Shown here: positions 1 through 44,065 of the stretch, piece after piece
How the letters are laid out: each line of letters opens with the position of its first letter
Position numbering within the stretch: position 1 is the stretch's first letter
Source: an uncultured Flavobacteriales bacterium
GTDB lineage: Bacteria; Bacteroidota; Bacteroidia; CAIKAF01
Reading direction: 5' to 3'
DNA: 44,065 nucleotides
Assembly: GCA_937925455.1 (NCBI GenBank)
Contig: CALEWF010000056.1
Span: forward strand, 1 to 44,065
Position numbers and translations under genes: made by a program
Notes under the pieces: model-generated
What the model was told of the DNA's origin: nothing
Databases searched by the model: none
The model's input: only the letters and a program-made list of their open reading frames with translations

Positions 1-30
1 TTACAACTTTAAATCAACTCATCTTCAAAT

Positions 31-176
31 CTGCTGCGGATGGTAGTGGAAAGCCCGGAGGGGCGAAGCCCACAGGGCACGGGGTAGCGGGGCTGAGGGC
101 ACGAAGACACCGCTACCCCGATGCCCTGTGTGGCTGAGCCCCGAGGACTTGTAACGAACAGCCGCATAAAGCAGCC
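31..176 (-). repeat. GC-rich imperfect-palindrome intergenic repeat, copy A (146-nt core only, no 3' module)
   Basis: The reverse complement of 31-176 aligns base-for-base with 7056-7201, 15119-15263, 28517-28662 and rc(38384-38529), with only a few substitutions. It is strongly GC-rich against AT-rich flanks. Positions 1-30 show no similarity to the 3' module of the other copies. Confidence 0.9.
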
Positions 177-202
177 TATTATCTAAATTCTAATGACAAA
201 GG

Positions 203-240
203 GGAATAAGAAAGCCGGAATTTGCTCCGGCTTTTTGTTG
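203..240 (-). terminator. Rho-independent (bidirectional-looking) terminator downstream of the RND permease
   Basis: Stem AAGCCGGA (212-219), loop ATTTGC, stem TCCGGCTT (226-233). It is flanked by T-rich runs on both strands (TTTTTGTTG on +, TTTCTTATT on -). It lies 23 nt past the stop at 256. Confidence 0.7.
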
Positions 241-255
241 CATTTTCGTGATGAA

Positions 256-3200
256 TTATTTTTTCCGCACCAAGAAACGATGCTTGAAATTATAGGCCAT
301 GATGTACATGGAAGGAACCACCAAAAGCGTAAGCATGGTAGCCACGGTAAGCCCAAAAATCATGGTCCAAGCTAATGGTCCCCAAAAAGCTACATTATCT
401 CCGCCAAAGTGAATGTGAGGATTTAAATCGGTAAATAAGGTTACAAAGTTGATATTCATCCCCACTGCCAGGGGAATGAGCCCGGCGATGGTAGAAACTG
501 CTGTAAGCAATACAGGAGTCATACGAATAGAACCTGCTTCGACGGCTGCTTCTATCACATTCAACCCTTGGGTTCGCATTTCGTCAATAAATTCAATCAT
601 CAAAATACCATTGCGTATTACAATTCCTGCCATGGCAAATATTCCAACGCCGGTCATGACGATAGAGAATTTCATGCCGAAAATGGAGATGCCCATAAAT
701 ACACCAATTAAACTGAATATTACAGTAGTAAACATCATCAGGGGTTTAACTACTGAATTAAACTGCAATACCATGATAAAGAACATGAGGGCTAAGGCAC
801 CGAGGAACGCAACACTTAAGAAATCTGATGTTTCTTTTTGATCTTCTTGTTGGCCGGTTTGACGAATTTCATATCCTTCCGGAATATTCATATCAGCAAT
901 AATACTTTTTATCTTTGCATTGATGGCATTGGCATTGCCCCCTTTAGTTAAGTTAGAAGAGAGGGTAACCACGCGTTTTTGGTTTTTACGATTGATGCTG
1001 CTGAATGATTCATTATATTCTAACGATACAAAGGATCCCACCGGTACTTTTTTGAATAAACCAGTACCCATATCCATAAACTGAATTTGTAAGCTCAGTA
1101 ATTTTTCAACCTTGTCTCTATATTCATCTTTTAGGCGTAGCATGATCGGGGCATCATCGTTAGCGTCTTTAAATTTGGAAATTTCTTTACCAAATAGAGC
1201 GGTTCGCATTTCCATACCGATTTGTGCCAACGAAACTCCTTCGCGTTGTGCTTTTTCTGCATCAAATTTTAAAACAATTTCAGGTTTATTCAATCGCAAA
1301 TCTGAAGTAATTTCTTCAATTCCGCTAATATTTGCATCGTCAATGCGAAGTTTGAGTTCTTTTGCCAAGTCTTGTAGCACTGAAAATTCGTCTCCACTAA
1401 TTTCAATGTTAATGGGCTTACCGGTGGGAGGACCGGCTTGTTCTTTATCAACCGTAATGGTAGCGCCCGGAATACCTTCTTTAAATTTGTTTCGAATTTC
1501 TTCCAGGGTTTTTCGGGTGCTAAAACCCGGTGTACGATCAGAGAATCCAACAAAAGCCACTGTAACTTTACTTTTATGCGGTGTTGCAACTCGGTCGGGG
1601 TTTCTAGGGTCTCCGGCATTTAACCCAATATTGGATATTACAGATTTAACATTTGGATTGTTATGACCAATTACTTCATAAACGCGTTGTTCAATAATTT
1701 TTGTTACAGAATCAGTAACATTGGCATCTGTACCCATAGGCATTTCGCAATAGATGTATGCGAAATTGGGTTCGGGGTCTGGGAAAAATTCAACTTGTGG
1801 CTGGCGGATTCCCATTACCACAAAACTAATAATTAACAATGCCACGGTTCCAAGTACCACTAATACGGGTCTGTTTTTGTATGTGATGGTTGAAAGTAGC
1901 TTTCGATATACTTTCACCACTTGGGGCCACACGTTATCCTGAAAACGCTGAATAAATCCATGCAAGAAATAATGATAAATGGCAGTAAGAATCATGAATA
2001 ATACCATCAGGTTGCCGAGGCCTCTTCCCAACGCCAAGTAGGCAGCCAATGCTAATACAGCCAATACAATTTCGGCACGAATCAATGTTTTTACAGAGGG
2101 TTTTTCCAGGTGTTCATTTTTACGCATGAATGAAACAGCAAACACCGGATTGATAACAAAAGCTACGAAAAGCGAGGCTCCCAAGGTGAGAATAAGGGTA
2201 ATGGGAAGGTATTTCATAAAGTTACCTACTATACCCGGCCAAAAAAGCAAAGGGAAAAATGGTCCCAGTGTAGTCAATGTTCCTGCTAACACCGGAACAA
2301 ACACTTCGCCGGCGCCGTATTTGGCCGATTGTTCTACTGAAAAGTTGTATTGATGCAATATTCGATGAGTGTTTTCAATTACCACAATAGCATCGTCTAC
2401 AATAATTCCCAGTGCCAGCAAGAAAGAAAATAATACAATTACGTTTAAGGTAAAATCCAGTCCTGGCATAATTAAAAATGCTACGGCAGAAGATAAGGGG
2501 CCGGCTAATGCTACGAAGAAGGCACTTTTTAATCCCATAAAAAACATAAGTAAAACCAGCACTAGAATAAATCCAATTATAAGCGTATTGAATAACTCAT
2601 TAAGATTTTTTCGTGTATTATCAGATTGGTCGCCTGTAATTGTAACTTTAAGTCCGTCAGGGAATTTGGTGTATTTAAATTCGTTGATAATATCCCTTAT
2701 TTTATCTGATGCATTTAGCAAGTTTTCACCGGAACGTTTAATCACGTTTAATGTAATTACCGGTTTTTCATCTAAGCGGGCAAAGTCTTGTTTTTCTTTA
2801 TATCCGTCTATAATTTCTGCTATGTCTTTTAAATAAACCGTATTACCTCGAAATGAACGAACTACAATGTTTTCAATTTCTTTTGGGTCACGAAATTGAC
2901 CAGTTATACGTACATTCCGTCTAAACTGGTCGATGCGTAATTCGCCACTCGAAATATTTAAATTTTCACGAGCTACAGCACTTTCAATATCGCCAAACGA
3001 CACGGAAGCTTGCTGCATTTTATACATATCAACATTAATCTGTATTTCACGCTCTAATCCTCCAACAATATCTACCCGCGTAATTTCTGGAAGTGTTTCA
3101 ATTTTTTCTTCCAGATCTTCTGCAAATTTTTTGAGTTTATCTAATGGAAGGTCTCCAGCGAGGTTAATGTTCATGATTGGAAATTCAGAGAAGTCGAACT

Positions 3201-3618
3201 CTTTAACCTGCGGATCATTTTTCAAATCGTTTGGTAAATCATTTTTGGCTTTATCAACCGCATCGCTAACTTTTTGTTTTGCAATATCTACTTTTACGTT
3301 GGTATTAAACTCGGCAGTGATAATGGATACATCAGAAATGGAGTTACTCTGAATTTTCTTAATACCGTTTACTGATTTGAGCTGTTTTTCAATGGGCTTG
3401 GTAATCAGGTTTTCTATATCTTCCGGTGTTGAGCCCGGATAGATGGTTATCACCGAAATGGTGGGAACCACAATGTCTGGAAACTGCTCTTTAGGAATTT
3501 TTACGAAAGAATAGTATCCTCCAAGCATTATTAGTATGGTGAATACGTAAATGGCAGTACGATTACGAATACACCAGTTGGTAAATTTTAATTCCTTAAA
3601 TTTTTCAATTTCCATCAT
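256..3618 (-). CDS. RND efflux transporter permease subunit (AcrB/HAE1-like)
   Basis: 1120-aa ORF with the two-fold arrangement of TM bundles plus large periplasmic loops. Contains AcrB-family strings (PKEQFPDIVVPTISV, DDAIVVIENTHR). It is the last gene of a tetR-tolC-MFP-RND cluster. Confidence 0.95.
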   Translation of the reverse strand: MMEIEKFKELKFTNWCIRNRTAIYVFTILIMLGGYYSFVKIPKEQFPDIVVPTISVITIYPGSTPEDIENLITKPIEKQLKSVNGIKKIQSNSISDVSIITAEFNTNVKVDIAKQKVSDAVDKAKNDLPNDLKNDPQVKEFDFSEFPIMNINLAGDLPLDKLKKFAEDLEEKIETLPEITRVDIVGGLEREIQINVDMYKMQQASVSFGDIESAVARENLNISSGELRIDQFRRNVRITGQFRDPKEIENIVVRSFRGNTVYLKDIAEIIDGYKEKQDFARLDEKPVITLNVIKRSGENLLNASDKIRDIINEFKYTKFPDGLKVTITGDQSDNTRKNLNELFNTLIIGFILVLVLLMFFMGLKSAFFVALAGPLSSAVAFLIMPGLDFTLNVIVLFSFLLALGIIVDDAIVVIENTHRILHQYNFSVEQSAKYGAGEVFVPVLAGTLTTLGPFFPLLFWPGIVGNFMKYLPITLILTLGASLFVAFVINPVFAVSFMRKNEHLEKPSVKTLIRAEIVLAVLALAAYLALGRGLGNLMVLFMILTAIYHYFLHGFIQRFQDNVWPQVVKVYRKLLSTITYKNRPVLVVLGTVALLIISFVVMGIRQPQVEFFPDPEPNFAYIYCEMPMGTDANVTDSVTKIIEQRVYEVIGHNNPNVKSVISNIGLNAGDPRNPDRVATPHKSKVTVAFVGFSDRTPGFSTRKTLEEIRNKFKEGIPGATITVDKEQAGPPTGKPINIEISGDEFSVLQDLAKELKLRIDDANISGIEEITSDLRLNKPEIVLKFDAEKAQREGVSLAQIGMEMRTALFGKEISKFKDANDDAPIMLRLKDEYRDKVEKLLSLQIQFMDMGTGLFKKVPVGSFVSLEYNESFSSINRKNQKRVVTLSSNLTKGGNANAINAKIKSIIADMNIPEGYEIRQTGQQEDQKETSDFLSVAFLGALALMFFIMVLQFNSVVKPLMMFTTVIFSLIGVFMGISIFGMKFSIVMTGVGIFAMAGIVIRNGILMIEFIDEMRTQGLNVIEAAVEAGSIRMTPVLLTAVSTIAGLIPLAVGMNINFVTLFTDLNPHIHFGGDNVAFWGPLAWTMIFGLTVATMLTLLVVPSMYIMAYNFKHRFLVRKK

Positions 3619-3651
3619 TTTAGATTTTCGCTAGTTGTACTTTTGTATATC

Positions 3652-4785
3652 TTAAAAAATAAGAGGTTGGCCATCTACTACTTCATTTTGTCCGGAAACT
3701 ATAATTAAATCACCCTTGCTAAGTCCCGAGGTAATTACCGTTTTGCCATCGTATTCACTGCCGGTATCAATTTCGCGTTTGCGTGCATAATATTTACCAT
3801 TTTCATTTACGGCTACCATAATGAAACGCTGCTTGCCGGCACGTTGAATCAGATTGGAAGAGACTACCAATACATCCTCCAATTTCTGATCATTGATTTT
3901 TAATTTGGCAATCATGTTGGGGCGTAGCATTTTTTCTTTGTTGTCTAATTTTACTTCAATGGCAAATGAGCGGTTTTGCTGGTTGATGACTTGACCCACA
4001 AAACTGATTTTTGAAGTAATTACTTTTCCAATATCGGGAAGTTCAATAATTACATCATCTCCTTTTCGAATGTTGGCAATGTAGTTATCGCTTACCATGG
4101 CTTTTACTTTTACTTTATCAAGATTTACCACTCGAATGCCTGACATCCCCGGGTTAGCCATTTCACCAATTTTTACATTTACTGCATCAACCGTTCCTGC
4201 AATGGGTGATTTTATCCGCGTCATAGCAATTTGAGCTTCGATGGTTTTTACGCGGTTTTCTAAACTTTCTTTTTGTGTTTTTGCCTGCAGGTATTGAATT
4301 TCACTACCAATGTTTTGATCCCAAAGCCTTTTTTGTTTTTCATAAGCTGTAGTGGCTAATGCTAGGGATGTTTTTACTTCTTCCAACGTGTTGCTAAGTG
4401 CTGATGCATCCATGTTGGCAAGCAGGGTTCCACGGCTTACGCGGTCGCCTTCTTTTACATGTATGGCAGTGATAATTCCCGGCATTTCCGGGCTTACCAT
4501 GATGTTTTCATCCGAATCTATGGTTCCTTGGATATCGATATAATGAACAAACTGAGTCCCTTTTAGCGTATCTACTTTTACTAATCGAGCCTTAAGGCCT
4601 ATACTACCTGTAGTATCAATCAATGCAATTTCTTTTTCCAGTTCAGCTATTTTTAATTCCAACTCCTGTAGCTGAATTTTGTATTTATCTAGTTTCTTTT
4701 TACGTGCTTCCAAATCACCGGATGCTGCACCTCCGCAAGCCCAAAGCAAGGATGCCACTACGCTGATTACAATGATGTTTTTCAT
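3652..4785 (-). CDS. Efflux RND periplasmic adaptor (membrane fusion protein, HlyD/AcrA family)
   Basis: 377 aa. Lipoprotein-type signal (SLLWACGG), a coiled-coil segment (LQELELKIAELEKE), then barrel-sandwich/beta-barrel regions. Located immediately upstream of the RND permease. Confidence 0.9.
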   Translation of the reverse strand: MKNIIVISVVASLLWACGGAASGDLEARKKKLDKYKIQLQELELKIAELEKEIALIDTTGSIGLKARLVKVDTLKGTQFVHYIDIQGTIDSDENIMVSPEMPGIITAIHVKEGDRVSRGTLLANMDASALSNTLEEVKTSLALATTAYEKQKRLWDQNIGSEIQYLQAKTQKESLENRVKTIEAQIAMTRIKSPIAGTVDAVNVKIGEMANPGMSGIRVVNLDKVKVKAMVSDNYIANIRKGDDVIIELPDIGKVITSKISFVGQVINQQNRSFAIEVKLDNKEKMLRPNMIAKLKINDQKLEDVLVVSSNLIQRAGKQRFIMVAVNENGKYYARKREIDTGSEYDGKTVITSGLSKGDLIIVSGQNEVVDGQPLIF

Positions 4786-4816
4786 ACGTCTTGATTATTC
4801 GTGGTTATTCTGTTTT

Positions 4817-6181
4817 TTAAAATTTATTCATGGTTTTATCCAGTTCGATTTTTGCATTTAGTAGCTCAAATACGGCCTGGAAATATTTTTGTTGACTTTC
4901 GAAGTATTGTTGTTCGCTTTGACTTAAGTTAAGCGAAGAAATTAGTCCTTCGCGGTATTTAATGTTATTTACCCGGCGTATTTTTTCAGCTAGTTCAAAT
5001 CCTTTTTTAGCCGTTAGGTATCGTTTATAATTATTTGTTACCTGGTTCTTGGCGTTGCTGTATCCTAACAAAAGTCCACGCTCTACATTGCGTTGCAAAT
5101 TTTGAGTTTTTTGCATTTCAATTTTTAGCTGCTGAAGTTTTGAAACCCGGCTCCAACTTGAAAAAATCGGAACGTTTAGTTGAAAACCCCAAATCACACC
5201 ATTAAGATTTGATGAAGTTCCATTTCCTAAGAACAGCCAACGTTCGTTATTAAAGAAGTTTCCACCTACCGTGAAGAATGTTGAAAGGCTTGGGAATGCC
5301 GCCGCCCGTTGCAGTTGAATTTGTTTTTTATCAATCAAGAGTTTTTGTGAAATTAATTTGTAATCAATGTTTGAACGTACATCAATAGAATCCGTCAGGG
5401 TTGAAATCAAACCTTCGAACTGCGCCGTTTGGATAAGATTTTCAAGGTTGTCTGTTAACAAAATTTCTTTTTCTAAGGGATAGCCCATTTGAAATTTTAG
5501 CGACATTAAGGCCAATTCTTTAGATTGTTTAATTTGGTTGTAGGCATCTTGTGTGTTGTATTGTATAAGTTTTAATTGCTCTACATCCAATTCTTCAATC
5601 AACCCTTCTTTGTGTAATTGTTCGGTTTCAAATACACTGCGGTTTACAATCTTCAGCGATGAATCTAAGATACGTTCAGATTCTGCGGCAATCAAAGCCA
5701 GGTAATAGGATTTATACACCTGTTCTTTTACATCACGATCTGTTTTTATTTTTTGTTGTTTTGTTAGTTCCAAAAATGTTTTAGCCGTTTGAATGCCGAT
5801 AAAGTATTGCCCGTTTACAACCAACATGGATGCTGTTGCTGATGCATTCATGCTGTTTAATGGTGCGGCATTTATAGCTACAAATTCGTTTGGATTTGGA
5901 TTAGGTCCTAATACGTTGGGAAAAATAAACACAGGTGGTTTGATGTTGTAATTGTATTGTGCATTTCCATTGATTTGCACCAAGCCCGAACCAATATTTT
6001 CATTGATAAGATGGCGCCCCTTTTCAATATCTTTTGATGCATTGATGGAATTTACATTGTTTTGCAACGCGTATTCAATGGCTTCTTGCAGGCTGAATGT
6101 AGTTTTGTTATTTTGTGAATGTGTCTCTAAGAATACCAAACTTAACGAGAGCACGCATAAAATTTTTTTAGAGGTACGCAT
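4817..6181 (-). CDS. TolC-family outer membrane efflux protein
   Basis: 454 aa with a signal peptide and the internally duplicated helical/beta pattern typical of TolC/OprM. Position in the efflux operon supports the call. Confidence 0.85.
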   Translation of the reverse strand: MRTSKKILCVLSLSLVFLETHSQNNKTTFSLQEAIEYALQNNVNSINASKDIEKGRHLINENIGSGLVQINGNAQYNYNIKPPVFIFPNVLGPNPNPNEFVAINAAPLNSMNASATASMLVVNGQYFIGIQTAKTFLELTKQQKIKTDRDVKEQVYKSYYLALIAAESERILDSSLKIVNRSVFETEQLHKEGLIEELDVEQLKLIQYNTQDAYNQIKQSKELALMSLKFQMGYPLEKEILLTDNLENLIQTAQFEGLISTLTDSIDVRSNIDYKLISQKLLIDKKQIQLQRAAAFPSLSTFFTVGGNFFNNERWLFLGNGTSSNLNGVIWGFQLNVPIFSSWSRVSKLQQLKIEMQKTQNLQRNVERGLLLGYSNAKNQVTNNYKRYLTAKKGFELAEKIRRVNNIKYREGLISSLNLSQSEQQYFESQQKYFQAVFELLNAKIELDKTMNKF

Positions 6182-6186
6182 AGCAG

Positions 6187-6810
6187 TTATTTACTTAATC
6201 CCATTTTTTTTATTTGCACATCAATGTATTCGTTGCCTTTCTCGCTGGCAATGCCCCGTATGTGGTAATAAAAAAGTTCCAGATACAAGGTTTTAAAGTC
6301 AAATTCTTTTTCACCAAATTGGTCTGTCTCAAAGATTAGGTTCACCAGATTGGTGTACGCTATGGCAATGATTCGGCTGTTTAAATTGTTTCGGTATAAG
6401 CCTTCTCTTTTACCACGATTCAAATTTTCTTCAACACACGAAGGAATGTATGAGCGTTTAAAATCTTCATATTTCTTCCAGGCCTCTGGATAATATTTGC
6501 GAAGTTCAAAAAGTACCATAGTTTTCATTTCGCCTAATTCTTTCGTGTTTTTGGCGTATATCTCAAATATTTCATCTATGGCATTGAGTTTTTTTGCAAA
6601 AATTGCATCCATCTGTTCTTTGTGGTAATCCAAATATCCGGATACCACTTTCATAATTAAATCTTTCTTGTCTTTGAAGTACACATAGAGTGTTTTTTTC
6701 GACATACCCAGCTCCCGGGCTATATCTTCCATGGTTACACTTTTTACGCCATAGCGTAAAAATAACTGATGACAAGCGGAAATTATTTGTATATGTTTTT
6801 CTTCCGACAT
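6187..6810 (-). CDS. TetR/AcrR family transcriptional regulator
   Basis: 207 aa with an N-terminal HTH (FLRYGVKSVTMEDIARELGMSKKTLYVYFKDK). It is the first gene of the efflux operon, 5 nt upstream of tolC. Confidence 0.9.
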   Translation of the reverse strand: MSEEKHIQIISACHQLFLRYGVKSVTMEDIARELGMSKKTLYVYFKDKKDLIMKVVSGYLDYHKEQMDAIFAKKLNAIDEIFEIYAKNTKELGEMKTMVLFELRKYYPEAWKKYEDFKRSYIPSCVEENLNRGKREGLYRNNLNSRIIAIAYTNLVNLIFETDQFGEKEFDFKTLYLELFYYHIRGIASEKGNEYIDVQIKKMGLSK

Positions 6811-6818
6811 AGTGGGTG

Positions 6819-6826
6819 CAAAGGTA
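6819..6826 (-). promoter_or_regulatory. Candidate Bacteroidota -7 promoter box (TACCTTTG on - strand) for the tetR-efflux operon
   Basis: The + strand reads CAAAGGTA, which is TAnnTTTG on the minus strand, 8 nt upstream of the tetR ATG. This would imply a very short leader. Confidence 0.3.
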
Positions 6827-7055
6827 AATAGGTAACCACGGAAACCAAAAAATGTTTTAAAGTTTCCAAAGTTTTTAAAAGAATTTAAGAATTTAGAAAT
6901 ATTTCACCCTACTTTTTAGCTGGCAAGCAACAATGATTTAATAAATCTGAGGGAATTATTGAAAATAATTATCATGCGGATTTTTGAATGCATTAGATTT
7001 AAAAGAGCGTGATGAATTCAACTTACCCCATATTATGATTAAAAAATTTATATCA

Positions 7056-7240
7056 GGCTGCTTGGTGCGGCTGTCCGTTACAAGTCCTCGGGGCTCAGCC
7101 ACACATGGCATCGGGGTAGCGGTGTCTTCGTGCCCTCAGCCCCGCTACCCCGTGCCCTGTGGGCTTCGCCCCTGCGGGCTTTTCACTGCCATCCGCAGCA
7201 GTCTGCCTCTACGAGGCGGAGCAACACGTGTTAGCCCCTC
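7056..7240 (+). repeat. GC-rich imperfect-palindrome intergenic repeat, copy B (core 7056-7201 plus a shortened 39-nt 3' module)
   Basis: About 97% identical by eye to the copy D core. The 3' tail TCTGCCTCTACGAGGCGGAGCAACACGTGTTAGCCCCTC shares the CTACGAGGCG(G/A)AG..AACA..CCCCTC part of the module seen in copies C, D and E. Confidence 0.9.
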
Positions 7241-7328
7241 TATTTCTGTATTTTAAAATATTCTAAATGACAATTTGGGTATAAAATAAAAAAGGCGTTC
7301 AGCATATTAAAAAAAATGCATGCCAAAA

Positions 7329-8927
7329 TTAAACTATCGAAATCAGGGTTTTTAAATCTGCCAAGGTATTGGCTTCCTCTGCTTTTTTATCGGTACGCCA
7401 ACGAGCAATTCTTGGAAAGCGTAGTGCCACCCCGGATTTATGTCGGGTACTTGGTTGTATGCCTTCAAAGGCCAATTCAAATACCTGCACCGCTTCTACA
7501 CTGCGTACCGGTCCAAATTTTTCAATTGTATGTTGTTTTATCCATCGGTCTAATTGCAAAATTTCTTCATCTTTCAACCCGGAATATGCTTTGGCTATGG
7601 GAACCAATTTTCGTTGTTCGTCCCATACAGCAAATGTGTAATCAGTGTATAAACCAGCTCTTCTTCCATGCCCGGATTGCGCATAAATCATCACAGCATC
7701 AATGGTAAACGGATCTACTTTCCACTTCCACCAGCCTCCTTTTCTTCTTCCAGTACCATATACCGAATCGCGATGCTTTAGCATCAAACCTTCGCTCCCT
7801 TTTTCTGCTGATCGTTGTCTTTCTTGCAACAGAGATTCCCAAGAATCAGCAAAATATAATTCAGAGAGTTTTAATGTATTGGCATTGCATTGATGAACTA
7901 ATTCTTCTAATAATTTTTTTCTTTTCACCAAAGGTTCATTTCGAATATCCATACCCTGATGTTCCAATAAATCATAGGCCATCAGTATCACTGGTATTTC
8001 TTGCAACAGTTTTTTGCTGAGGGTTTTTCTGCCCATCCGCTTTTGTAAAAATTGAAAAGACAGGGGTTTATTATTTTGCCAAGCTAAGATCTCTCCATCA
8101 ATCACGGTGCCTGATGGAAGTTGAGATACCAGCGAATGAAATTCCGGATAGCGATCGGTAACCAACTCTTCGCCTCGTGTCCAAACATAAAGTTGGCCAT
8201 TTCGCACAATCAATTGTGCCCGAATGCCATCCCATTTGTGTTCTGCCAGCCAAGCAGAAGGGTTTTGCTGGATTTGTGAACTATCTTCCAGTGCATACGC
8301 CAAAAAAAACGGATAGGGTTTAGAAAGATGATCAGTGGCTTGAGGCTGCAGAATTAGTTGCTGAAATGTGGTGGTTCTAGGGTCCCAATTTCCCATCAAG
8401 CGGTGGGCGATGATATTTTCTTCCAGTTGAAATGCTTTTGAAATTGCTTTTATAAGCAACCCTTGTGAAACCCCAATACGCAGGCTTCCGGCACTAAGCT
8501 TGTTAAACAAGAATCGTTCGGTTTTGCTTAGTTGCTTCCACAAGGTAATGACTGCTGCTTCTTTGGCTTCTTCTGAATCAAGAGACTGGATATGAAACAC
8601 CTGTTGAATGGTGGTGGCCAATGAATTGGGTTGATGTGTTGGAACTTCCGGTTCGGGGATGATGCCAGCTAAGGTTTCGCCTAAATCGCCTACTGTATGC
8701 CAGGTAGCTTCCACCAACCATTGAGGCAAGCCGGCTGCACGAGCTGCCCAGTTTCTAAGTTGCGTGGTGTTGGCAATACGAGATGGTTTTCGTCCGGTAA
8801 ATAACGCGATGATCCAAAGCCGGTCTTCATCAGAAGCATGAGAGAGGTATTCAGCCAAGAGATTGATTTTTTCCTGGGTTTTGTTGGTTTGATCCAAGGC
8901 TTCAAACAAATCGGCAAAGGCTTTCAT
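7329..8927 (-). CDS. ATP-dependent DNA ligase (ligase-associated DNA damage response type)
   Basis: 532 aa. Adenylation motif I KxDG (AEHKWDGIRAQ) and an OB-fold C-terminus. Overlaps by 4 nt with the upstream MBL-fold exonuclease gene. Confidence 0.9.
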   Translation of the reverse strand: MKAFADLFEALDQTNKTQEKINLLAEYLSHASDEDRLWIIALFTGRKPSRIANTTQLRNWAARAAGLPQWLVEATWHTVGDLGETLAGIIPEPEVPTHQPNSLATTIQQVFHIQSLDSEEAKEAAVITLWKQLSKTERFLFNKLSAGSLRIGVSQGLLIKAISKAFQLEENIIAHRLMGNWDPRTTTFQQLILQPQATDHLSKPYPFFLAYALEDSSQIQQNPSAWLAEHKWDGIRAQLIVRNGQLYVWTRGEELVTDRYPEFHSLVSQLPSGTVIDGEILAWQNNKPLSFQFLQKRMGRKTLSKKLLQEIPVILMAYDLLEHQGMDIRNEPLVKRKKLLEELVHQCNANTLKLSELYFADSWESLLQERQRSAEKGSEGLMLKHRDSVYGTGRRKGGWWKWKVDPFTIDAVMIYAQSGHGRRAGLYTDYTFAVWDEQRKLVPIAKAYSGLKDEEILQLDRWIKQHTIEKFGPVRSVEAVQVFELAFEGIQPSTRHKSGVALRFPRIARWRTDKKAEEANTLADLKTLISIV

Positions 8928-9943
8928 ACTTCTGTAATTTCAGTTTCAGGCTCATTTACTTGTTCGCCACGGAACTGTGTTTTAAGTACCGATGATTTAA
9001 GGCCTTGTTCGCAGAGCCAACGACTAAATAAATCGGTATAACCATGGGTTACCAACACCTGTTCTGCCCCGGTGGCTTGTATGGCTAAATTTAATCCATG
9101 CCAATCGGCATGGTCGCTAAGTACAAATCCGCGATCGGCAGCTTGCCAACGACGGGCACCTCGCATGGCCATCCATCCGCTGGCAACAGCCGTACGGTAT
9201 GGCTCAAACCTTTTGAGCCACGGGCTACCTGCTGCTGATGAAGGGGCTATAACCAAAGCACCTTTGCACCAAGATGCATTAGGTAATTCGCTTACCCGGT
9301 AGGTTTGAGGCAAGACAATTCCGGACCTCCGGCAGGCTTCATTCATAGCATGTGTAGCCCCATGTACAATAATTGGTCCCAGAGAGTTGTCTAAATTTGC
9401 TAAAATACGCTGTGCTTTGCCCAAAGAATAAGCAAAAAGTACGGAACTGATTCCTTCGCTTTGGTTTTTTTTCCACCATTGTTGTATTTGCTGCATCACC
9501 ACCGACTGGGTTTGCCATTGAAAAAAAGGCAATCCAAACGTAGATTCTGTGATGAACGTGTGGCAAGTTACCGGTTCAAAGGGCTCACAAATTCCGTCTG
9601 GCTGAGTTTTATAGTCGCCTGAAATAACCCACACCTCGCCTTTGTATTCCAAGCGTACTTGAGCTGAGCCAACTACATGGCCCGCCGGATGTAAAGAAAT
9701 TGTTACACCGTTGATTGTAAAAGTTTCCTTATATTCTAAACCTTGCACAGCGATATTACCCAACCGGGATTTTAATATCGGAATACTCTGGTGGTGGCAT
9801 AAATAATTTTCACTGCCTGATCGTGCATGATCTGAATGTCCATGGGTGATGATGGCTTTTTTTACAGCTTTCCAGGGATCAATAAACAAATCGGCTTGTG
9901 GGCAGTAAAGTCCATATTCGGTAAGTATTACCAAATCATCCAT
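8924..9943 (-). CDS. Ligase-associated DNA damage response exonuclease (metallo-beta-lactamase/beta-CASP fold)
   Basis: 339 aa with the HxHxDH motif (THGHSDHA). The length and the pairing with the ATP-dependent ligase are typical of this family. Confidence 0.85.
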   Translation of the reverse strand: MDDLVILTEYGLYCPQADLFIDPWKAVKKAIITHGHSDHARSGSENYLCHHQSIPILKSRLGNIAVQGLEYKETFTINGVTISLHPAGHVVGSAQVRLEYKGEVWVISGDYKTQPDGICEPFEPVTCHTFITESTFGLPFFQWQTQSVVMQQIQQWWKKNQSEGISSVLFAYSLGKAQRILANLDNSLGPIIVHGATHAMNEACRRSGIVLPQTYRVSELPNASWCKGALVIAPSSAAGSPWLKRFEPYRTAVASGWMAMRGARRWQAADRGFVLSDHADWHGLNLAIQATGAEQVLVTHGYTDLFSRWLCEQGLKSSVLKTQFRGEQVNEPETEITEV

Positions 9944-9947
9944 GAAA

Positions 9948-9981
9948 TTAAAAACAAAAAACCAATAGAAAAGTTATTGGT
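9948..9981 (-). terminator. Rho-independent terminator after the ABC-F gene
   Basis: On the minus strand: ACCAATA-ACTTTTC-TATTGGT followed by TTTTTGTTTTT. The hairpin spans 9961-9981 and starts 7 nt past the stop at 9988. Confidence 0.6.
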
Positions 9982-9987
9982 CAACGA

Positions 9988-11652
<1,665 letters not shown>

Positions 11653-11678
11653 TCAGGCAGAGTATTGCAGGTTTTGTG

Positions 11679-12995
11679 TTACTTTTTTGTGTAGCTGTTG
11701 GTAGTTTTTATTTCAGCTTTTAACTGATTAAGTATGCTAAACAACCCAAAATATGCCCGATTAATATACAAGATATGGCGTGACCCCCTTGCAGCACTAT
11801 ATTTTCGAGCTTCCGGCGAGGAACCAATCTTTTCTCCCTGCTCCATTATTTCGCGGATGTAGCTGTCGTTTCCAAAATCAAACGCATCTGATTCAAACGG
11901 TTTTTTCAGATAGCCCAACATCAACTGAAACGTTTTAGTAAAGAATCTTATCTCTTCTTCGCTGCTCTGATCATTTAGAATCTCTACCTCTTTTAACCTA
12001 CGAGCCATGGCATCGGCATTGTGAAAATTTTCATCTTCAAGCAAAGCAAAATACCGATGATAAAAATCTTCTGGAACCGATTTAACACAACCAAAATCTA
12101 TAATTCCCAACTTGTTTTCAGGCGTAACAAAAAAATTACCGGGATGAGGGTCTGCATGCAATAAACGCAAATGATGCATTTGAAAGTCATAAAAATCCCA
12201 CAGGGCTTGACCAATAAGGTTTCTTACATCTTGGGGCGTCTCTGATTTTAAAAATTCTACCAACGGAGTTCCATCCACCCAGTCCATCACAATCACCCGG
12301 TCCGAACTCCATTCCGGATAATAGGTAGGAAAATGAAGGTTGGGAAGGTGGCTGCACTTTTCTGCAATAAACATGGAATTTTTAACCTCTGCACGATAAT
12401 CGGCTTCTTCCAGCAACTTTGTTTGAATTTCGTCAAAATACGGTTTGATGTCAGATTCTTTTACATTCATCAATCGTAGGGCAAAAGGCTTTACCAGTTT
12501 TAAATCAGAAACCACACTGTCTGCTACGCCCGGATACTGAATTTTTACGGCCAGCTTTTTCCCGTTTTTAGTAGCCCAATGCACTTGCCCAATAGAAGCC
12601 GCATTCACTGCTTTTTCTTCAAATGTATCAAACAGCTCATAAGGCGATTTCCCGATGGTACGCTTAAAAGTTTGTACAATCAGTGGCCCGGATAACGGGG
12701 TGGCTTTGTACTGCGCTTTTTGAAATTCCTGAATATATTCGGTGGGCAATAAGCTTCGGTCCATGGCCAGCATTTGTGCCATTTTTAAAGCACTGCCTTT
12801 GAGTTCGCTCATCGCCTGGTAAATATCTTTTGCGTTGGCCTTATCTAATTCCGATTTATCGGTTGTAGGGTCAAATGCCTTTTTTACATAATAACGAATG
12901 TAGTTGCTTCCCACTTTGGCTCCGGTACCAATAAAACGGGTAGCCCTGGCTACTTTGGAAGTGGGTATTTTATCCTGTGAATTATTTACTTCCAT
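11679..12995 (-). CDS. ABC1/AarF/UbiB-family atypical protein kinase
   Basis: 438 aa. Contains the ABC1 hallmark AASIGQVH and the HADPHPGN catalytic loop. Confidence 0.85.
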   Translation of the reverse strand: MEVNNSQDKIPTSKVARATRFIGTGAKVGSNYIRYYVKKAFDPTTDKSELDKANAKDIYQAMSELKGSALKMAQMLAMDRSLLPTEYIQEFQKAQYKATPLSGPLIVQTFKRTIGKSPYELFDTFEEKAVNAASIGQVHWATKNGKKLAVKIQYPGVADSVVSDLKLVKPFALRLMNVKESDIKPYFDEIQTKLLEEADYRAEVKNSMFIAEKCSHLPNLHFPTYYPEWSSDRVIVMDWVDGTPLVEFLKSETPQDVRNLIGQALWDFYDFQMHHLRLLHADPHPGNFFVTPENKLGIIDFGCVKSVPEDFYHRYFALLEDENFHNADAMARRLKEVEILNDQSSEEEIRFFTKTFQLMLGYLKKPFESDAFDFGNDSYIREIMEQGEKIGSSPEARKYSAARGSRHILYINRAYFGLFSILNQLKAEIKTTNSYTKK

Positions 12996-13606
12996 ATCTG
13001 CTGAAAAATGAATTTACCCAATTCCGCTCCAGAGTCAACTCCATTTCGAGTGATTAAATCCATTTGAAAATTAACGGATTTCTCAATGAATTCATCCGTC
13101 TTTTCAAATGAATCGCTGGTATCGTTTACCCAAAATTTAATCAGTGTCAAAAGGTGCATCCAGGCGGCATCGGCATAAATACGGTGAATGCCAAAGCGTG
13201 AAGGAATTTCTCCCGAGCCTACCCCTTCGTTAATTAACGCATTAAAATGTTCTTTTACGGTATTTTTAAATCGGTGAAAAACATAGACATCTTTTAGCCT
13301 AAAACCTGAAAAACGCCATGTTACAAAACTACGTACCGATAAAAGCTGTTGGGTAAAACCGAAGCAAAATGCCAGGTATTTTTCACGTACTGAATATGTT
13401 GAATAAGCTTCTGTAGAAGTTACTGTTTGAATGATTTGTTCTGTCCAAGTTTGCCAAATATGATCTTCCAGCACCGATAGCGAAGCATACTGCTTATAAA
13501 ATTCAGTTTCCTTAATTCCGGCTATTTTACAAAATGCAGCTACTGTTGCCGGCTTACGACCATGTTCAGAAACATACGATATGTATTGCTCAAAAATTTC
13601 CATCAT
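12986..13606 (-). CDS. TetR-like transcriptional regulator (putative)
   Basis: About 206 aa from MMEIFEQ. N-terminal HTH-like segment (PATVAAFCKIAGIKETEFYKQYAS). The 3' end overlaps the ABC1 kinase start by 10 nt. Start codon is uncertain (13645, 13606 or 13603). Confidence 0.55.
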   Translation of the reverse strand: MMEIFEQYISYVSEHGRKPATVAAFCKIAGIKETEFYKQYASLSVLEDHIWQTWTEQIIQTVTSTEAYSTYSVREKYLAFCFGFTQQLLSVRSFVTWRFSGFRLKDVYVFHRFKNTVKEHFNALINEGVGSGEIPSRFGIHRIYADAAWMHLLTLIKFWVNDTSDSFEKTDEFIEKSVNFQMDLITRNGVDSGAELGKFIFQQIWK

Positions 13607-13702
13607 CAATTTTTTAATACAATATAAATAACTAATGCATGGCAAGCGAATTTTGTTTGGGTATTTTCAGTATTTTTCAAATGCTTTAACATTATCAAAG
13701 AT

Positions 13703-14422
13703 TTATATTTTAATCGCACAAGCCAAAGTAAGAATATTTACCTGTGCAGCACCCCCATCCACCAAGCATTGGGCTGCTGACTCAAGGGTAGATCCGGTAG
13801 TAACCACATCGTCTAACAATACTACGCGTTTGCCACGAATTTCTTCGGGCTTATGCAATGCAAAAATATCTTTTACATTTTCCCATCGTCCAATTCTACT
13901 TTTTCGGGTTTGTGAAGCTGTATTTTCGGTGCGATACAAATTATTGTTCAGTAAAATAATTCCTGTAGAAGCAGCCAATCCTTCTCCCCAAACATCACTT
14001 TGATTATATCCCCGTTTTTTAAGTTTGAGCGGATGCAACGGAATAGGGATTAAATAATCCATACCATCCAAGACGTGATCTTGACTGAGTACATGACCGT
14101 ATAACATACCAAGCTGTCGGGCTAAGTTCTGATTACCTTTGTATTTAATGGCGTGCAGCATGGATTGCACCCTGCTTCCTTTATCAAAATATAGGTAGGA
14201 TGCTGCCATTCCAACATCCACTCTTCCACGAAACAACTTCCAAATAGGATTTTGCGGATCGCGATGGAAATGGGTTTGAGGAATTTCAAGCAAGCAAGCC
14301 AGGCAAATTTCTTGTTCCCCTTTTACAAGTTTTTGACCGCAGCCTGCGCAGGTATGCGGATAGATTAGCCCGGTGAGGTCTAACCATCCTTCTTTGCTTT
14401 CCTGCCAGATGCGACGAAACAT
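13703..14422 (-). CDS. comF: ComF-family phosphoribosyltransferase-domain protein
   Basis: 239 aa. N-terminal Cys pairs (CAGCGQ...CLAC) and a C-terminal PRTase motif (VVLLDDVVTTGSTL). Confidence 0.8.
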   Translation of the reverse strand: MFRRIWQESKEGWLDLTGLIYPHTCAGCGQKLVKGEQEICLACLLEIPQTHFHRDPQNPIWKLFRGRVDVGMAASYLYFDKGSRVQSMLHAIKYKGNQNLARQLGMLYGHVLSQDHVLDGMDYLIPIPLHPLKLKKRGYNQSDVWGEGLAASTGIILLNNNLYRTENTASQTRKSRIGRWENVKDIFALHKPEEIRGKRVVLLDDVVTTGSTLESAAQCLVDGGAAQVNILTLACAIKI

Positions 14423-14617
14423 AGGCTGTTTGGATGTATTTACATGTTTTTGAAATATACATAAAAATTCATTATAAAATAGTTCAATGAGATAAAATTT
14501 AAATAGGACATTAAAAAATGTTTTTAGCTAAAACCTAAATATGCAAGGGTTAAGTAAAATTTTTTATTGAAAACGCGACACTGCGTCTCTGCGAAAAATA
14601 ATAAAACCACCCTGTAC

Positions 14618-14995
14618 TTATCGATACCCTGTTTTTCCATCGGCTCTTCTTCGTCGCATGTATGCCCCGTACGATTCTACAGGAATAAAATATTCGGTAA
14701 ATTCATATTCACTTAGTCGTTCTTCTTTATCATTTATTACAATGTATGGTTTTAAAGAATTGCTATGATTATCTTTTTTAAAACGATAGGCTACCCCGGC
14801 ATGAAAACACAAATAATCTTTGATGCAATAGGCTTTGGGATGGCGCGGAAATAATAAAATAAAAGGTATTCCAAGGATAGGGGTTAAAAAAAACAACAAC
14901 AAAAAAGCTCCCCACCATCCACACTTTCTGAACGACCCTATGGCTTCGGCCATAATAACAACAGCCATAAAATAGATAAGCGGAAAAGCTTCCAT
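14618..14995 (-). CDS. Hypothetical small membrane protein
   Basis: 125 aa with two predicted N-terminal TM helices and then a basic soluble tail. I recognise no family. Confidence 0.4.
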   Translation of the reverse strand: MEAFPLIYFMAVVIMAEAIGSFRKCGWWGAFLLLFFLTPILGIPFILLFPRHPKAYCIKDYLCFHAGVAYRFKKDNHSNSLKPYIVINDKEERLSEYEFTEYFIPVESYGAYMRRRRADGKTGYR

Positions 14996-15118
14996 ACCTT
15001 GTTATTAAACCATGATTATCAAAAAATGTTTTTTAAACCTACTACCTGTAAATAATATTACACTATTGTCCGAAATAAAATTTAATCTCCATGTTTTTAA
15101 TAGAATTTTTTATTATCA

Positions 15119-15319
15119 AGCTGCCTATGGGGCTGTCCGTTCCAAGTCCTCGGGGCTCAGCCACACAGGGCATCGGGGTAGCGGTGTCTTCGTGCCCTCA
15201 GCCCCGCTACCCCGTGCCCTGTGGGCTTCGCCCCTGTGGGCTTTCCACTTCCATCCGCAGCAGACGGGGAAACGGGTGAATCCGCCCCTACGAGGCGAAG
15301 GAACATGCGCCCCCCCTCC
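15119..15319 (+). repeat. GC-rich imperfect-palindrome intergenic repeat, copy C (core 15119-15263 plus a 56-nt 3' module)
   Basis: The core aligns to copy D with about 7 differences, including a 1-nt deletion near the 5' end. The 3' module is ACGGGGAAACGGGTGAATCCGCCCCTACGAGGCGAAGGAACATGCGCCCCCCCTCC. Confidence 0.9.
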
Positions 15320-15381
15320 AATAAAAATTTGAATAAAAATGTTATTCCGTAAAATAATAAAAAATAGCTGAGATGAACATT

Positions 15382-16263
15382 TTAATAAAGTTCATCTACT
15401 TTAAGTTTCAGAAATTTTCTTACAGATAGGTAGGTGCTAAGATAGCTAATCATAACTCCCAGCCCCGCTATTAAACCAAATAATATCAATAAGTATCCCC
15501 AGTCGGTTATTCCAAGCGAATAATCAAATCGTTGCGACAAGTAAATGATTAGTACTGTTAACAAAATAATGGCTAATAAACCGGCTATGAAACCTTGAAG
15601 AATACCGGTTATTAAAAAAGGTTTTCTGATAAATGAGGCTGTGGCTCCAACTAATTGCATGGTTTTAATGGTAAATCGCTTGGAATAGATGGCTAGCCGA
15701 ATGGTGTTGTTAATGAGTGCTACCATGATTATTCCCAGTAATAAACTAATGCCTAGTAAAATCCATTGAATTTTTTCGGTATTGGCATTTACATCCCGAA
15801 TGAGGTTTTCATCTTTGCTGATACCGCGTATCCATTCACCGTAATCATCCAAAATTTTGTTTTCGATGAAATTCATGCTTTCAACATCAGTAAATTCAGC
15901 TTTCAGGGTTAATTCAATGGTGTATCCCAGGGGATTGAATCCAAGGACGGTGGTAGGGTCTTCGTTCCAGGTTTTTTTAAATTCTTCCAATGCTTCATCT
16001 GGTGTAATTAATACGGCCCGTTTAGTAAACTCCCGGGTTTGAAGTCCCATTCGGATTTCTTCTGCTGTTTCGCCATCTGTTTCACTGTTTAGGCCAATTT
16101 GCAGTTTCAGATTTTCCTTCACGTAGGTGGTGAGTTTTCCGGCAGATAGCAAAATGGTGCCAATTAATCCCAATACAAAAAGCACCAAGGTAATACTAAC
16201 TACCGAGGTAATGTATGCCATGCGTAATCTTCGCCGGTTAAATTGTTCTTCCCTCTTTCCCAT
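15382..16263 (-). CDS. ftsX: Cell division protein FtsX-like permease
   Basis: One TM helix, a periplasmic domain, then three C-terminal TM helices (FtsX topology). Start set at the ATG at 16263 (MGKREEQFNRRR). An in-frame GTG at 16347 is an alternative start. Confidence 0.75.
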   Translation of the reverse strand: MGKREEQFNRRRLRMAYITSVVSITLVLFVLGLIGTILLSAGKLTTYVKENLKLQIGLNSETDGETAEEIRMGLQTREFTKRAVLITPDEALEEFKKTWNEDPTTVLGFNPLGYTIELTLKAEFTDVESMNFIENKILDDYGEWIRGISKDENLIRDVNANTEKIQWILLGISLLLGIIMVALINNTIRLAIYSKRFTIKTMQLVGATASFIRKPFLITGILQGFIAGLLAIILLTVLIIYLSQRFDYSLGITDWGYLLILFGLIAGLGVMISYLSTYLSVRKFLKLKVDELY

Positions 16264-16373
16264 AAGGCAAATTTCGTAAATTGGGTCTTCCTGCAATGCA
16301 GTCAACGAGTAAATTCTATTCACAAGGTTGTTCACAATTTTGGCCACTCATGGGCTATTTGTATATTCGATAG

Positions 16374-17591
16374 ATGGCTTTGCATTACGATATTCTCATT
16401 GCCGGAGCTGGTCCTGCAGGCACCACAGCGGCTTTACATTTGCTAGGGAGTGGACTGCAGATTTTATTGTTAGACAAAGCTGTTTTTCCGAGGGATAAAA
16501 TTTGTGGTGATGCATTGAGTGGAAATGTGTGTTTTGAGTTAGAAAAACTTGGATTACATTATACTTTTAAGTTTGACCAATTGCCACGCGTATTGCCAAC
16601 ACAAGGCATTCGATTTGTATCTCCTCAGGGAAAAGCATTAGACATCAGGCTTAAAAAAACTCGCAAGGCATTACATGCTCCGGGATATATCGCATCACGG
16701 GTTGACTTTGATTATTTTTTGTGGCAGCAGGTTAAGCAGGCTGGGCATGTGGAAATGCTGGAAGAAACTACTGTGCTTAAGGCAGATTTTTTTCCTGATA
16801 AAGTGAATGTTTTTACGAATCGAGGTGTTTTTTCAGCTTCGCTGGTAATTGCTGCTGATGGGGCACATTCTGTATTTGCAAAGCAATTGGGATATAAATT
16901 GGATAAAAAACATCATAGTGCCGGGCTAAGGCAATATTATGAAGGAGTAACAGGATTTGCAGAGGGTTCGCTCATTGAATTGCATTTTATTCAAAATATT
17001 TTACCCGGTTATTTTTGGATATTTCCAATGACGGGTGGTAGAGCCAATGTGGGTATTGGTATGTTGAGTGAAGCTATATCCAAACAAAAAATTAATCTAA
17101 AACAAACCTTGCAAAACATCATTCAAAGGCATCCGACAATCAGTAGCAGGTTTAAGAATGCAAAGGCACTAGAAGAGCCGAAAGGTTATGGACTACCTCT
17201 TGGTTCCAGGAGATTGCCGGCATCGTCGCATCGTTTGCTGCTTACCGGAGATGCTGCTTCGTTGATAGATCCGTTTACTGGAGAAGGCATTGGCTATGCC
17301 ATGACATCCGGAAGGTTGGCAGCCGAAACGATAAAATCTATCAATATCAATGATTATTCAGAAGATTCTCTAAAAAATTACGATCGGTTGTTGTGGAGTA
17401 AAATTGGAACGGAATTATCTACCAGCTATCAATTGCAAAAACTACTGAGTTATCCATGGCTTTTTAATCGCGTGGTGAATAAGGCCAATCGGCAAGAAGC
17501 ATTGCATGAACTGATACGACAAATGATAGAAGAGCCTGATCGAAAAAAAGCCTGGTATAATCCTTTGTTTTACCTGCGGTTTATTTTTTAA
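16374..17591 (+). CDS. Geranylgeranyl reductase family FAD-dependent oxidoreductase
   Basis: 405 aa. N-terminal Rossmann motif DILIAGAGPAGTTAA, the internal ADGAHS motif, and the GDAA motif (LLTGDAASLIDPFTGEGI). Confidence 0.8.
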   Translation: MALHYDILIAGAGPAGTTAALHLLGSGLQILLLDKAVFPRDKICGDALSGNVCFELEKLGLHYTFKFDQLPRVLPTQGIRFVSPQGKALDIRLKKTRKALHAPGYIASRVDFDYFLWQQVKQAGHVEMLEETTVLKADFFPDKVNVFTNRGVFSASLVIAADGAHSVFAKQLGYKLDKKHHSAGLRQYYEGVTGFAEGSLIELHFIQNILPGYFWIFPMTGGRANVGIGMLSEAISKQKINLKQTLQNIIQRHPTISSRFKNAKALEEPKGYGLPLGSRRLPASSHRLLLTGDAASLIDPFTGEGIGYAMTSGRLAAETIKSININDYSEDSLKNYDRLLWSKIGTELSTSYQLQKLLSYPWLFNRVVNKANRQEALHELIRQMIEEPDRKKAWYNPLFYLRFIF

Positions 17592-18160
17592 TGATTACTT
17601 TCTAAAAAATTTTGAATAATCTGGTAAATGTCTTTTTTTGATTTCTCAAGACGGTCATTTAAAATCAGCGTATCGAAATATTTATAGTCATCAATTTCTG
17701 TAAAAGCTTTTTGTACTCTTTTTCTTATCACTTCTTCTGATTCTGTGCCCCGTTTTTTTAATCGCTTTTCCAGCATATCGATGGAAGGAGGCATGATAAA
17801 TATCGAAAGTGCTCGATTACCAAAAATCTTTTTCAGGTTTATTCCTCCTTTTACATCTACATCAAATACTACGTGGTGATTCTTTTTCCAAATTCGTTCA
17901 ACTTCCGATTTCAAGGTACCATAAAAACTACCGTTATATACTTCTTCCCATTCTATCAATGCATCTTGTTGAATAAGTTTTTTGAATTCATCTGTAGAAA
18001 TAAAGTAATAATCTTTTCCATGCGTTTCGTGTGGCCGAGGGGAGCGTGTAGTGGCTGAAACAGAAAATTCAAGTTGCGGAAAAGATTGTAATATGAATTT
18101 AGATAACGTGGTTTTACCGGATCCGCTGGGGGCTGAAAATATGATGACTTTTCCTTCCAA
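17588..18160 (-). CDS. gmk: Guanylate kinase
   Basis: 190 aa with P-loop SAPSGSGKTTL and TTR.PR..E..G.DY.F motifs. Apparent TTG start at 18160, with no in-frame ATG near the conserved N-terminus. Confidence 0.9.
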   Translation of the reverse strand: MEGKVIIFSAPSGSGKTTLSKFILQSFPQLEFSVSATTRSPRPHETHGKDYYFISTDEFKKLIQQDALIEWEEVYNGSFYGTLKSEVERIWKKNHHVVFDVDVKGGINLKKIFGNRALSIFIMPPSIDMLEKRLKKRGTESEEVIRKRVQKAFTEIDDYKYFDTLILNDRLEKSKKDIYQIIQNFLESNH

Positions 18161-18161
18161 C

Positions 18162-19034
18162 TTATAATACGTTCAATACTTGTTCTTTAATTTTTTCCAG
18201 CTCGTCTTTCATGTGCACTACAATGCGTTGTATTTGTGCATCCGATGCTTTAGAGCCTAACGTGTTGATTTCGCGCCCCATTTCTTGGCTAATAAAGTTA
18301 AGTTTTCTTCCATTAAACCCATCGGCTTGCATGGTTTCTTTAAAATAATTGCAATGGCTTTTTAATCGTACTTTTTCTTCTGAAATATCTAATTTTTCCA
18401 AATAATAAACGATTTCCTGCTCGAAACGGTTTTTGTCAGTTTCCGATTCTTTCACCACTTCCAACATCGATTTTCTTAACTTTTCGCGAAGTTTTTCTGT
18501 TCTATTGATTTCAAAGGGTGTGGTTTCTTCTAAGTATTTTTCAATCGTTACTACATGGGCTTCAAGCGCTTTCATGAGTGAAGCTCCTTCGGCACGTCGA
18601 AAATCCATGCAACGGGTTAATGCTTCAGTAATCAAGGATTTGATTTCATTCCATGTTTCTTCGCTAATTGTTTCTTCTGAAGTTTTAACTACTTCCGGCA
18701 AACGGAAAATGAGTTGCATCCAGTCTGTTTCAGGGATTTGTAAAGTGGCAGAAAGTTCTTTCAGTTGTCTGTAATACGATTTAACGAGTGATTCGTTAAT
18801 GGCGAAGCTGGTATTTTCTGCTAAGTCTTCCTGCAATATCCAAAAGTCAACTTTACCCCGGTCAAGAATTTGGGCAATCAGGCTTCGTATTTCTGATTCA
18901 TGTTCACGAAATGCGTATGGGTATTTAAGATTCAGGTCAAGCGACTTGCTGTTCAACGAACGCACTTCCACCGTATATTTTTTTTTATTGATTTCACGGC
19001 TTGCCTTGCCATATCCTGTCATGGAATATATCAT
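18162..19034 (-). CDS. yicC: YicC/YloC family endoribonuclease (stress-induced protein)
   Basis: Conserved N-terminus MIYSMTGYG and C-terminal EMGREINTLGSKA motif. Start placed at the ATG at 19034. Confidence 0.85.
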   Translation of the reverse strand: MIYSMTGYGKASREINKKKYTVEVRSLNSKSLDLNLKYPYAFREHESEIRSLIAQILDRGKVDFWILQEDLAENTSFAINESLVKSYYRQLKELSATLQIPETDWMQLIFRLPEVVKTSEETISEETWNEIKSLITEALTRCMDFRRAEGASLMKALEAHVVTIEKYLEETTPFEINRTEKLREKLRKSMLEVVKESETDKNRFEQEIVYYLEKLDISEEKVRLKSHCNYFKETMQADGFNGRKLNFISQEMGREINTLGSKASDAQIQRIVVHMKDELEKIKEQVLNVL

Positions 19035-19054
19035 ACTCAATTACTCTATGTAAA

Positions 19055-20245
19055 TTAAGAAATAACATTCATTGCTTTTCCTACTTTAATAAAGGCAGCA
19101 ATGGCTTTATCCAAATGTTCTTTGGTGTGTGCAGCAGAAAGTTGAACACGAATACGCGCCTGACCTTTGGGTACTACTGGATAAAAGAAACCAATTACAT
19201 AAATACCTTCTTCAAGTAAGGCATCGGCAAATTCCTGAGAAAGCTTTGCATCATAAAGCATAATAGGAACGATGGCTGAATCACCGTCTTTAATGTCGAA
19301 ACCAGCTTTTTTAATTTCCTGTTTGAAATAACGGATATTTTCTTCCAGGCGGTCGCGTAATTCAGTGGTTTCGCTCAACATATCAAATACGGCAATAGAA
19401 GCGCCCACAATATGTGGAGCTAAGGAGTTTGAGAAAAGGTAAGGGCGTGAACGCTGGCGTAGCATTTCAATAATTTCTTTTTTTCCGGTGGTAAACCCGC
19501 CCATAGCTCCACCTAAAGCTTTCCCTAAGGTGCCGGTAATGATATCTACCCGGTGCATTACATTTTTAAGCTCTACCGTTCCTCTGCCAGTTTTACCGAT
19601 AAATCCGGTAGCATGGCTTTCATCTACCATTACTAATGCATTGTATTTTTCAGCTAAATCACAAATTTTATCTAGAGGAGCTACAAAACCATCCATTGAA
19701 AATACTCCATCCGTTACAATGATGCGAAACCGATGTTTTTGTGCTTCTTTGAGTTTTTCTTCCAAATCCTGCATGTCGCAATTTTTATAACGGTAGCGAT
19801 GTGCTTTGCATAAACGCACGCCATCAATGATGGAAGCATGGTTTAATTCATCTGAAATAATTGCATCTTCTTCTCCAAATAGTGGTTCAAATACACCCCC
19901 ATTGGCATCAAAGCAAGCTGCATACAGGATAGTATCTTCTTGACCGAGAAATTCAGCAATCTTGCGTTCTAATTCTTTATGTATATCCTGTGTACCGCAA
20001 ATAAAACGTACACTCGACATGCCATATCCATGCTTATCTAAGGTTTTATGTGCCGCTTCTATCACCTTAGGGTGTGAAGAAAGTCCAAGATAATTGTTGG
20101 CACAAAATATTAATACTTTCTTTCCGTTTTGCAGCGTTACCTCCGGGCCTTGCTCGCTGGTAATAATTCGTTCACGTTTAAATAAACCTGCTTCTTCTAT
20201 GCATTGAAGTTCTTGAGTAAGGTGTTGTTTGAATGCTCCGTACAT
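19055..20245 (-). CDS. kbl: Glycine C-acetyltransferase (2-amino-3-ketobutyrate CoA ligase)
   Basis: About 397 aa from MYGAFKQHL. PLP-dependent alpha-oxoamine synthase signatures (DESHATGFIG, GTLGKALGG). Confidence 0.9.
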   Translation of the reverse strand: MYGAFKQHLTQELQCIEEAGLFKRERIITSEQGPEVTLQNGKKVLIFCANNYLGLSSHPKVIEAAHKTLDKHGYGMSSVRFICGTQDIHKELERKIAEFLGQEDTILYAACFDANGGVFEPLFGEEDAIISDELNHASIIDGVRLCKAHRYRYKNCDMQDLEEKLKEAQKHRFRIIVTDGVFSMDGFVAPLDKICDLAEKYNALVMVDESHATGFIGKTGRGTVELKNVMHRVDIITGTLGKALGGAMGGFTTGKKEIIEMLRQRSRPYLFSNSLAPHIVGASIAVFDMLSETTELRDRLEENIRYFKQEIKKAGFDIKDGDSAIVPIMLYDAKLSQEFADALLEEGIYVIGFFYPVVPKGQARIRVQLSAAHTKEHLDKAIAAFIKVGKAMNVIS

Positions 20246-20296
20246 AATACAATGCTTGATGGATACAAAAGTACATTTATTCATGAATGCTGAAAA

Positions 20297-20326
20297 TAAA
20301 AAAGCCCTGACCGGCAGGGCTTTTTT
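20297..20326 (-). terminator. Bidirectional rho-independent terminator
   Basis: AAAAAA-GCCCTG-ACCGG-CAGGGC-TTTTTT (stem 20304-20309 / 20315-20320). It begins 19 nt after the stop of the 20345-21199 gene. Confidence 0.8.
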
Positions 20327-20344
20327 ATAAGTTCATTGTTTTGA

Positions 20345-21199
20345 TTAATTGGGAGTAGCATTTACAAAATCCCAATTTGCACCGTTTTTTTTCCAGATAA
20401 TACTAATTACTTCCAGTTCATTAACTTTCCAATTTGACTCTAATGGCACTACATATCCTTTATGAAAAATATCACCAGCAGATGCGCCACTTGTAGTAAT
20501 AGTTTCACCCCATGGATCTTCACCGGCAAAGCCTAACAATACCTTGTGGTGTTCAAATTCATTGATGTAATTGTCTCCTACTTGTTGTGGTGCAATTACT
20601 TTTTTAGCAATTAAATAGACTCCCATTTTATATTCCCCACTTAAGTTGCTAAATGCTTTGGCATAGGCATTTATATTTATTTTACCTGAATTAGCGCCAC
20701 CACCTACAGTCCAATGCACCCCTGTGCCTATGGTAGGAGTGGTTGATATAATTGAATTAATTTCATTAGAGGCTTGACCTAAGTTTTGATCTACATAAGT
20801 GTTATTTGCTACAAAAGTGGGGGTACCATTGTAGTCCCATCGGGCTGAAAAAGCATCATATACCGGAGAATTTCGAGGAGTAGTTAAATCATCATTCGTT
20901 TGTATAGTAAATGCTACAATATTTCCTTTATTATTTTCATAAAATTGATTGAAAGCATTCATGCCAAAACTCCCACATGCAAAACACCAGGTTGCCGTGT
21001 ATTTAAAAAACATACCATTTTGTTTAGTAGGAATAATTACACAACTACCATCATCAACATTAGCCGATGGATTGAAGTTAACAGCATCAGCATTTAAGCA
21101 GCCTCTTATAGGTTCTGAATTGTTTTCGGGAGCACAGGATGTTAAAAATGTAATTACTGTTACAATTATAACATTTACAATTGATTTATTAGTTTTCAT
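20345..21199 (-). CDS. Lipoprotein with thioredoxin-like CxxC motif (possibly Omp28-related)
   Basis: 284 aa. Lipobox (FLTSC), a GC..DA.NFNP.A..DDGSC motif common in Bacteroidota surface proteins, and WCFACG. The family assignment is from memory only. Confidence 0.35.
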   Translation of the reverse strand: MKTNKSIVNVIIVTVITFLTSCAPENNSEPIRGCLNADAVNFNPSANVDDGSCVIIPTKQNGMFFKYTATWCFACGSFGMNAFNQFYENNKGNIVAFTIQTNDDLTTPRNSPVYDAFSARWDYNGTPTFVANNTYVDQNLGQASNEINSIISTTPTIGTGVHWTVGGGANSGKININAYAKAFSNLSGEYKMGVYLIAKKVIAPQQVGDNYINEFEHHKVLLGFAGEDPWGETITTSGASAGDIFHKGYVVPLESNWKVNELEVISIIWKKNGANWDFVNATPN

Positions 21200-21247
21200 A
21201 CAATTTTTTTGTAAATTAAAATAAAAATTTTTAAAAAAACAATTTAT

Positions 21248-22225
21248 TTAACGTAGTCGTTGTTCCACATATTCAGGAATTTGTTTTTCTTTTTTTTGCT
21301 CCTTCATTTTGGCGATGTACTGATTGTAATTTTCTTTGGCCTTTTCTTTGTCTTTTTTACCATAATATGCATCACCTATCAGCAGCCACCAGGCAGGTTT
21401 TTGCGGGAACCATCGAATGTATGATGTAACTAATGTTAGGGTTTGGTCATATTGCTTCGCTTCGTTGTAATAATTCAGATATTCCGAAAGTATTTCAGAA
21501 AAATCATCGAACTTAAGACCATATAAATCTTTTCCAAATTTTGATTTCAATTCGTTTTCTGTTTTAATTTTCTCCAACCATGCCCAACCTTGGTAAGTAA
21601 AAATGGTTTGTATGAACGATGCGGCTTCTTTAAATTTTCTTTTTCCCGCTTCTTCTTGTGCTTTGGTTCTGGCGACCTGGAGAAGCTTTACAGCTACTTC
21701 TTCGGTATTGATATAAGCCTCCGGATATTTTAATGAATCGTATGTGGCCATGGCTTCTTTGGGTTTTTGAAGTTGCAAAAGCTTTTCAGCCCGGGCTTTG
21801 ATGGCCGGAGAAATATCACTGCGTTCTTCCTTTTCATAGAATGCGCTTTCATTTTTCCAGGAAAATATTCCGCAGATGATTTCCGTTTTACCGGGAACAG
21901 ATGAGCATAGTTCAATACCTTTTTCTGGCAAATAGTTACAACGAACAAAATTTTCCGGATAAAATGTAAGCTGGTGTTTTATTTTCTCTAAAAAAATTAC
22001 TTCCTCATCGTTTACTTCTCCATAAAGCATCAACTCTTTGGTGTTTTTATTGTAGCCTATACAAGCTGCCCGATATTTTTTTGAAAACATTTTAATCCCA
22101 TTGCTCTGCACCGGAATGATGGTAATATGAGAAGGCATGTCCGTTTTTTTAATTGCCGTTTGAGCCGTGGTAATTAAACTTAACAAAACGAAGGTCATCG
22201 TTAAAAAAGTCATTCTTTTAAACAT
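21248..22225 (-). CDS. Hypothetical secreted protein with helical/TPR-like C-terminal half
   Basis: 325 aa with a signal peptide (LSLITTAQT) and a C-terminal TPR-like segment (LLIGDAYYGKKDKEKAKENYNQYI). Confidence 0.4.
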   Translation of the reverse strand: MFKRMTFLTMTFVLLSLITTAQTAIKKTDMPSHITIIPVQSNGIKMFSKKYRAACIGYNKNTKELMLYGEVNDEEVIFLEKIKHQLTFYPENFVRCNYLPEKGIELCSSVPGKTEIICGIFSWKNESAFYEKEERSDISPAIKARAEKLLQLQKPKEAMATYDSLKYPEAYINTEEVAVKLLQVARTKAQEEAGKRKFKEAASFIQTIFTYQGWAWLEKIKTENELKSKFGKDLYGLKFDDFSEILSEYLNYYNEAKQYDQTLTLVTSYIRWFPQKPAWWLLIGDAYYGKKDKEKAKENYNQYIAKMKEQKKEKQIPEYVEQRLR

Positions 22226-22356
22226 ACATTACTTGTTTTTGAGTATTGAAGAAATGCAAACATTATCAAAGGTAGGAATCTTCCTGTTTTTTTGTTGATA
22301 ATTTATAGCTGTTTCATTACAAGAATTAAAAATGATTTTTGATATTTATCCACATC

Positions 22357-25300
22357 ATGCCAAAGTTAAAGATATACAAAGCATCTGCCGGATCAGGAAA
22401 AACATTTCAGTTGGTAAGGGAGTATTTGTTGATTGTGTTTAATAATCCGGATGATTTTCAGCATGTGTTGGGGGTAACCTTTACCAACAAGGCTACCGGA
22501 GAAATGAAAAGTCGGATATTAGAGGAGCTGGACAAGCTTTCGTCGGGGAAGCCCTCTGAACATTTGCATGCATTGATGGAGCATTTTAAAAAACCGGAAG
22601 CTTGGATTAAACAACGAGCTACCGTGTTGTATAGTCGGGCACTTCATCAGTATCATGAATTTCACATACAAACCATTGATAGTTTTTTTCAGCGAATTAT
22701 TCGTGGATTTGCACGCGATATTGGGCTTACTGCCGGTTTTAACTTAGAGTTAGATACCGATACTGTACTAAATATATGTATTGAGGATTTGATGAATGAA
22801 TTGCAGGAAGATAGCGAGCATGGAGATTGGTTGATTCGTTTTGCAGAGCAGCGTATAGAAGACAATAAGCATTGGGATTTGCAAAGCGAATTATTTAAGT
22901 TTTCAAAAGAAGTATTCAAAGAAAAATTTTCCGCCATAGCCGATGATATCATTGCATTTGTTGAAGATAAAAACAAAATGAAAGCCTTATTTTCTACCAT
23001 TCGTTCGCAGGTGAATGATTTTGAAAAAAAAATGGATGAGTTAGGGACGAAAGGATTGGAAATTATAGAGGCATATCATTTGGAAATTGAAGATTTTAGT
23101 TATGGGAAATCTGGATTTGCTTCAGTTTTTCAGAAAGTTAAAAATCAAGATTTTGATTTTGGCACAAGAATATTAGGCGCTCCGAATAATGAAAATGCCT
23201 GGTATTCAAAATCCAAATCAAAAGAAATTATAGAAAAAATTACGAATGTATATCCACTACTTAATCCCGTTTTATGTGAAATTATTGATTTGTACAAGCA
23301 AGAAGGCAAGGTTTATTTTGCTGCTCATAATGCTCAAAAATATTTGTATCAATTAGGAGTATTATCGTTGATTTTACAATATATCCGAAAGTACAGAGAT
23401 GAGCAGGATGTAATTTTAATGCCTGATACGGCGCCGTTAATTCATCAGATTGTAAAGCACAATGAGGAAGCTTTTATCTATGAAAAAACCGGAACCTATT
23501 TTCATCATTTTTTGCTGGATGAGTTTCAGGATACCTCCGAGCTTCAATGGGAAAACTTTAAACCCCTTATCAGTAACAGCATTTCGCAAGATTATGTGAG
23601 TTTATTAGTAGGCGATGTAAAGCAATCCATTTATCGGTTTCGAAACGGTGATTGGCGATTGTTGATGTACAAAGCCCAGCAAGATATTCCATATTCGGAG
23701 GTTATCTCCATGGATACCAACTACCGTAGCGCCGAAATGATTGTACGGTTTAACAATACGCTATTTTCCCTTATTCCACCCATGTTAGGCGAAGGGTTTA
23801 AAAAATTATTTCAGTGTGCAGGTGTTGATTCGGAAGTTCCCGGTTGGTTTGAATTAGCGTATGCAAATCAAGCCCAGCGATTTAACCCCAAAAACGGAAA
23901 AGGGTATATACTGGCACAAAAGTTTCTAAAAGATAAAGAATCAAATAGCCCTGAACCTGCATTAGATGCCATGATTTCGATAATTCAAGATGCCTTGTCA
24001 CGTGGGTATGGTTTGCGAGACGTAGTGATTTTATGTAGGAAATATAACGATGTGGAAAAGGCTTATGATTATCTCTCAACCTATGGTAACCCAGAATGGA
24101 AAATTGTATCTGAAAAATCGTTGCAATTAAAGAATAATGGCTATGTTCGGATGATTTTTTCGGCTCTCAGATGGTTAGCCTATCCGCAGGATTTGATTTC
24201 AAGGGCAAACTTGATTACAGAAGTTGCAAAATATAAGTTAAAAGTTTCAGATCAAGCATTATGGAATAATATTCAAAACCCACCGCCATTGCTTAATGAT
24301 TTTTTTGAGGATGCTGAAAACATTCGCCAGATGGTGATATTGGATGCTATAATTAGAATTCATGAATTGTTTGATGTTGCTGGATTATTTGATCGAAATG
24401 AAGATGTAATTTTTTTTCAAACACTGTTGGATGAGGTGATAGAGTTTATGAGAACCGGCGACCATACATTGGCAGCCTTGGTAGATTGGTTGGATGAAGC
24501 GGGTCTGGAAAAATCTTTACAACAATCAGAATCAATGAATGCCCTTCGCATTCTTACTATACACAAATCAAAAGGTTTAGAATTTCCTATAGTGATTATC
24601 CCATTTTTTAATTGGTCATTAAATCATGAAAATAATACGAATAATATTCTTTGGGAAAAACCCCCGGTTGAATTGGGTTGGGAAGTGCCTGTGATTCCAT
24701 TATCATATAATTCTAAACTTACAAAATCATACTTCGCTGAGCATTATCTCAATGAGCGTTTTGCTGCTTCCATGGATGCGTTGAATTTAATGTATGTGGC
24801 GCTTACCCGGGCAAAAAATGAATTGTATCTGTTTGTACAGGTTAATTCAGAAAGTGATAATAAAAATGAAGACAATTTGCCTAAAAATGTGGGGGAATTG
24901 CTATTTGATAGCATAAAAAGTAAAACAGAAGTAAATGACTCAAGAAATTTATTTGTTTCGCTTTATTCTAATTTTTCTGAATCTGAAATGGTTTTAGAAT
25001 TAGGTGAAAAAGTTGGTTCGAATGAAGAAAAAAAGAAAACGGAAGAATCCTTTTTACAACATGATTTTTTAATGAAACTTCCCTGGAAAAAATTATCTGT
25101 TCAATCACTTTCTGCAAATTATCTGGATGCCATAGGTGAAGAACGAAGAAAAGGAATTGTTATTCATCAGTTACTGTCGAAGTTGAGGCACATGGATGAT
25201 TTTCAGCGACTCATTGCTGAAGTTACAATGTATGGACCTGATGCCGGTTGGATAGCAGAGGAGTTAATTCAATTAAAAAATGAATTTACATCGCACCCAT

Positions 25301-25563
25301 TATTGCATACATGGTTTGATAGTAAGCTTGACGTAATGACAGAGCAATCTATAATTGCTTCGGATGGAAAAACATATCGTCCGGACCGAATTATTAGAAC
25401 AGCGAATGAAATCGTGGTAATTGATTTTAAAACCGGAGAACAACATCCTGAATACTTGCAGCAGGTGAAGCAATATAAAACCATTTTGCAAAATATCTAT
25501 CAAGAAACGGTGAACGCTTATTTGATATATATTTCTCCTTTACAGGTGATTGAAATAGAATAA
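22357..25563 (+). CDS. UvrD/AddA-like ATP-dependent helicase-nuclease
   Basis: Walker A ASAGSGKTF, the DEFQDTS motif, helicase motif VI (VALTRAK), and a C-terminal PD-(D/E)XK nuclease segment (RPDRII...VVIDFKTG). Start at the ATG at 22357. Confidence 0.85.
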   Translation: MPKLKIYKASAGSGKTFQLVREYLLIVFNNPDDFQHVLGVTFTNKATGEMKSRILEELDKLSSGKPSEHLHALMEHFKKPEAWIKQRATVLYSRALHQYHEFHIQTIDSFFQRIIRGFARDIGLTAGFNLELDTDTVLNICIEDLMNELQEDSEHGDWLIRFAEQRIEDNKHWDLQSELFKFSKEVFKEKFSAIADDIIAFVEDKNKMKALFSTIRSQVNDFEKKMDELGTKGLEIIEAYHLEIEDFSYGKSGFASVFQKVKNQDFDFGTRILGAPNNENAWYSKSKSKEIIEKITNVYPLLNPVLCEIIDLYKQEGKVYFAAHNAQKYLYQLGVLSLILQYIRKYRDEQDVILMPDTAPLIHQIVKHNEEAFIYEKTGTYFHHFLLDEFQDTSELQWENFKPLISNSISQDYVSLLVGDVKQSIYRFRNGDWRLLMYKAQQDIPYSEVISMDTNYRSAEMIVRFNNTLFSLIPPMLGEGFKKLFQCAGVDSEVPGWFELAYANQAQRFNPKNGKGYILAQKFLKDKESNSPEPALDAMISIIQDALSRGYGLRDVVILCRKYNDVEKAYDYLSTYGNPEWKIVSEKSLQLKNNGYVRMIFSALRWLAYPQDLISRANLITEVAKYKLKVSDQALWNNIQNPPPLLNDFFEDAENIRQMVILDAIIRIHELFDVAGLFDRNEDVIFFQTLLDEVIEFMRTGDHTLAALVDWLDEAGLEKSLQQSESMNALRILTIHKSKGLEFPIVIIPFFNWSLNHENNTNNILWEKPPVELGWEVPVIPLSYNSKLTKSYFAEHYLNERFAASMDALNLMYVALTRAKNELYLFVQVNSESDNKNEDNLPKNVGELLFDSIKSKTEVNDSRNLFVSLYSNFSESEMVLELGEKVGSNEEKKKTEESFLQHDFLMKLPWKKLSVQSLSANYLDAIGEERRKGIVIHQLLSKLRHMDDFQRLIAEVTMYGPDAGWIAEELIQLKNEFTSHPLLHTWFDSKLDVMTEQSIIASDGKTYRPDRIIRTANEIVVIDFKTGEQHPEYLQQVKQYKTILQNIYQETVNAYLIYISPLQVIEIE

Positions 25564-28463
25564 TGATGCAACCTTTTTTACAAGATATAGCCGATGCATT
25601 GATGAAATTTACTCCGCATGAGTTGGAGAAAATCATCGTGCTTTTCCCTAATCGTCGTGCCATTCAGTTCCTTAAATCCAGGTTGATTGTCAGCGCCCAT
25701 GGTCAATCGTTTATTTTACCTAAAATGCAGGCAATTGATGATTTTGTTGCTTCGTTAGTGCCATTTGCTATAGCCGATGCTGTTTCCATGAATGCTACAT
25801 TGTTTACTATTTTTAAACGATTGGGCATTCATCATGAATCGTATGACTTATTCTTTAGTTGGGGGGAGATGTTGGTTCGTGATTTTGATGAGTTGGATAA
25901 GTATTTGGCAAATCCTGATCAGGTATTTCGTATGTTGCTTGGCGAAAAAGAAATTGCAGGCCAGTTTGCCTATTTAGACGAAGAACAAATCAAAGCCATT
26001 CAACATTTTTGGAGCTCCTTTAATCCGAATAAACTCAGTAAAGAGCAGGAATTATTTCTGGCTTTATGGAAATCGTTGCCAAAAATATATCAACAATTCA
26101 ATCATGAGTTGAGTACTTCCGGTAGAACCTATATGGGGCATGCTTACCGGTTATTGGCAGAAAATCCGGCTTCTTATTTTAATTATCAAATTCATCCTAA
26201 AACCAAGTTTATTATTGCCGGATTTAACTGGATAACTCCAGCGGAAGCAGCTATTTTTACTTATTTAAGAAAACATTACGATATTTCTTTTTATTGGGAT
26301 GTGGATGTCCATTATACCGAACCGGTGATTCATGAAGCAGGGTATTTTTTTAGAAAATACAGTTCACGTTTCCCCTCCAAGTTACTCCCAAGGAACAGTA
26401 TTAATGTATTTAATAAATCCGTTACTTTTTACAATTGTTCGAAGTTTTTAGCGCAAGCGCAGCAAGCAGCACAGGTTATTCGCTCTATTCAACATAAAGA
26501 TGAAACCATTGCCCTGATTCTTCCTGATGAATCTCGGCTACCTGTGGTTTTAGCTGCTTTGGCCGAGCTGGAAGAGTTGAATGTAACCATGGGGATTCAA
26601 ATTAAAAATTCACAAGCTGCATCTTTTGTATCGCAATGGTTAGAATTATTGCTTTTTGCTCGTAAAGAAGGCGAGGAGTATTATTATCATATAACCCGTT
26701 TAAATCATTTCATCCAACATCCCCTTATTATATCCATGCTGGGGGAGGTGGGTTTAAATAATTGGAATAATATCATAAAAAATCTTACTGAAAATATTTT
26801 TGCTATAAATCATTTTCCGGAATGGATGAAACCTTTGCAATATATTCTCACTCCACCGGCTGACGGAATACGTCTGCTTGTTCAGCTCAAAGAATTTTTC
26901 CACAATTACATTCAAAGGGTAGCTGCCAATCAGCATTTATCTGAAGAAGCAAATAAAAATAATATTCAGGGAAATTTTCATACGGAATTAAACCTTGCTT
27001 TTTATCAAGCCTTATCAAAATTAATTCATTCTTGCGTAGAAAATAACTTAGAATTTTCTGTACAAACCGCATCCCGTCTTATACAACGAATGTTGCATCA
27101 AACCCGGGTTCCGTTTCAGTCTGATAGTACAGGGCGAATACAAATCATGGGATTTTTAGAGTCGCAGTGTCTTGACTTTGATCATATATTTATTTTAGAT
27201 TTTAATGAAGGTGTTGTTCCGCCGGGCGTATCGCAAGGATCATACATTCCTTTTTCCATCCGAAAGGGATTTGGCTTACCCGTTCCCGAAGACCATTACC
27301 GGATGTATGCGTATTTCTTTTATCGGCTCATGCATCAATCCAAAACCATGCATTTGTTTTACAACACTCTGGCCGACGGTATTACAAGCAGTGAGCCCAG
27401 TCGTTTTGTGGCACAAATCAAAGCAGAGTGTACTAATATTCAAATTAACGAGTTGAAACAGGATGCCCCGATCGCATTTAATCACGTATTATCCATTGAA
27501 GTACCCAAAACCTCTGAAATCTTAGATGCATTAAAGCGATATACAGATGAATCTAACAGTACCTATCTAACTCCTTCGGCACTGAATCAATACTTAGATT
27601 GCCGACTAAAATTTTATTTTCGATACATTGTAAACTTAGACGAAACCAAAGAAAAGACAGACAAAATAAATCCTGCAACCTTTGGAGATATCCTGCATGT
27701 TGCCATGCAGGATCTTTATTCCGAAGCTATCCAAACTAAAGGAACGGCTGAGTTTTCAAGACAAGACATACAGGGTTTGCATGCAACTATTCCATTATCC
27801 ATAAATCGTGCCTTTCATCAGGTTTTTTATGGGCAAAAACGTAATGAGCCCTTTCGCTTTGAGGGCACGTTATTAATTGCTAAAAATATATTGAAACGCT
27901 ATATTCAATCCATTCTCCAGTTTGATGAAGCCTACGCTCCCATTACGTTATTACGTATGGAGAAAAGAGATGAAATCACCTTGCATTTGGGGGGGAAAAA
28001 CATTCGAATTGGTGGGAAAATTGATCGTTTGGATATATCAAACGGCATAGTTCGCGTGATTGATTACAAAACTGGTTCGAGTGAAAAGAAAACCACATTT
28101 CATTCTATTGAACAACTTTTTGAATTTCATTCCAAAGATCGTCCGGGCTATGTGTTTCAGGTGATGTTGTATGCATACATCACCGACCATTTGATGAAGA
28201 AGGATATCCCCATTCAGCCTGGATTACTCTTTGTACGCGATTCCTTCAAAGAAACATTTCAAACGACCATTCAACAGGTAATTGATAAAAAAACCGAAAC
28301 TGTAAACGATTACAGAACATATAAAAATGAAATAGAAAAAGGCTTAAGTCAAGTAATTGCTGATCTATTTAACCCCGAAATACCATTCTCTCAAACTCCT
28401 CATATAGAAATTTGTAAAAATTGTGCCTACCAAAAGATTTGTCGTAAAGATTTATTAGAATAA
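25563..28463 (+). CDS. AddB-like PD-(D/E)XK nuclease subunit with Fe-S cysteines
   Basis: 966 aa. Its start overlaps the upstream stop by 1 nt. C-terminal nuclease motif (GGKIDRLD...VIDYKTG) is bracketed by one upstream Cys (YLDCRLKFY) and CxxCx5C (CKNCAYQKIC), matching the AddB iron-staple arrangement. Confidence 0.75.
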   Translation: MMQPFLQDIADALMKFTPHELEKIIVLFPNRRAIQFLKSRLIVSAHGQSFILPKMQAIDDFVASLVPFAIADAVSMNATLFTIFKRLGIHHESYDLFFSWGEMLVRDFDELDKYLANPDQVFRMLLGEKEIAGQFAYLDEEQIKAIQHFWSSFNPNKLSKEQELFLALWKSLPKIYQQFNHELSTSGRTYMGHAYRLLAENPASYFNYQIHPKTKFIIAGFNWITPAEAAIFTYLRKHYDISFYWDVDVHYTEPVIHEAGYFFRKYSSRFPSKLLPRNSINVFNKSVTFYNCSKFLAQAQQAAQVIRSIQHKDETIALILPDESRLPVVLAALAELEELNVTMGIQIKNSQAASFVSQWLELLLFARKEGEEYYYHITRLNHFIQHPLIISMLGEVGLNNWNNIIKNLTENIFAINHFPEWMKPLQYILTPPADGIRLLVQLKEFFHNYIQRVAANQHLSEEANKNNIQGNFHTELNLAFYQALSKLIHSCVENNLEFSVQTASRLIQRMLHQTRVPFQSDSTGRIQIMGFLESQCLDFDHIFILDFNEGVVPPGVSQGSYIPFSIRKGFGLPVPEDHYRMYAYFFYRLMHQSKTMHLFYNTLADGITSSEPSRFVAQIKAECTNIQINELKQDAPIAFNHVLSIEVPKTSEILDALKRYTDESNSTYLTPSALNQYLDCRLKFYFRYIVNLDETKEKTDKINPATFGDILHVAMQDLYSEAIQTKGTAEFSRQDIQGLHATIPLSINRAFHQVFYGQKRNEPFRFEGTLLIAKNILKRYIQSILQFDEAYAPITLLRMEKRDEITLHLGGKNIRIGGKIDRLDISNGIVRVIDYKTGSSEKKTTFHSIEQLFEFHSKDRPGYVFQVMLYAYITDHLMKKDIPIQPGLLFVRDSFKETFQTTIQQVIDKKTETVNDYRTYKNEIEKGLSQVIADLFNPEIPFSQTPHIEICKNCAYQKICRKDLLE

Positions 28464-28516
28464 CTCTTTTCATTGTATGATAATTTTTATTCCGAATTTG
28501 CGATTATATTTAATAT

Positions 28517-28718
28517 GGCTGCTTAATGCGGCTGTCCGTTACAAGTCCTCGGGGCTCAGCCACACAGGGCATCGGGGTAGCGGTGTCTTCGTGCCCTCAG
28601 CCCCGCTACCCCGTGCCCTGTGGGCTTCGCCCCTGCGGGCTTTCCACTGCCATCCGCAGCAGATGGGGCAGCGGGTGAATTCACCCCTACCAGAGAGAGA
28701 AACACACGGTTGCCCCCC
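28517..28718 (+). repeat. GC-rich imperfect-palindrome intergenic repeat, copy D (core 28517-28662 plus a 56-nt 3' module)
   Basis: Used as the reference copy. The central stem pairs 28560-28583 with 28603-28624 (about 23 bp with two 1-nt bulges), and the outer arms pair in nearly constant register. It sits between the convergent addB-like and pth genes. Confidence 0.9.
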
Positions 28719-28737
28719 TTAAAAAACCTATGAAAAT

Positions 28738-28765
28738 GTTAAGATATAATTGTTAAGATATAATT
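28738..28765. repeat. 14-bp perfect tandem duplication (GTTAAGATATAATT x2, plus a partial third GTTAA)
   Basis: Read directly: 28738-28751 equals 28752-28765. It lies between repeat copy D and the pth stop. Confidence 0.85.
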
Positions 28766-28780
28766 AGTTAAAGCAGTCAG

Positions 28781-29350
28781 CTATTTTGTGTTAACAATAT
28801 TCATGGTTTTTTCCAGTCCTATCAAAGCAAAACTAATTACAGCTTCGGCTGCTTTTTCGATGGCAGATTTGATGATTTCTTTTTCTTCATCTTTCCATTT
28901 TCCTAAAACATATTCTGCCTGTTTGCCTTTGGCGAAATTATTACCCACACCAAAACGTAAGCGGGCGTAATTGGGGGTTTGTAGCAATTCCTGAATGTTT
29001 TTTAAACCATTATGTCCGCCGTCGCTTCCCTTTCCTCGCAATCGTAATTTGCCGGTTGGAAGTGCAATATCGTCTGTAATAACCAATAAATTGTCAAGTG
29101 GAATTTTTTCTTTATGCAGCCAATAATGAACGGCTTTACCACTCAGGTTCATGTAGGTGGTGGGTTTTATCAGGATGAGTTCTTTCCCTTTATGCTTCAA
29201 TCGTGCTACCGATGCATAGCGATCGGATTGAAAGGTAATCATATTTTTAGCAGCCAGAAAATCTAACACATCAAATCCGATATTGTGTCGGGTTTGATCA
29301 TAATCGGCTCCTATATTACCCAAGCCTGCTATAAGAAATTTAGATGACAT
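28781..29350 (-). CDS. pth: Peptidyl-tRNA hydrolase
   Basis: 189 aa. Contains GLGNIG..Y..TRHNIGF and the GHNGLK motif. Confidence 0.95.
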   Translation of the reverse strand: MSSKFLIAGLGNIGADYDQTRHNIGFDVLDFLAAKNMITFQSDRYASVARLKHKGKELILIKPTTYMNLSGKAVHYWLHKEKIPLDNLLVITDDIALPTGKLRLRGKGSDGGHNGLKNIQELLQTPNYARLRFGVGNNFAKGKQAEYVLGKWKDEEKEIIKSAIEKAAEAVISFALIGLEKTMNIVNTK

Positions 29351-29354
29351 GACT

Positions 29355-29384
29355 AAAAATAAAAAAGGACGGGTTACCGTCCTT
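29355..29384 (-). terminator. Rho-independent terminator/attenuator between rplY and pth
   Basis: The minus strand reads AAGGACGG-TAAC-CCGTCCTT followed by TTTTTATTTTT (stem 29365-29372 / 29377-29384). Confidence 0.65.
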
Positions 29385-29410
29385 CAATAATACGTTTTCT
29401 GGTTAAGAAA

Positions 29411-29998
29411 TTATTTTTTCTTGTCTGATTCTGCTGCTGCCTGAGCTGACATGGCACTTCGGGTCATCTGCACGGCAGCTACTGCAATATTTGCAGCATC
29501 CAAGAAAGTAACTCCCGGAACTTTCAGGTCAGAGATGCGAAGCTTATCGCCAATGTTTAAGTGGGTAACATCCAATTCAATTTCATCGGGTATATCAGCA
29601 GGCAATGCCTCGATATTGAGTTTCTTTACATTTACCACCAATCTTCCACCGGCACGAACCCCGATAGAATTACCGGTAACTTTTACTGGAAGCTGTAAAC
29701 GCACTTTTTTATTATCAAAAACCTGTAAAAAATCTACATGAATGGGTTTGTCAGAAACCGGATTGAACTGAATTTCTTTCATTACACCTTTGTAAGAGTT
29801 ACCTTCAATTTGAATATCAGCAAAGTAAACAGAAGGTGTATAAATAAACTTTTTCAGTTCGGCTTCGGTAGCGGCAAAGTGTACAGGGGCTTCATCTCCA
29901 TAAATAACACATGGGATCAACCCTCTTCTGCGAAGTTCAGCTGCATTTTTGCTACCTACTGTTTCTCTTTTTTGACCGATTAATGTTAAAGTTTTCAT
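29411..29998 (-). CDS. rplY: 50S ribosomal protein L25/general stress protein Ctc
   Basis: 195 aa with the L25/Ctc N-terminal domain (R...GSKNAAELRRRGLIPCVIYG). Conserved prs-ctc-pth gene order. Confidence 0.9.
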   Translation of the reverse strand: MKTLTLIGQKRETVGSKNAAELRRRGLIPCVIYGDEAPVHFAATEAELKKFIYTPSVYFADIQIEGNSYKGVMKEIQFNPVSDKPIHVDFLQVFDNKKVRLQLPVKVTGNSIGVRAGGRLVVNVKKLNIEALPADIPDEIELDVTHLNIGDKLRISDLKVPGVTFLDAANIAVAAVQMTRSAMSAQAAAESDKKK

Positions 29999-30018
29999 TT
30001 TTTCAATGATTATGAACG

Positions 30019-30951
30019 TTAAAATATAAATGAAGAACTGATGGATTCATCTACCAACAGTTTTTTGATTACATCTGAAAATAAATCTGCTACCGACAAT
30101 ACCTTGATTTTATCGCAAGGTTGTTTTAGTGGGATGGTATCGGTTACTACCATTTCCGTAAGCTTAGAATTCATAATACGTTCGTAGGCATTGCCAGACA
30201 GGATGGGGTGGGTGCAGAAAGCTCGTACACTCAATGCCCCGTTTTCAACCATCAGATCTGCTGCTTTGGTCAGGGTGCCCGCAGTGTCAACCATGTCATC
30301 TATCATGATTACATGCTTGCCACATACATCACCAATCATGGTCATGGCTTCCACCTGGTTGGCTTTAGCCCGTTGTTTGTAAACCATAGCCATTTCAAGC
30401 CCCAAATATTTGGAGTAGGAATTGGCTCGCTTAGAACCTCCAATGTCCGGAGCCGCTACAATCATATTATCCAACCCTAAACTTTTAATGTAGGGTGCAA
30501 AAATGGCTGAAGCATACAGGTGATCAACCGGAACATCAAAAAATCCTTGTATCTGGTCTGCATGCAAATCCATCGTCATGATGCGGGTAACGCCGGCTGC
30601 TGTGAGCAGATTGGCAACTAATTTTGAACCGATAGAAACACGAGGGCGGTCTTTTCTATCCTGACGTGCAAAACCAAAATACGGTATTACCGCAATAATT
30701 TGACGAGCAGAAGCACGCTTGGCAGCATCTATAGCCAGTAACAACTCCATCAAATTGTCTGCCGGTGGAAATGTTGACTGAATAATAAACACATCACATC
30801 CTCTGACAGATTCTTCAAAGAACGGTTGAAATTCGCCATCACTAAATTCCAGCACATTCATTTTCCCTAGCTCGGTGCCAAACGATTGAGCAATTTTTTT
30901 CGCCAAATATTCTGACGAGCGACAAGAGAAAAATTTAGGCTGTGATGACAT
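30019..30951 (-). CDS. prs: Ribose-phosphate pyrophosphokinase
   Basis: About 310 aa from MSSQPKFFS. PRPP-binding loop (VIMIDDMVDTAGTL) and the DLHA motif. The track ORF starts at an upstream TTG. Confidence 0.93.
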   Translation of the reverse strand: MSSQPKFFSCRSSEYLAKKIAQSFGTELGKMNVLEFSDGEFQPFFEESVRGCDVFIIQSTFPPADNLMELLLAIDAAKRASARQIIAVIPYFGFARQDRKDRPRVSIGSKLVANLLTAAGVTRIMTMDLHADQIQGFFDVPVDHLYASAIFAPYIKSLGLDNMIVAAPDIGGSKRANSYSKYLGLEMAMVYKQRAKANQVEAMTMIGDVCGKHVIMIDDMVDTAGTLTKAADLMVENGALSVRAFCTHPILSGNAYERIMNSKLTEMVVTDTIPLKQPCDKIKVLSVADLFSDVIKKLLVDESISSSFIF

Positions 30952-31046
30952 AATAAATGATCTCAATTCCTCCAAAAAAGGAGTGCGAAAATATAAATAA
31001 ATACACTTTTACCAAAACATTTTGTACGTGAATATGAAATATTTTA

Positions 31047-31054
31047 TACTTTTG
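31047..31054 (+). promoter_or_regulatory. Bacteroidota -7 promoter box TACTTTTG upstream of tRNA-Leu
   Basis: Exact match to TAnnTTTG, 20 nt before the tRNA 5' end. The identical octamer precedes tRNA-Arg at 38808. Confidence 0.5.
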
Positions 31055-31074
31055 CCATCCGTTTATGAAAATAC

Positions 31075-31158
31075 GCCCGGGTGGCGGAACTGGTAGACGC
31101 GCTGGACTCAAAATCCAGTGGTAGCAATACCGTGGGGGTTCGATTCCCTTCCCGGGTA
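31075..31158 (+). tRNA. tRNA-Leu (anticodon CAA)
   Basis: Cloverleaf folded by hand. Acceptor GCCCGGG/CCCGGGT. Anticodon stem CTGGA/TCCAG with loop CTCAAAA. Long variable arm (GGTAGCAATACC). T-loop TTCGATT. No encoded CCA. Confidence 0.85.
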
Positions 31159-31163
31159 CTTAT

Positions 31164-31200
31164 GGGTATAAAAGTTTATGGCTTTTATACCCTTTTTTAT
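31164..31200 (+). terminator. Rho-independent terminator after tRNA-Leu
   Basis: Perfect 11-bp stem GGGTATAAAAG / CTTTTATACCC (31164-31174 / 31182-31192) followed by TTTTTTATTTTTTT. Confidence 0.85.
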
Positions 31201-31367
31201 TTTTTTCGTGCTTATACGCCTGTTTAGTACAATTGATTTTTTTTAAAACTCATGCAACCTTTGGTTCATATTTAAAGTCTAATTCGACAGCTGTTGTTTG
31301 GTTTAACTTGTGTTATTGATACTTTTTTGTTAAATTTGTCGATTGAATTAATTTTGATGATGTTTTT

Positions 31368-33707
31368 GTGAAAATACCAATTACTTTCATCGTAAGGTTT
31401 ATTTTCTTGATTCCCATATTATTGGGAGCTGTCAATCATATTACCTGGGCGCAGCCCATTGATGCAGGTCCTAATTTAGCCGTTTGTCCGGGTACACCTG
31501 TGAATCTTACAGCAACAATTAATCTGGGCATGCCTTCGGCAGGTCCAGCTACAAACGTAACGAATATCATGTCATGTGATGATTGTAACTCTCCGGTGGT
31601 GAATATTGGGTTTACTTTTAATTTTTACGGAAATAATTATACACAGTGTGTAATATCTTCAAACGGCTACATCACATTTGATTTGTCAGTAGCTAATGGT
31701 TATTCCCCATGGTCAATTACGGCTGCAATACCTAATGCGGGATTGCCATTAAATGCCATTATGGCACCTTGGCAAGATATTAATCCGGGTATGGGAACTG
31801 TTGACATCATCCGTTATCAATTATTTGGAACTGCTCCTAATCGGGTATTTGTGGTTGAATATTTGGATGTCCCCATGTTTAGCTGTGGACAGTCTTTCTG
31901 CTACGGAGCTCAAATTAAATTATACGAAGGAACAAACGTTATTGAAACCCATATAGCCAACAAACCTTTATGCTCTCAATGGAATAGTGGCCGTGCAATC
32001 CATGGACTTCACAATGCGAATGGAACCATAGCTCATGTAGTACCGGGTAGAAACTATCCCAATCAATGGACCGCAACCAATGACGGAAAGCGATTTACAC
32101 CCAATGGAAACAATAATTATACGATTACCAATATTCCTTTTAGCCCCACAATTTTAGGTACAACACCACCTAACAACGCTTTTCAGTGGTTTATTGCTGG
32201 TAATCCAACAGTTCAAGCTACAGGTTTAACCTACAATCCTACTCCAACTACTACAACGAATTATGTAATTCGTTACACTTATTCATCTTGCGGTGGTTTT
32301 ACTTTTTCTGATACGGTAACTGTAAGTATGATACAAATTACTCCCCAAATAGCCGGAGTTAATACCTATTGTACAGGTGATAGTACTAAAATTTATACAA
32401 CCCAGACCTATAGTGCTTATTTATGGTCAAATGGTGCTACCACAGATTCTATTTGGGTAACTCAAGGGTCATATACGGTGCAGGTTACTGATGCCAATGG
32501 TTGTACTGGCAATTCCCCACCATTTCAGGTAAGTGCCCTTCCATTACCCCAACCGGTTATTACAGGTCCCACTGAATATTGTGCAGGTTCAAACGTGAAT
32601 CTTCAAACCACACACAATTACCAACAGTATGCTTGGAGCACAGGGGATGTTACATCCAGTATAACTGTAACTGCCGGAGACTATACGGTAACAGTTACAG
32701 ATGCTAATGGATGTGTATCATCTTCACAGCCGTTCACTGTTACAGAAAATCCACTCCCGGAGCCGGTTATTCAAGGTCAAAACATCTATTGTGAAGGAGG
32801 ACCTAACGTCTTAAGTACCACTCTATCTTATGCTAATTATGTATGGTCAAATAATACGTACAATTCTACGTTGACACTTTATGGTGGGGGGACTGGAAGT
32901 TATGTTGTTACTGTTACGGATAATAATAATTGTGTAGGCACTTCGGCGCCTTTCGATGTGGTAGAGGTGATTTTAACTCCTGCTATTACCGGTGTCCAGG
33001 ATTTTTGTGAGGGCTCATCCATTAACCTGGGGGTATCCAATGGACCTTATGCTGGGTATTTATGGAGCACTGGTTCTTCTGCTCCCGAAATTTCGGTTAC
33101 GGGAGGAACTTATACGGTTACTGTAACTGACATTAATGGATGTTCAAAAAGTGCTTCAGCTTTTGCTCCAGCTACGCCGTCACCAACCGTTGCATTTTAT
33201 GCTACTCCTCAGCCGGCTTTGATTTCAGCGCCTGTCATCACCTTTGTTAATGCATCTTCTCCAGATGCTATAACATTCCATTGGGATTTTGCCGGCTTTG
33301 GAAGTTCTACCGATGAGAATCCAATTTTTGAGTTTACGGAACCTGGTTTTTGGAATGTAACTCTTCAAGTTTGGAATTATTTAGGGTGTACAAATTCTGT
33401 AACTCAAACCATAGAAATTAAGCCCCAGAGTGAAATATACATTCCCAACGCATTTACCCCCAATGGAGACGGAATAAATGATGTGTTTTTTGCTCATGGA
33501 AATGACTTAGTGGGAAGACATGTTGAAGTGCATATATTTAACCGATGGGGGCAGCGAGTATATTACGGCACTTCCATAGAAAAACCTTGGGATGGTAGAT
33601 GTGGAGAGGAACCCTGTCCTGAAGGAGTTTATGTATATCGAATTTTCTACAAAAACCAAGAAGGAAAGGTATATCGCTTTATGGGTAATGTAAACTTAAT
33701 TCGATAA
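31368..33707 (+). CDS. T9SS (type B / gliding motility-associated) C-terminal-domain surface protein with tandem Ig-like repeats
   Basis: 779 aa with a GTG start and a signal peptide. Four repeats of about 72 aa (YC.G.S..L......Y..Y.WS.G....I.VT.G.YTV.VTD.NGC). C-terminal IYIPNAFTPNGDGINDVF motif, characteristic of the CHU_C/T9SS type B sorting domain. Confidence 0.85.
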   Translation: MKIPITFIVRFIFLIPILLGAVNHITWAQPIDAGPNLAVCPGTPVNLTATINLGMPSAGPATNVTNIMSCDDCNSPVVNIGFTFNFYGNNYTQCVISSNGYITFDLSVANGYSPWSITAAIPNAGLPLNAIMAPWQDINPGMGTVDIIRYQLFGTAPNRVFVVEYLDVPMFSCGQSFCYGAQIKLYEGTNVIETHIANKPLCSQWNSGRAIHGLHNANGTIAHVVPGRNYPNQWTATNDGKRFTPNGNNNYTITNIPFSPTILGTTPPNNAFQWFIAGNPTVQATGLTYNPTPTTTTNYVIRYTYSSCGGFTFSDTVTVSMIQITPQIAGVNTYCTGDSTKIYTTQTYSAYLWSNGATTDSIWVTQGSYTVQVTDANGCTGNSPPFQVSALPLPQPVITGPTEYCAGSNVNLQTTHNYQQYAWSTGDVTSSITVTAGDYTVTVTDANGCVSSSQPFTVTENPLPEPVIQGQNIYCEGGPNVLSTTLSYANYVWSNNTYNSTLTLYGGGTGSYVVTVTDNNNCVGTSAPFDVVEVILTPAITGVQDFCEGSSINLGVSNGPYAGYLWSTGSSAPEISVTGGTYTVTVTDINGCSKSASAFAPATPSPTVAFYATPQPALISAPVITFVNASSPDAITFHWDFAGFGSSTDENPIFEFTEPGFWNVTLQVWNYLGCTNSVTQTIEIKPQSEIYIPNAFTPNGDGINDVFFAHGNDLVGRHVEVHIFNRWGQRVYYGTSIEKPWDGRCGEEPCPEGVYVYRIFYKNQEGKVYRFMGNVNLIR

Positions 33708-33729
33708 AAATAACCATTGATTGTTTAGG

Positions 33730-33760
33730 GGCTAACAAAATTTTGTTGGCCTTTTTTTTT
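33730..33760 (+). terminator. Rho-independent terminator after the T9SS protein gene
   Basis: GGCTAACAAAA/TTTTGTTGGCC hairpin followed by T9. Confidence 0.75.
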
Positions 33761-33813
33761 GATTAATTTATTGGGTAAAATTTTATCTTTGGCTGAACCC
33801 AATTTGCGTGATT

Positions 33814-34908
33814 ATGAAAAGAATATGGTTTTGTTTGAGTTTATTGTTGGTTGCTTTACCGGCTACTGCCTGGTTACAAACCGGCGAATTAACATTGGTT
33901 GTTGATTCTGCTCTTGGATTAAATCCGGATGCTCAACGATTGTATAATGAAGGCATTTCGGCTTTTGAATCGAATAGATTGGATGATGCGGCACAGAAGT
34001 TTACGGAAGCCATCCAATTAGAGCCCAAATTTGAAAAAGCTTATCTAAACCGAGGTAAGGTATATATTCAACAAGCGAAGTGGGATTTGGCATTGCAAGA
34101 TTTAGATAAAGTCATTGAATTAAATCCCAATGCGGCAAATGCTTATGAGCTGAAAGCGCAGGTTTATGTAGAAAAAGGAGATAAAGAGTCAGCAATTGCT
34201 GCTTATACACAAGCCTTGTCAAAACCGGATGCACCTGCTGCCCTTTATTATCAGCGGGGTATGCTGTATTTTGAAATGCAAAAAAACGAGGAAGCCATCA
34301 AAGATTTGGATATGTGCATTCAAAAAGATCCGGAAAATGCTGTAGCCTATAATGACCGGGGTAGTATAAAATGGAAGGCAGGAAAATTAGATGAAGCATT
34401 GCTTGACTATCAAACCGCCGTTAAAAAAGACCCTAAATTGGTTTTTGCCTATAACAATCGGGGAAGTTTATTGCGTGAAAAAGGAGATTATGCCGGCTCT
34501 ATTAAAGCTTACAACGAAGCATTGATGGTAAAGAAAGATTATTACATAGCCTTGAATAATAGAGGCTTAGCCTATTTTGCCTGGGGAAAATATGACGAAG
34601 CCCTAAAAGACTTTAATGAAGTATTAAAAATAAAACCTGATTATGTATATGCATTAAATAATCGGGCTGCAGTGTATATTAAACAAAAAAAATACAACGA
34701 GGCGGTAGCCGATTGTGATAAAGCCATCTCTATGGATAAAAATTATGGGGACGCTTATCTTAACCGGGGAATAGCTAAAGAAATGTTGAGGCAAGAAGAG
34801 CAAGCTTGCAATGACTGGTTGCAGGCAGCTTCATTAGGAGTTAGCAGCGCTGAAATTTATTATAATTCAGGACCGTGTGCAGAAATAGAACGATATAAAA
34901 ACAAATAA
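33814..34908 (+). CDS. Tetratricopeptide (TPR) repeat protein, secreted
   Basis: Signal peptide followed by about 8 consecutive 34-aa TPR units (A..YN.RG..... G.YD.A..D...A....P). ATG at 33814; the track ORF starts at a GTG at 33808. Confidence 0.85.
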   Translation: MKRIWFCLSLLLVALPATAWLQTGELTLVVDSALGLNPDAQRLYNEGISAFESNRLDDAAQKFTEAIQLEPKFEKAYLNRGKVYIQQAKWDLALQDLDKVIELNPNAANAYELKAQVYVEKGDKESAIAAYTQALSKPDAPAALYYQRGMLYFEMQKNEEAIKDLDMCIQKDPENAVAYNDRGSIKWKAGKLDEALLDYQTAVKKDPKLVFAYNNRGSLLREKGDYAGSIKAYNEALMVKKDYYIALNNRGLAYFAWGKYDEALKDFNEVLKIKPDYVYALNNRAAVYIKQKKYNEAVADCDKAISMDKNYGDAYLNRGIAKEMLRQEEQACNDWLQAASLGVSSAEIYYNSGPCAEIERYKNK

Positions 34909-34911
34909 GCA

Positions 34912-37053
34912 ATGAAACATATAATCATACTTCTTTCAGCATTTTTATTTAACCTCTCATCGTTTTCGCAAACCGATGTACCTTTTGATAAGGATTATTT
35001 TAAAGATCGAAAGGATGAATTTAAAGCGGCTCGAAAAGATTTTGATGAAGGAATGAAATTTATGGGTGCCATTGAAAAAATGACAGACCCATCGGTAAGC
35101 CTGCTCAAAAATTTTAAAAATAATATTGCAATGTATCGCAATGCAATTCCATTTTTTGAGCGTGCAGTAGCATTTAATCCCAATTATTCGGTACTGAATT
35201 ACAACTTGGGAAAATGTTACATGGCAAGTAATCAGAAATTCAAAGCGGCTGATTTGCTTGAAAAAGCATATAAAATAAACCCAACGGTAAGTAAGGATAT
35301 CCACTTTTTTTTAGGATGGGCTTATCATGTAAAGAATAACTGGGAAAAAGCAAAATATCATTACGAGCAATATAAAAAAACGCTTACCACAACGGCTGAT
35401 GCAATTAATGTGGATATGGTAAATAAAAAGTTATTCGAGTGTACCAATGGTGAAAAACTAGAAAAAAATCCCATACGGGTTTGGGTAGATAATTTGGGAA
35501 GTAATATCAATACGGAGTTTCCTGAATATTCACCATTAATTACAGCAGATGAGTCCACCATCATTTTTACGGCACGCAGAAGCGATACCTACAAAGGAGG
35601 AGTAGACCCCAACGATGGCCAGTATTATGAAGATATTTACATAGCCCGAAAGAATGATAAAGGCAAATGGGAAAAAGCTCAAAACTTGGGAAGTGAGATT
35701 AATACCGATAATCACGATGCGCCGGCAGGTCTCTCACCTGATGGTAAACTTCTGTTTGTATTTTATGGTTGGAAAGGTGCAGGAGATATTTATGTGTCAA
35801 AATTTGAAAATAACAAGTATTCCAAGCCTGAGAAATTGCCAAATGATATTTCAGGCAAAGACACCTATGAATCTTCTGCTGCTATATCGTTTGATGGGAA
35901 AGAACTTTATTTTGCTTCCAATCGTCCCGGAGGTCTTGGGGAGGAAGATATTTATGTGAGCAAGTGGGACGAGAAAAAGAAAAACTGGGGCATGCCGGTT
36001 AATCTTGGTCCTACGATTAATACGAAGTATCGCGAAACCGGAATTTTTCTTCATCCGGATGGAGAAACTATGTATTTTGCTTCTGAGGGGCATGAATCTA
36101 TGGGAGGATTTGATATCTTCATGTCAAAGCGGGTAAATGGTGTTTGGACAAAACCTGTAAACGTGGGATACCCTGTAAATTCATCCGATGATGATGTGTT
36201 CTTTGTTACATCAGGTTCCGGAAGATATGCGTACTATACTTCGTTTAGAGAAGATGGTTTTGGAGAGAAAGACTTATATCGTATTACTTTCTTAGGCCCG
36301 GAAAAACAACCTTTGCTAAGCGGCGAAGATAATTTGTTGGTTAATGCTAAGCCTGTTAAAGAAGTAAAATTAGAGCCTAAAGTGGAAGTTACAACGGCCA
36401 GCTTGATTATTTTAAAAGGAACAATTCGTGATGAACAAACCAAAATTCCGTTAGGTTCTAGCATTGAGCTTGTTGATAATGAAAAGAATGAACTGATTAC
36501 TTCATTTACATCGGATGCTACAACCGGAAAATACATGATAACCATACCCGGTGGTATAAATTATGGTATTGCCGTGAAAGCCGATGGATATCTATTTCAT
36601 TCTGAAAATATATTTATTCCTAAATCATCAGGATATCGAGAATATCAAAAAGATATTGACCTGAAGAAAATCGAGGTGGGGAAAGCCATTGTGCTTCGAA
36701 ACATATTTTATGATTTTGATAAAGCTACCCTACGTTCAGAATCAACTGCAGAATTGGAACGCTTAATTAAACTAATGAACGAAAATCCAACATTGAAAAT
36801 TGAGATTTCCAGTCATACTGATAGTAGAGGTAGCGATACTTATAATCAAAAATTATCGGAAGAGCGTGCCAAGTCAGTGGTTGATTATTTAATTTCTAAA
36901 GGTATCAGTAGTTCTCGTTTGGTTTACAAAGGATATGGAGAAACGCAGTTGCTGGTGAGTGATGAAGAGATTGCCAAAATGAAAACAAATACTGAGCGGG
37001 AAGAAGCTCACCAAATGAACCGTAGAACAGAATTTAAAATTTTAAGTAAATAA
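34912..37053 (+). CDS. OmpA-family protein with N-terminal TPR and TolB-like (PD40) beta-propeller repeats
   Basis: 713 aa. Repeated EYSP.I..D..T..F......GG.D.Y units. C-terminal OmpA peptidoglycan-binding domain (NIFYDFDKATLRSES...SHTDSRGSDTYNQKLSEERA). Starts 3 nt after the TPR gene. Confidence 0.85.
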   Translation: MKHIIILLSAFLFNLSSFSQTDVPFDKDYFKDRKDEFKAARKDFDEGMKFMGAIEKMTDPSVSLLKNFKNNIAMYRNAIPFFERAVAFNPNYSVLNYNLGKCYMASNQKFKAADLLEKAYKINPTVSKDIHFFLGWAYHVKNNWEKAKYHYEQYKKTLTTTADAINVDMVNKKLFECTNGEKLEKNPIRVWVDNLGSNINTEFPEYSPLITADESTIIFTARRSDTYKGGVDPNDGQYYEDIYIARKNDKGKWEKAQNLGSEINTDNHDAPAGLSPDGKLLFVFYGWKGAGDIYVSKFENNKYSKPEKLPNDISGKDTYESSAAISFDGKELYFASNRPGGLGEEDIYVSKWDEKKKNWGMPVNLGPTINTKYRETGIFLHPDGETMYFASEGHESMGGFDIFMSKRVNGVWTKPVNVGYPVNSSDDDVFFVTSGSGRYAYYTSFREDGFGEKDLYRITFLGPEKQPLLSGEDNLLVNAKPVKEVKLEPKVEVTTASLIILKGTIRDEQTKIPLGSSIELVDNEKNELITSFTSDATTGKYMITIPGGINYGIAVKADGYLFHSENIFIPKSSGYREYQKDIDLKKIEVGKAIVLRNIFYDFDKATLRSESTAELERLIKLMNENPTLKIEISSHTDSRGSDTYNQKLSEERAKSVVDYLISKGISSSRLVYKGYGETQLLVSDEEIAKMKTNTEREEAHQMNRRTEFKILSK

Positions 37054-37059
37054 AAAGCG

Positions 37060-38280
37060 GTGAATAAACATTCAAGTGCTACCCGATTATTGTTGAAAGA
37101 TGTAATATTAGGTACAGCTTTTTTATACCTAGTATATTTCTTTTTATCCTTTGTGCCAATAAATCTTAAGGTTTTTCATTCCATCAAATTAGCATTGAAA
37201 GATTTTAAGTTTACGGATATTTATTACTCTAAGCTTCATAAAAACGAAAAACAGCAACCCACTGGTGAAATTGTTTTATTGAATATCGGGAGGGCCAATC
37301 GTGCTCAAATTGCTCATACTATTGAGACTGTAAGTTCCGCTAATCCTAAAGTATTGGGATTGGATGTTTATTTTGCTTCACGTAACGATGAATATGCCGA
37401 CTCACTTCTAAAACAGGCAATATTTAAAGCAGAATCTATTACCCGGGTAGTGCATGCTGGCGTTCTAGGTCAGAAAGGAGAGCAGTGGGTGTACCAAAAA
37501 TCTAATGATGTTTTTTTTACTACAAAATCCCCGTCTTATATCAATTTAATGCAGGCTGAATCAAAGCCTACCATTCGTTACTTTGAGCCTTTTAAAAAAT
37601 CGGAAGGACAGGAATTAGAAAGTTTTTCGGCAGCCGTAGTAAAAGCTTTTGATGCAGAAAAATATGAAGAGCTTAAAAAACGGCATAAGAAAAAAGAATA
37701 CATTCATTATGTAGGCAATCAGGAAAAATTCAATGTGCTGGATTATCGTATGCTTGATAGCACTTTTGATGTTCGGGCTGCTTTTGAAAACAAAATCGTT
37801 TTGCTGGGTTTTTTGGGTGATACCTTAAATATGTCGTATGACATTGAAGATAAATTTTTCACCCCATTGAATGATAAATATTTAGGCCGTTCTATTCCGG
37901 ATATGTATGGACTTGTTATTCATGCTAATATCATTGAAATGATGTTGCGGGAACATTATCTGAATGCACCTCCTTATTGGCTGGTTGGGGTCTTGTCGTT
38001 AGTATTCGTGATATTGCATGTATGGGCATTTGTGTATTTCTATGTTAAAAAACATATTTGGTTTCATTTAGTGGCTAAAATCTTACAGCTTATAACTGCC
38101 GGACTGATTGTGTATATCTCGTTGTATTTGCATGAAACCTGGCGAATTATATTGGATACAAACCTGTTTACTTTGCCGGTAGTGCTTTTGGTGGACGTAT
38201 TGTATTTTTATGATGGTTTGGTGAAGTTTTTGCACAAGAAATTGGGATTTACCACCTATTTCATGCATGGCCACCATTAA
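37060..38280 (+). CDS. CHASE2 domain-containing membrane protein without recognisable output domain
   Basis: 406 aa with a GTG start. N-terminal TM helix, a CHASE2-like segment (IVLLNIGRANRAQIAHTIE......PKVLGLDVYF ... GLVIHANIIEMML), then three C-terminal TM helices and the end of the protein. Confidence 0.7.
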   Translation: MNKHSSATRLLLKDVILGTAFLYLVYFFLSFVPINLKVFHSIKLALKDFKFTDIYYSKLHKNEKQQPTGEIVLLNIGRANRAQIAHTIETVSSANPKVLGLDVYFASRNDEYADSLLKQAIFKAESITRVVHAGVLGQKGEQWVYQKSNDVFFTTKSPSYINLMQAESKPTIRYFEPFKKSEGQELESFSAAVVKAFDAEKYEELKKRHKKKEYIHYVGNQEKFNVLDYRMLDSTFDVRAAFENKIVLLGFLGDTLNMSYDIEDKFFTPLNDKYLGRSIPDMYGLVIHANIIEMMLREHYLNAPPYWLVGVLSLVFVILHVWAFVYFYVKKHIWFHLVAKILQLITAGLIVYISLYLHETWRIILDTNLFTLPVVLLVDVLYFYDGLVKFLHKKLGFTTYFMHGHH

Positions 38281-38327
38281 TTAAACTCCAGGAAGTCATT
38301 AGAATTTTTATACTGATATAGAGTTTA

Positions 38328-38529
38328 GAGGGGGCGGTCGCATGTTTCTCCGCCTCGTAGGGCGGATACACCCGCTGTCCCGCCTGCTGCGGATGGAAGT
38401 GGAAAGCCCGCAGGGGCGAAGCCCACAGGCCACGGGATAGCGGGGCTGAGGGCACGAAGACACCGCTATTCCGATGCCCTGTGTGGCTGAGCCCCGAGGA
38501 CTTGTAACGTACAGCCGCACCAAGCAGCC
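38328..38529 (-). repeat. GC-rich imperfect-palindrome intergenic repeat, copy E (core 38384-38529, 3' module 38328-38383)
   Basis: The reverse complement aligns to copy D over the full length with about 8 core substitutions, some of them paired across the hairpin. Confidence 0.9.
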
Positions 38530-38807
38530 TAATATCAATAGTTTAGTGACAATATTGGGTTAATAACAATAACAATATTCCTGACCATAGATAGAGTGAT
38601 TTCTTAGTTGGTAAAAGCTATTTTAACGTGCAAAAAAATGGATAAAATTTTTTTAGGCTAAAAAAATGATTTTGGGGGTAATTTTAATATGTATGTGCTT
38701 AAATTTCAATAATATATGACAAAAACTGCTAATGGTTGCCTTTAGAAATTTCTCCTAATAACAAGGGGGGGGTTATGCCGCCTTTTCCTTTTTTTAAGCT
38801 ATCCTGT

Positions 38808-38815
38808 TACTTTTG
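38808..38815 (+). promoter_or_regulatory. Bacteroidota -7 promoter box TACTTTTG upstream of tRNA-Arg
   Basis: Exact TAnnTTTG match, 16 nt before the tRNA 5' end. Confidence 0.5.
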
Positions 38816-38831
38816 CATTGTTTTTTTATGA

Positions 38832-38903
38832 GGCCTCGTAGTTCAATGGATAGAACGAAAGTTTCCTAAACTTTAAATACAGGTTCGATTCCTGTCGAGG
38901 CCA
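38832..38903 (+). tRNA. tRNA-Arg (anticodon CCT)
   Basis: Folded by hand. Acceptor GGCCTCG/CGAGGCC. D-arm GTTC-AATGGATA-GAAC. Anticodon stem AAAGT/ACTTT with loop TTCCTAA. T-arm ACAGG-TTCGATT-CCTGT. Discriminator A. Confidence 0.9.
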
Positions 38904-38979
38904 CTAAGTAAGATTGAGTAATTGGCAATATTTCAATCACTTTAAAGGTTTTACTTCATCATCTGGTACCAAAAGTATT

Positions 38980-39555
38980 TTACTTTTTCAACCTTTCAGG
39001 ATTTTGTTTTATAAACGTTTCCCAGCTTCTCCCTTTAGTTTTTCCTGTGGTTTTTGTTTTGGAAGAGTTGGTGTTGCCGTTTTGAAAATAATGGCAAACA
39101 GCCACGGCTAATCCATCGGTAGCATCTAGGTATTTTTCTGTATATGTAAAATTTAAAATTCTTTCCAGCATAGCGGCAACTTGTTCTTTGCTTCCTGCCC
39201 CTTTGCCCGTGATTGATTGCTTTACTTTACGGGGAGAATATTCTACTACTGGCAACCGGTGATACAATCCTGCTGCAATGGCAATTCCCTGGGCGCGTCC
39301 CAGCTTAAGCATGGACTGTACATTTTTTCCGAAAAAAGGGGCTTCAATGGCCATTTCTGTTACCTGATATGTTGATATTAATTGCTGGGTTTCTTCAAAA
39401 ATTCGACTTAATTTTTCAAATCCTTCAGCACCAGTAGGCATGTGTATTACTCCCAACGTAACTAACGATAGTTTACTGCCCTGTACATGAATGATTCCAT
39501 ATCCCATGATGTTGGTGCCGGGGTCTATGCCAAGTATGATGCGAGGTTTGTTCAA
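38980..39555 (-). CDS. ruvC: Crossover junction endodeoxyribonuclease RuvC
   Basis: 191 aa with the N-terminal ILGIDPGT motif and the ATDGLAVAVCH motif. Apparent TTG start. Lys/Thr-rich C-terminal tail. Confidence 0.88.
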   Translation of the reverse strand: MNKPRIILGIDPGTNIMGYGIIHVQGSKLSLVTLGVIHMPTGAEGFEKLSRIFEETQQLISTYQVTEMAIEAPFFGKNVQSMLKLGRAQGIAIAAGLYHRLPVVEYSPRKVKQSITGKGAGSKEQVAAMLERILNFTYTEKYLDATDGLAVAVCHYFQNGNTNSSKTKTTGKTKGRSWETFIKQNPERLKK

Positions 39556-39625
39556 TTTTAAAGTATTTTTACTCCTTGTGTTTGTGCTAAGTTCGTAAAA
39601 ATAAGCCCATGTAGATTATTATTTC

Positions 39626-40612
39626 ATGCAAAAAAAACAACAAATATATCGCCGCCTGCTGTCTATTACATTAAAAGTATTGATTTTGCTTACAGGGTTC
39701 TTTTATATTTTTTCGCAGTGGAACAGGCAAAACGGCCAAGAATTACTCAATTTGTGGTGGCAGGTAACTCATGGCAGTTACCTGTTTTTTATTATCATCT
39801 TCATGTTTTTTAACTGGGGAATGGAAGCCGCAAAGTGGCAATTGCTGGTGATGCCAATACAGCGGCAATCATTTTGGAAAGCATTATACACTGTACTAAG
39901 TGGAATAAGCATAGCTATCATTACACCAGCCCGTTTGGGCGAATTTGCTGGTAGAATTGTGCATCTTTCATCTGAACTTCGATTTCAGGGTTTTGTATCT
40001 TCAGTAACGGGAAGTATTAGTCAGTTAAGTATTACCTTGCTTGCTGGAATATCTGCATTCCCTTTTCTTGTGTATCGCTATACGGATTTTATCAATCAGT
40101 ATCCTGCTTTTATTTTCTATCTTCTTTGTTTTATCTGCCTATTATCCTGCTTGCTTATTTTATTATTTTATTTCGGATTGCCGATCATCGAAAAACGATT
40201 ACTGAAATATAAGTTATTTAAGAAAGTTTTGTACAACCTGGATGTAATGAAGCATTTTACTGCTAAAACATTATTTATCGTTCTGTTATACAGCATGATT
40301 CGGTATATTATTTTTACAGCTCAGTATTTTATATTGTTTAAAGCATTGAATTTACCGGTTAAGTTATCAGATTTTTGGATACTGATGAGTACCGTGTTTT
40401 TGGTATCATCCTTTATTCCATCGTTTTCGTTTGGAGAAGTGTTAACCCGCGGATCGGTGTTGGTATGGGTATTTGCGTTAATTCAAATTCCTGCTGAAAA
40501 ATTACTGGTTATTTCCTTTATCCTTTGGTTGGTAAATTTAGCATTCCCGGCATTAGTAGGTTATATTTTTTTGATGAGAGCTCGTGTTTTTCAAAACTCA
40601 ATCAATACCTGA
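39626..40612 (+). CDS. Flippase-like (lysylphosphatidylglycerol-synthase TM region / UPF0104-like) integral membrane protein
   Basis: 328 aa with about 8 TM helices. The stop overlaps the GT2 start by 1 nt. The family call is from overall pattern only. Confidence 0.5.
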   Translation: MQKKQQIYRRLLSITLKVLILLTGFFYIFSQWNRQNGQELLNLWWQVTHGSYLFFIIIFMFFNWGMEAAKWQLLVMPIQRQSFWKALYTVLSGISIAIITPARLGEFAGRIVHLSSELRFQGFVSSVTGSISQLSITLLAGISAFPFLVYRYTDFINQYPAFIFYLLCFICLLSCLLILLFYFGLPIIEKRLLKYKLFKKVLYNLDVMKHFTAKTLFIVLLYSMIRYIIFTAQYFILFKALNLPVKLSDFWILMSTVFLVSSFIPSFSFGEVLTRGSVLVWVFALIQIPAEKLLVISFILWLVNLAFPALVGYIFLMRARVFQNSINT

Positions 40613-41736
40613 TGATACAGCTTACGGTTATTATTATTGCCAGCTATGCCTTGTTTATCTTATTTTTAATAAAAGGGTGGCAAACACAAGTTAAAAATAC
40701 AGTGAAATTTGATGCGATTTCTACCCCCAACTACGAAAAGGTGAGTATCATTATTCCTTGTAGAAATGAAGAGTATTCTATTGAAGGGTTATTAAAGGAA
40801 CTAAAAGTAGTATATCAATATCATCCGTTGCTTGAAATAATTTGTGTAGATGATCATTCAACAGATTCTACTGCGAAAAAAATTAAGAATTTTCAATATG
40901 TAAATTATGTTGCCTTGCCCATTCATAAAGAGGGGAAAAAGGCTGCCATTACTGAAGGGATCCTTCATGCTACCGGTAATATCATTATATTGATAGATGC
41001 AGATTGTATTCCACAAATCCATTGGTTTAATGCTATGATTGTACCATTTACTGATGATAAGATTCGTATGGTGTGTGGATGGGTGAAAATGCAACCCAAG
41101 GCAACTATTTTTGAAGAGCTTGTTGCTTTAGAATTTTCAACGTTGATAGCGTTTAGTGCTGCAATGAATGGATTAAAGTTGCCTGTATTATGCAATGGTG
41201 CTAGCCTTGCTTTTCGAAAGGATTCATTTGAACAAGTAGGTGGTTATAATTCAGATATAACACAATCAGGCGATGATGTGTTTTTATTGCATAAATTCAA
41301 AGCAAAATTTGGTGCTGATGCTATTCATTATATGTTGAATGCTTTGGCTGCTGTGGAAACTCCGGTGCCCCAATCTATGGCTGCTTTTTTGCGTCAACGA
41401 ATTCGTTGGGTCAAAAAATCATTAAAGTATCGAGATAAAACCACCATTTATGTTTCTCTATTTATGATGTTTATTCATCTTTGGCTACTGGTTTGGTTTA
41501 TTGTGTCATTTTTTAATTTTTCTTATTGGTTCATATTTGGTTTATCTTGGATGGGCAAAACCATCATTGATATTCTTTGGATGGGTACTTTTGCTAAGGC
41601 TATCAGTCCGAAAAACTGGAAATGGTTTATTATTCCTCTTAGCGTAGTACATTGGCTATATGTGCCACTTATTGCAATTATTTCGTGGATTATTCCAAGT
41701 TCTACCTGGAAAGGCCGGATATTGAAAAACGGATAA
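40612..41736 (+). CDS. Family 2 glycosyltransferase (membrane-anchored, Q(R/Q)xRW-type)
   Basis: N-terminal TM helix. GT-A motifs (SIIIPCRNEE, VDDHSTDST, ILIDADC). LRQRIRW motif followed by C-terminal TM helices. Start at the ATG at 40612; the upstream part of the track ORF overlaps the preceding gene. Confidence 0.8.
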   Translation: MIQLTVIIIASYALFILFLIKGWQTQVKNTVKFDAISTPNYEKVSIIIPCRNEEYSIEGLLKELKVVYQYHPLLEIICVDDHSTDSTAKKIKNFQYVNYVALPIHKEGKKAAITEGILHATGNIIILIDADCIPQIHWFNAMIVPFTDDKIRMVCGWVKMQPKATIFEELVALEFSTLIAFSAAMNGLKLPVLCNGASLAFRKDSFEQVGGYNSDITQSGDDVFLLHKFKAKFGADAIHYMLNALAAVETPVPQSMAAFLRQRIRWVKKSLKYRDKTTIYVSLFMMFIHLWLLVWFIVSFFNFSYWFIFGLSWMGKTIIDILWMGTFAKAISPKNWKWFIIPLSVVHWLYVPLIAIISWIIPSSTWKGRILKNG

Positions 41737-41739
41737 ACT

Positions 41740-42717
41740 TTGGGACGTATTAAACATATATTGAAATTTATATTACAAGCTGACTTGATCGCCAAGTTTG
41801 CATTGTTCAGCATTCTTTTGTTTAGTATCATCAGTTTGGTAGGTAAATGGGTTGTTCCAGACCAAACGGCAGAAACCGACCGGCAATTTCCTGAGCTGGC
41901 GTTATTACCACCCGGTTCATTGATTCATTATTGGGTAAAGGACGATTCTATAAAAACAGAATCATGGATTCCTTTAGCAGAATGGTCTAAGGATATTGGA
42001 ATAACGTATGGTTCACACGATACATTAAATTTAAAACATGGAAGATTGGTGGCAATTCGTCACTGGCTCGGCACCGATACCTTGGGTCGAGATGTGTTAA
42101 GCCGGTTGGTGGTGGGAACCCGCATTTCTTTTTTTATTGGCATTATGGCCGTTTTAATTTCGGTGGTGGTGGGTACAACGATTGGTGCAGTAGCCGGCTA
42201 TTACCGTGGATGGGTTGATCATTTGCTGAGTTGGTTGATGAATGTGATGTGGAGTATTCCAACCTTGTTGATGGTACTAATCCTCACGTTACTCTTGGGC
42301 AAAGGGTTAACTGCTGTATTCTTTGCCGTAGGATTAACCATGTGGGTTGATGTGGCGCGAATTGTTCGTGGGCAAATGCTTAGCCTTCGTGAAAAAGAAT
42401 TTGCAGAAGCCGGCAGGGCGCTAGGCTTTCGTCATTTACGCATATTGTTCAGGCATTTATTGCCCAACACGTTTACCTCTATTTTGGTAATTGCTGCTTC
42501 TAATTTTGCTTCGGCCATTTTGGTTGAATCGGGATTAAGTTTTTTGGGATATGGTGTTCAGCCGCCCATCCCTTCGTGGGGCAGTATGATTGAACAGCAT
42601 AAAAATTATTTGCTTACCGGATTGCCCTGGCTGGCTTTAGCTCCCGGGCTTTGCATTGTGTGGCTGGTTTTAGCATTTACTTTTCTTGGCAATGCATTAA
42701 AAACCATGCAAAAGTAA
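41740..42717 (+). CDS. ABC transporter permease (DppC/OppC-like)
   Basis: 325 aa with 6 TM helices and the EAA loop (EFAEAGRALGFRHLRILFRHLLPN). Apparent TTG start 3 nt after the GT2 stop. No partner ATPase, SBP or second permease lies in the window. Confidence 0.8.
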   Translation: MGRIKHILKFILQADLIAKFALFSILLFSIISLVGKWVVPDQTAETDRQFPELALLPPGSLIHYWVKDDSIKTESWIPLAEWSKDIGITYGSHDTLNLKHGRLVAIRHWLGTDTLGRDVLSRLVVGTRISFFIGIMAVLISVVVGTTIGAVAGYYRGWVDHLLSWLMNVMWSIPTLLMVLILTLLLGKGLTAVFFAVGLTMWVDVARIVRGQMLSLREKEFAEAGRALGFRHLRILFRHLLPNTFTSILVIAASNFASAILVESGLSFLGYGVQPPIPSWGSMIEQHKNYLLTGLPWLALAPGLCIVWLVLAFTFLGNALKTMQK

Positions 42718-42809
42718 AGTAGTTGGCTGCAAGTGTAAAAAAGGACAAACTGAATATTCAAATCAAATTAAAAGACAGAGAAAATGTAAATTTGTAAAAA
42801 TCAAAAAGT

Positions 42810-43604
42810 ATGTTAGAACTCAATAAAGTTTATCAAGGCGACTCTCTAAAACTTGTTGACCAGTTAGATAACGAAAGTGTTGATTTGATAGTTTGTGACG
42901 GACCTTACGGTGTTACAACAAATCAATGGGATAAAGTCACAGACATTCAAACCTACAACTTAAATCTCATTAAAATTTTTTCAAGAATCTTGAAACCTGG
43001 GGGAGCATTATATCTATTTGGCAAAGATGATTGTATAGATTTTATTGATTATAGACCGTATTTGCAATTGAATAGAAAAATAATTTGGTATCAACCCAGT
43101 CGTTTAGCACAAGGCAGGCTAAACTATACCAACAACTATGATTTAATTGCCTACTTTTCTAAAGGGAAAGCCAAAACTTTTAATCTTGACGATATACGAG
43201 TTCCTCAATTAGTAGAACTAGAACATAGGCTACGGTGTGAAAAAGTGCCATCTGTTACAAATGGGCAATATGGCAAAACGAAATTTAACGAAGATGGGAA
43301 GAATCCTGGCGATGTATGGGGAGATATTAAGCAACTAACCTACAAGTCTAAGGAGTTGATTAGCAGGGAATTATTGAACACTATTCAAAAACCTGAAAAA
43401 CTAATTGAAAGAATTGTAAAAGCCAGCTCTAACGAAGGAGATGTTGTATTAGACCCATTTTCTGGTGTGGGAACTACTTTTGCCGTTTGCAAGCGGTTAA
43501 ACAGAAACTTCATTGGTTTTGAAATCAATCCCGAATATATTGAAATAACAAATGAAAGAGTTCGTAAAATTGAAATAGAACAAGAATACAGTTTATTCCG
43601 ATGA
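42810..43604 (+). CDS. Type II DNA methyltransferase, beta-class N6A/N4C (N6_N4_Mtase family)
   Basis: 264 aa. Motif IV-like DLIVCDGPYG lies N-terminal and motif I VLDPFSGVGTT lies C-terminal (the beta-class order), with a QKPEKLIERIV motif. Its stop overlaps the next ORF's ATG (ATGA). Confidence 0.85.
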   Translation: MLELNKVYQGDSLKLVDQLDNESVDLIVCDGPYGVTTNQWDKVTDIQTYNLNLIKIFSRILKPGGALYLFGKDDCIDFIDYRPYLQLNRKIIWYQPSRLAQGRLNYTNNYDLIAYFSKGKAKTFNLDDIRVPQLVELEHRLRCEKVPSVTNGQYGKTKFNEDGKNPGDVWGDIKQLTYKSKELISRELLNTIQKPEKLIERIVKASSNEGDVVLDPFSGVGTTFAVCKRLNRNFIGFEINPEYIEITNERVRKIEIEQEYSLFR

Positions 43605-44065
43605 AAAAAGAAATTATCCGAAGAATAATCAAGTTGGTCATTCAGGCACAAGAACTTGCTTTAAAAATTGGAATTCCCAATATACTTCAACCTGGTCTTG
43701 TTAAAGAAATGATTATTGCAGAAACATTAGGACACGAACTTATACACTCTAAAAGAGATGCAGATGCCTGCGACCCTAATGACTCCTCTATTAAAATATG
43801 AATATCTATTCTGTTATGAAGGTGGTTCTGGTCAACTTGACAGAATGTTTAAAGAACCGAAAGAAAAAAGAGAAGAATCTTTGTACAGAATTTGGAGAAA
43901 CAAAAAGATTTACTTCGCTATCTTCTTTAAAAATAATCCATTAAAAATTAAGGTAATCTATGAGATAGAGCCAAAAATTCTTGTAGCTGAAACAGAAAGA
44001 CAACTTGACAGAAGTAGCAATGCTATTTCACACGTTGGATTTACAGAGAAGTGGGCTGAGAGCAA
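43601..44065 (+). pseudogene. Type II restriction endonuclease gene (PvuII-like by eye), apparently frameshifted at an A4 run and truncated by the window end
   Basis: Frame 1 (43601-43801) reads ...QELALKIGIPNILQPGLVKEMIIAETLG...RDADACDPNDSSIKI*. Frame 2 from 43794 continues KYEYLFCYEGG...KKIYFAIFFKNNPLKIKVIYEIEPKIL... to the window end. Removing one A from 43793-43796 joins the two frames. I recall a resemblance to R.PvuII (QDLALKHGINDIFQ..., WIFAIY, IEAIYRLEPKDL). Confidence 0.5.

Follow-up and report, generated by a model that had tools for sequence, protein, structure and literature searches.

A long-stemmed Flavo-1-type hairpin repeat in an uncultured Flavobacteriales lineage

Copies and modules of the repeat

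What kind of element is a GC-rich hairpin that recurs, nearly unchanged, between the genes of an uncultured Flavobacteriales bacterium? The question is raised by contig CALEWF010000056.1 (assembly GCA_937925455.1), whose 44,065 nt were analysed over their full length and are referred to below as the window. A sequence-only reading had described five copies of a dispersed hairpin element of 146–205 nt, always located between genes. Repeat finding, MAFFT alignment and a covariance-model scan without filters agree on exactly five copies at the positions given there. Under the covariance model R1 these copies score 62–71 bits and the next-best match in the window 9.2 bits, the copies' scores being partly circular because the training sequences were chosen with a pattern taken from the window element, so that about 27 nt are common by construction. 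All five copies are intergenic, lie 7–13 kb apart among housekeeping genes and are located 0–90 nt past stop codons; their GC content is about 66% versus 38% for the window. The imperfect palindrome with a central stem of about 23 bp and an apical region of about 19 nt is as that reading had it, and its 4–8 differences from copy D were counted as 4, 4, 7 and 8 core positions. Its length needs dividing: the core measures 145–146 nt, and the 55-nt tail (28663–28718 in copy D) is a separate, less conserved module. There is no evidence for a CRISPR array, in agreement with the same source.

In the following, strands are those on which the element reads in the Flavo-1 sense (see below). Copy A has its 146-nt hairpin core at 31–176 (+; R1 match 31–169 on the same strand, 69.5 bits; Rfam Flavo-1, 25.2 bits) and lacks a second GC-rich module. 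Its AT-rich flank at 177–209 (+), with the motif TTGTCATTAGAAT read on the − strand, is followed by an intrinsic-terminator-like hairpin at 209–236. In copy B, a 146-nt hairpin core at 7056–7201 (−; R1 7063–7201, −, 66.5 bits) is joined by a partial second module at 7202–7238 (−), which comprises the hairpin TCTGCC..GGCGGA and then ..GCCCC. The hairpin core of copy C is 145 nt long (15119–15263, −; R1 15125–15263, −, 62.2 bits) and its second module about 53 nt (15264–15316, −). Copy D combines a 146-nt hairpin core with Flavo-1-type foot and 81-nt GC-rich apex (28517–28662, −; R1 28524–28662, −, 71.3 bits) with a second module of 56 nt (28663–28718, −), which opens on a degenerate CATCGGGGTAGCGG repeat and closes with a run of G/C. 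Finally, copy E consists of a 146-nt hairpin core at 38384–38529 (+; R1 38384–38522, +, 70.3 bits; Rfam Flavo-1, 26.1 bits), a second module of 54 nt at 38330–38383 (+) and an AT-rich flank at 38281–38311 (+) with the motif (A)AGTCATTAGAAT, which begins directly after the stop codon of a CHASE2 gene at 38280.

The proposed dispersed family is borne out; three further copies were found at unrelated loci of the same lineage. An exact 22-mer from the apex has a single match in 185,579 species genomes, at one of these loci (L001), and none in the JGI metagenomes; a pattern of foot and lower stem has no match in viral contigs. Spurious open reading frames over the repeat, used as protein queries, retrieved four proteins, two of which led to loci L005 and L006. 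The eight cores share a mean pairwise identity of 94.8%, with the inner 81 nt at 97.8% versus 90.3% for the outer 65 nt. Copies C, D and E have the whole second module, B has part of it and A none; its identity from copy to copy is 75%, and the left flanks are 58% identical versus 47% in a control. Uniformity appears to be maintained over the 146-nt core as a unit, which the second module and the flanking AT-rich DNA accompany more loosely. Since the second module has diverged by 25% and the core by 5%, the copies may be old, their core preserved by selection or gene conversion, and not of recent making.

Contigs of other assemblies terminate within the repeat or right beside it. Strains that share 99.6% identity cease to align about 8 nt away from copy D, at its GC-rich end. 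In strain L002 the flank of copy D is present without the GC-rich part, and L119 has the same junction between AddB and copy D as the window. A clean empty site for copy D was not recovered, as L002 and L003 diverge at the element edge into unrelated sequence, and no target-site duplication was recovered around the copies.

Kinship with Flavo-1 and the long-apex class

The sequence-only reading had left the element unassigned, but its foot is homologous to Flavo-1, which is among the most numerous 'small RNA' families of Rfam, abounds in Flavobacterium johnsoniae and F. psychrophilum and has no function that we know of. This hairpin motif of the Bacteroidota (RF01705) was described in 2010 by Weinberg et al. 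and first proposed to be a structured RNA (PMC2864571). With cmscan, copies A, D and E match RF01705 on a consistent strand; a resemblance to an Rfam family, expected to remove the novelty of the element, is therefore there in part, at 25–26 bits and below the gathering score of 42 bits. No window copy reaches that score, B and C are unreported at E ≤ 5, and at gathering scores Rfam recovers only two tRNAs from the whole window. The long insert of the window element is penalised by cmscan in the RF01705 model; at 20 metagenome loci, long-apex relatives likewise fall below the gathering score and short Flavo-1 elements on the same contigs above it. The runs AGUGGAAAGCCCGCAG and CGAGGACUUGUAACGGA.AGCC are identical to the Flavo-1 seed NC_009441.1/2016697-2016781 (16 nt and 21/22 nt, respectively), and the seed alignment already includes a long form, NC_009613.1/1377002-1377143. 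In the foot, purine-rich internal loops lie between helices (CGGAUGG.AGUGGAAAGCCC.. / ..CGAGGACUUG.AACG.A.AGCCG), and both the covariance-model alignments and the seed comparison place in it the helices split by the loops GAU.G.AG.GGAAA / UUG.A.CGGA.AGC of Flavo-1. The distribution is also that of Flavo-1, with a Bacteroidota source and five intergenic copies amid unrelated housekeeping genes.

At the level of sequence and predicted fold, these comparisons show the window repeats to be a lineage-specific, locally multiplied, long-stemmed variant of the Flavo-1 type that has kept the foot and carries an 81-nt stem in place of the short apex. They are therefore a new variant of a known puzzle and not a new kind of element. 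Flavo-1 and the window element are alike in phylum, in the conserved purine-rich internal loops of the foot, in an apex of variable length and in being multi-copy and intergenic without gene association. They differ in the apex, a short AU-rich stem in Flavo-1 and 81 nt with 72% GC here, and in the outer flank, which reads CUGCUG.../...AAGCAGCC in the window element and UAGCC.../...AAAUAGCU or GCGUGAGG.../...CCCGACC in Flavo-1. Also unlike Flavo-1, most window copies are joined by the second GC-rich module, and the copies are near-identical and recur about once per 9 kb.

A gapped-pattern scan of metagenomes yielded 112 further long-apex Flavo-1-type stretches, 62 of them non-redundant, the widespread class being defined by a conserved foot and a 60–90-nt apex that folds as one continuous stem. 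The window element falls within this definition by its 81-nt apex, its almost complete pairing and its R1 scores, the last being partly circular. The class has a conserved foot, a hypervariable but always paired stem and a usually conserved apical loop; most of the 62 elements fold as a single hairpin, and canonical Flavo-1 matches share contigs with class members. Compensatory changes occur in 20 of 28 consensus pairs, and covariation and conserved loops span lineages of 37–72% GC. The window element lacks the loop (A)GCGACC-NNN-GGAAGC(U), whose GCGACC...GGAAGC motif is found in most long forms; its own apex, GGCUGAGGGCACGAAGACA, resembles only GACGAAG of short forms and GAGGGCACGAAG of the class member L094. 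GC-rich apexes in AT-rich hosts recur across the class (for example 0.75 versus 0.41 in L036), and a horizontal origin suggested by the GC-rich apex was therefore dropped.

Pfam annotation of the 87 open reading frames nearest the 62 elements gave housekeeping genes only, and the sole recurrent locus is adk with CNNM/CorC. There the element has been retained in five lineages, with adenylate kinases 76–93% identical, while its stem covaried. Such persistence resembles that of a host function on which purifying selection acts. The long-apex class thus has a conserved foot and apical loop, a covarying stem and a strand bias, and its retention downstream of adk in five lineages points to long-term constraint. 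The elements lie a median of 8 nt from the stop codon, and their orientation to neighbouring genes is mixed: 14 antisense and 6 sense in co-directional pairs, 9 divergent and 5 convergent.

Either strand of the window element folds into a single long hairpin (copy D: −105 kcal/mol, z = −5.0, for the + strand; −110.8 kcal/mol, z = −4.4, for the − strand). Across the eight local copies, the apex measures 81 nt without exception, standard pairs fill 99% of 405 pair cells and two pairs are compensatory; three single changes produce G-U pairs on the sense strand and none on the antisense strand. The long-apex class has the same leaning, with 96 G-U pairs in its variable stems when folded as sense versus 47 as antisense, 52 purine-purine versus 12 pyrimidine-pyrimidine one-by-one mismatches and a mean minimum free energy of −47.9 versus −43.4 kcal/mol. 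A single strand, the Flavo-1-sense one, is thus the strand that matters in this hairpin class, and it is opposite to the one on which the element had initially been read.

Possible modes of action

Which process multiplies and maintains such a hairpin? We tentatively lean towards a REP/REPIN-like element, active as a hairpin of single-stranded nucleic acid and multiplied in trans. The hairpin would be formed by the Flavo-1-sense strand, and the non-autonomous repeat would be copied to new intergenic sites in the manner of REPs and REPINs. An enzyme encoded elsewhere in the genome may recognise the conserved foot and loops, with a Y1/HUH (RAYT-like) transposase as the leading candidate. Wherever orientation can be judged in this genome, the copies follow closely on a stop codon and have their sense strand in the mRNA. 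Where transcribed, the very stable predicted hairpin (about −90 to −105 kcal/mol) would lie in the 3′ UTR and could block 3′–5′ decay. REPs in E. coli do so and stabilise the upstream mRNA.

REPs and REPINs share with the window element a short, extragenic, hairpin-forming unit, a master-sequence-like population, a location close to the 3′ ends of genes and between convergent ones, a putative action as single-stranded hairpin, long persistence and independence from an adjacent transposase. Differently from REPs, the conserved part of about 35 nt is common to a whole phylum, the unit is a single 146-nt hairpin and the RAYT link is putative. The GT[AG]G of REPs is not found at the 5′ hairpin foot; a GTAG sits inside the apex stem (GGGGTAGCGG / CCGCTACCCC), and the GTAG of GGGGTAGCGG is missing from other long-apex members. 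A similar likeness exists to the ERIC/IRU elements of enterobacteria, imperfectly palindromic sequences some 127 nt long that occupy transcribed intergenic DNA, with lineage-variable copy number, longer forms through internal insertions and a role debated between the RNA and DNA levels. They differ in phylum, have unrelated sequence and lack a hypervariable covarying stem.

The REP-like reading draws on the kinship with Flavo-1, the existence of a wider class and its strand bias, as well as on the near-identity of the copies, the assembly breaks and the strain difference at the edge of copy D. In its favour are also the mixed gene orientation in the wider class and data from F. psychrophilum, where Flavo-1 matches lie in either orientation to transcribed regions and many show no transcription (PMC9723704), so that the element is not obligately an RNA. 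Against it stand the lack of a RAYT or Y1 gene adjoining any copy and of the RAYT motif (HuH...Y) in a scan of 820 kb of sequence. As proposed from the sequence alone, no mobility gene adjoins a window copy. No transposase, reverse transcriptase or RAYT gene, nor TnpB, IscB, IS110 or IntI, is among the Pfam-annotated window ORFs; the 26 annotated there and five more with precomputed Pfam calls via L002 are housekeeping genes only. Further points against this reading are that neither a clean empty site nor a target-site duplication was recovered, that foot and apical loop are conserved phylum-wide and hence deeper than is usual for REPs, that the element persists at the adk locus and that the second module is more diverged than the core. 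No paper tying Flavo-1 to REP/RAYT was found in the literature.

The main rival explanation, somewhat unlikely in our view, takes the repeats as a structured RNA family, either small RNA genes or cis-acting 3′-UTR or intergenic elements. The binding partner of the purine-rich internal loops and of the apical loop would be a protein conserved in Bacteroidota, and the many copies would reflect many regulated loci and not mobility. The strong covariation and the loops conserved across hosts of such different GC content fit this well, as do the sense-strand bias of G-U pairs and purine mismatches and the fact that the element has stayed at the orthologous adk locus while its stem changed in a compensatory manner. 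Moreover, in all five copies that are informative for orientation (B, C, E, L001 and L006) the sense strand lies in the transcript of the upstream gene, and copies A and E are followed downstream by same-strand sites that resemble terminators. However, orientation in the wider class is mixed, antisense prevailing over sense in co-directional pairs, and many F. psychrophilum matches are untranscribed or antisense (PMC9723704). No Bacteroidetes-type promoter (TTTG / TAnnTTTG) was seen by eye beside the copies, where a sigma-70 scan gave no excess either, and no gene family is associated among the 87 nearest ORFs. It would also be unusual for RNA genes to recur five times in 44 kb of a single lineage in near-identical form.

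Less probable still is a cut-and-paste MITE of about 285 nt. A DDE transposase encoded elsewhere would use its AT-rich ends (TTGTCATTAGAAT ... ATTCTAATGACAA) as terminal inverted repeats, and the Flavo-1 hairpin would have been captured as cargo. An AT-rich inverted motif, if a weak one, does lie to either side of several copies (A, B, E, L001 and L006), the left flanks exceed the control in identity as noted above, and the ends resemble TTAA/TA-rich targets. MITEs of the Correia/NEMIS and RUP types are of similar size and intergenic, with AT-rich ends and, as possibly here, inverted terminal motifs, and can be co-transcribed with neighbouring genes. Yet a working MITE is normally best conserved at its ends, whereas conservation here is lowest in the putative terminal repeats. 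The 13-mer is present within two mismatches in only two of the five window copies, and chance alone would give about 2.6 matches. In addition, no target duplication is definable, one side is missing in A and L005, the flank of copy D persists without the GC-rich part in L002, and long-apex relatives elsewhere lack such ends. The core of the window element is moreover an ancient structured hairpin and not derived from IS ends.

That the repeats are transcription terminators, or hairpins that originated at every gene end and purely protect 3′ ends, is very unlikely, in spite of the extremely stable stems and the positions close behind stop codons (0–90 nt in the window, a median of 8 nt in the wider class). 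On neither strand does a T/U run follow the hairpin, and a terminator scan calls none of the elements apart from one internal sub-hairpin in copy B, for which reasons an intrinsic terminator was rejected. Ordinary intrinsic terminators are used elsewhere in the window (209–236, 29385–29364, 31164–31192, 33727–33754 and 38763–38790), and neither the phylum-wide conservation of the foot nor the presence in divergent promoter regions is expected of terminators.

Of the other possibilities first raised, a REP/ERIC/MITE-like hairpin and a structured RNA are both still in play, and orphan guide-RNA scaffolds (IscB/TnpB omega-RNA or IS110 bridge RNA) have gained no support. Together with integron attC-type sites, they are highly improbable: size range and strong structure would fit, and attC sites are likewise hairpins of single-stranded DNA that are specific to one strand, have a variable centre between conserved ends, contain extrahelical bases and sit directly downstream of ORFs, but no Rfam omega-RNA or bridge-type family matches, no IS200/IS605, IscB/TnpB or IS110 gene adjoins any of the eight copies, none of these nor IntI occurs among the 87 ORFs nearest the related elements, and the copies lie kilobases apart among housekeeping genes. 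An attC site was rejected in that its R″/R′ boxes (RYYYAAC / GTTRRRY), cassette arrays and IntI integrase are all absent from the window element, and in that the wider class is of mixed orientation to the upstream gene.

Returning to the REP-like reading, a broader extension of it is conceivable, if doubtful. Flavo-1-type hairpins could be the Bacteroidota counterpart of REPINs, that is, ancient, vertically persisting single-stranded DNA hairpin replicators that are recognised by foot and loops by a domesticated enzyme, perhaps a Y1 transposase of subclass 2.6, and the lineage of the window would then have been caught with one variant in a burst of multiplication. On a practical level, the repeat fragments short-read assemblies of its lineage and is missed by Rfam. 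If the extension holds, an orphan 'RNA motif' would gain a mechanism after 16 years, and relationships of the REPIN-RAYT type would reach a phylum new to them, with a hairpin that is deeply conserved and very different. The window variant behaves like a multiplying repeat, and together with the features of the wider class this makes the question whether Flavo-1 is an RNA gene or a REP-like DNA element directly testable in cultured Flavobacterium species.

A Flavo-1 foot under an expanded apex

The window holds five copies of the hairpin core and no more, as a repeat search, MAFFT and a filter-free covariance-model scan agree: A at 31-176, B at 7056-7201, C at 15119-15263, D, the copy under study, at 28517-28662, and E at 38384-38529. 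The sequence-only reading had counted the same five and estimated 4-8 differences from D; the other four cores indeed differ from it at 4, 4, 7 and 8 positions. Its extent for the element stands for the core but not for the appended ~55 nt (28663-28718 in D), which represent a distinct second GC-rich module that C, D and E carry in full, B in part and A not at all. Its identity between copies is only 75%, versus 94.8% for the core. As had been proposed, D forms a hairpin, and both strands fold into a single long one (-105 and -110.8 kcal/mol, z-scores -5.0 and -4.4). Over eight copies, i.e. those of the window and three of the same lineage elsewhere, standard pairs make up 99% of the pair cells. 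The element has a GC content of ~66%, compared to 38% for the window.

At gathering scores, Rfam yields only two tRNAs in the window. In E-value mode, the Rfam comparison suggested by the sequence-only reading matches A, D and E to Flavo-1 (RF01705) at 25-26 bits, below the gathering score of 42 and on the strand opposite to the one first read. Helices and purine-rich internal loops are kept in this alignment, with a 78-91-nt insert at the apex. The published Weinberg alignment (PMC2864571, supplementary file 151) settles that the hairpin foot, its conserved base, is Flavo-1: member NC_009441.1/2016697-2016781 reads GAAGUGGAAAGCCCGCAGCCUGACGAAGGAAGUGCGAGGACUUGUAACGGAUAGCCC, the sense strand of the element reads GCAGUGGAAAGCCCGCAGGGGCGAAGCCC...GCCCCGAGGACUUGUAACGGACAGCCGC, and the two have runs of 16 nt and 21/22 nt in common. 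Apices in the Flavo-1 seed vary in length and include one long form, NC_009613.1/1377002-1377143 (PMC2864571). With this match and these runs, the element can no longer be called unassigned; it is very probably a lineage-amplified, expanded-apex variant of a Flavo-1-type hairpin, an identity that is well supported. NC_009441 and NC_009613 we take to be Flavobacterium johnsoniae and F. psychrophilum, respectively.

A metagenome collection was scanned with the pattern AGTGRAAAGCCCNNAG-N{60,90}-CGAGGACTTGNAAC, which combines the foot of the element with any apex of 60-90 nt. This gave 112 stretches, and 62 of the elements extracted were non-redundant. The majority of these long-apex elements fold as one hairpin with a Flavo-1 foot, their stems range from AT-rich to >70% GC, and most keep the apical loop (A)GCGACC-NNN-GGAAGC(U). 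RNAalifold predicted 28 pairs from a 46-member alignment, 20 of them with compensatory double changes. The long-apex forms also remain below the Rfam gathering score, and canonical short Flavo-1 elements occur on the same contigs (L010, 52 bits; L039, 46.7 bits). R1, a covariance model built from 46 long-apex sequences, scores the eight copies at 62-71 bits and all else at ≤10 bits. Since the element's own foot sequence served to choose the training set, the scores of the copies are in part circular. The window variant differs from this class in that it is without the GCGACC...GGAAGC loop, has the outer flank CUGCUG.../...AAGCAGCC and comes with the extra GC-rich module. Its combination of a GC-rich apex with an AT-rich host is found elsewhere too (apex versus host 0.75 versus 0.41 in L036, 0.72 versus 0.38 for the window element).

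Three of the five long-apex elements from metagenome Ga0256840 (L037, L060, L073) have another conserved hairpin module, CTGTCAGGTGC..GCACACTGACAGG..., on the sense-5' side, ~60 nt upstream of the element. The window element carries its second GC-rich module on this side too. Locus L100 contains two short Flavo-1-type units, seemingly nested or in tandem; the repeated unit, GCAGTGGAAAGCCCACAGCGAGTGTAGGGATTGCGGGTAGGGAAGGCGAGGACTTGTAACGGAAAGCCC, suggests that one unit may insert into another or duplicate inside it.

Spread and genomic setting

Of 185,579 species genomes, only L001, an uncultured Bacteroidales MAG, contains the exact apex, which had no match in JGI metagenomes. Querying a protein database with spurious ORFs that cross the repeat revealed two more copies with DNA on record (L005, L006) and two further, more divergent ones known as proteins only. 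Different GC-rich repeats, at L005:1690-1960, adjoin one element copy and lie upstream of a 99-aa GIY-YIG gene; they comprise four or more units within 270 nt, built on GTCATTGCGA(C/A)CC...GGCGGG motifs. Same-species contigs of other assemblies (L002, L003, L004, L119) stop in or beside the repeat, as is to be expected with a multi-copy sequence.

Mean pairwise identity declines from the inside outward, from 97.8% (inner 81 nt of the core) over 90.3% (outer 65 nt) and 75% (second module) to 58% in the 34-nt left flank and 47% in control 34-mers further upstream. This gradient fits either copying or homogenisation of the core only, or old copies with the paired stem under purifying selection. 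An AT-rich inverted motif (TTGTCATTAGAAT/ATTCTAATGACAA) beside some copies is weak.

Over 10.6 kb, strain L002 matches the window at 99.6% identity, and homology stops ~8 nt short of the GC-rich end of D. Past this breakpoint, L002 and L003 run on as unrelated, AT-rich DNA, the first 120 nt of which contain no element. A third sample shares the AddB-D junction of the window. The difference is a structural one at the edge of the element and does not amount to a clean empty site. Between pth and D, at 28736-28763, a 14-nt sequence is perfectly duplicated in tandem (AATTATATCTTAAC x2, minus strand); L002 and L003 have another sequence at this position, and the homology of both to the window stops ~8 nt ahead of the element.

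Pfam, run on 26 window ORFs and complemented by precomputed calls for five more through L002, identified housekeeping genes only, among them an AcrB/HlyD/OEP/TetR efflux operon, an ATP-dependent ligase, FtsX, an AddAB-like helicase and nuclease, pth, L25, PRPP synthase, a CHASE2 protein and RuvC. None of these ORFs encodes a transposase, reverse transcriptase or RAYT, in line with the sequence-only reading. The ligase (LigD/Lig-family domains) and a 339-aa partner of unknown family that overlaps its start are at 7329-9943, and a separate AddA/AddB-like pair of UvrD helicase and PD-(D/E)XK protein is at 22339-28463. Two of the five copies, B and D, are directly downstream of these DNA-repair genes. 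Cumulative GC skew reaches its minimum at ~22,200-22,340. The genes change strand there, being all minus up to this point (256-22225) and mostly plus from 22339 on, which may mark a replication origin or just a strand switch; the window contains no dnaA.

Strand, persistence and proposed mode of propagation

Across the 62 elements, the variable stems contain 96 G-U pairs in the sense fold versus 47 in the antisense fold, one-by-one mismatches of the sense fold are purine-purine in 52 cases versus pyrimidine-pyrimidine in 12, A-C mismatches are rare (6), and the mean MFE is -47.9 (sense) versus -43.4 kcal/mol (antisense). The eight copies show two compensatory pairs as well as single changes to G-U, three on the sense strand and none on the antisense strand. 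This strand bias points to the single-stranded sense strand as the probable active form, which RNA and single-stranded DNA would fit alike.

The best mechanistic fit, which we propose tentatively, is a REP/REPIN-like element, as already considered in the sequence-only reading, that would work as a single-stranded hairpin and be copied in trans. Obvious candidates for the copying enzyme would be Bacteroidetes Y1 transposases of subclass 2.6, which reportedly have atypical hairpins at their flanks with further copies in the genome (PMC6006769). Among the 87 ORFs closest to the 62 elements, Pfam identified no mobility gene and one recurrent locus, adenylate kinase (adk) followed by a CNNM/CorC gene (L010:4103-6128 and the orthologous L047, L054, L058 and L114). 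Here, a long-apex hairpin fills the intergenic region ~9 nt past the adk stop codon, antisense to adk. It is present in five lineages with adenylate kinases 76-93% identical, and both arms of its stem have changed between lineages in a compensated manner. Long-term persistence is known for REPINs; that at the adk locus also fits a host function.

A structured RNA remains a serious rival, albeit a less likely one, to which the sense-strand bias would be equally suited. An obligate RNA role is weighed against by the mixed orientation to neighbouring genes in the non-redundant set (co-directional pairs 14 antisense and 6 sense, 9 divergent, 5 convergent) and by the F. psychrophilum transcriptome, in which Flavo-1 matches lie sense or antisense to transcribed regions and many are untranscribed (PMC9723704). 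Five contexts in the lineage are informative about orientation (B, C, E, L001, L006). In each of them, the element is 0-90 nt past the stop codon of the upstream gene, whose transcript carries the sense strand. A very stable 3'-UTR hairpin would be a likely side effect of a REP/REPIN-like element here. Terminator-like sites follow copies A and E on the same strand; the elements themselves are unlikely terminators, being without a T run and not called by a terminator scan. At 209-236, copy A is separated from the 3' end of the AcrB-family gene by a strong terminator-like hairpin (AGAAAGCCGGAATTTGCTCCGGCTTTTT) with a T or A run on either side, suggestive of a bidirectional terminator. A guide-RNA scaffold, raised in the sequence-only reading, is unlikely, as are a cut-and-paste MITE and an attC site.

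Taken together, Flavo-1 hairpins are of a kind already known, and what is new here is the expanded-apex, lineage-amplified variant. Flavo-1 itself is without an assigned function, and the present data suggest how one could be tested.

Follow-up and report, generated by a model that had tools for sequence, protein, structure and literature searches.

The question raised by this locus is whether a GC-rich repeat, which occurs five times (copies A to E) in the 44,065 nucleotides analysed here (hereafter the window, with a GC content of about 38%, from an uncultured Flavobacteriales bacterium), is conserved as a folded structure and, if so, through which base pairs and on which of its strands. An earlier note on this DNA had proposed that the two arms of the hairpin formed by the repeat are kept complementary by compensatory changes, above all at position 20 of the core and its predicted partner 133 (numbering of copy D), and had argued that three Watson-Crick identities at one pair in five copies are hard to obtain without selection or templated repair on a folded single strand. 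The five copies are genuine repeats, and a check against the sequence confirmed every base and coordinate that had been listed for them. The copies, and the parts of copy E on which the discussion relies, are given here with their window positions; the original frame is the strand on which the earlier note read the element, and the sense strand is the one that matches the RNA motif Flavo-1 (RF01705).

29-210, original frame -: copy A; core 29..176 (+), Flavo-1 sense strand +, Flavo-1 match of 25.2 bits; left inverted repeat at 187-206, and tandem 16-mers instead of module M2 at 1-28
7022-7265, original frame +: copy B; core 7056..7203 (-), Flavo-1 sense strand -; inverted repeats at 7026-7045 and 7260-7280
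15118-15327, original frame +: copy C; core 15119..15265 (-), Flavo-1 sense strand -
28517-28726, original frame +: copy D, the reference copy of the earlier note; core 28517..28664 (-), Flavo-1 sense strand -, Flavo-1 match of 25.6 bits on the - strand
38360-38560, original frame - (the "element strand" of the earlier note): copy E; core 38382..38529 (+), a 148-nt imperfect hairpin, Flavo-1 sense strand +
38396..38398 (+): copy E, 5' half of loop 1 (G-A-A); its centre, 38397, is position 133; shown as '---' in the Rfam alignment
38509..38511 (+): copy E, 3' half of loop 1 (G-T-A); its centre, 38510, is position 20
38401..38403 (+): copy E, 5' half of loop 2 (G-G-A); its centre, 38402, is position 128
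38504..38506 (+): copy E, 3' half of loop 2 (G-T-A); its centre, 38505, is position 25
38443..38463 (+): copy E, terminal loop region GGCTGAGGGCACGAAGACACC; invariant in 18/18 copies, part of which were retrieved using that very loop sequence as query
38437..38470 (+): copy E, distal stem with changes private to this copy, at pairs 61/93 and 60/94
38330..38376 (-): copy E, module M2, which adjoins the core; made up of a small hairpin (CCGCC...GGCGG) and, after it, a GCCCCC tract
38540..38559 (-): copy E, AT-rich terminal inverted repeat of the left end (CCCAATATTGTCACTAAACT)
38286..38305 (+): copy E, degenerate inverted repeat of the right end, of which only GTCATTAGAAT is left (a weak match, with 6 of 20 positions mismatched); directly adjacent to the CHASE2 stop codon

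Another inverted-repeat pair of the window (I7, 15954-16000 and 34389-34435), 70% complementary, was treated as chance.

The sample was enlarged from five copies to 18, drawn from the window and from contigs L001-L017 (alignments A4 and A5), the element being present five times in the window and at least 13 more times on related contigs, which are titled as Bacteroidales or Cytophagales MAGs. Recruitment relied on spurious ORFs called on the repeat (P0001-P0014), whose contigs were then fetched and yielded nine further copies, plus one via P0001, and on a scan of a genome collection with the loop sequence, which gave matches in at least two contigs. The loop sequence had no match among the viral contigs scanned, and the repeat had none in a blastn search of plasmids. 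A metagenome scan with the translated stop-free frame returned a resolvase gene (L003) as its sole match, which is a false positive, and the single viral match to the inverted-repeat motif (L018) lies inside a coding region and is ascribed to chance. Short-read contigs end at the repeat (L005). The 18 copies are paralogues of about 95% identity from two ENA samples, ERZ6863929 and ERZ6864144, with the MAGs CALJNV01 and CALHUI01, and since they represent a single population or a few closely related ones, covariation events are few.

At positions 20 and 133 the bases are C:G in copies D (28536/28649) and B (7075/7188), T:A in copy A, A:T in copy E (38510/38397) and C/T in copy C. When the 18 copies are considered together, the same two columns contain CG three times, UG three times, AU twice, UA once and GU once, besides eight non-pairs (C/T four times, T/T three times, and C/C); Watson-Crick combinations thus amount to 6/18 against 4.2 expected (permutation p=0.20), which does not bear out the proposed covariation. 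If wobble pairs are included, 10/18 copies pair on the original strand (p=0.076) and 6/18 on the Flavo-1 sense strand (p=0.32). The 18 copies thus show no excess of pairing at these two positions, which for 20/133 is the outcome that the earlier note had itself named as speaking against its proposal. In minimum-energy folds, 20/133 is at best an isolated pair in an internal loop, between two mismatches, and the folds of copies A and E lack it, as does every opposite-strand fold; RNAalifold applied to the 18 copies, Weinberg's consensus and the Rfam model leave both 20/133 and 25/128 unpaired. The C to T change at position 128 of copy B, which had been read as turning a mismatch with position 25 into a pair, is real, but the pairing is not significant, since on the Flavo-1 sense strand 14/18 copies have a canonical combination at 25/128, where 12.8 would be expected (p=0.26).

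A second result of this work concerns the identity of the core. At the gathering threshold, Rfam detected two tRNAs only in the window and no Flavo-1. With relaxed thresholds, Flavo-1 was the only consistent match, on the strand opposite to the original frame, with 25.2-26.1 bits and E=0.0015-0.0026 (local searches), below the gathering score of 42 bits, which none of the window copies attains. The match of copy E spans 38377-38525 (+), with 26.1 bits and E=0.0015, and covers model positions 1-76 with a 78-nt insertion that falls where the Flavo-1 model has a 7-nt loop. The hallmarks of the family are present in its own register and on one strand: the stems P1 (3 bp), P2 (2 bp) and P3 (2 bp), 98-100% paired; the A.G mismatch and the two 3x3 loops, each flanked by G.A and variable at its centre, invariant in the 18 copies except for the variable base N; and a distal stem of variable length, represented here by the 78-nt insertion at the terminal loop of the model. 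RNAalifold returned the same helices from the 18 copies, that is, the Flavo-1 architecture unprompted. The published Flavo-1 alignment includes members of 142-149 nt in total (Weinberg et al., 2010, PMC2864571), and therefore a long distal stem is within the range of Flavo-1. The host, a member of Bacteroidetes with many copies per genome, also agrees with the family, as there are five copies in 44 kb and the window proteins include type IX secretion CHU_C and Omp28.

The members from F. johnsoniae and F. psychrophilum contain GGAAAGCCCGCAG...CGAGGACUUGUAACGGAUAGCC (Weinberg et al., 2010, PMC2864571), which is near-identical to the outer module found here. More fully, the published members read GGGAUA GAAGU GGAAAGCCCGCAG ... 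GCGAGGACUUGUAACGGAUAGCCC (PMC2864571) and the element reads CGGAUG GNAGU GGAAAGCCCGCAG ... CCGAGGACUUGUAACGNACAGCCG; of the six differences from these members, four can be grouped as two compensatory exchanges, in P1 from G:C to C:G and in P2 from A:U to G:C. In the reciprocal direction, a covariance model (R1) built solely from the 18 long copies matched short hairpins in unrelated IMG/VR contigs (E=3-5e-5), where the inner 79 positions are replaced by 3-4 nt; because a 21-nt pattern taken from the 3' module had served to recruit these contigs, the independent evidence is confined to the match of the 5' half. One of the short hairpins (L007) aligns to the Rfam Flavo-1 model with 32.3 bits, also under 42 bits, and it follows that the Rfam threshold shuts out a whole sub-type. 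Judged from these alignments, the element is a predicted GC-rich, long-stem variant of Flavo-1, with a match that is sub-threshold but reciprocal.

Positions 20/133 and 25/128 are the centres of the two 3x3 loops, where 5'-G-N-A-3' stands opposite 5'-G-N-A-3' on the Flavo-1 sense strand. In both loops G and A are the same in 18/18 copies and the centres are hypervariable: of the five core columns with the highest diversity, four are positions 20, 133, 128 and 25 (0.53-0.67, the mean being 0.077). The same arrangement is found in the 65 published Flavo-1 sequences, where the flanking G.A pairs are about 95% conserved, with G.A in 63/64 and A.G in 56/64 at the flanks of loop 1, G.A in 60/64 at loop 2 and the A.G mismatch of the family in 60/65. 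The centre of loop 1 is Watson-Crick in 14/65 of them against 17.4 expected, and the centre of loop 2 in 19/61 against 13.8, an apparent mild excess, with G.U in 17/61 against 17.2. Rather than a base pair, 20/133 marks the unconstrained centre of a conserved internal loop. The loop centres are the least constrained positions of the element and vary freely. Nothing in the data requires templated repair.

The wider proposal, that the hairpin is conserved in structure as well as in sequence, holds, although via other pairs and probably for the other strand. The 148-nt core forms one long imperfect hairpin on either strand, and relative to shuffled sequence its z-scores are -5.1 to -6.4 when folded as RNA and -4.2 to -7.1 when folded as ssDNA. 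On the sense-strand structure 98.8% of the cells in the 18 copies are paired and double-sided changes occur at 8 pairs, against 1.6+-1.0 pairs in shuffles (0/500 reach 8) and 0-2 in slid controls, a comparison to be read with the caveat that closely related sequences may beat all shuffles. Five of these eight pairs are owed to L002b, the most diverged copy, which was recruited through the loop-sequence search; when it is left out, 98.9% of the cells are paired and 4 pairs show such changes, against 1.3+-0.7 in shuffles (0/500) and 0-2 in slid controls.

Among individual pairs, 13/140 is C:G in 13 copies, G:C in four and G/G in one (p=0.002), and this P1 pair also covaries throughout the Flavo-1 family (CG36/GC24/AU5), in whose 65 published sequences P1-P3 are essentially 100% Watson-Crick with plentiful covariation. 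Pair 7/142 is U:A in 14 copies and C:G in two (p=0.005), and 52/101 occurs as three pair types, G:C, C:G and U:A. The second event described for copy E, GG to AA at 38470/38469 with a change at the partner 38437, proved to be a genuine compensatory change, in which pair 61/93 goes from G:C to A:T (38469 with 38437) and pair 60/94 (38470), A/C on the original strand, is G.U on the Flavo-1 sense strand; in the numbering of alignment A5 these pairs are 56/88 (AU:1) and 55/89 (GU:1). The helix carrying 61/93 covaries elsewhere too. In a protein-only copy (P0002), read back from its codons, pair 54/99 changes from C:G to T:A and position 133 is A. There are about 10-20 single-sided disruptions, and about 11 cells are unpaired on the sense-strand structure and more on the original strand. 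Copy C, which has subfamily-2 states on the 5' arm and subfamily-1 states on the 3' arm, looks like a chimera of the two subfamilies, recombinant rather than "half-compensated", and its mismatches at 13/140 (G/G) and 7/142 (C/A) would result from these chimeric arms. Wobble counts (4 vs 2) were uninformative as an indicator of the strand; U.G at 30/123 and 70/84 is fixed on the original strand.

Outside the core, the order in the original frame is terminal inverted repeat, core, interchangeable modules and inverted terminal repeat. The AT-rich terminal inverted repeat TCCCAAAATTGTCATTAGAAT is located 5-18 nt from the core and was found to the left and, inverted, to the right of copies L002b, L014a, L016, L001 and B; its motif has 16 matches in 114 kb, where shuffles give 0.85; twelve of the matches flank cores with the geometry expected. 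Within the window the AT-rich flank never occurs away from cores, and it was rejected as an independent repeat or target site. The modules are the following.

M2, GGGCAGCGGGTGAATCCGCCCCTACGAGGCGGAG-AACACGCGACCGCCCCC: in copies C, D and E, truncated in B; other modules are found elsewhere
TCCGCCC-N-GGGCGGA: small hairpin
GATTTGAAGATGAGTT: tandem 16-mers
AATTCGTAATTGAT: repeats
CGTCATTGCGA...: hairpin repeat, inside some copies

Complete units measure 257-364 nt (L002b, L014a, L016); the unit of L011b is longer, but broken by the end of the contig. The core apparently sits in a mosaic repeat bounded by terminal inverted repeats, and such repeats around a short non-coding unit are a feature of MITEs. 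No target-site duplication is evident in the complete units, whose flanks show TTA/TAA-like bases continuous with the inverted repeats; no transposase occurs among the 30 proteins of the window, which has ordinary housekeeping genes; and the loci compared include no orthologous empty site. By eye, the flanking modules seemed more diverged than the core.

Copies are found in convergent, tandem and divergent intergenic regions, and the five of the window lie 46-80 nt from stop codons or between genes. In the informative tandem contexts (B, C, E, L014a and L015) it is the Flavo-1 sense strand that is transcribed in 5/5 cases (binomial p ~0.03), and a co-directional gene is present on the 5' side of the sense strand in 10/13 copies; the orientations were tallied by hand from gene positions, and the resulting bias of the sense strand towards transcription (p ~0.03-0.05) is at most suggestive. 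The main argument for a strand-specific single-stranded form would be the conserved G.A asymmetries of the arms. Such juxtapositions exist on one strand only, which suggests that the selected form is a folded single strand of that polarity, as neither a symmetric duplex reading nor palindrome correction would be expected to keep them. In no copy does a T-run come after the core on either strand, and for lack of a U-run the hairpin was rejected as an intrinsic terminator. In F. psychrophilum, Flavo-1 matches occur in sense or antisense orientation relative to transcripts, and many show no transcription (PMC9723704), which weakens a reading based on RNA only; this pattern fits a repeat element better than an sRNA gene.

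We hypothesize, with a probability of about 0.6, that the element is a dispersed non-coding mosaic repeat whose Flavo-1-related hairpin is selected as a folded strand and which spreads in a MITE/REP-like manner. The outer ~35 nt on each side of the core would be homologous to the Flavo-1 RNA motif, in the sense-strand order P1, conserved A.G, P2, G-N-A/G-N-A loop, P3, second G-N-A/G-N-A loop and AAG/CUU, and the inner 78 nt would be an unusually long version of the variable distal stem of Flavo-1, capped by the invariant loop. The functional form would be the folded sense strand, most probably as read-through RNA from a neighbouring gene or, alternatively, as ssDNA recognised during transposition or replication. 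A protein may bind the non-Watson-Crick outer helix together with the invariant loop, and the RNA may work in cis, as ERIC and REP elements do, by binding protein or affecting stability, while the unit would spread or recombine in the manner of a non-autonomous MITE/REP-like element. Our best guess is a folded strand of such an element that is recognised by a protein.

Other explanations have to be weighed against this one. That genuine pairing occurs at 20/133 and 25/128 in a folded RNA or ssDNA, with complementarity kept by selection or templated repair, is very unlikely and has already been largely refuted: the Watson-Crick bases with three identities in four of the five window copies, the borderline count with T.G wobble, for which C:G to T.G to T:A is a plausible path, and the 14/18 canonical combinations at 25/128 would favour it, but neither 6/18 nor 14/18 exceeds expectation significantly, the loop-1 centre of the 65 published relatives has fewer Watson-Crick combinations than expected, the non-pairs include C/T, T/T and C/C, and the structures of Weinberg, Rfam and RNAalifold are unpaired there. 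It is more conceivable, if still rather unlikely, that the repeat is a palindrome acting only as DNA, a transposase or recombinase site or a cruciform whose arms are kept by quasipalindrome correction through intrastrand template switching or by gene conversion from copy to copy, and which lacks any RNA function. The outer terminal inverted repeats, the mosaic of modules, chimeric copies such as C, the presence of copies in all three kinds of intergenic region, ssDNA folds as significant as those of RNA and the often untranscribed Flavo-1 matches of F. psychrophilum (PMC9723704) are all consistent with it; a symmetric dimer or correction should, however, erase asymmetries, yet G.A is conserved across Flavo-1, and the 5/5 orientation bias in tandem contexts is unexpected for a duplex signal. 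Recognition of an ssDNA hairpin, of the IS200/IS605 or RAYT type, overlaps with the folded-strand repeat that we prefer.

An independently transcribed family of trans-acting small RNA genes would agree with the class given by Rfam ('Gene; sRNA') and with the description of Flavo-1 as an sRNA candidate (Weinberg et al., 2010, PMC2864571), and the invariant 21-nt terminal loop could serve as a seed. We consider it improbable, as five copies in 44 kb, placed so near stop codons or between genes, behave as a dispersed repeat, there is no U-run terminator 3' of the hairpin on either strand, and no copy-specific promoter was identified. No more credit can be given to the absence of any selection, that is, to recent amplification with covariation produced by subfamily ancestry and lucky double changes. 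The copies are indeed about 95% identical, the changes at 13/140 and 7/142 may each represent a single inherited event, and related sequences can outdo all shuffles; but the same architecture with heavy covariation is found in members from Flavobacteria, Bacteroidia and Spirochaetes, where P1 position 2 is GC28/UA16/CG15/AU6 and Watson-Crick in 65/65, and, unlike what neutral decay would produce, variation in the core is concentrated in a few unpaired columns while the 21-nt loop is invariant; the flanking modules look by eye more diverged than the core.

The comparison with known systems helps to define what the element is. ERIC/IRU of enterobacteria and Correia/NEMIS of Neisseria are MITEs or large palindromic intergenic repeats that fold as RNA; units of this type are 150-500 bp long, non-coding and intergenic, have terminal inverted repeats, are inserted in either orientation, are co-transcribed with their neighbours and can form long RNA hairpins. 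The element described here resembles them as a non-coding intergenic unit with terminal inverted repeats in either orientation, but there is no sequence relationship, conserved purine-purine loops and strand-specific asymmetry are not known as features of those elements, and neither a target-site duplication nor a cognate transposase was seen. With the REP/BIME-RAYT systems it shares intergenic palindromes in mosaics and imperfect hairpins thought to be read as single strands, and a CGTCATTGCGA... hairpin repeat is among the modules inside some copies. REPs, in contrast, are palindromes of 20-40 nt that carry GTAG or CGTC as a terminal tag and are associated with a tyrosine transposase, and CGTC-tagged ones have been reported in Bacteroidetes (Di Nocera et al., 2013, PMC3733652), whereas the core here has 148 nt and is untagged, and no Y1 tyrosine transposase domain occurs among the 30 window proteins, so that it does not classify as REP/RAYT.

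Likeness to Flavo-1 extends to the outer architecture, the near-identical outer module, the A.G and GNA/GNA-type loops, the distal stem of variable length, the Bacteroidota host and the multiple copies per genome. The distal stem differs, as it has 78 nt and 66% GC here and is conserved in sequence, with an invariant loop, whereas that of typical members is short and AT-rich, and so do the AT-rich terminal inverted repeats and interchangeable modules; as far as could be established, there is no description in the literature of such a modular context bounded by terminal inverted repeats for Flavo-1. The element is a long-stem, GC-rich variant, flanked by terminal inverted repeats, of a known orphan family.

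Flavo-1 has been listed among the most abundant small-RNA families (PMC9029176) and has been catalogued since 2010 without an assigned function, to which the long variant adds concrete handles. Helices, G.A flanks and terminal loop are constrained and the loop centres are free; the likely functional strand can be named, together with its transcription-orientation bias; and the modular setting bounded by terminal inverted repeats suggests that the motif travels as a repeat element. A caution for similar analyses is that "three Watson-Crick identities in five copies" can arise at a structure's two most variable positions even though these are unpaired. As a more speculative extension, which we regard as doubtful at present, Flavo-1 itself might not be an sRNA gene and might instead be the recognition module of unrecognised mosaic mobile repeats of Bacteroidota that have terminal inverted repeats at their ends. 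The purine-rich non-Watson-Crick helix of one strand, present as RNA or as the ssDNA of transposition or replication, would then be read by a protein of the host or of the element, and the hypervariable loop centres would be either the only free positions or copy-specific determinants. Short Flavo-1-type relatives adjoin ArdC-like genes of conjugative elements, and, if Flavo-1 is such a module of mobile repeats, this adjacency would hint at a single-strand-specific role.

Where the mosaic intergenic repeat really ends is uncertain, because three copies, all on related contigs, carry a further hairpin-containing repeat, TAGCACACGGATACNCGCTGATGCAACAGATGAACACAGATATNATCCGTGCCAATCCG, immediately beyond their right inverted repeat:
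L002, 2320-2400, TAGCACACGGATACNCGCTGATGCAACAGATGAACACAGATATNATCCGTGCCAATCCG repeat
L014, about 8480-8560, TAGCACACGGATACNCGCTGATGCAACAGATGAACACAGATATNATCCGTGCCAATCCG repeat
L016, about 200-280, TAGCACACGGATACNCGCTGATGCAACAGATGAACACAGATATNATCCGTGCCAATCCG repeat
Past the left inverted repeat, a flank of ~60 nt (CACTATTGTCCGARATAAAATTTAAT) is common to copy C of the window (15087-15118) and to related contig L013 (1617-1680) despite different neighbouring genes, and therefore the unit of that subfamily reaches further left.

In one element subfamily, 16-nt units (GATTTGAAGATGAGTT) are repeated in tandem (2-5 units), either in place of or before M2, the hairpin and GCCCCC-tract module that adjoins the core:
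Window, 1-28, tandem GATTTGAAGATGAGTT repeats cut by the window start
L002, 1-140, tandem GATTTGAAGATGAGTT repeats
L011, L013, L014, L016 and L017, tandem GATTTGAAGATGAGTT repeats adjoining the cores
Copy A of the window and copy L002a have the same GATTTGAAGATGAGTT variant at different genomic sites. A second repeat family, with the pattern CGTCATTGCGACCCGCC...GGCGGG...AGCAATC, occurs in several direct and inverted copies and is similar to the CGTC-tagged REPs on record for Bacteroidetes (PMC3733652):
L004, 1715-1960, CGTCATTGCGACCCGCC family
L013, L014 (about 8600-8700) and L016 (about 330-420), CGTCATTGCGACCCGCC family within the elements
In L004, a small GIY-YIG gene adjoins these repeats.

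Short Flavo-1-type hairpins were located in three IMG/VR contigs:
L007, 2926-2998, short hairpin
L008, 2453-2525, short hairpin
L010, 2309-2380, short hairpin
In L010, the one annotated contig of the three, the hairpin is intergenic, with an ArdC-like anti-restriction gene (ArdcN + MPTase-PolyVal) on one side and small opposite-strand genes on the other. These surroundings resemble a conjugative element's leading region, a context that might point to a role specific to single strands.

Elsewhere in the window, the following N6/N4 DNA methyltransferase gene has no obvious partner restriction gene within the window:
Window, 42810-43604, N6/N4 DNA methyltransferase gene
Sub-threshold Rfam matches at 20265-20354 (Thr_leader, 28.9 bits, minus strand; asX2, plus strand) fall in the 60-nt gap upstream of a class I/II aminotransferase gene (19055-20284, minus strand), and this stretch may be a leader or attenuator.
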